From positions 240,001 to 272,000 of the forward strand of contig NZ_JHXR01000003.1 of NCBI RefSeq assembly GCF_000621645.1: a stretch of 32,000 nt of DNA, written 5' to 3'. Positions 1 through 32,000 of the stretch are shown here, in pieces (the stretch's first letter is position 1; each line of letters begins with the position of its first letter). The translations under genes were made by a program, and so were the position numbers. Source of the DNA: Vibrio cholerae ATCC 14035 (GTDB taxonomy: Bacteria > Pseudomonadota > Gammaproteobacteria > Enterobacterales > Vibrionaceae). The notes beneath the pieces are model-generated. The model searched no databases. It was not told the DNA's origin and saw only the letters and a program-made list of their open reading frames with translations.

Positions 1-174
1 AAAACCGGCTAGCTCTTCGCCTTTGTAATGAATCTCTGGTTTGTCAGAGTTGATATTCATGTAGCAGCGCAAGGCATCAATCACTCGAACTTCATGGCCA
101 CGCTGTTTGCACGCTTCTATCAAACGCTTGGTCGAATACAGCGAAGCGTTACGCGACAGAATACCAATTTTCAT
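1..174 (-). CDS. rimK: Ribosomal protein S6 L-glutamate ligase RimK, first 58 codons only (gene continues past the left edge)
   Basis: Reverse-strand translation from the ATG at 174..172 gives [58 protein letters not shown]. This closely matches my memory of the E. coli RimK N-terminus (MKIAILSR...CYMNIN...IHYKG). It is absent from the ORF track because it is truncated. Its ATG overlaps the stop of the upstream gene (ATGA). Confidence 0.85.
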
Positions 175-614
175 TTACTCGGCTCCTCGAAAGGGATTAA
201 AAACGATTTTGTAGGATCGACCATGATTCGATGGTGCATGGCGGTACGTCCTAACAACATACGAAAAGCCATATTTTCTCGATTGGTCAAGGTGATCTCA
301 ATTGGCCAAATTTGGCCACCAAAGCTAAGTTCCGATCGAATGACGTAGCGCTTTTCTTCGTGGCCACCGGAATCGCGAACCACACGTTCGTCAATCACTT
401 CGGCTTCACACACATTCACTAGCTGATCATTCTTTTGCATCGGGTGGATCCAAAAACGAACCCATTGAGCTCCTTCCTTAGTGAAGCTCTCCACTTTGAA
501 CGCGTGCAAGCAAGACGTTCGGGCTCCGGTATCGATTTTCGCTTTAATACGTTCAATACCTAACCCTGGAAGGCTGAGTTCCTCACGCCATCCGACAATC
601 ATTTTTTCTTTCAT
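171..614 (-). CDS. Retropepsin-like aspartic protease of the RimK-associated family (COG4067/DUF785, formerly annotated 'ATP-dependent zinc protease'; RimB-like)
   Basis: 147-aa ORF with a D-T-G-A aspartic-protease signature ([10 protein letters not shown]). It lies directly upstream of rimK and overlaps it by 4 nt, the usual partnership for this family. Confidence 0.75.
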
Positions 615-810
615 CGCAATTTCATTAGTTTGAGAATTTCAGATACCGCTAAGGACAAGCAGCACCCTCGAAACAACTCGCATTTGGCCAGTTGTCGCTT
701 GAAGAGAGTTTGGTGAATAACTCTGGGAACTTCAAGGGGGCGAACTCTAGCAGCCAACCTCAAACTCAAGCTAATGAATTAAATTTGCCTTTTCGACAAA
801 AAAAATTGAT

Positions 811-840
811 ATAAAAAAGCCGAGTTATGCACTCGGCTTC
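811..840 (-). terminator. Rho-independent terminator of pepD
   Basis: On the minus strand: AAGCCGAGT-gcata-ACTCGGCTT followed by TTTTTTAT. It starts 8 nt after the pepD TAA stop. Confidence 0.75.
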
Positions 841-847
841 TTAGCGG

Positions 848-2320
848 TTAGGCTTTCACTGGGATATTGGCGAGTAGTGCCACCATCTGTTGCCAGAACA
901 GATCAACCGTGTCTATCTTCACTTTTTCATCCGGTGAATGTGGGAACTTGATGGTTGGACCGAAAGAGACCATATCCATGTTTGGATAGGGTTTTTTGAA
1001 CAGCCCACACTCAAGACCCGCGTGGATCACCATGATATTCGGTTTGTGGCCATAAATGCCTTCATACATATCACGGAAAATATGCATGATTTCAGAATCA
1101 GCATCGGGTTTCCAGCCAGGGTAAGCACCAGAAAGGTCCAGCTCTGCCCCCGCAAGTTGTGCCAGCGATTGCAACATGCCCTCGACTTGGTGGCGGCCTG
1201 AGTCCATTAGGGAGCGAATCAAGCACAGCACTTTGATTTTGTTGGCTTCTGTGGTGATCACTCCCACGTTGAGTGAGGTTTCTACAACACCTGCAATATC
1301 ATCGCTCATGCGGATCACACCGTTTGGACACGTGTTCAGAGCGGCAACAAAACGTTGTTGAGTGTGCGCGGTCAGCACTTCACTTTGCAGTTCTTTGGCT
1401 TCAAGGAAAGTTACCAAGTGAGTTTCAACCTTACCCAGTTCAGCTTTGAGTAGCTCAGTGTAGCGGTGGAATAAGGTTTCTAATTCGGCTACGTGCTGTT
1501 CTGGCAAGGCGACGGTGACAAAAGCTTCACGCGGGATCGCATTACGTAGACTACCGCCACGGAATTCGACTAAGCGCAGATCTAATTCTTTCGCATGGCC
1601 TGCGAGAAAGCGCGCCATCAGCTTGTTAGCGTTACCACGGCCAGTGTGAATATCACAACCTGAGTGACCGCCTTTCAAACCCTTTAAGATCAGTTGGCGG
1701 CCAACATAACCAGCAGGGATCGCTTCACGCTCAATGGAGAAAGTGAACTCGGCGTTCACGCCTCCCGCGCAGCCCATATAGACTTCACCTTCTTGCTCAG
1801 AGTCGGTATTGAGCAGAATGTCGCCCTCCAGCCAACCTTCTTTGAGGCCAAAAGCGCCGGTCATGCCTGCTTCTTCATCAATAGTCAGCAGAACTTCAAT
1901 TGGACCATGTTGGATCTCTTTAGAAGCCAGTACTGCTAGGCAAGAAGCCATGCCGATACCATTATCCGCGCCAAGCGTAGTGCCTTTAGCAGTAACCCAT
2001 TCACCATCAATATAAGGCTGGATCGGATCTTTGGTGAAATCATGCACTGTGTCTTCATTTTTTTGCGGCACCATATCAATGTGCGCTTGAAGTACCACAC
2101 CTTTACGATTTTCCATGCCCGGTGTCGCTGGCTTTTTAATAAAGACGTTACCGGTCTCATCACGACGAACGGCCAATCCTTGTTCTTTAGCCCAGTTGAT
2201 AATGTATTGAGCTAATGCCTCTTCATGTTTTGAAGGGTGCGGGATGGAACAGATAGTGGCGAAAAATGGCCAAATTGGATTTGACGATAACTTACTGATT
2301 TCGGTTTGGAACTCAGACAC
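848..2320 (-). CDS. pepD: Aminoacyl-histidine (Xaa-His) dipeptidase PepD, 490 aa
   Basis: Collinear with E. coli PepD along its whole length (…IWPFFATICSIPHPS…VVLQAHIDMVPQKN…TTLGADNGIGMA…IHAGLECGLF…). The ORF-track start at 2452 adds 44 non-homologous residues. I place the start at the GTG at 2320..2318, preceded by TAAGGAG with 6-nt spacing, giving MSVSEFQTEISKL…. Confidence 0.93.
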   Translation of the reverse strand: MSEFQTEISKLSSNPIWPFFATICSIPHPSKHEEALAQYIINWAKEQGLAVRRDETGNVFIKKPATPGMENRKGVVLQAHIDMVPQKNEDTVHDFTKDPIQPYIDGEWVTAKGTTLGADNGIGMASCLAVLASKEIQHGPIEVLLTIDEEAGMTGAFGLKEGWLEGDILLNTDSEQEGEVYMGCAGGVNAEFTFSIEREAIPAGYVGRQLILKGLKGGHSGCDIHTGRGNANKLMARFLAGHAKELDLRLVEFRGGSLRNAIPREAFVTVALPEQHVAELETLFHRYTELLKAELGKVETHLVTFLEAKELQSEVLTAHTQQRFVAALNTCPNGVIRMSDDIAGVVETSLNVGVITTEANKIKVLCLIRSLMDSGRHQVEGMLQSLAQLAGAELDLSGAYPGWKPDADSEIMHIFRDMYEGIYGHKPNIMVIHAGLECGLFKKPYPNMDMVSFGPTIKFPHSPDEKVKIDTVDLFWQQMVALLANIPVKA

Positions 2321-2620
2321 AGATGACTCCTTACTGTAATTTTTCCCGTGTATCCTCTCTCCAGAGCTGGGTCGTGGCAGAGAATTTGCCTGTAACAGGT
2401 AGGTACTTTCGTTGCACAGCATATCACTGTGCAGGGGCAGGGTGTAGGTCAAAAGTGGCAGGAAAACGGGTTTTGATCATCGGCTAGCGTCAGGAATGAT
2501 AAGAAGACGTAACGTGACTGAGGTAGGCAAATGCATCTTCATGCACTTTAACTGTAATTTTTCTTAATAAAGTTGTAATTAAATTACTAAAAAATGCTGA
2601 CCAAGATCAATTTAAATGAT

Positions 2621-2642
2621 TTTTGTGATTTTAATCACCTTA
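2621..2642. promoter_or_regulatory. CRP (cAMP receptor protein) binding site
   Basis: tttTGTGAttttaaTCACCtta against the consensus aaaTGTGAtctagaTCACAttt. The left half-site is perfect, the right is 4/5, and the 6-bp spacer is correct. It lies immediately upstream of the candidate promoter at 2647-2674. Confidence 0.6.
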
Positions 2643-2646
2643 AGTG

Positions 2647-2674
2647 TTGTAATTTAATTTCTTGGTGGTATATT
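2647..2674 (+). promoter_or_regulatory. Candidate sigma70 promoter with extended -10 for the sRNA/small-ORF transcript
   Basis: TTGTAA (2647-2652), a 16-nt spacer including TGg (2666-2668), then TATATT (2669-2674). The predicted TSS is near 2681. Confidence 0.4.
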
Positions 2675-2784
2675 TGTGTACAGCTTCGCTAGCGAAGAGA
2701 AAACGCTCAAAGGATGAGTCCGATTTATCGCCTCCATGGAACCGAGAAATCAAGTAAACAGTTTTGATTTTAATGGTGATAGTT

Positions 2785-2874
2785 ATGAATAAAGGTTTAT
2801 CGTCTGCAATGTTCTGGAACCAACACTCTGTGTACACCGGTAACTTTGCATACCCTCGTAGCTTCGGCTACTGA
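2785..2874 (+). CDS. 29-aa small protein MNKGLSSAMFWNQHSVYTGNFAYPRSFGY (VcdP-like)
   Basis: ATG at 2785 preceded by GGTGA (2775-2779, 5-nt spacing). There are 29 sense codons and a TGA at 2872-2874. It is below the ORF-track size cutoff. It is embedded in a terminator-bounded intergenic transcript. Confidence 0.5.
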   Translation: MNKGLSSAMFWNQHSVYTGNFAYPRSFGY

Positions 2875-2958
2875 TACGCAACTTTTGCGTCTCGAACAAG
2901 TTTTGTTCACCCCTAAATTGGAATTTATTGACGACCAAATTTGGTCGATATGATTCAC

Positions 2959-2987
2959 CGCCATCTCACTTGAGGTGGCGTTTTTTT
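2959..2987 (+). terminator. Rho-independent terminator of the intergenic transcript
   Basis: CGCCATCTC-actt-GAGGTGGCG (9 bp including one G-U pair) followed by TTTTTTT. No annotated + strand gene precedes it, which implies an unannotated transcript. Confidence 0.85.
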
Positions 2988-3137
2988 ATCCTCAAAAAAT
3001 CTTCCCTATTCGAACTTGATCGCAACATTCTGTTGGTATTGAGCAATTGACTTATCTTCTGATCGACAGATTCCCTTTTTGGTTAGAAAACCCGCGTACA
3101 GTCAGAATTGTGTCTGGAATTTGTTTTTTGATAACTC

Positions 3138-3143
3138 TATAAT
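3138..3143 (+). promoter_or_regulatory. Candidate -10 hexamer for the permease/gpt transcript
   Basis: Perfect TATAAT 55 nt upstream of the permease ATG. I found no convincing -35 element. Confidence 0.35.
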
Positions 3144-3158
3144 CGCCGCCAATCGTTT

Positions 3159-3174
3159 ACGCAACCGTTTACTT
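3159..3174. promoter_or_regulatory. PurR-type operator (PUR box)
   Basis: ACGCAACCGTTTACTT against the recalled E. coli purF operator ACGCAAACGTTTTCTT (14/16) and the palindromic consensus ACGCAAACGTTTGCGT. It lies just downstream of the TATAAT and ahead of a purine permease-gpt pair. Confidence 0.5.
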
Positions 3175-3197
3175 TTTTACCACTAAAGGATTCGAAC

Positions 3198-4490
3198 ATG
3201 CTGGAAAAGCTTTTTAAACTCAGTGAATACGGCACGAACGTGCGCACTGAGATCCTCGCTGGGGTCACGACTTTCCTGACCATGGCTTACATTATTTTTG
3301 TTAACCCAGCCATTTTGTCGGATGCGGGAATGGATCGCGGTGCGGTTTTCGTGGCGACCTGTTTGGCGGCCGCGATTGGCTGTTTCATTATGGGTTTTAT
3401 TGCCAATTATCCTATCGCTCAAGCGCCAGGTATGGGGCTTAATGCCTTCTTCACTTATGGTGTGGTTCTTGGTATGGGACACACTTGGCAAGTCGCTCTG
3501 GCCGCGGTGTTCTGCTCGGGCGTGCTGTTTATCCTACTCAGCTTGTTCAAAATCCGTGAGTGGATCATCAACTCGATTCCTCACTCTTTACGTACTGGCA
3601 TTTCAGCGGGTATTGGTCTGTTCTTAGCTTTCATCGCATTAAAAAATGCGGGCATTGTGGTCGATAATCCGGCAACACTGGTTTCTTTAGGCGCAATTAC
3701 CTCGCTGCATGCGGTGTTGGCAGCAGTGGGCTTCTTCCTGACGATTGGTTTAGTCTATCGCGGTGTCAAAGGCGCGGTGATGATTGCTATTTTAGCGGTG
3801 ACAGCTCTCGGTCTCGTATTTGGTGATGTGCAATGGGGCGGCATTATGTCTACGCCTCCGAGTATCGCGCCGACCTTCATGCAACTCGATTTCTCTGCTG
3901 TCTTTGAGATCGGCATGATTTCTGTGGTGTTTGCGTTCTTGTTTGTTGACCTATTTGACACTGCTGGCACCTTGGTTGGCGTTGCAACCAAAGCGGGATT
4001 GATCGAAAAAGATGGCAAAATTCCGCGCCTGAATCGTGCCCTGTTGGCGGATTCGACAGCAACGTCTGTCGGCGCTCTGCTCGGTACTTCAAACACCACT
4101 TCTTATATTGAAAGTGTCTCCGGTGTTGCTGTTGGTGGCCGTACTGGTTTAACTGCTGTGGTGGTTGGCATTTTGTTCCTTCTTGCATTATTCTTCTCGC
4201 CACTAGCGGGTATGATCCCAGCTTATGCGACGGCCGGTGCACTTTTCTATGTTGCTATTCTGATGATGTCGGGGTTAGTGAGCATTGATTGGCGTGATCT
4301 GACTGAAGCGGCACCCACTGTTGTTACCTGTTTGATGATGCCTCTGACATTCTCGATTGCGGAAGGTATCTCACTCGGTTTTATTGCTTATGCCGCAATC
4401 AAACTTTTCAGTGGTAAAGGACGCAGCGTCTCTCTCAGTGTATGGGTTATGGCGGCCATTTTTGTCATCAAATACATTTTGGCGGCGTAA
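3198..4490 (+). CDS. adeP: Purine permease, NCS2/AzgA family, most similar to the E. coli adenine permease AdeP (PurP)
   Basis: 430-aa polytopic membrane protein. MLEKLFKLSEYGTNVRTEILAGVTTFLTMAYIIFVNPAILSDAGMD… parallels recalled PurP ([40 protein letters not shown]…). Other conserved blocks: …SYIES.SGV..GGRTGLTAVVVG.LFLL. The AAAGGA SD sits 7 nt before the ATG. Substrate specificity (adenine versus guanine/hypoxanthine) is not determined. Confidence 0.88.
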   Translation: MLEKLFKLSEYGTNVRTEILAGVTTFLTMAYIIFVNPAILSDAGMDRGAVFVATCLAAAIGCFIMGFIANYPIAQAPGMGLNAFFTYGVVLGMGHTWQVALAAVFCSGVLFILLSLFKIREWIINSIPHSLRTGISAGIGLFLAFIALKNAGIVVDNPATLVSLGAITSLHAVLAAVGFFLTIGLVYRGVKGAVMIAILAVTALGLVFGDVQWGGIMSTPPSIAPTFMQLDFSAVFEIGMISVVFAFLFVDLFDTAGTLVGVATKAGLIEKDGKIPRLNRALLADSTATSVGALLGTSNTTSYIESVSGVAVGGRTGLTAVVVGILFLLALFFSPLAGMIPAYATAGALFYVAILMMSGLVSIDWRDLTEAAPTVVTCLMMPLTFSIAEGISLGFIAYAAIKLFSGKGRSVSLSVWVMAAIFVIKYILAA

Positions 4491-4527
4491 GAGAAGACAT
4501 TATAAAAATTCAATTTAGGTTTATCAC

Positions 4528-4992
4528 ATGAGCAAAAAATTCGTTATCACCTGGGACAATATGCAGCATTACTGCCGTGAACTTGCACAGCGTCAAATGC
4601 CTGCAGAACAATGGAAAGGTATCTTGGGTGTCAGCCGTGGTGGCTTAGTTCCCGCTGCTATTCTCGCTCGCGAGTTGGGCATTCGCTATGTGGATACGGT
4701 GTGTATCTCGAGCTATGACCATGATCACCAGCGTGATATGACAGTTCTGAAAGCACCAGAGCATGACGGCGAAGGTTTCTTGATCATTGACGATCTGGTG
4801 GATAGCGGCGATACCGCACGTAAAATCCGTGAAATGTATCCGAAAGCGAAATTTGTGACTGTCTGTGCTAAACCTGCGGGTAAAGACTTGGTTGACGAGT
4901 ACGTGGTTGATATTCCACAAGACACTTGGATCGAGCAACCATGGGACATGGTGCTGTCTTATGTTGAGCCAGTTAATCGCAAGCAAAAATAG
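4528..4992 (+). CDS. gpt: Xanthine-guanine phosphoribosyltransferase
   Basis: 154 aa, near-collinear with E. coli Gpt (…[35 protein letters not shown]…[44 protein letters not shown]). Confidence 0.95.
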
Positions 4993-5011
4993 TCTTTTTG
5001 CCGAGAATTTG

Positions 5012-5042
5012 AAAATGACCCTTTCAAGGGTCATTTTTTTTT
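5012..5042 (+). terminator. Rho-independent terminator after gpt
   Basis: AAAATGACCCTT-tc-AAGGGTCATTTT followed by a T-run extending to 5042. Confidence 0.8.
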
Positions 5043-5088
5043 ACTACTGTTAGCCCAACTTAGCGCAACGCCAGTAAAGAGACTTGTC

Positions 5089-6336
5089 ATGTCAGAAGCG
5101 AGCAGCAAAAACCTGTCTGAGACCCTGTTTCAAAATCACAAACAAGCTAAAGAGACATCTTCGCTTACCCAATATATGCCAAGCAGTTTAGAGCTGTTAG
5201 ACACTCGCCGAGAACAATCATCCCAAGCTTGGTACCGTAATTTGCGCCGTTTACAGTGGATTTGGCAGGGCGTTGATCCGGTTGAGCAGGAAGAGATCCT
5301 GGCGCGGATTGCCTCTTCTAAGCATTCGCGCACTCACGATGAGTGGCTTGATACTGTGATGGGATATCGCAGTGGTAACTGGACCTACGAATGGACGCGC
5401 GTTGGCATGCTGCATCAAAAGCAAGCGGCGGAGCGTCAAGGAGAAGAGGCGGCCGATCAAATGTTTGCCGCGGCGCTCTATTACAGCATCGCGGGTTATC
5501 CTCATCTTCGAAACGACAACTTGGCTTTACAAGCCCAAGTGCTCGCAAACAATGCTTATCAAGAAGCGGCAAAACTGACGGGATTTGTGGTTAAGCGCTT
5601 AGAGTTTTCCTATCAAAACAAAAAAATTGCTGGTTATTTGCATCTACGTAATACCGATTCTCCAAAGCCTGTGGTGCTGGTTAGTGCGGGGTTAGATAGC
5701 TTACAAACTGATATGTGGCGTCTATTTCGCGACTATTTAGCCAAGCGAGATATCGCCATGCTGACCATTGATATGCCGTCACTGGGCGCAAGCTCTCACT
5801 GGCCATTGACTGAAGATTCCTCCTGCTTGCATCAAGCGGTACTGAACCAGCTGGCAGATCTGCCTTGGGTGGATCATTTCCGTATCGGGCTGATTGGTTT
5901 TCGTTTTGGTGGGAATGCGATGGCGCGGCTGGCTTTTCTCGAGTCGGATAAGGTGAAAGCTTGTGTTTCACTTGGCGCGCCAATTCACGATATTTTCACC
6001 TCCCCTAATAAGTTGGCCGCCATGCCAAAAATGTATCTTGATGTACTGGCGTCACGTTTAGGCAAAAACGTAGTCGATGTGCGCAGCTTATCCGGACAAT
6101 TGATGGCATGGTCGCTAAAAGTGCAGGGTTTTATGTCTGGCCGCAGAACCAAAACGCCGATTTTAGCACTGGGATTGGAAGGGGATCCGGTATCGCCTTA
6201 TTCAGACAACCAACTCGTGGCACTCTTTAGCCAAGGTGGGCAAGCGAAGAAAGTAAAAAGTAAAACAATTTCACAGGGATATGAGCAATCCCTCGATTTG
6301 GCAATAAACTGGCTAGAAGATGAACTTTGCAAGTGA
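5089..6336 (+). CDS. frsA: FrsA (fermentation/respiration switch protein; alpha/beta-hydrolase 'esterase FrsA')
   Basis: 415 aa, collinear with E. coli FrsA (…NLSETLF…GNW.YEW…AMLTIDMPS.G.SS.W.LT.DSS.LHQ.VL…GFRFG.N…MYLDVLASRLG…LKVQG…). The pepD-gpt-frsA-crl-proBA synteny matches E. coli. Confidence 0.9.
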   Translation: MSEASSKNLSETLFQNHKQAKETSSLTQYMPSSLELLDTRREQSSQAWYRNLRRLQWIWQGVDPVEQEEILARIASSKHSRTHDEWLDTVMGYRSGNWTYEWTRVGMLHQKQAAERQGEEAADQMFAAALYYSIAGYPHLRNDNLALQAQVLANNAYQEAAKLTGFVVKRLEFSYQNKKIAGYLHLRNTDSPKPVVLVSAGLDSLQTDMWRLFRDYLAKRDIAMLTIDMPSLGASSHWPLTEDSSCLHQAVLNQLADLPWVDHFRIGLIGFRFGGNAMARLAFLESDKVKACVSLGAPIHDIFTSPNKLAAMPKMYLDVLASRLGKNVVDVRSLSGQLMAWSLKVQGFMSGRRTKTPILALGLEGDPVSPYSDNQLVALFSQGGQAKKVKSKTISQGYEQSLDLAINWLEDELCK

Positions 6337-6469
6337 CATTTCCATAAAAGTCATCAAAAGTAAGCAATAAGTGGCGAATATTTGTTCGTCTAATTCTAAA
6401 ATCTCCCCGCCGAAGTTGTCGGTTGAGGGAGATAACATGGCTCTCAATTGCTGCTTATGGAGATGAATT

Positions 6470-6859
6470 ATGTCAGAGATGACCAAAACCCCTACCCACT
6501 ACCGCCTGCTCTCGACCTTGAAAGCGATGGGGCCTTATTTACGCGAAGGGCAGTGTAGTGAGCGATTCTACTTATTTGATTGTCTCGCCTCATGTGTGAA
6601 CGATAAAAAATCCCCTGAAAAACGCGAGTTTTGGGGCTGGTGGATGGAGTTGACGCAAAATGAGCAAGAAATGTCAGCTTGCTACCATATCGGTCGCTAT
6701 ACGCTTGCGGGAGATTGGGTTGCAGAAGCGATACCAGAATCTGCCCAAGCGGAGGTTAATCATACTCAAGCGGAATTTCACAAAAAGTTAGTCAAAACGT
6801 TACGTGAACGTTTCGAAATCTCTGTCACTGTCTCAACCGAGTCCGCGCCATTTGCCTAA
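6470..6859 (+). CDS. crl: Sigma factor-binding protein Crl (RpoS holoenzyme assembly factor)
   Basis: 129 aa with Crl hallmarks: …LGPY.REG.C…F.FDCLA.CVN.K..PE.REFWGWWMEL… The GGAG SD sits 7 nt upstream of the ATG. Confidence 0.9.
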   Translation: MSEMTKTPTHYRLLSTLKAMGPYLREGQCSERFYLFDCLASCVNDKKSPEKREFWGWWMELTQNEQEMSACYHIGRYTLAGDWVAEAIPESAQAEVNHTQAEFHKKLVKTLRERFEISVTVSTESAPFA

Positions 6860-6885
6860 TTAACCCTGTTCAATCGATAACCCGA

Positions 6886-6913
6886 AGAAAAAGGTGCTTT
6901 TGCACCTTTTTCT
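6886..6913 (+). terminator. Rho-independent terminator after crl
   Basis: AAAAAGGTGC-tttt-GCACCTTTTT followed by CTG. Confidence 0.8.
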
Positions 6914-6979
6914 GCTTGTGCATTGCAGTGTGGATTGCTAAAACATCGTCTCTTAAAGTTTTTCTCAACAGAAGCAATC

Positions 6980-8113
6980 ATGACCACAAATCAACGAAGC
7001 ATCAAAGCTCCACAAACGGTTGTTGTGAAGCTGGGAACCAGTGTTCTGACCGGCGGTACTCTTGCGCTGGATCGTGCTCATATGGTTGAGCTCGCTCGCC
7101 AGTGTGCTGAACTCAAAAAGCAAGGTCACTCAGTAGTGATCGTGACCTCGGGCGCCATTGCGGCTGGCCGTGAGCATTTAGGTTACCCTGCGCTGCCCAA
7201 CGCGATTTCCAGCAAGCAACTGCTGGCAGCGGTTGGGCAAAGTCGTTTGATTCAGGTCTGGGAATCGTTATTTGCGATTTATGGCATCAAAATTGGTCAG
7301 ATGCTGCTCACCCGTGCTGATCTTGATGACCGTGAGCGTTTCCTTAATGCGCGTGACACCATCAATGCGTTAGTTGAAAATGGCATTGTGCCTGTGGTCA
7401 ACGAAAACGATGCGGTAGCAACCAATGAAATCAAAGTCGGTGACAACGATAACTTATCGGCGCTGGTCGGTATTTTGTGTGGTGCGGATAAGCTGCTGCT
7501 GTTGACCGATCAAAAAGGCTTGTTCACCGCCGATCCGCGTAAAGATCCCAATGCCCAACTGATCAAAGAAGTGACCACCATTGATGACACACTGCGCAAA
7601 ATTGCTGGTGGCAGTGGCACTACACTCGGTACGGGCGGCATGGCCACCAAGCTGCAAGCGGCGGACATTGCTCGTCGTGCTGGTATTGAAGTCATCATTG
7701 CGGCAGGTCGTGCGCCCAATGTGATTTTTGACTCCTTAAGTGATGAGCCACAAGGCACGCGCTTCTTAGCTTTGGAAGAAGCGTTAGAAAACCGCAAACG
7801 CTGGATTTTGGCAGGCCCAGCGGCATCAGGCGATATTGTGATTGACGATGGCGCAGTGAAAGCGGTGCAAACCAAGGGCAGCAGCTTGCTCGCCAAAGGT
7901 GTGGTGCGAGTGCAAGGTCAGTTCGCCCGTGGTGAAGTGGTGCGGGTACTGGATAAGCAAAGTCATCTGATTGCGCGCGGCATCGCGGCCTACTCCAATG
8001 ACGAGTTGGCGCAAATTGCTGGTAAGCACAGTAAAGAGATCATCGATATTTTAGGCTACGATCACGGCTCAGAAGTGATCCACCGCGACGACATGGTCGT
8101 GATTCAAGAGTAA
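6980..8113 (+). CDS. proB: Glutamate 5-kinase
   Basis: Collinear with E. coli ProB (…[12 protein letters not shown]…[16 protein letters not shown]…[14 protein letters not shown]…[20 protein letters not shown]…). The ORF-track TTG at 6923 adds 19 non-homologous residues, so the start is set at the ATG at 6980 (MTTNQRSIK…). Confidence 0.92.
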
Positions 8114-8121
8114 AGGAGAGA

Positions 8122-9375
8122 ATGATGGATTTAACCGTACTCGGTAAAGCGGCCAAAGCGGCCTCTTTCCAACTGGCTACCGCCAGTACCGCGCAAAAAA
8201 ATCAGGCTCTCGCCAGTATGGCCGATCAGTTGGAAGCGCAAAGCGCGAGCATTCTTGCTGCAAACGCAAAAGATATTGCGCTGGGGCGCGAAGCGGGTTT
8301 GTCTGATGCCATGCTGGATCGCTTGCTGCTCAATGAGTCTCGCTTGCAAGCAATCGCCAACGATGTGCGTAACGTGATCAAATTGAACGATCCCGTCGGC
8401 AGCGAAATTGATAGCCGAGTGTTGGAAAACGGCATGTCATTGGCACGCCGTCGCGTCCCCCTTGGTGTGGTCGGCGTCATTTATGAAGCTCGCCCTAACG
8501 TCACCATTGATATTGCGGCGCTGTGTTTAAAAACCGGTAACGCCGCGATTTTGCGCGGTGGCAAAGAGACGTTTTTCTCTAACATGGAACTGGTCAAAGT
8601 GATCCAGTCGGCGTTGGATAAAGCAGGTCTGCCAGCGGCTTCCGTGCAGTACATTGAAAAGCCAGATCGTGAACTGGTGACGCAACTCCTGAAAATGGAT
8701 GATTACGTCGACATGATCATCCCACGTGGCGGTGCGGGCCTGCACAAAATGTGCAAAGAAAACAGCACAGTGCCTGTGATCATTGGAGGCTTTGGCATTA
8801 GCCATATTTTCGTGGATGAAAGTGCTGATCTGGATAAATCGGTTGCCGTAATTGAAAACGCTAAAGTGCAACGCCCATCGGCGTGTAATGCGCTAGATAC
8901 CTTGTTAGTGCATCAAGCGATTGCCAAACCGTTACTAGACAAACTCATCGCAAAACTGAATGGCAAAGTGGCGTTTGTGGCGGAGCCCAAAGCCAAGGCG
9001 TTGATGAGTTCAGCGGCTGAGCTGCGTGATGCGCAAGCGGGCGATTTTGATACCGAATGGCTCAGCTACACCTTAGGGGTGAAAGTGGTGCAGGATGTAC
9101 AAGAAGCCATTGAGCATATGCGCGAGCACAATGCGAGCCATTCCGATGCGATCATGACCAACGATCTCTATAACGCTGAGCTGTTTGTGAATACCGCCGG
9201 TTCAGCGGCGGTGTATGTCAACGCTTCTACGCGTTTTACTGACGGTGCACAGTTTGGTTTAGGCGCAGAAGTGGCAGTCTCAACACAAAAACTGCACGCG
9301 CGTGGTCCGATGGGGCTAGAAGAGCTCACCAGCTACAAGTGGGTGGGCAAAGCTAATTACCTGTCACGCAGCTAA
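8122..9375 (+). CDS. proA: Gamma-glutamyl phosphate reductase
   Basis: Collinear with E. coli ProA (…[36 protein letters not shown]…[42 protein letters not shown]…). There are tandem ATGs at 8122 and 8125. The AGGAG at 8114-8118 favours 8125 on spacing. Confidence 0.93.
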
Positions 9376-9397
9376 AATTCAAGCAAAGATGTGATGT

Positions 9398-9423
9398 AAA
9401 GGGGCTTCGCGCCCCTTTTTCTT
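9398..9423 (+). terminator. Rho-independent terminator after proA
   Basis: AAAGGGGC-ttcgc-GCCCCTTT followed by TTCTTT. Confidence 0.8.
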
Positions 9424-9451
9424 TGGCTCTCAACAGCACATCGGCTACACT
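9423..9451 (+). promoter_or_regulatory. Candidate sigma70 promoter for the nrdR-rib operon
   Basis: TTGGCT (9423-9428), 17-nt spacer, TACACT (9446-9451). It ends 24 nt upstream of the nrdR ATG. Confidence 0.35.
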
Positions 9452-9474
9452 GGTTGTCTTGTTATGGAGGTAAT

Positions 9475-9924
9475 ATGCATTGTCCTTTCTGTTCTGAAAA
9501 CGATACCAAAGTGATCGATTCACGTCTGGTGGCTGACGGACATCAAGTGCGCCGTCGTCGTCAGTGTCTGGCTTGTAATGAGCGCTTTACCACCTTTGAA
9601 ACCGCGGAGTTAGTGATGCCACGCGTGATCAAATCGAATGGTAATCGTGAGCCTTTTGATGAAGAGAAAATGATTGGTGGCTTGCAGCGCGCATTGGAAA
9701 AGCGCCCAGTGAGTGCCGATGCGATTGAACTGGCGATCAGCACCATAAAATCTAAGCTACGTGCCACTGGCGAGCGTGAAGTTCCGAGTAAACTGATTGG
9801 TAACTTGGTGATGGAACAGCTGAAAGTGCTAGATAAAGTGGCCTATATTCGCTTTGCATCCGTATATCGTAGTTTTGAAGATGTCCGTGAATTTGGCGAG
9901 GAGATCGCCAAACTGCAGGACTAA
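9475..9924 (+). CDS. nrdR: Transcriptional repressor NrdR (zinc-ribbon/ATP-cone)
   Basis: [17 protein letters not shown]…[17 protein letters not shown]… is the canonical NrdR N-terminus. The GGAGG SD is at 9464-9468. The ORF-track TTG start at 9454 adds 7 spurious residues. Confidence 0.93.
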
Positions 9925-9949
9925 CCGATAGGATTAACTGAAAGCGATT

Positions 9950-11053
9950 ATGCCTATGTTTACCTCTTTTGATCATCAAATGATGTCTCGCGCGATTGAA
10001 CTTGCGTGGCGCGGGCATTTTACCACTTCTCCTAATCCTAATGTCGGCTGCGTGATCACTCGCGGTGAGCAGATTGTAGGGGAAGGTTTCCATTTTCGCG
10101 CGGGGGAACCCCATGCTGAAGTGCATGCTATGCGCCAAGCCGGTGAGCTTACCCGCGGTGCGACCGCTTATGTCACTTTAGAACCTTGCTCTCATTATGG
10201 TCGCACACCGCCTTGTGCTGAAGGGCTTATTAAAGCCGGGGTTGCGAAAGTGATTTGCGCAATGCAAGACCCTAACCCACAAGTGGCGGGGAAGGGCGTA
10301 CAAATGCTGCGTGATGCCGGGATTGAGGTTGAAGTGGGGTTGCTGGAAGCGGATGCTCGAGTACTCAACCGCGGTTTTCTAAAACGTATGGAAACCGGCA
10401 TGCCTTTTGTGCAGCTTAAAATGGCGGCGAGTCTCGATGGACAAACCGCGCTCGCTAACGGTAAAAGCCAGTGGATTACCTCTCCTGCAGCACGTAAAGA
10501 TGTTCAGCGGTTTCGCGCGCAAGCCAGTGCGATTCTCTCCACCAGTCAAACGGTGCTGGCGGATAATGCTTCTCTGGCGGTGCGTTGGTACGATTTACCG
10601 TCATCGGTACAGGCGCAATACGCAGAAGCGGATTTGCGTCAGCCACTGCGGGTGATTTTGGATCGTCAACATCAATTGCATCCAGAGTTAGCGTTATACC
10701 AAACACCTTCACCCGTGCTGCGAGTTGCCAGCGAGAATGCCGAACTCTGTATCTCTGCTGAGAACGGAAAGCTTGATTTGCGTGAGCTTTTGGCACTACT
10801 CGCTCAGCAACACAATGTGAATCAACTCTGGGTAGAGGCGGGGAGCCAACTGGCTCAATCTTTGATTGAGCAAAAGTTGGTGGATGAAATCATTCTCTAT
10901 TTAGCGCCGAAACTGATGGGCAGTGATGGCCGTGGTTTATTTGGCGCGCTCGGTTTGACGGAAATGGCTGAGGCCATTGAACTCAAAATAGAAGATTGTC
11001 GAATGGTGGGGGCAGATTTGCGGATCATCGCCACCCCAAAAACAAAAGATTAG
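9950..11053 (+). CDS. ribD: Bifunctional riboflavin biosynthesis deaminase/reductase RibD
   Basis: 367 aa with …RG.FTT.PNPNVGCVI…AGEPHAEVHA…ATAYVTLEPCSH.GRTPPC…MQDPNPQVAGKG…, matching E. coli RibD. Confidence 0.92.
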   Translation: MPMFTSFDHQMMSRAIELAWRGHFTTSPNPNVGCVITRGEQIVGEGFHFRAGEPHAEVHAMRQAGELTRGATAYVTLEPCSHYGRTPPCAEGLIKAGVAKVICAMQDPNPQVAGKGVQMLRDAGIEVEVGLLEADARVLNRGFLKRMETGMPFVQLKMAASLDGQTALANGKSQWITSPAARKDVQRFRAQASAILSTSQTVLADNASLAVRWYDLPSSVQAQYAEADLRQPLRVILDRQHQLHPELALYQTPSPVLRVASENAELCISAENGKLDLRELLALLAQQHNVNQLWVEAGSQLAQSLIEQKLVDEIILYLAPKLMGSDGRGLFGALGLTEMAEAIELKIEDCRMVGADLRIIATPKTKD

Positions 11054-11057
11054 CATT

Positions 11058-11711
11058 ATGTTTACAGGTATTGTTGAAGCGGTTGGCAAGCTGACCGCTA
11101 TTATCCCTAAAGGCAGCGACGTCACCATCAGTGTAGATGTGGGTAAGCTGGACATGGGCGATGTTAAACTCGGTGACAGTATTGCCACTAATGGCGTCTG
11201 CTTAACGGTTGTGGCATTTGATCAGCGTAGTTTTAGCGCGGATCTGTCGATGGAAACCCTCAAAAAATCGGGCTTTGCACAGTATCAGGTTGGTGATCGC
11301 GTTAACCTTGAAAAAGCCATGCTGCCCACGACCCGTTTTGGTGGTCATATCGTCTCAGGGCATGTGGATGGCGTAGGTGAAATCGTCGAGCGTATTCCTG
11401 TGGGGCGTGCGGTGGATCTGTGGGTCAATATGCCGGCAGAAATCAGCAAATACGTGGCTGAAAAAGGCTCGATTACCGTTGATGGCATCAGTTTAACGGT
11501 CAATGATCTGCGTAAAAACGCGTTTAAACTGACCATAGTGCCCCACACCAGCGCAGAAACCACTATCGATGAATTCCAAGTGGGACGCCGAGTCAATCTG
11601 GAAGTGGATGTATTGGCACGTTACATGGAGCGTTTACTGCAAGGTCAACAAGAGAGTGAACCTCAATCGCGTCTGACCATGGCATTTTTGCAACAAAACG
11701 GTTTTGCTTAA
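11058..11711 (+). CDS. ribE: Riboflavin synthase (alpha chain)
   Basis: 217 aa. [12 protein letters not shown]… with the internally duplicated lumazine-binding fold (…[13 protein letters not shown]… / …[12 protein letters not shown]…). Confidence 0.92.
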
Positions 11712-11751
11712 CCTCAGCTCTCAGAGGTTTCATAACAATAGGACTGACATC

Positions 11752-12861
11752 ATGCCAATTAGCACCCCACAAGAGATCATTGAAGACATTCGTCAAGGCA
11801 AAATGGTCATCCTGATGGATGATGAAGATCGTGAAAATGAAGGCGATCTGATCATGGCGGCTGAGCACATTACGCCAGCAGCGATCAATTTTATGGCAAC
11901 CCATGGTCGCGGACTCATCTGTTTAACGCTCACGAAAGAGCGTTGTCGCCGTCTGGGTTTAAATCCCATGGTACAAGATAATAATGCCCAGTACACCACC
12001 AATTTCACCGTTTCGATTGAAGCTGCCGAAGGCGTGACCACCGGTATTTCAGCGGCGGATCGCGCGCGCACAGTACAAGCGGCAGTGGCAAAAGAAGCGA
12101 AAGCGGCCGATTTGGTTCAGCCGGGGCATATTTTCCCGTTGGCTGCACAAGATGGCGGAGTATTAACGCGCGCTGGGCACACAGAAGCTGGGTGTGATTT
12201 GGCACGCTTGGCAGGTTTAGAGCCCGCGTCGGTGATTGTGGAAATTCTTAATGATGACGGCACCATGGCGCGTCGTCCGGACTTAGAAGTGTTCGCTGAA
12301 AAACACGGCTTAAAGCTGGGTACGATTGCAGACTTGATTGAGTACCGCAACCACACCGAAACCACCATTGAGCGTGTCGCGCAGTGTAAACTGCCAACCG
12401 AATATGGTGAGTTTGAGCTGGTGACTTACCGCGACATCATCGATAAGCAAATCCACTTTGCTCTGCGTAAAGGCGATATTACTAGTGCGCCAACTCTTGT
12501 GCGTGTGCATCTGCAAGATACTTTTACCGATCTGCTGCACAGCAACCGTGCGGCAGAGCGCAGTTGGCCACTTGCGACAGCAATGCAGCGTATTGGGCAA
12601 GAAGGCGGGGTGTTGGTGATCCTGGGTCATGAAGAATCGAGTGAGCTCTTGCTACACCGAGTGAAAATGTTTGAGCTGCAAGATAAAGGCGAAGCCCCTG
12701 CGATGGCCAAAAAACAAGGCACTTCACGCCGGGTCGGGGTTGGCTCGCAAATCCTTGCTGATCTTGGAGTGAAAGAGATGCGTCTGCTCTCTTCACCAAA
12801 CAAAAAGTACCACGCATTGGGTGGTTTTGGTCTCAATGTGGTCGAATACGTCTGCGAATAA
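11752..12861 (+). CDS. ribBA: 3,4-dihydroxy-2-butanone-4-phosphate synthase (RibB) fused to a degenerate GTP cyclohydrolase II-like domain (RibBA/RibBX type)
   Basis: The N-terminal half is typical RibB (…[16 protein letters not shown]…HGRGLICL…TRAGHTEA…). The C-terminal half aligns to RibA, but the zinc-cysteine motif VHSECLTGD…RCDCG reads VHLQDTFTD…RAAER. The start is set at the ATG at 11752 (AGGA SD); the ORF-track TTG at 11704 overlaps the ribE end. Confidence 0.9.
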
Positions 12862-12865
12862 TCGC

Positions 12866-12991
12866 TATTCCCTTGCTACTTGAAGTGGCAGTGGAGTGAG
12901 CGACCTTCATTCCCCCAAGCATAGAACCTACCTATACTGGGGGATGAACTTACTGTCCGCCTCGCTGCAAAAACAAGTCGTTTGAGGATAT
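12866..12991 (+). repeat. ERIC/IRU-like imperfect palindromic intergenic repeat, copy A (diverged)
   Basis: About 126 bp. Termini TATTCCCTTGCTACTTGAAG…/…CAAGTCGTTTGAGGATAT are imperfect inverted repeats, and the central inverted CCCCCA…TGGGGG pair is present. The first 30 nt are 24/30 identical to copy B at 16101. The architecture matches the recalled ERIC consensus (TATACCC…ACTT.AAG…CCCCA…TGGGG…GGGTATA). Confidence 0.7.
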
Positions 12992-13125
12992 TTCATGGCT
13001 GGTTTACCGCGTTTTAGCTTGATGGCAGTGCGCGGTGTAAGCCCAAATTTCTGTTAGATATTGCTCACAAATTTGTGCTAGAATCCGGCGATTCTCACTT
13101 GATGAACAGAGTTAAAGGAAAGCTT

Positions 13126-13596
13126 ATGAAAGTGATCGAGGGTGGTTTCCCAGCACCAAATGCGAAAATTGCGATTGTGATTTCTCGTTTCAACAGTTTT
13201 ATCAATGAAAGTTTGCTGTCTGGTGCCATCGATACTCTTAAGCGTCACGGTCAGATCAGTGATGACAACATTACCGTTGTGCGTTGTCCCGGTGCGGTTG
13301 AGCTGCCTCTGGTAGCGCAACGTGTTGCAAAAACCGGCGACTACGATGCGATTGTCTCTCTGGGTTGTGTGATCCGTGGCGGTACACCGCACTTTGACTA
13401 CGTTTGCAGTGAAATGAATAAAGGTCTGGCACAAGTGTCTCTGGAATTTAGCATTCCAGTCGCATTCGGTGTGTTGACTGTTGATACTATCGATCAAGCT
13501 ATTGAACGCGCAGGAACCAAGGCTGGTAATAAGGGTGCTGAAGCAGCACTGAGCGCACTTGAGATGATTAATGTTCTTTCTGAAATCGATTCCTAA
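13126..13596 (+). CDS. ribH: 6,7-dimethyl-8-ribityllumazine synthase
   Basis: 156 aa, collinear with the E. coli enzyme (…ARFN.FIN.SLL.GAID.LKR.GQ…IRGGT.HF.YV…IPVAFGVLT…[25 protein letters not shown]…). The start is the ATG at 13126 with an AAAGGA SD; the ORF-track GTG at 13075 adds 17 residues. Confidence 0.93.
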
Positions 13597-14066
13597 TGGG
13601 GGCCAGTGTGAAACCAGCCGCACGTCGTAATGCACGTCAATTTGCGCTACAAGCAATTTATTCATGGCAAATTACTAAAGAGAATGTTGCGACTATTGAA
13701 GAGCAATTTCTAACCAGCGGTAAGTACGATGAAGAAGAACATCGTGCCGCTGAGCCAGCTCTTGCTGCTCCTGAAACCGATGTTTCTTATTTCCGTGATC
13801 TGCTGGCGGGTGTGGTTTTAAACCATAATGAACTCGACAGCAAACTGCGTCCTTTTGTTTCTCGTCCGATGCAAGATCTGGACATGATGGAACTGGCGCT
13901 ACTGCGTTTGGCCATGTATGAAATGACGCGTCGTGAAGACGTACCATACAAAGTGGTGATTAACGAGGCGATTGAACTGGCAAAAGTGTTTGCTGCGGAA
14001 GATAGCCATAAATTCGTTAACGGTGTGCTGGATAAAGCCGCACCGCACGTACGTAAGAAAGCGTAA
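13596..14066 (+). CDS. nusB: Transcription antitermination factor NusB
   Basis: …KPAARR.AR..A.QA.YSWQ…[33 protein letters not shown]… The ATG at 13596 overlaps the ribH stop (TAATG). The alternative GTG at 13608 would reproduce the E. coli N-terminus MKPAARR. Confidence 0.9.
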
Positions 14067-14080
14067 TCCGTTTTCCACCA

Positions 14081-14108
14081 GAAGGTCAGCAGTCGCTGAC
14101 CTTTTTTC
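14081..14108 (+). terminator. Rho-independent terminator/attenuator after nusB
   Basis: GAAGGTCAGC-agtc-GCTGACCTT followed by TTTTCTT. Confidence 0.75.
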
Positions 14109-14153
14109 TTGATAAGCTGCGACCTAATGCAGCGTTTCAACCAAAGAGTCTGG

Positions 14154-15131
14154 ATGATGTTTGGTGAATTTAATTTAATCGATAAATACTTTTCCAACCG
14201 ACAAGCACAACGCAAAGACGTTCACTTAGCATTGGGTGATGACTGTGCCATTGTCAAAGTTCCTGAAAATTCGCGCGTGGCGATCAGCACGGATACCTTA
14301 GTTGCTGGAACCCATTTTCTGGCTCAGGCCAATCCGGCTTGGGTCGCGCACAAAGCCTTAGCGTCGAACATCAGTGATTTGGCGGCGATGGGCGCGACTC
14401 CGGCTTGGGTTTCGCTTGCGTTGACTCTGCCTGAGATTGATGATGCGTGGCTAACGCCATTTTGCGATGCTTTTTTCGAGTTGGCCAAGTACTACAATGT
14501 GCAGCTCATTGGTGGCGATACCACCAAAGGGCCACTCAGTATCACATTAACCGTGCAGGGCTTTTTACCCAAAGAGCAGGCTATGCTGCGTAGCGGGGCG
14601 AAAGTTGGCGATTGGCTCTATGTCACGGGCGATCTAGGCGATAGCCAAGCCGGCTTAGACGTGATTTTAGATCCGGAAAAGCGCCATTTACCCTTCGCCG
14701 ATATTCTTGAGCAGCGCCATTACTTGTCGACACCACGCATTGTGGCAGGGCAAGCCTTAGTGCATTTGGCCTCTTCGGCGATTGATATTTCCGACGGCCT
14801 GATTGCCGATCTGCAACACATTTTGCGGCGTTCCAATGTTGGGGCGAGTATTGATGTCAGCTTGTTGCCGCTGTCTAAAGAGTTATTGCAGTTTGTAGAC
14901 AGTGTCACTAGTGCACAGCAGTATGCCTTGACCAGCGGTGAAGAGTACGAACTCTGCTTCACCATTCCAGAAGAAAATCGAGGCTCGCTAGAAAATGCGC
15001 TCGCACATTGCGGCACGAAAGTGACCTGTATTGGCCAAATTCGCCCGGCCGGTACGTTTGAGCTGCACAATCAGGGGAAAAAGCTCGATTGGCAACTGGC
15101 TGGGTATGATCATTTCAAGGTGAAAGCATGA
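14154..15131 (+). CDS. thiL: Thiamine-monophosphate kinase
   Basis: …GEF.LI..YF…GDDCA…ISTDTLVAG.HF…A.NISDLAAMGA.PAW..LALTLP…QLIGGDTT.GPLS.TL…, collinear with E. coli ThiL. The start is set at the ATG at 14154, giving 325 aa as in E. coli. The ORF-track TTG at 14109 abuts the terminator. Confidence 0.87.
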   Translation: MMFGEFNLIDKYFSNRQAQRKDVHLALGDDCAIVKVPENSRVAISTDTLVAGTHFLAQANPAWVAHKALASNISDLAAMGATPAWVSLALTLPEIDDAWLTPFCDAFFELAKYYNVQLIGGDTTKGPLSITLTVQGFLPKEQAMLRSGAKVGDWLYVTGDLGDSQAGLDVILDPEKRHLPFADILEQRHYLSTPRIVAGQALVHLASSAIDISDGLIADLQHILRRSNVGASIDVSLLPLSKELLQFVDSVTSAQQYALTSGEEYELCFTIPEENRGSLENALAHCGTKVTCIGQIRPAGTFELHNQGKKLDWQLAGYDHFKVKA

Positions 15132-15637
15132 GCGATCCACGCAGTAATCTCTCCTTAAGTAACCCTTGGCACTTGCTTGCTACTGGTTTTGGCAGTGGCT
15201 TGTCGCCCATCGTGCCCGGAACGATGGGCACGTTAGCATCGGTGCCATTTTATCTAATGCTGGCACAGCTCCCTTGGATTCTGTATGCCGTCGTGGTTGT
15301 GTTCGCTAGCCTCATCGGCATAAAAATTTGCCAAGTCACCTCAGATGATATGCAGGTACACGATCACGGTTCGATTGTTTGGGATGAATTTGCCGGCTTT
15401 TGGATCACTATGCTGATTGTGCCGTTATACCAATTACCGGTTTTCGATTGGAAATGGCTCGTGACAGGTTTTGTGCTATTTCGCTTTTTCGATATGCTCA
15501 AACCTTGGCCGATCAGTTGGTTGGATAAGCGTGTGCATGGCGGTTTCGGCATCATGATTGATGATTTAGTGGCTGGAGTAATGGCCGCGATAAGTTTAGC
15601 GGCCATCGGCTACTGGTTAGAGTGGCTGCCTGTTTGA
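15128..15637 (+). CDS. pgpA: Phosphatidylglycerophosphatase A
   Basis: 169-aa membrane protein with PgpA motifs (…LLATGFGSGLSP..PGT.G.LA..P…HD…IV.DE..G…FR.FD..KPWPI…). Its ATG overlaps the thiL stop (ATGA). nusB-thiL-pgpA synteny is conserved. Confidence 0.9.
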   Translation: MSDPRSNLSLSNPWHLLATGFGSGLSPIVPGTMGTLASVPFYLMLAQLPWILYAVVVVFASLIGIKICQVTSDDMQVHDHGSIVWDEFAGFWITMLIVPLYQLPVFDWKWLVTGFVLFRFFDMLKPWPISWLDKRVHGGFGIMIDDLVAGVMAAISLAAIGYWLEWLPV

Positions 15638-15648
15638 GATTCGCCTGT

Positions 15649-15672
15649 TTAGGTTCCCCTAGGGGAACCTAA
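15649..15672. terminator. Perfect 24-bp palindrome between convergent pgpA and yaeH; possible bidirectional terminator or RNA-stabilising hairpin
   Basis: TTAGGTTCCCC TA GGGGAACCTAA. It lacks a clear U-tract on either strand, so its function as an intrinsic terminator is uncertain. Confidence 0.45.
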
Positions 15673-15677
15673 CTCAG

Positions 15678-16061
15678 CTAGTTTAATTTTTGCAAATCGG
15701 CTTCAATTTCGGCAATTTTACTGGCAACGACCTTTTCCAAATGGCGTAAATCATTAAGAATTTTCTGTTTCACGTCTACTTCACCCATGACTTCAGGTTT
15801 GGTTATCTTATTAAGCTCATCAATCACCAGCGTTAAATTGCGATTAATTTCAGTGACTTCTTTGTACTGATGACTGCCACTGTCGACCAATACATTTTTG
15901 ATCTGCCTTGGATACTTAAACTTGACGCTTTTGGCGAACAGCTCGCCCTTTTGCTTTTTGAAGTAGATCTTTAATACATCTTTATGCGCTTCTTGGCGCA
16001 GCGAATAGCGTTCAATTTGCGTAGGTTCATTAATACCCAAGCCAACGAGATGGGGAAACAT
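15678..16061 (-). CDS. yaeH: UPF0325 family protein YaeH
   Basis: …[36 protein letters not shown]…DLRHLE.VV..KI.EIEADL.KL matches recalled E. coli YaeH. The start is set at the ATG at 16061 with an AAGAGG SD 6 nt upstream; the ORF-track start at 16091 adds 10 residues. Confidence 0.85.
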
Positions 16062-16100
16062 AGGCAACCTCTTAGTTAAAATAACCCGCACGCCTCTTGA

Positions 16101-16228
16101 TATACCCTTCCTACTTGAAGCTGCAGCGGTGTTAGCTACGTTCGTTCACCCCAATCACATAGTTTGTCTATGCTCATGGGGACTCACTCACTTGCCGCCT
16201 ACCTGCAACTCCAAATTGTTTGGGTATA
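16101..16228 (+). repeat. ERIC/IRU-like imperfect palindromic intergenic repeat, copy B (close to the enterobacterial consensus)
   Basis: 128 bp, TATACCCTTCCTACTTGAAGCTGCAG…CACCCCA…CATGGGGACTCACTCACTTGCCGCCTACCTGCAACTCCAAATTGTTTGGGTATA. The right half closely matches the recalled ERIC consensus …TGGGGATTCACTCACTTGCCGCCTTCCTGCAACTCGAATTATTTGGGTATA. It lies between the glnD stop and the yaeH start. Confidence 0.8.
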
Positions 16229-16336
16229 TACATTTACCAAGATGGCACTCAATTTACTGTAGCAGTTGGTTGATGTGCCTGACAGTTCAATAGGTTAACT
16301 TGTGCTCAAGATCGCACCCGAACCTTGACCGTTTCG

Positions 16337-18967
16337 CTACTGAGCGCTAGGCGCGAGCTCTGCGACATGTTCAATCAATTTCTCGCGCAAGTGCTGCTCC
16401 TCCTCTTCATTGAGGCGCGTGCCTTGGGCGTTGGTCAAAATGAATAAGTCTTCTGCGCGCTCACCTATGGTCGTGATTTTAGCCGCATGCAAATCCAAGT
16501 TGAGTTCGGCAAAGGTTGCTCCGACGGTAGCCAGTAGTCCCGGCGTATCCAGCGCGACGAATTCCATTAAGGTGCGCTTTTTACTCTTGGTTGGTAGAAA
16601 ATCAACCTGAGTTTTGACTTTAAAGTGCTGCAAGTTACGAGGAATGCGCCTTGCCTTTTGCGTGGTAGGACGACCATCTTCCAGTACATGCACCAGATGA
16701 CGAATCAGTGCTTGATGGCGATCTTCTTCAATGGCTTGCCCATTTTGGTCAAGTACCATGAAAGTATCGAGTACATAACCGTCTTTACTGGCCATGATTT
16801 GCGCGTCATGCACGTTCAGATTACGTCGGTCGAGCTCGGCAACCACAGTCGCAAATAAAGCAGCCTGATCCTTGGTGTAGATAAAAACTTCCGTTCCGCC
16901 GCGAGTGGCTTTTTTGCTGAGTAAAACCAAAGGTTTGCTACTGTCTTCATGGCGTAATAAATGGGTGCAGTGCCACGCGATCTGTTTATGAGTATGGCGC
17001 AAGAAATAATCGGCTTTAAAGCGCTGCCACAACACCTCAATTTCACGGCTAGAGAAGCCTTCTTTGCGCAGTAAGGCAGAGGCCATTTGCTGGTTATGAC
17101 GAATGCGTTCACGGACATCGACGGGATTTTCTAGGCCGCGCCGTAGCGCGCGCTGGGTTGAGTAAAAGAGCTCTGCCAACAAAGTCCGTTTCCAACTGTT
17201 CCAAAGCTCAGGGTTGGTGGCGCAGATGTCAGCGACGGTTAAACACACCAAGTATTCGAGGCGCTCTTCATCACGCACTTTTTTGGCAAATTCGATGATC
17301 ACATCTGGATCGTAGATATCACGACGCTGCGCGGTGACTGACATCAGGAGGTGATTTTTGACCAGCCAAGCGACCAATTTCGCTTCCGGTTTAGATAAAC
17401 CGTGCTCAATACAGAAATCAAACGCTTCATCAGCACCAATTTCTGAATGATCACCGCCGCGTCCTTTACCGATATCATGGAAAATGGCCGCGAGGATGAG
17501 CAGCTCTTTTTTCTGAATTTTAGGGTAAATTTCACAGCAAATAGGGTGGCGGTCGTGGTTATTGGCATCACTGAATAGATGGATATGTTTGAGTAGACGA
17601 ATACTATGTTCATCCACCGTATAGACGTGGAACAAGTCGAACTGCATCTGGCCAACAATCTGGTTCCATTGGGGCAAATAAGCAGCAAGTACGCCCAGCT
17701 TGTGCATTTGGCTAAACGCTTTATGCAGTGCGTTGGGGTGGCGTACCAGCTCAATAAACTTTTCGCGTGCGGCGGGAAGGGTGTGCAGAAATTTATTCAG
17801 TCGGCGACGAGCCGTGCGTAATTGGCGCATGGTGGCTGGCGCAACCGATTCGATGGTGGAGTCGCTGGCCATGTGCAAAAACATATCCAGAATAGTTTCT
17901 GGACGAGCTTGAAATAGCGCGGGTTTACGCGCTTCAATCATATTGCCACGGCGTTGGAAGTCATCATCAATAATCACGGCTTCGGCTTCTTCACCATTAT
18001 TGAGGATCGCTTTATCGAAAATTTTCAGCAGCATTTTGTTGAGTTCAGCCACACGACGCAGGGTGCGGAAAAACTCTTTCATCATCATCTCTATGCCACG
18101 GTTGCCTTCACCAAAGTAACCGAGATGACGAGCAACTTGCACTTGATGCGCGAAGGTTAAGCGGTTGTCGTAACGTTTCAGCTCAATGTGCAGCGCAAAA
18201 CGCACGCGCCATAAAAAGTCTTGGCACTCAACCAGCTCACGGTATTCGGCATCGGTCAGAAAACCAAAGCGGCTCATCTCATACAAGGACGTTGCTCCAA
18301 AATGGCGGCGTGCGACCCAACTTAAGGTGTGAATATCGCGTAGCCCACCGGGAGTCGATTTGATGTCTGGCTCTAAGTTGTAGGTGGTGTCGTGATATCG
18401 AGCGTGGCGCTCTTTCTGCTCACGCACTTTGGCTTGATAGAAGATTTCACTTGGCCAGAAGGACTCAGAATGGATCACCATTTTCAGGCGATGAAAGGTC
18501 TCTTCACAGCCGCACAGTAAGCGCGCTTCTTGCAAGTTAGTGGCTACAGTGAGGTCGGCTTTACCGATTTCAGCACACTGTTCCACGGTTCGTACCGCGT
18601 GGCCAATCTCCAATTTTAAATCCCATAACAGGGTGAGAAATTGGCTGATTTTATTGGCGACTTGTTCGCTGAGCGGCTGTTGAGATAAGACTAGGAGATC
18701 GATGTCTGAGAGAGGGTGTAGCTCACCACGCCCATAACCCCCAACCGCGACTAAGCTCACTTCAACCAGCTCATCAAAGCCAAAAAATTGCCACAAACGG
18801 TGGAGTAGCAAGTCCATGTATTCGGAGCGGCCAAGCACTAAGTCGGTCACTGGATGGTGATCGAAAAACTCCTGCTTTTGGTATTCAGTAAAGCTTTCGA
18901 GCTGCTGCTTTAAGCTCTCTACCGTCAGTTGGGGTTCTTGAAATGTGATAGGGGATTGATACGGCAT
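16337..18967 (-). CDS. glnD: Bifunctional uridylyltransferase/uridylyl-removing enzyme GlnD (PII sensor)
   Basis: 876 aa, collinear with E. coli GlnD (…VAVGGYGRGELHP.SD.DLL.LS…YNLEPDIK..PGGLRDIHTL.WVARRHFGA…QFDLFH.YTVDEH…FHDI.KGRGGDHS…TVADI.ATN…, with C-terminal ACT domains). The ORF-track start at 18982 is a TTG; I use the ATG at 18967 (MPYQSPI…). Confidence 0.93.
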   Translation of the reverse strand: MPYQSPITFQEPQLTVESLKQQLESFTEYQKQEFFDHHPVTDLVLGRSEYMDLLLHRLWQFFGFDELVEVSLVAVGGYGRGELHPLSDIDLLVLSQQPLSEQVANKISQFLTLLWDLKLEIGHAVRTVEQCAEIGKADLTVATNLQEARLLCGCEETFHRLKMVIHSESFWPSEIFYQAKVREQKERHARYHDTTYNLEPDIKSTPGGLRDIHTLSWVARRHFGATSLYEMSRFGFLTDAEYRELVECQDFLWRVRFALHIELKRYDNRLTFAHQVQVARHLGYFGEGNRGIEMMMKEFFRTLRRVAELNKMLLKIFDKAILNNGEEAEAVIIDDDFQRRGNMIEARKPALFQARPETILDMFLHMASDSTIESVAPATMRQLRTARRRLNKFLHTLPAAREKFIELVRHPNALHKAFSQMHKLGVLAAYLPQWNQIVGQMQFDLFHVYTVDEHSIRLLKHIHLFSDANNHDRHPICCEIYPKIQKKELLILAAIFHDIGKGRGGDHSEIGADEAFDFCIEHGLSKPEAKLVAWLVKNHLLMSVTAQRRDIYDPDVIIEFAKKVRDEERLEYLVCLTVADICATNPELWNSWKRTLLAELFYSTQRALRRGLENPVDVRERIRHNQQMASALLRKEGFSSREIEVLWQRFKADYFLRHTHKQIAWHCTHLLRHEDSSKPLVLLSKKATRGGTEVFIYTKDQAALFATVVAELDRRNLNVHDAQIMASKDGYVLDTFMVLDQNGQAIEEDRHQALIRHLVHVLEDGRPTTQKARRIPRNLQHFKVKTQVDFLPTKSKKRTLMEFVALDTPGLLATVGATFAELNLDLHAAKITTIGERAEDLFILTNAQGTRLNEEEEQHLREKLIEHVAELAPSAQ

Positions 18968-19023
18968 AGCGCGTCCATGCAAGCGTTAACACGAATGGAG
19001 CCAATCTAGCAGATGGCGACGGA

Positions 19024-19056
19024 TAAAAAAATATCCCTGACCAGCAGGGATATTTT
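19024..19056 (-). terminator. Rho-independent terminator of map
   Basis: On the minus strand: AATATCCCTG-ctggt-CAGGGATATT followed by TTTTTTAT. It starts about 16 nt after the map stop. Confidence 0.75.
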
Positions 19057-19071
19057 CAATCGAAGGAAAAC

Positions 19072-19914
19072 TTAGGCGTTATTCAAGATGCGTGGCAGGC
19101 TTTCTTCACTACGTAGCGTCAGGATTTCACAGCCAGTTGCAGTGACCAAAATCGTATGTTCCCACTGGGCAGATTTTTTGCCATCGGCGGTGTAGACCGT
19201 CCAGCTATCTTCATCATCAAGACGGCAGCCAAATTTACCGGCGTTAATCATGGGCTCAATGGTGAAAATCATCCCTTCACGCAGCACAGTGCGGTCACTG
19301 TTTTTGTAGTGCACCACTTGTGGCTCTTCATGGAACTCAGCACCAATGCCGTGACCACAGTAATCACGCACGATAGAGAATTTAAAGCGCGGGTTGTTTT
19401 TGTTGTTGGTCTTGATGTGTTTTTCAATCGTGGTTCCAATTTCGCCCAATTGAACGCCCGGCTTGACTTGTTTCAGTGCCAAGTAAAGGCACTCTTGCGC
19501 CACATGACACAGGCGTTTGTCTTCAATCGACACATCGCCAATCAAAAACATTTTTGAGGTATCGCCGTGGTAGCCGTCTTTGATAACCGTAATATCGATA
19601 TTAAGGATGTCGCCATCACGCAGTACCGCAGGACGTTGGATCTGACCAAAATAAGTATCTTCACTGGCAGGAATGCCGTGGCAGACAATGTGGTTGATCG
19701 ACGTACAGATCGATTTTGGAAAACCGTGATAATTCAGTGGTGCCGGAATCGCGCCTTGAACTTCAGTAATGTACTTATGACATATCTGATCCAGCTCTTC
19801 GGTAGTCACGCCTGCTTTCACATGAGGTTCAATCATTTCCAGAACTTCAGCGGCTAAGCGGCCCGCAACGCGCATTTTTTCAATTTCTACGGCATTCTTG
19901 ATTTTTATAGACAT
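19072..19914 (-). CDS. map: Methionine aminopeptidase (type I)
   Basis: 280 aa with …IEKMRVAGRLAAEVLEMIEP.VK.GV.T.ELD.IC…CHGIP…DGD..NID.TVIKDG.HGDTSKMF…YCGHGIG..FHEEPQV.HY…FTIEPM.NAG…EHT…T..GCEILT. Confidence 0.93.
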   Translation of the reverse strand: MSIKIKNAVEIEKMRVAGRLAAEVLEMIEPHVKAGVTTEELDQICHKYITEVQGAIPAPLNYHGFPKSICTSINHIVCHGIPASEDTYFGQIQRPAVLRDGDILNIDITVIKDGYHGDTSKMFLIGDVSIEDKRLCHVAQECLYLALKQVKPGVQLGEIGTTIEKHIKTNNKNNPRFKFSIVRDYCGHGIGAEFHEEPQVVHYKNSDRTVLREGMIFTIEPMINAGKFGCRLDDEDSWTVYTADGKKSAQWEHTILVTATGCEILTLRSEESLPRILNNA

Positions 19915-20081
19915 CGGCTTTCTCTACTCACTTGTGAGCACACAAGGTGCTAGTGGCGCTATTGTAACAATGGACAGATGAAGCGCAAGAAAACAGTCGT
20001 CCGGCGTTAAAATCGAGTGGCTAAGTCATGGCTTTGCATTGGCTATCGACGAATTTTTTCTAGCCACACAGGGGCGAAATA

Positions 20082-20254
20082 TGATATAAAGCGCGCCGGA
20101 ATCCGGGTCCTTATTCTCCCTGTTGGCGAAAAGGATTGGGAACCACAAACCTAATTGTTTAAATCACACACATTCCGACACGTATTCCGGGGTGCTCCAA
20201 GTGGAGTCGGATATACGGGGGATGTGGAGGCCTAACCCCATAGAGGATTTTAAA
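20082..20254 (+). promoter_or_regulatory. rpsB extended -10 promoter (TGaTATAAA, 20082-20090) plus ~160-nt structured 5' leader (S2 autoregulatory leader of gammaproteobacteria)
   Basis: TG-n-TATAAA without a good -35, as recalled for E. coli rpsB. The leader length of about 158 nt compares with about 160 nt in E. coli. It contains paired segments (CCGG-aat-CCGG at 20095-20105; TCCGAC…GTCGGA at 20174-20212) and an AGAGGA SD at 20242-20247. Confidence 0.6.
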
Positions 20255-20983
20255 ATGGCATCTGTATCAATGCGCGATATGCTGACAGCGGGCGTACACT
20301 TCGGTCACCAAACTCGTTACTGGAACCCAAAAATGAAGCAATTCATTTTCGGCGCACGTAACCGCGTTCACATCATCAACCTAGAAAAAACTGTACCTAT
20401 GTTCAACGAAGCTCTAGCTGAGCTGGCAAAAGTTGGCGAGAAGAAAGGTAAAGTTCTATTCGTTGGTACTAAGCGCGCTGCATCTGAGTCTGTGAAAGAA
20501 GCAGCTCTAGCAAGCAACCAATACTACGTTAACAACCGCTGGTTGGGCGGTATGCTGACTAACTGGAAAACTGTTCGTCAGTCAATCAAGCGTCTGAAAG
20601 AGCTGGAAGTTCAATCTACTGACGGTACTTTTGACAAGCTGACTAAGAAAGAAGCTCTAATGCGCACTCGCGAAATGGAGAAACTGGAAAAGTCTCTTGG
20701 CGGTATCAAAGATATGGGCGGCCTGCCTGACGCTCTGTTCGTAATCGACGCAGATCACGAGCACATCGCTATCAAAGAAGCGAACAACCTAGGTATTCCA
20801 GTATTTGCTGTTGTTGATACTAACTCTAGCCCAGACGGCGTAGACTACATCATCCCAGGTAACGACGACGCGATCCGCGCTGTTCAACTGTACCTGAATG
20901 CTGCTGCTCAAGCGATCAACGAAGGTCGTAACAAAGACGTAGCTGCTGTAGCTGAAAAAGACGGTTTCGTAGAAGCGGAATAA
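20255..20983 (+). CDS. rpsB: 30S ribosomal protein S2
   Basis: [43 protein letters not shown]… is canonical S2, 242 aa. The ORF-track TTG at 20123 reads through the leader and adds 44 spurious residues. Confidence 0.96.
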
Positions 20984-21053
20984 TCTCGGCTCTGAGTGAA
21001 ACTTAGGCTATCTGCCATGATTGTGTAGCATAGCCCAAGTTATAGTTAGCATT

Positions 21054-21083
21054 GGGGGCCGATAATGTAGGCCCTCAATTTTT
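21054..21083 (+). terminator. Weak hairpin/attenuator in the rpsB-tsf spacer
   Basis: GGGCC-gataatgta-GGCCC followed by TCAATTTTT, preceded by a second hairpin GGCTAT…ATAGCC (21006-21035). This is consistent with partial termination between rpsB and tsf. Confidence 0.4.
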
Positions 21084-21114
21084 ACCCAATCCAGAATTAA
21101 CTGAGGAATAGAGA

Positions 21115-21957
21115 ATGGCTGTTACTGCTGCTCTAGTAAAAGAACTGCGCGAGCGTACTGGCGCAGGTATGATGGAATGTAAGAAAGCCCTTGTTGAAAC
21201 CAACGGTGACATCGAGCTGGCGATCGAGAACATGCGTAAGAGTGGTGCTGCTAAAGCTGCTAAGAAAGCTGGCAACATCGCTGCTGAAGGCACCATCATG
21301 ATCAAAGAAGGCGAAGGCATTGCGGCTCTAGTTGAAGTCAACTGCCAAACTGACTTCGTAGCAAAAGACAGCAACTTCGTAGCATTTGCTAACCAAGTTA
21401 CTGACGCTGCTCTCGCTTCTAAAGCCTCTGTAGAAGAGCTGCAAGCACAATTCGAAGAAGCTCGTGTTGCTCTTGTTGCGAAAATTGGTGAGAACATCAA
21501 CATCCGTCGCGTTCAGTACGTTGAAGGCGAAGCTCTGGCGACTTATCGCCATGGCGACCGTATCGGTGTTGTCGTTGCTGGTTCTGCTGACGTTGAAACT
21601 CTAAAACACGTTGCAATGCACGTAGCGGCTTCTCGCCCAGAATTCCTGACTCCAGACGACGTTCCTGCTGAAGTGGTTGCTAAAGAACGTGAAGTTCAAG
21701 TTGGCATCGCAATGAACGAAGGCAAGTCAAAAGAAATCGCAGAGAAAATGGTTGAAGGCCGTATGAAGAAATTCACTGGCGAAGTTTCTCTGACTGGTCA
21801 GCCATTCGTAATGGAGCCAAAGAAAACTGTTGGTGAAATTCTGGCTGAGAAAGGCGCAACTGTTTCTGCATTCATCCGTCTAGAAGTAGGTGAAGGCATC
21901 GAGAAACAAGAAGGCCTGAGCTTTGCTGAAGAAGTAGCACTGGCGCAAAAAGGTTAA
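21115..21957 (+). CDS. tsf: Elongation factor Ts
   Basis: 280 aa. [52 protein letters not shown]… is canonical EF-Ts. Confidence 0.96.
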
Positions 21958-21975
21958 TCCTAGCGCGATTGCTCA

Positions 21976-22007
21976 GAAAAAGACCGTGGCCATGGCTGCG
22001 GTCTTTT
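21976..22007 (+). terminator. Rho-independent terminator after tsf
   Basis: AAAAAGACCGTGGCC-at-GGCTGCGGTCTTTT (long stem with G-U pairs) ending in TTTT. Confidence 0.7.
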
Positions 22008-22144
22008 CACGATTAAGGTGTTGATTCGTTAATGATTGAATCATAAAGCGTCGACTCGATTAACCGTGATGAATGGATTTTGGCCTAGCACTCAAATCTA
22101 TCCATGACTGTTAATCCTCAACTCTCTTTGGAAGGTAAACTCCC

Positions 22145-22876
22145 ATGACAACGAACCCTAAACCAGCTTATCAACGTATTCTGTTAAAACTAAGTGGTGA
22201 AGCGCTACAAGGCTCTGAAGGTTTTGGTATTGATCCAACGGTACTTGATCGTATGGCTCAAGAAGTAAAAGAACTGGTTGAGCTGGGTGTTCAAGTGGGC
22301 GTTGTGATTGGTGGCGGCAACCTATTCCGTGGTGCTGGCCTTGCCAAAGCGGGTATGAACCGTGTTGTTGGGGATCATATGGGCATGCTTGCCACGGTAA
22401 TGAATGGTTTGGCAATGCGTGATGCCCTGCATCGTGCTTACGTCAATGCACGTCTGATGTCTGCTATCCCACTAAATGGTGTGTGTGACGATTACAGCTG
22501 GTCTGATGCGATTCGCGAATTGCGCCAAGGCCGAGTGGTGATTTTTGCTGCGGGTACAGGCAATCCTTTCTTTACTACGGATTCGGCTGCGTGTCTGCGT
22601 GGTATTGAAATTGAAGCTGATGTCGTTCTCAAAGCGACCAAAGTAGATGGTGTTTACAGCGCTGACCCGGTAGCCAACCCGGATGCACAACTGTATGATA
22701 AGCTGGCTTACAACGATGTGCTTGAGAAAGAACTGAAAGTGATGGATTTGGCGGCGTTTACTCTGGCTCGTGACCATAAAATGCCAATTCGTGTCTTCAA
22801 CATGAATAAGCCAGGCGCACTTCGTCGTGTCGTTATGGGTGAAGCTGAAGGTACGCTGATCAGCGACGTGCAGTGA
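22145..22876 (+). CDS. pyrH: UMP kinase
   Basis: 243 aa, nearly identical in long blocks to E. coli PyrH (…[21 protein letters not shown]…[60 protein letters not shown]…). Confidence 0.96.
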
Positions 22877-22929
22877 TCCGTCTGCGAACGAAACGCTCTC
22901 GAAACGAAAACAAGAATTAAGGTGATATT

Positions 22930-23487
22930 GTGATTAATGAGATCAAAAAAGATGCGCAAGAGCGTATGGAGAAAAGTGTTGAAGCACTGAAAAATGGCCT
23001 GTCGAAAATTCGTACTGGCCGTGCTCACCCAAGTCTGCTGACGGGTATTTCAGTTGACTACTACGGCGCTCCAACTCCACTTAATCAGGTTGCTAACGTG
23101 ATTGCTGAAGATGCACGTACGCTAGCGATCACCGTGTTTGATCGCGAATTAACTCAAAAAGTTGAAAAAGCGATCCTGATGTCTGATCTGGGTCTAAACC
23201 CAATGTCAGCCGGCACCATTATCCGCGTTCCACTGCCACCGCTCACGGAAGAACGTCGCCGTGATCTGGTTAAAATCGTGCGTGGTGAAGCAGAAGGCGG
23301 TCGTGTTGCGGTACGTAACATTCGTCGTGATGCGAACAACGATCTGAAAGCGCTACTGAAAGACAAAGAGATTTCAGAAGACGATGAACGCCGTGCACAA
23401 GAAGAGATTCAAAAGCTGACGGATGCGGCAGTGAAGAAGATCGATGATGTGCTTGCTGCAAAAGAAAAAGAGTTGATGGAAGTTTAA
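22930..23487 (+). CDS. frr: Ribosome recycling factor
   Basis: 185 aa with a GTG start at 22930 preceded by AAGGTGA. MI..I.KDA..RM.K.VEA.K…IRTGRA.PSLL.GI.V.YYG.PTPL.Q.A…[22 protein letters not shown]…. Confidence 0.95.
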
Positions 23488-23505
23488 TCCACTGACTTGG
23501 TGAAC

Positions 23506-23537
23506 AAAACGCTGTGCTCGCAGCACAGCGTTTTTTT
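23506..23537 (+). terminator. Rho-independent terminator after frr
   Basis: AAAACGCTGTGCT-cgc-AGCACAGCGTTTT followed by TTTTA (13-bp stem). Confidence 0.85.
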
Positions 23538-23578
23538 ATGCTACTCTTGCGCCTCTTTGATTGTTCGTTGTGTTTCTT

Positions 23579-24331
23579 ATGCAAAATCTATCTCTTTCCC
23601 AAGATGTATTGCCTAAACATATTGCCGTCATTATGGATGGTAATGGTCGTTGGGCGAAAGCGCAGGGAAAACCGCGTGTTTTCGGCCATAAAAATGGTGT
23701 GGCTGCGGTACGAAAAACCATCTCTACTTCTGCTCGCCTTGGCATTAAAGCCGTAACTCTGTTTGCTTTTAGCAGCGAGAACTGGCGTCGTCCGGAAGAA
23801 GAAGTGGGCGTGTTGATGGAACTTTTTATGACGGTTCTTTCAACCGAAATTAAGAAATTGCATAAAAACAATCTGCGTTTGCGAGTGATCGGTGATAAAA
23901 GCCGCTTTAGTGAGCGTCTGCAAACGAAAATCGCGCAAGCGGAGCAGTTAACCGCCAGCAATACCGGCATGGTGGTCAACATCGCTGCGAACTACGGTGG
24001 ACAGTGGGATATCTTGCAAGCTACTCAAGCATTGGCTGAAAAGGTTACCCAAGGTGAACTGCAACCGTCGGACATCGATGAAGACGTATTTAAGCAGCAT
24101 TTGACTATGGCTGATCTGCCGGATGTGGATTTGTTGATCCGCACCAGTGGAGAGTGCCGCATTAGTAATTTTATGCTTTGGCAACTTGCCTATGCAGAAA
24201 TGTATTTCACTCCAGTCTTCTGGCCTGAGTTCGATGAAAACTGCCTGATTGAAGCAGTGACTTGGTTTGTTAATCGTGAGCGCCGTTTTGGCTGTACTGG
24301 TGAACAAGTCAAGGCATTGATGGAAAACTGA
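23579..24331 (+). CDS. uppS: Undecaprenyl (ditrans,polycis) diphosphate synthase
   Basis: …[23 protein letters not shown]…[18 protein letters not shown]…[11 protein letters not shown]…DL.IRT.GE.RISNF.LWQ.AYAE.YF…W P.FD…RERRFG. The start is set at the ATG at 23579 (250 aa). The ORF-track TTG at 23561 lies only 24 nt after the frr terminator. Confidence 0.9.
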
Positions 24332-24348
24332 ATATAGGACTTCTCAAT

Positions 24349-25191
24349 TTGAAGCAGCGAATCATTACAGCGCTTATTCTGGCGCCTTTGGTGATCCTTG
24401 GCATCCTTTATCTGCCTTTTGCTTGGTTTATGTTGGCACTCGCAGTAGTGACCTTACTCGGATTCTGGGAATGGACTCAGTTCGTTAACCAACCATCACG
24501 CATGTTAGCCATGATTCCCGCCTTATTGGTTGGTGGTATCAGTGTCGCTTTGATCGACTTTCAATTTCCGGCTATCAGCAATATGAATACGGCGCATTTT
24601 ATTGTGCTGGGTATCGGTAGCCTTTGGTGGCTCGTCTCAAGTGGACTGGCGATCACTTATCCGCGCTCGCGTCCATTATGGGAGCACTCCAGCACTGTTC
24701 GCCACCTGTTTGGCCTATTTACGCTGCTGCCTTTCTTTTGGAGTGTGTTGTTCTTACGCGCCGATACTTACCTTTCCGATCCTCTTTATGGTGCGAAATT
24801 AGTTCTCTTCGTCTGTTTTCTGGTCTGGGCCGCAGACAGCGGTGCCTATTTTGTGGGAAAAAGCTTAGGTAAACACAAAATGGCGCCCGCAGTCAGCCCG
24901 AATAAAACGATAGAAGGTTTGGTCGGTGGCATCGTCACCGCCATGCTGGTTGGTTATTGGGTAGCAGAGTGCTTTGGTATTCAATTTAGCTCTATGCCTG
25001 TCATGCTGCTGATCATCTTATTGACTGTGGTAATTTCGGTTTTAGGGGATTTGGTCGAGAGCATGTTTAAACGTGTTTCTGGGATCAAAGACAGCAGCAA
25101 TATCATTCCTGGGCACGGCGGCATTCTGGATCGGATTGATAGCCTAACGGCCGCTTTCCCTGTGTTCGCTCTTCTCTATTTCTTGTTCTAG
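24349..25191 (+). CDS. cdsA: Phosphatidate cytidylyltransferase (CDP-diglyceride synthase)
   Basis: 280-aa polytopic protein with …WEW…VW.ADSGAY..GK..GKHK.AP.VSP.KT.EG..GG…S.LGDL.ES.FKR..GIKDS...IPGHGGILDRIDSLTAA.PVFA… The apparent start is a TTG at 24349; there is no in-frame ATG near the N-terminus. Confidence 0.9.
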   Translation: MKQRIITALILAPLVILGILYLPFAWFMLALAVVTLLGFWEWTQFVNQPSRMLAMIPALLVGGISVALIDFQFPAISNMNTAHFIVLGIGSLWWLVSSGLAITYPRSRPLWEHSSTVRHLFGLFTLLPFFWSVLFLRADTYLSDPLYGAKLVLFVCFLVWAADSGAYFVGKSLGKHKMAPAVSPNKTIEGLVGGIVTAMLVGYWVAECFGIQFSSMPVMLLIILLTVVISVLGDLVESMFKRVSGIKDSSNIIPGHGGILDRIDSLTAAFPVFALLYFLF

Positions 25192-25194
25192 TAC

Positions 25195-25216
25195 TCAGGC
25201 TGCTTAGGCAGCCTGA
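25195..25216 (+). other. Intercistronic stem-loop between cdsA and dxr
   Basis: TCAGGCTGC-ttag-GCAGCCTGA (9-bp perfect stem) with no U-tract. It begins 4 nt after the cdsA stop. Confidence 0.4.
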
Positions 25217-25239
25217 TGTGAATAACAGCGATCTTCACT

Positions 25240-26448
25240 ATGCGTAAACTAACCATTTTAGGTGCCACAGGTTCGATAGGAGCCAGCACCCTTAAGGTGA
25301 TAGCCCAAAATCCACAGCAGTTTTCCATTGTTGCGTTAGTGGCTGGGGTCAACGTAGCCAAAATGTACCAGCTGTGCCAACAGTGGCGGCCGAAATATGC
25401 CGTTATGGCAACGGCGTCAGCAGCATCTGAGTTGCAAGGCTTGCTCAAAAACCAAGCGATGGCGACCGAAGTGCTGTACGGCGAAGAGGCGATGTGCCAA
25501 GTCGCGGCGCTGGATGATGTGGATACCGTGATGGCGGCCATTGTTGGGGCCGCAGGTTTGTTACCCACCATGGCGGCGGTGAAAGCGGGTAAGCGTGTGT
25601 TACTTGCCAATAAAGAAGCATTGGTCATGTCGGGACAGCTATTTATTGATGCTGTCGCACAATCTGGCGCTGAATTAATGCCCGTAGATAGTGAACACAA
25701 CGCGATTTTCCAATGTCTGCCGACTGAAATCCAAACTCAGTTGGGGCGCTGTGATTTATCTCAACACGGTATCGACCATATTTTGCTCACGGGCTCTGGC
25801 GGCCCTTTCCGCTATAGCGACCTTGCGACCTTAGATAGCGTGACTCCTGAGCAGGCGATTGCTCATCCAAACTGGTCAATGGGACCGAAAATTTCGGTAG
25901 ATTCCGCGACCATGATGAACAAAGGCCTTGAATACATTGAAGCTAAATGGCTATTTAACACGTCACGTGAACAGCTCAAAGTGCTCATCCATCCTCAGTC
26001 GGTGATCCACTCTATGGTGCAATACCAAGATGGTTCAGTGATTGCTCAGTTGGGCGAGCCGGATATGGCAACGCCAATCTCCTATGCCATGGCTTATCCT
26101 GAGCGAGTGACCGCGGGAGTGCCAGCACTGGATTTTACGCGTTTGCAGCAACTGACCTTTATGGAGGTCGATTTTGCGCGCTACCCGTGCTTGCAATTAG
26201 CGATGGATGCGTGTTTCCTCGGCCAACATGCGACAACCTCGCTCAATGCAGCCAATGAAGTAGCCGTTGACGCGTTTTTAAAGCGGAAAATACGGTTTAC
26301 TGACATTGCACTCATCAATGATCAAGTATTGTCCAAGGTCTGTGCGACCAACACCCAGTTACATTGCCGTGACTTGGAAAGCCTGCTTGAGCTAGATACA
26401 ATGGCTCGGCATTTTGCCCATCAAGTACTCAAAGAGCGCCAAGCATGA
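25240..26448 (+). CDS. dxr: 1-deoxy-D-xylulose 5-phosphate reductoisomerase
   Basis: 402 aa with …[15 protein letters not shown]…LLANKE.LV..G…[13 protein letters not shown]…LTGSGGPFR…[27 protein letters not shown]…IHPQS.IHSM…. Confidence 0.95.
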
Positions 26449-27803
26449 CCGACATATTGTGGAACTTTATCGCCTTCATCATTGCGCTGGGCATTCTCGT
26501 CGCAGTGCATGAGTTCGGACACTTCTGGGTTGCCAGACGTTGCGGTGTGAAAGTTGAGAAATTTTCTATCGGTTTTGGGAAATCGATTTGGAAACGCGTC
26601 GGCCATGACGGTACAGAATACTCGATATCGATGATCCCACTCGGTGGTTACGTCAAAATGCTCGATGGACGTGTGGATGATGTTCCCGCCGAACAGCAAG
26701 CCATGGCGTTTGATAAGCAGTCACTCTGGAAACGTTCTGCCATTGTGAGTGCGGGCCCCATTTTTAACTTCCTCTTCGCAATCTTTGCCTATTGGCTGGT
26801 GTTTATGATCGGCGTACCAGCGGTCAAGCCTGTGATTGGCGAAGTGACACCCTACTCGATTGCGGCTCAAGCGGGCCTTGAGCCGGGTATGGAGATCAAA
26901 GCGGTTTCTGGCGTGAATACTCCCGACTGGGAATCGGTCAACATGGGCTTAATTGGTCATATTGGCGATGACAGTATGACGATCACCGTCTCCTCCGCCG
27001 AAGGGGTGGGATTGAATGAAATTAAGACAATAAATCTGCGTGATTGGAACTTTGACCCAGAAACAGAGTCTGCTATGGGGGCGCTTGGCTTTAAACCTTT
27101 TACCCCTGAGATTTCCAATCAGCTGACCAATGTTTCTGCGCAAGGTGCGGGTGAGCGTGCGGGTTTACAAGTCGGTGATACCGTGTTGCAAATCAATGGA
27201 CAAGCGGTTGAGGCTTGGCAACAAGTGGTCAATGCAATTCAAAGTCATCCTAACGCGCCTATCGCAGTTATGGTTGAGCGAGCAGGCCAGCAAGTTGAAC
27301 TCACTTTGATTCCCGATAGCCGTGAGCTTTCGCAAGGAAAAGTGATTGGTTTTGCGGGAATCGCACCAAAAGTCGCAGAATGGCCGCAAAACTATCGATT
27401 TGAATTGCAATTTGGTGTATTTGAGTCGCTTGGTAAAGCGGTTGAAAAAAGCGGACAAGTGATTGACCTGACGGTCAGCATGTTGAAAAAACTGTTGGTG
27501 GGCGATGTTGGGTTGAATAATCTCAGTGGTCCCATTTCGATTGCTAAAGGCGCAGGAACAACGGCTGACTACGGCTTTGTGTACTTTTTAGGCTTTTTGG
27601 CTCTGATCAGTATTAACCTTGGCATTATCAACTTGGTGCCACTGCCGATGCTGGATGGTGGTCATCTGTTGTTTTTCATGATTGAAGCGGTGATCCGTCG
27701 CCCTGTTCCGGAAAAGGTGCAGGAAATGGGTTACCGGATTGGTGGTGCCATCATTTTCTCTTTAATGGCCGTTGCAATCTTTAACGATTTTACTCACCTG
27801 TGA
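26445..27803 (+). CDS. rseP: Site-2 protease RseP (sigma-E pathway regulated intramembrane protease, M50 family)
   Basis: 452 aa with the HEFGH zinc motif in TM1, two PDZ-like regions, and a C-terminal [12 protein letters not shown] motif. Its ATG overlaps the dxr stop (ATGA). Confidence 0.93.
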
Positions 27804-27851
27804 TTGATAAACATTAGGCAAGAGTTGCAGTAAGGAAGAACTCAAAACAAT

Positions 27852-30263
27852 ATGGCGATGAAACAGATTCTGCTCGCGACACTGCTTGCCACGAGCGTGT
27901 CGGCGAATGGTGCCGAAAAATTTGTGGTACAGGATATTCAAATTGATGGCCTGCAAAGGGTCGCTTTGGGTGCGGCGTTGTTGAAAATGCCTGTTCGAGT
28001 CGGCGACAGTGTCGATTCGCAAGATGTCGCGAACATCATCAAAGCGCTCTATTCCTCAGGTAACTTTGAGGATGTCAAAGTATTGCGTGATGGCAATACC
28101 TTGATGGTGCAGGTTAAAGAGCGCCCGACCATTGCAAGCGTGTCGTTTTCTGGCAACAAAGCGATCAAAGAGGAGCAACTCAAGCAAAACTTGGAAGCTT
28201 CGAGCATCCGAGTTGGCGAAGCCTTGGATCGAACGACACTCAGCAATATTGAAAAAGGCTTAGAAGATTTTTACTACAGCGTGGGTAAATACAACGCGAC
28301 CGTGAAAGCGGTGGTAACCCCATTGCCGCGCAACCGTGCTGACCTTAAGTTTGTCTTTACTGAGGGCGTTTCCGCTAAGATCCAACAGATCAACTTTATC
28401 GGTAACCAAGTGTTTAGCGATGAAGAGTTGCTGTCACGTTTTAACCTCAACGTTGATGTCGCATGGTGGAACTTCCTTGCGGATGATAAGTACAAGAAGC
28501 AAGTGCTGGCGGGTGATATTGAAGCGCTGCGTACTTACTATCTGGATCGCGGTTATCTGAAGTTTCAGGTTGATAGCACACAAGTGGCCATCTCTCCCGA
28601 TAAGAAGGGCGTGTACATCACGCTGAACTTGAATGAAGGTGAGCCGTACACGGTAAGCAAAGTGCAGTTCCGTGGTGAGCTGATGGGCAAAGAGGCCGAG
28701 TTTACTTCTCTTATCCCATTTGAAATCGGCGAAACCTATAACGGTTCTGCGGTGACTAGACTCGAAGAGAGTGTTAAGAAAGTGCTTGGGGAATCTGGCT
28801 ACGCCTATCCACAAGTACGCACCATTCCTGAATTTGATGATGAAAAGCAGCAAGTGTCACTGGTGGTTCATGTCGAAGCGGGTAAACGTGTCTATGTCCG
28901 TGACATCCGTTTTGTCGGTAACAACAGCACTCGTGATGAAGTCTTGCGCCGTGAAATGCGTCAGATGGAAGGCTCCTGGCTCAACTCAAAAGACATCGAA
29001 ACCGGTAAGACTCGTCTCAATCGTTTAGGTTTCTTTGAAACGGTAGAAGTGCAAACGGTGCGCGTGCCTGGTAGTGAAGACCAAGTGGATCTTGTTTACA
29101 GCGTAAAAGAGGCGAACTCAGGCAACGTCAACTTCGGTGTCGGTTACGGTACTGAATCCGGGGTGAGCTTCCAAGTCGGTCTGCAACAAGACAACTTCTT
29201 AGGTTCGGGTAACCGCGTTGGCGTGAATGCCATGATCAACGATTATCAGAAAAACCTGACGTTAGAATATCGCGATCCTTACTGGAACCTCGATGGTGTC
29301 AGCTTGGGCGGCAAAGTTTTCTACAACCAGTTTGAAGCTTCTGAAGCGGGCATTGTTGACTATACCAACGAAAGTTACGGAACCAGTTTGACTTGGGGTT
29401 TCCCATTTGATGAATTGAACCGATTTGAGTTTGGTATTGGTTACACCCACAACAAGATTGGTAACTTAACGCCTTATCTGCAAGTGGAAAACTTCCTTGC
29501 TGCGCAGGCGAGTAACATCGATTCTGGCGGTAACTTGTTGACCGATGACTTCGATATCAACTTATCTTGGACGCGTAATAACCTCAATAACAGCTATTTT
29601 CCGACGGCGGGTAACCACCAGCGTGCTTTCTACAAAATGACAGTGCCGGGGTCGGACGCGCAGTACTTTAAGCTGCAATACGATGTTCGTCAGTATTTCC
29701 CGTTGACCAAGAAACATGAGTTTACCTTACTGCTGCGTGGCCGTTTAGGTTACGGTAACGGTTATGGTCAAACGGATGGAAAAGATAACTTGTTCCCGTT
29801 TTATGAGAACTTCTATGCGGGCGGCTTTACCTCATTACGTGGTTTTGGGTCAAACTCTGCAGGTCCTAAAGCGGTGTACCGTGACTACTCGGGTTCGAAC
29901 AATGGCTCCGATACTGCCACCGATGATTCGGTAGGGGGTAACGCGATTGCTCTTGCCAGCGTAGAGCTGATTGTACCAACGCCGTTTGCTTCAGAAGAAG
30001 CACGCAACCAAATTCGTACCAGTATCTTCTACGATATGGCGAGCGTGTGGGATACCGAGTTCGATTATCGTGGTAAAGCGGATTATGGTAACCAGTACTA
30101 TTACGATTATTCAGATCCAACCAATTACCGCTCATCTTACGGTGTGGCGTTGCAGTGGGTGTCACCAATGGGACCTTTAGTGTTCTCATTGGCTAAACCG
30201 ATTAAAAAGTATGAGGGTGATGACGAAGAATTCTTCACCTTCACCATTGGAAGAACCTTCTAG
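27852..30263 (+). CDS. bamA: Outer-membrane protein assembly factor BamA (Omp85)
   Basis: 803 aa. MAMKQILL… signal peptide, POTRA repeats (…ERPTIAS.SFSGNK…LEDFYYSVGKY.A.VKAVVTPLPRNR.DLK.VF.EGVSA.IQQIN…) and a C-terminal beta-barrel ending …F.FTIG.TF. Confidence 0.95.
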   Translation: MAMKQILLATLLATSVSANGAEKFVVQDIQIDGLQRVALGAALLKMPVRVGDSVDSQDVANIIKALYSSGNFEDVKVLRDGNTLMVQVKERPTIASVSFSGNKAIKEEQLKQNLEASSIRVGEALDRTTLSNIEKGLEDFYYSVGKYNATVKAVVTPLPRNRADLKFVFTEGVSAKIQQINFIGNQVFSDEELLSRFNLNVDVAWWNFLADDKYKKQVLAGDIEALRTYYLDRGYLKFQVDSTQVAISPDKKGVYITLNLNEGEPYTVSKVQFRGELMGKEAEFTSLIPFEIGETYNGSAVTRLEESVKKVLGESGYAYPQVRTIPEFDDEKQQVSLVVHVEAGKRVYVRDIRFVGNNSTRDEVLRREMRQMEGSWLNSKDIETGKTRLNRLGFFETVEVQTVRVPGSEDQVDLVYSVKEANSGNVNFGVGYGTESGVSFQVGLQQDNFLGSGNRVGVNAMINDYQKNLTLEYRDPYWNLDGVSLGGKVFYNQFEASEAGIVDYTNESYGTSLTWGFPFDELNRFEFGIGYTHNKIGNLTPYLQVENFLAAQASNIDSGGNLLTDDFDINLSWTRNNLNNSYFPTAGNHQRAFYKMTVPGSDAQYFKLQYDVRQYFPLTKKHEFTLLLRGRLGYGNGYGQTDGKDNLFPFYENFYAGGFTSLRGFGSNSAGPKAVYRDYSGSNNGSDTATDDSVGGNAIALASVELIVPTPFASEEARNQIRTSIFYDMASVWDTEFDYRGKADYGNQYYYDYSDPTNYRSSYGVALQWVSPMGPLVFSLAKPIKKYEGDDEEFFTFTIGRTF

Positions 30264-30277
30264 GAGAGGAACATATT

Positions 30278-30787
30278 TTGAAAAACATGATCAAAGCAGC
30301 CAGCCTTGGCCTGATTATTCTTAGCTCATCAATGATGGCGAATGCGGCTGAAGCAGCGCAGAAAATTGGCTACATCAACACTGCGCAAGTGTTCCAAGCG
30401 CTGCCGCAACGTGAAGTCGTTTTGCAAAAGATGCAAGAAGAGTTCAAAGACAAAGCGGCTGAGCTGCAAGCTATCCAAGCGGATGCTAAAACCAAGATTG
30501 AGAAGCTCAAGCGTGATGGTCAATTGATGGGACAAGATGAAGTAGAGAAACTGCGCATCGAAATCGGTCAATTGGACAGCAAATACAAGATCAAAGCACA
30601 AGCGTTAGAGCAAGCGTCTGCTCGTCGTGAAGCCGAAGAGAAGCAAAAACTGTTTAAAGTGATCCAAGATGCAGTGAAGAAAGTGGCTGAGAAAGAAGGC
30701 TACGATATCGTGCTAGACACGAGCTCAATGCAATACGGTAAGCCAGAACACAATCTGTCTGAGAAAGTTATTAAAGCCATTAAATAA
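30278..30787 (+). CDS. skp: Periplasmic chaperone Skp (OmpH)
   Basis: 169 aa with a signal peptide (…SSSMMANA/AEAA), a coiled-coil K/E/Q-rich body, and the position between bamA and lpxD. A TTG at 30278 is well spaced from AGGAGAGGA; the alternative ATG is at 30287. Confidence 0.87.
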   Translation: MKNMIKAASLGLIILSSSMMANAAEAAQKIGYINTAQVFQALPQREVVLQKMQEEFKDKAAELQAIQADAKTKIEKLKRDGQLMGQDEVEKLRIEIGQLDSKYKIKAQALEQASARREAEEKQKLFKVIQDAVKKVAEKEGYDIVLDTSSMQYGKPEHNLSEKVIKAIK

Positions 30788-30796
30788 TCGAAAATT

Positions 30797-31852
30797 ATGA
30801 CCACACTCACTTTAGCCGAATTGGCTACTATCACCGGGGGGGAGTTGTTCGGTGATCCAACAGCACTGGTCAGTGCCGTTGCGCCTATGGATAAGGCACA
30901 GCTTGGACATGTGACATTCTTGTCTAATCCTAAATACAGTAAGCACTTAGGTGATTGTAAAGCCACGGTGATCATGGTGAAAACCAGTGAGCGAGAACTC
31001 TGTCCGAGTAACGCTCTGGTGGTTGCCGATCCGTATGTTGCATTTGCTAAAGTGGCTCAGGCGCTGGATTCAACTCCTTCTCCTGCACACGGTATTGCAC
31101 CGAGTGCTGTGATTGCTGAAGATGCAAAGTTAGGTCACAACGTTTCGATTGGGGCAAATGCGGTCATTGAGTCAGGTGTTCAGCTTGGCGATAACGTAGT
31201 GATTGGTGCTGGCTGTTTTATCGGTAAACAAGCGCGTTTGGGCGATAACACTAAGCTTTGGGCCAATGTAACGATTTACCACAAAGTGGAAATCGGCTCA
31301 GATTGTTTGATTCAATCTGGAACCGTGATTGGTGCTGATGGCTTTGGCTATGCGAATGAGCGTGGCGAGTGGATTAAAATTCCTCAGCTTGGCTCTGTGC
31401 GTATTGGTGATCGCGTTGAGATTGGTGCTTGCACCACCATCGACCGCGGCGCGCTGGATGATACGGTGATTGAAGATAACGTGATCATCGATAATCAGCT
31501 GCAAATCGCTCACAACGTGCACATCGGATATGGTAGTGCGCTGGCGGGTGGTACAGTAATCGCCGGCAGTACACGCATTGGCAAGTACTGTATTATTGGT
31601 GGCGCTAGCGTGATTAACGGACATATCGAAATTGCCGATGGGGTGACCATCACTGGCATGGGTATGGTGATGCGCAGTATTGAGGAGAAGGGGATGTACT
31701 CTTCGGGTATTCCTCTGCAAACCAATAAAGAGTGGCGTAAAACGGCCGCTCGCGTACACCGTATTGACGATATGCATAAGCGACTGAAAGCTTTAGAAAA
31801 GTTGCTTGAGCAATCCGACACGGTACAGCCCGATAACTCTCAAGCTGAATAA
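30797..31852 (+). CDS. lpxD: UDP-3-O-(3-hydroxyacyl)glucosamine N-acyltransferase
   Basis: 351 aa. The N-terminal domain begins …LAELA…G; extensive left-handed beta-helix hexapeptide repeats follow (…IG.N..I…GD.V.IG…). bamA-skp-lpxD-fabZ synteny is conserved. Confidence 0.95.
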
Positions 31853-31936
31853 GCTGGTTTCAAAGGCTCGCACATTGCGAGTCTTTTCGCTGTTGGGTAT
31901 TCCCTTATTTTTCTATTTACAAACAGGATGATGACT

Positions 31937-32000
31937 TTGACTACTGATAAGAAAACGATGAATATCACTGAAATTCAATCGCTTCTGCCTCACCGCTATC
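31937..32000 (+). CDS. fabZ: 3-hydroxyacyl-ACP dehydratase FabZ, first 21 codons (continues past the right edge)
   Basis: A TTG at 31937 gives (M)[20 protein letters not shown], matching the E. coli FabZ N-terminus [23 protein letters not shown]. E. coli fabZ also uses a TTG start, as I recall. In-frame ATGs at 31928/31931 are alternatives. Confidence 0.8.

Follow-up and report, generated by a model that had tools for sequence, protein, structure and literature searches.

The stretch from 2624 to 2987 of the window is almost certainly the vcdRP locus (formerly vcr082/Vcr082) of Vibrio cholerae. The window is the whole piece of DNA analyzed here, 32,000 nt of V. cholerae ATCC 14035 (assembly GCF_000621645.1, contig NZ_JHXR01000003.1, positions 240,001-272,000, forward strand). 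The locus is already known and is not a new element: vcdRP was described by Venkat et al. (2021, EMBO J 40:e108542, PMC8672173) as a 306-nt primary transcript between vc2278 and vc2279, with an ORF of 29 amino acids at nt 104-193 and a conserved seed, nt 223-232, whose last four bases are cytosines; the -35 element is preceded by a CRP site, and the 3' end is formed by a Rho-independent terminator. Because vcdRP was characterized in 2021, nothing is added here as a discovery of the element. Three observations go beyond the paper: a near-invariant 5' leader, the loss of the ORF in homologs that keep the seed, and a PurR-like box upstream of the neighboring permease gene.

Identity and genomic setting of the element

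The features of the locus and its surroundings are listed below in window coordinates; those of the 5' leader are given in a later section.

848-2320, minus strand: pepD, start codon GTG at 2320
2624-2639, plus strand: CRP box TGTGA-N6-TCACC, centered at -50.5 relative to the transcription start site and 7 nt upstream of the -35 element
2647-2674, plus strand: vcdRP promoter, with -35 element TTGTAA (2647-2652), a 16-nt spacer and the TG-extended -10 element TGgTATATT (2666-2674; TATATT at 2669-2674)
2682-2987, plus strand: full-length vcdRP transcript, 306 nt, start site placed by oligo KPO-1219 and by the published Northern size
2775-2780, plus strand: vcdP Shine-Dalgarno sequence (SD) GGUGAU (GGTGA at 2775-2779), 4-5 nt before the ATG at 2785
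2785-2874, plus strand: vcdP ORF, 29 codons and a stop, encoding VcdP, MNKGLSSAMFWNQHSVYTGNFAYPRSFGY
2832, 2901 and 2917, plus strand: 5' ends of the 156-nt, 87-nt and 71-nt isoforms (KPO-2085, KPO-2109 and KPO-2110, respectively)
2858-2871, plus strand: predicted hairpin with a UUCG loop, over the last five vcdP codons
2873-2893, plus strand: predicted second hairpin, in a variable, indel-rich linker
2894-2908, plus strand: predicted third hairpin, GAACAA/UUGUUC (2894-2899 with 2903-2908), immediately 5' of the seed cytosines, 92% of alignment cells paired
2904-2913, plus strand: VcdR seed UGUUCACCCC (nt 223-232), with CCCC at 2910-2913 single-stranded in the predicted fold
2921-2956, plus strand: predicted fourth hairpin, inner stem 2932-2937/2942-2947 and outer helix 2921-2925/2952-2956
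2936-2958: position of the published Northern probe KPO-2040, exact match
2959-2987, plus strand: Rho-independent terminator found by a terminator scan, 9-bp stem (2959-2980), 4-nt loop and U7 tail
3139-3144: TATAAT, between the vcdRP terminator and the permease ATG
3159-3172: PurR-box-like sequence ACGCAACCGTTTAC, about 38 nt upstream of the permease ATG
3198-4490, plus strand: permease gene of family PF00860 (xanthine/uracil-family), start codon ATG at 3198

The identification was made by placing the oligonucleotides of Appendix Table S5 (PMC8672173) on the window with blastn-short. Of the published vcdRP oligos, twelve agree with the window either perfectly or apart from the designed change alone. 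KPO-1219, the 5'-phosphorylated oligo used for cloning from +1, corresponds exactly to 2682-2699, and the reverse cloning primer KPO-1220 to 3011-3030. The oligo that introduces a stop at codon 3 covers 2766-2814 with a single mismatch, which is the designed one. The promoter-reporter primers bracket 2523-2687, the published reporter fragment, and the intergenic EMSA primers lie at 2318-2346 and 3179-3200 (the latter with one mismatch), so that the amplified fragment, 2318-3200, contains the whole spacer. Counted from +1 at 2682, the ORF falls at nt 104-193 and CCCC at nt 229-232, and the transcript measures 306 nt; each of these values is the published one. Likewise, the truncation primers start at 2732, 2832, 2901 and 2917, which gives 256, 156, 87 and 71 nt to position 2987, as published. 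No differences between the published vcdRP and the element in the window were found in position, +1, length, ORF, peptide, seed, CRP site, terminator or isoform ends.

In four oligos (KPO-2085, KPO-2109, KPO-6476 and KPO-IGRR) a single base or a single indel departs from the window sequence. The C missing from KPO-6476 is present in KPO-6477, and complementary partner oligos in the table disagree with each other at the discrepant positions; these discrepancies look like text-recognition errors. The same can be said of the machine-read Appendix Fig S3, in which VcdP has four differing residues (NEFYPRSEFY, as compared to NFAYPRSFGY in the window), because the codon-scrambled oligos of the paper (KPO-2330 and KPO-4716) encode MNKGLSSAMFWNQ... 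and ...AYPRSFGY, in agreement with both termini of the VcdP of the window.

A protein identical to the PepD of the window is recorded on at least 1000 contigs that carry V. cholerae names, and the permease gene is followed by Gpt and FrsA. The exact PepD match, together with the PF00860 permease, gpt and frsA neighbors, indicates that the window holds the vcdRP of V. cholerae. The element is divergent from pepD and lies upstream of the permease gene, a location that corresponds to the published vc2278-vc2279 intergenic region. We take vc2279 to be pepD and vc2278 to be the permease gene, as in the N16961 annotation. In the window vcdRP reads on the plus strand, and in the paper it is assigned to the minus strand of chromosome 1 (PMC8672173), a difference due only to how the window is oriented.

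A sequence-only reading of the window had proposed a probable VcdRP-like dual-function sRNA. The element is in fact vcdRP itself, with published primers and landmarks agreeing to the base, and the fallback of that reading, an undescribed CRP-linked small-protein/sRNA gene, does not apply. What it stated about vcdRP, namely a 29-aa VcdP that activates citrate synthase, repression of PTS mRNAs by the RNA part and transcriptional repression by CRP, agrees with PMC8672173. The anatomy that it had drawn was recovered at the same positions: an 877-bp pepD/permease spacer (2321-3197), the TTGTAA and extended -10 promoter, the 29-codon ORF at 2785-2874 with its GGTGA SD, and the 9-bp stem/U7 intrinsic terminator at 2959-2987. 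So was the CRP box at 2624-2639, which is identical to the site deleted experimentally in PMC8672173.

Its description of the element as unannotated also holds in practice. An Rfam scan of 2300-3300 with E values up to 10 returned only chance-level matches and no family for vcdRP, the best being mir-287 (19 bits against a threshold of 80) and Esr41 (16 bits against 102). A Pfam search gave no match, the exact VcdP sequence was not found in a collection of 15 billion proteins, and a full-text literature search for the peptide string returned no paper, the sequence being printed in figures only. Reading the raw sequence thus recovered a real dual-function RNA missed by annotation; with no Rfam family and no VcdP entry in the protein collection, scans will therefore keep flagging such elements as novel.

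Promoter, coding region and base-pairing arm

The vcdRP promoter is the sole promoter-like site found in a promoter scan of 2300-3250, and transcription from this putative sigma-70 promoter with an extended -10 element would start at 2682. The motif TGTGA-N6-TCAC occurs a single time in the 32 kb; as one or more matches occur in 29 of 100 shuffled sequences, the motif by itself argues only weakly for CRP control. The published deletion primers KPO-6954/6955 abut 2623 and resume after 2628, and hence remove exactly TGTGA at 2624-2628. EMSA binding and the loss of control upon deletion of the box established cAMP-CRP as a repressor (PMC8672173), and high levels of the RNA would therefore be expected in the presence of glucose, at low cAMP.

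Homologs were collected by a pepD-anchored scan with one genome per species, which gave at least 80 loci, those listed being 79 from Vibrio and one from Aliivibrio, and were searched by nhmmer using 2600-2990 of the window as the query. The nearest of the loci listed are those of V. mimicus (94% PepD identity) and V. metoecus (92%). As the V. cholerae reference genome is outside the 80 loci listed, the species assignment comes from the exact PepD and primer matches. A vcdRP homolog in the same position and orientation is present in 76 of the 80 loci listed and is missing altogether from four species. The promoter is conserved among these homologs: 69 of 74 sequences have the TGTGA half-site at a fixed distance from the -35 element, one further sequence has CGTGA, and the -35 element is TTGTAA in every one of the 70 sequences to which the promoter geometry pattern applies.

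An intact ORF of 27-34 amino acids, nearly always 28-29, is found in 73 of the 76 homologs among the loci listed. The only common indel is that of a whole codon (N2). Neither the SD GGUGAU (G94-T99) nor the start codon varies among 71 sequences, and the conserved residues of the protein are FW, VYT and F.YP..FGY. The entropy of the alignment within vcdP is 0.54, 0.52 and 0.88 bits at codon positions 1, 2 and 3, respectively, while no such periodicity is observed in the flanks (0.59, 0.53 and 0.45 bits in the leader; 0.73, 0.73 and 0.75 bits in the 3' part). Both conservation of the frame among vibrios and codon-periodic substitution, which the earlier reading had proposed as checks, thus came out in favor of a coding sequence. 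Production of VcdP was demonstrated with a translational GFP fusion and by western blot of chromosomal VcdP::SPA, and VcdP binds the citrate synthase GltA, as seen by co-immunoprecipitation, and raises its activity (PMC8672173).

Three homologs have lost the ORF and kept the seed and terminator. In one of them (L077) the invariant Trp codon TGG is replaced by TAG; in another (L020) the leader, the SD and the start of the ORF are deleted and the CRP promoter is kept; and in the third (L044) the 3' half alone remains. The RNA arm can therefore exist alone. In the paper, both modules were stated to be always conserved, on the basis of a seven-species alignment (PMC8672173); judged by genome sequence, the cases of ORF loss and of absence appear to qualify this statement. 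The comparison of 80 loci extends the seven-species alignment in that both modules are kept almost genus-wide and the seed can survive loss of the ORF, which bears on the evolution of dual-function RNAs.

The 3' part of the RNA (2855-2987) is predicted to fold into four hairpins and the terminator at -44.0 kcal/mol, compared to -25.8 +/- 3.3 for shuffled sequences (z = -5.5). The proposed structure as a whole was scored by base-pair counts on the alignment against 500 shuffles and slid controls. It exceeds every slid control. On four of five measures, including the percentage paired, the double changes and the covariation score, it also lies above each of the 500 shuffles; on the fifth, 3 of the 500 reach it. 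The inner stem of the fourth hairpin is 95% paired with 9-28 double compensatory changes per pair, 2932-2936/2943-2947 being the best-supported helix of all, and its outer helix is 97% paired. The pair counts also favor the third hairpin, the small leader hairpin (2705-2708/2716-2719) and the 5'-terminal hairpin. In the UUCG hairpin the inner three pairs are conserved, with a compensatory change from A-U to U-A in seven sequences. The second hairpin is not conserved among vibrios, only 45-60% of its alignment cells being paired, with many gaps. The four stem-loops that had been read from the sequence after the ORF all fold as described, except that the UUCG hairpin, said to span the stop, ends one base before the stop codon at 2872-2874; similarly, the compensatory changes that had been suggested as a check on the hairpins are found in several of them and not in the second.

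A hairpin directly 5' of the T-run is present in all 74 sequences (43 distinct 24-mers) when these are folded singly; with RNAalifold, run on the alignment as a whole, the terminator was not recovered, since the aligned sequences are out of register there by 1 nt. [quoted passage not shown] According to the published work, VcdR is Hfq-dependent and represses ptsG, nagE, treB and ptsHI, the 156-nt and 87-nt isoforms are RNase E products that regulate, the 71-nt isoform is inactive, and the truncations correspond to endogenous isoforms (PMC8672173). Deletion of the four cytosines, or a CC to GG exchange, abolishes repression, and compensatory mutations in the targets restore it (PMC8672173). In this scheme the seed, with Hfq, would pair to the translation-initiation regions of the ptsG, nagE, treB and ptsHI mRNAs, which would lower PTS sugar uptake and thereby, indirectly, the production of cholera toxin. 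In agreement with a role in pairing, CCCC is invariant in 71 sequences, as is the longer unpaired CACCCC, whereas the adjacent linker is variable.

Other explanations of the same sequence were weighed against this assignment. It could be argued that the RNA is an ordinary non-coding Hfq-dependent sRNA in which the 29-codon ORF is a chance frame without a functional peptide, as the spacer contains many short ORFs on both strands and three homologs retain seed and terminator without any ORF. However, a chance frame would hardly remain intact in 73 of 76 homologs with whole-codon loss as the common indel, nor would it show an excess of third-position entropy (0.88 against about 0.53 bits) that stops at its borders, an invariant SD and start codon and a conserved set of residues; the western blot and the GltA results of the paper have already disproved this explanation (PMC8672173), and we regard it as extremely improbable. 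The converse explanation, a plain small-protein mRNA whose 3' structure provides stability and termination with no base pairing, draws on the fact that 3' hairpins and a terminator would stabilize any short mRNA. It does not account for the invariance of the unpaired CACCCC next to a linker that varies, or for the retention of CACCCC in species without the ORF. Moreover, the 87-nt 3' fragments, which contain no ORF, repress ptsG, nagE, treB and ptsHI reporters, and the compensatory-mutation experiments already refuted this explanation (PMC8672173), which leaves it scarcely any probability.

The position of the element, on the same strand as the permease gene and upstream of it with a terminator 210 nt before the permease ATG, could also suggest a cis-acting leader or attenuator of the permease-gpt operon, for instance a purine-responsive one, rather than an independent gene. 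Against this, the terminator is strong and occurs in every one of the 74 sequences, the permease gene is preceded by a TATAAT (3139-3144) and a PurR-like operator (3159-3172) of its own, no riboswitch or leader family was matched in the Rfam scan of 2300-3300, and the published RNA is a discrete 306-nt species (PMC8672173). A cis-acting leader is thus also very hard to credit, and an independent dual-function gene, vcdRP, is by far the preferred explanation.

The PurR-like box is found at the same distance from the permease ATG in 76 of the 80 loci listed, an observation that lies outside the published work on vcdRP. Upstream of pepD, the inverted repeat TGCACAG-N7-CTGTGCA (2414-2434) is shared with just one other locus among those listed. 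Two antisense ORFs, 2640-2837 and 2797-2964, were considered as genes and rejected, as the stretches that they cross contain indels of variable length that are not multiples of three.

The conserved 5' leader

The most conserved part of vcdRP is the 5' leader, and not the ORF or the seed. Within RNA nt 24-65, 27 of 42 positions are invariant in 71 sequences, as compared to 19 of 90 in the ORF. The transcript starts with AGCUUCGCUAGCGAAGAG, and its 5' region contains the following features.

2684-2697, plus strand: predicted 5'-terminal hairpin CUUCG/CGAAG
2704-2751, plus strand: near-invariant leader (RNA nt 23-70), from the conservation map
2705-2708 with 2716-2719, plus strand: predicted small hairpin GCUC/GAGU, 100% paired in the alignment, with two compensatory cases
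2727-2735, plus strand: AUCGCCUCC, which closely resembles the 16S anti-SD and is complementary to the SD GGUGAU, itself invariant
2741-2777, plus strand: predicted hairpin in the minimum free energy fold, with stem 2746-2754/2763-2771 and a base (2741-2744/2774-2777) that reaches the SD

In other vibrios the arms of the 5'-terminal hairpin have changed in a compensatory manner, as in AGUUGA/UCAAC and CUGCUG/CAGCAG. The hairpin at 2741-2777 has conserved arms, AAAUCAA/UUGAUUU, around a loop of variable length, with double changes at two pairs in seven sequences. Taken as a whole, RNA nt 1-139 is no more stable than shuffled sequences (z = +0.37).

According to the published experiments, the leader is dispensable both for repression of the PTS targets, as judged by the truncations, and for the action of VcdP, which was obtained with an artificial 5'UTR (PMC8672173). 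Our tentative suggestion, which we hold to be possible but rather less than probable, is that nt 23-70 may constitute a third, uncharacterized functional module of vcdRP. One candidate role is translational control: AUCGCCUCC, alone or together with the hairpin at 2741-2777, could mask the vcdP SD. Thermodynamic predictions place the SD in a mostly paired state in 68 homologs (mean unpaired probability 0.12), with a partner that varies among them, and the predicted probability of the anti-SD:SD helix ranges from 0 to 0.99, with a mean of 0.39. Both arms of this helix are invariant. If the masking is true, it would set the balance between the coding and the riboregulatory use of the transcript, and the conserved leader thus poses a testable question as to how the transcript divides between translation and base pairing. 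Alternatively, the leader may contain a site for protein binding or a second seed. A conserved upstream ORF with the AUG at 2714 (MSPIYRLHGTEKS...) was rejected, as in roughly half of the species its frame is broken by 1-nt indels at 2722-2726 and its conservation is equal across the three codon phases.

Relation to other dual-function RNAs

The organization of vcdRP resembles that of SgrS/SgrT of E. coli and Salmonella, another dual-function RNA with a small ORF upstream and a seed in the 3' part, which also represses ptsG mRNA and protects against alpha-methyl glucoside (PMC8672173, discussion). The two are unrelated in sequence and differ in their control, SgrS being activated by SgrR under sugar-phosphate stress whereas vcdRP is repressed by CRP. 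Their proteins also differ, in that SgrT blocks the PtsG transporter while VcdP activates citrate synthase. Furthermore, loss of sgrT is frequent; vcdP, in contrast, is retained by 73 of the 76 homologs among the vibrio loci listed.

Spot 42/SpfP and AzuCR/AzuC of E. coli, dual-function RNAs that act in carbon metabolism, are likewise repressed by CRP and code for very small proteins, and they too are unrelated to vcdRP in sequence. SpfP binds CRP and AzuC binds GlpD, whereas the partner of VcdP is GltA. In Spot 42 the ORF overlaps the seed, while vcdRP has the two in distinct modules.

The 5' leader and the CRP site of vcdRP

Within the dual-function RNA vcdRP, the highest conservation can be observed in the 5' leader (window 2704-2751), and between RNA nt 24 and 65 of this leader 27 of the 42 positions are invariant in 71 Vibrio and Aliivibrio sequences (among the matches listed). 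The leader contains the sequence AUCGCCUCC, which nearly reproduces the 16S anti-SD sequence and is complementary to the invariant SD of vcdP. No function for the vcdRP 5' leader is given in the 2021 paper (PMC8672173) or in the 2025 review.

Variation of the CRP site was found at about 15 of the pepD-anchored loci (one genome per species), which belong to the V. splendidus, V. atlanticus and V. chagasii group and include L034, L036, L037, L040, L042, L045, L048, L052, L053 and L056. At these loci TGTGA is retained, and GCAAA or GCAAT takes the place of TCACN as the second half of the CRP site. The spacing from the CRP site to the -35 element is shorter by one base in the loci of this group. 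Regulation by CRP may be altered or weaker in this group.

Loss of VcdP or of the whole gene

In three natural variants, the VcdR seed and the terminator are kept and VcdP is lost. These ORF-loss variants, all on the minus strand of the respective locus, are:

L077:2350-2750, minus strand, invariant Trp codon TGG changed to TAG
L020:2360-2700, minus strand, leader, SD and ORF start deleted, CRP promoter retained
L044:2400-2770, minus strand, 3' half of vcdRP alone retained

No vcdRP homolog was found in L063, L065, L069 and L074 in the spacer that precedes pepD (at about 2000-3000 of each locus), and vcdRP is therefore not universal in Vibrio. The spacer is short in L063 and L065, since the distance from the pepD start to the start of the first long ORF that runs in the direction of vcdRP is only 364 nt and 423 nt, respectively.

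Start, length and annotation of VcdP

The exact 29-aa sequence of VcdP (window 2785-2874) has no match in a collection of 15 billion proteins; VcdP has no match in Pfam, and the vcdRP RNA has no family in Rfam. This published gene is thus invisible to standard annotation pipelines.

An ATG in frame with vcdP, located at window 2773-2775, precedes the published start by 12 nt and overlaps the SD, and initiation there would give a predicted product of 33 aa (MVIVMNKGL...). Among the loci listed, this ATG is restricted to the V. cholerae, V. mimicus and V. metoecus group and two others, and on this distribution it is unlikely to be a functional start. In L026:2329-2654 (minus strand), six residues of the VcdP homolog are duplicated in tandem (FVYPTS FVYPTS FGY), which results in a peptide of 34 aa.

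Other elements of the spacer and the gpt gene

The permease ATG (3198) is preceded, at a distance of about 38 nt, by the PurR-box-like sequence ACGCAACCGTTTAC (window 3159-3172), which has a TATAAT (3139-3144) on its upstream side. A PurR-box-like sequence stands equally far from the permease ATG in 76 of the 80 orthologous loci (among the matches listed), and ACGCAACCGTTTAC probably serves the permease-gpt operon as a PurR operator. On the pepD-proximal side of the spacer, a perfect inverted repeat, TGCACAG-N7-CTGTGCA (window 2414-2434), is shared with just one other of the loci listed and is therefore probably not a conserved operator.

Gpt (window 4528-4992) should not be taken for a resistance gene. 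Its score against the NCBIfam Tet(34) "exception" model, 302.7 bits, is under the 345-bit cutoff. Against the ordinary xanthine phosphoribosyltransferase model it scores 254.6 bits, above the cutoff of that model.
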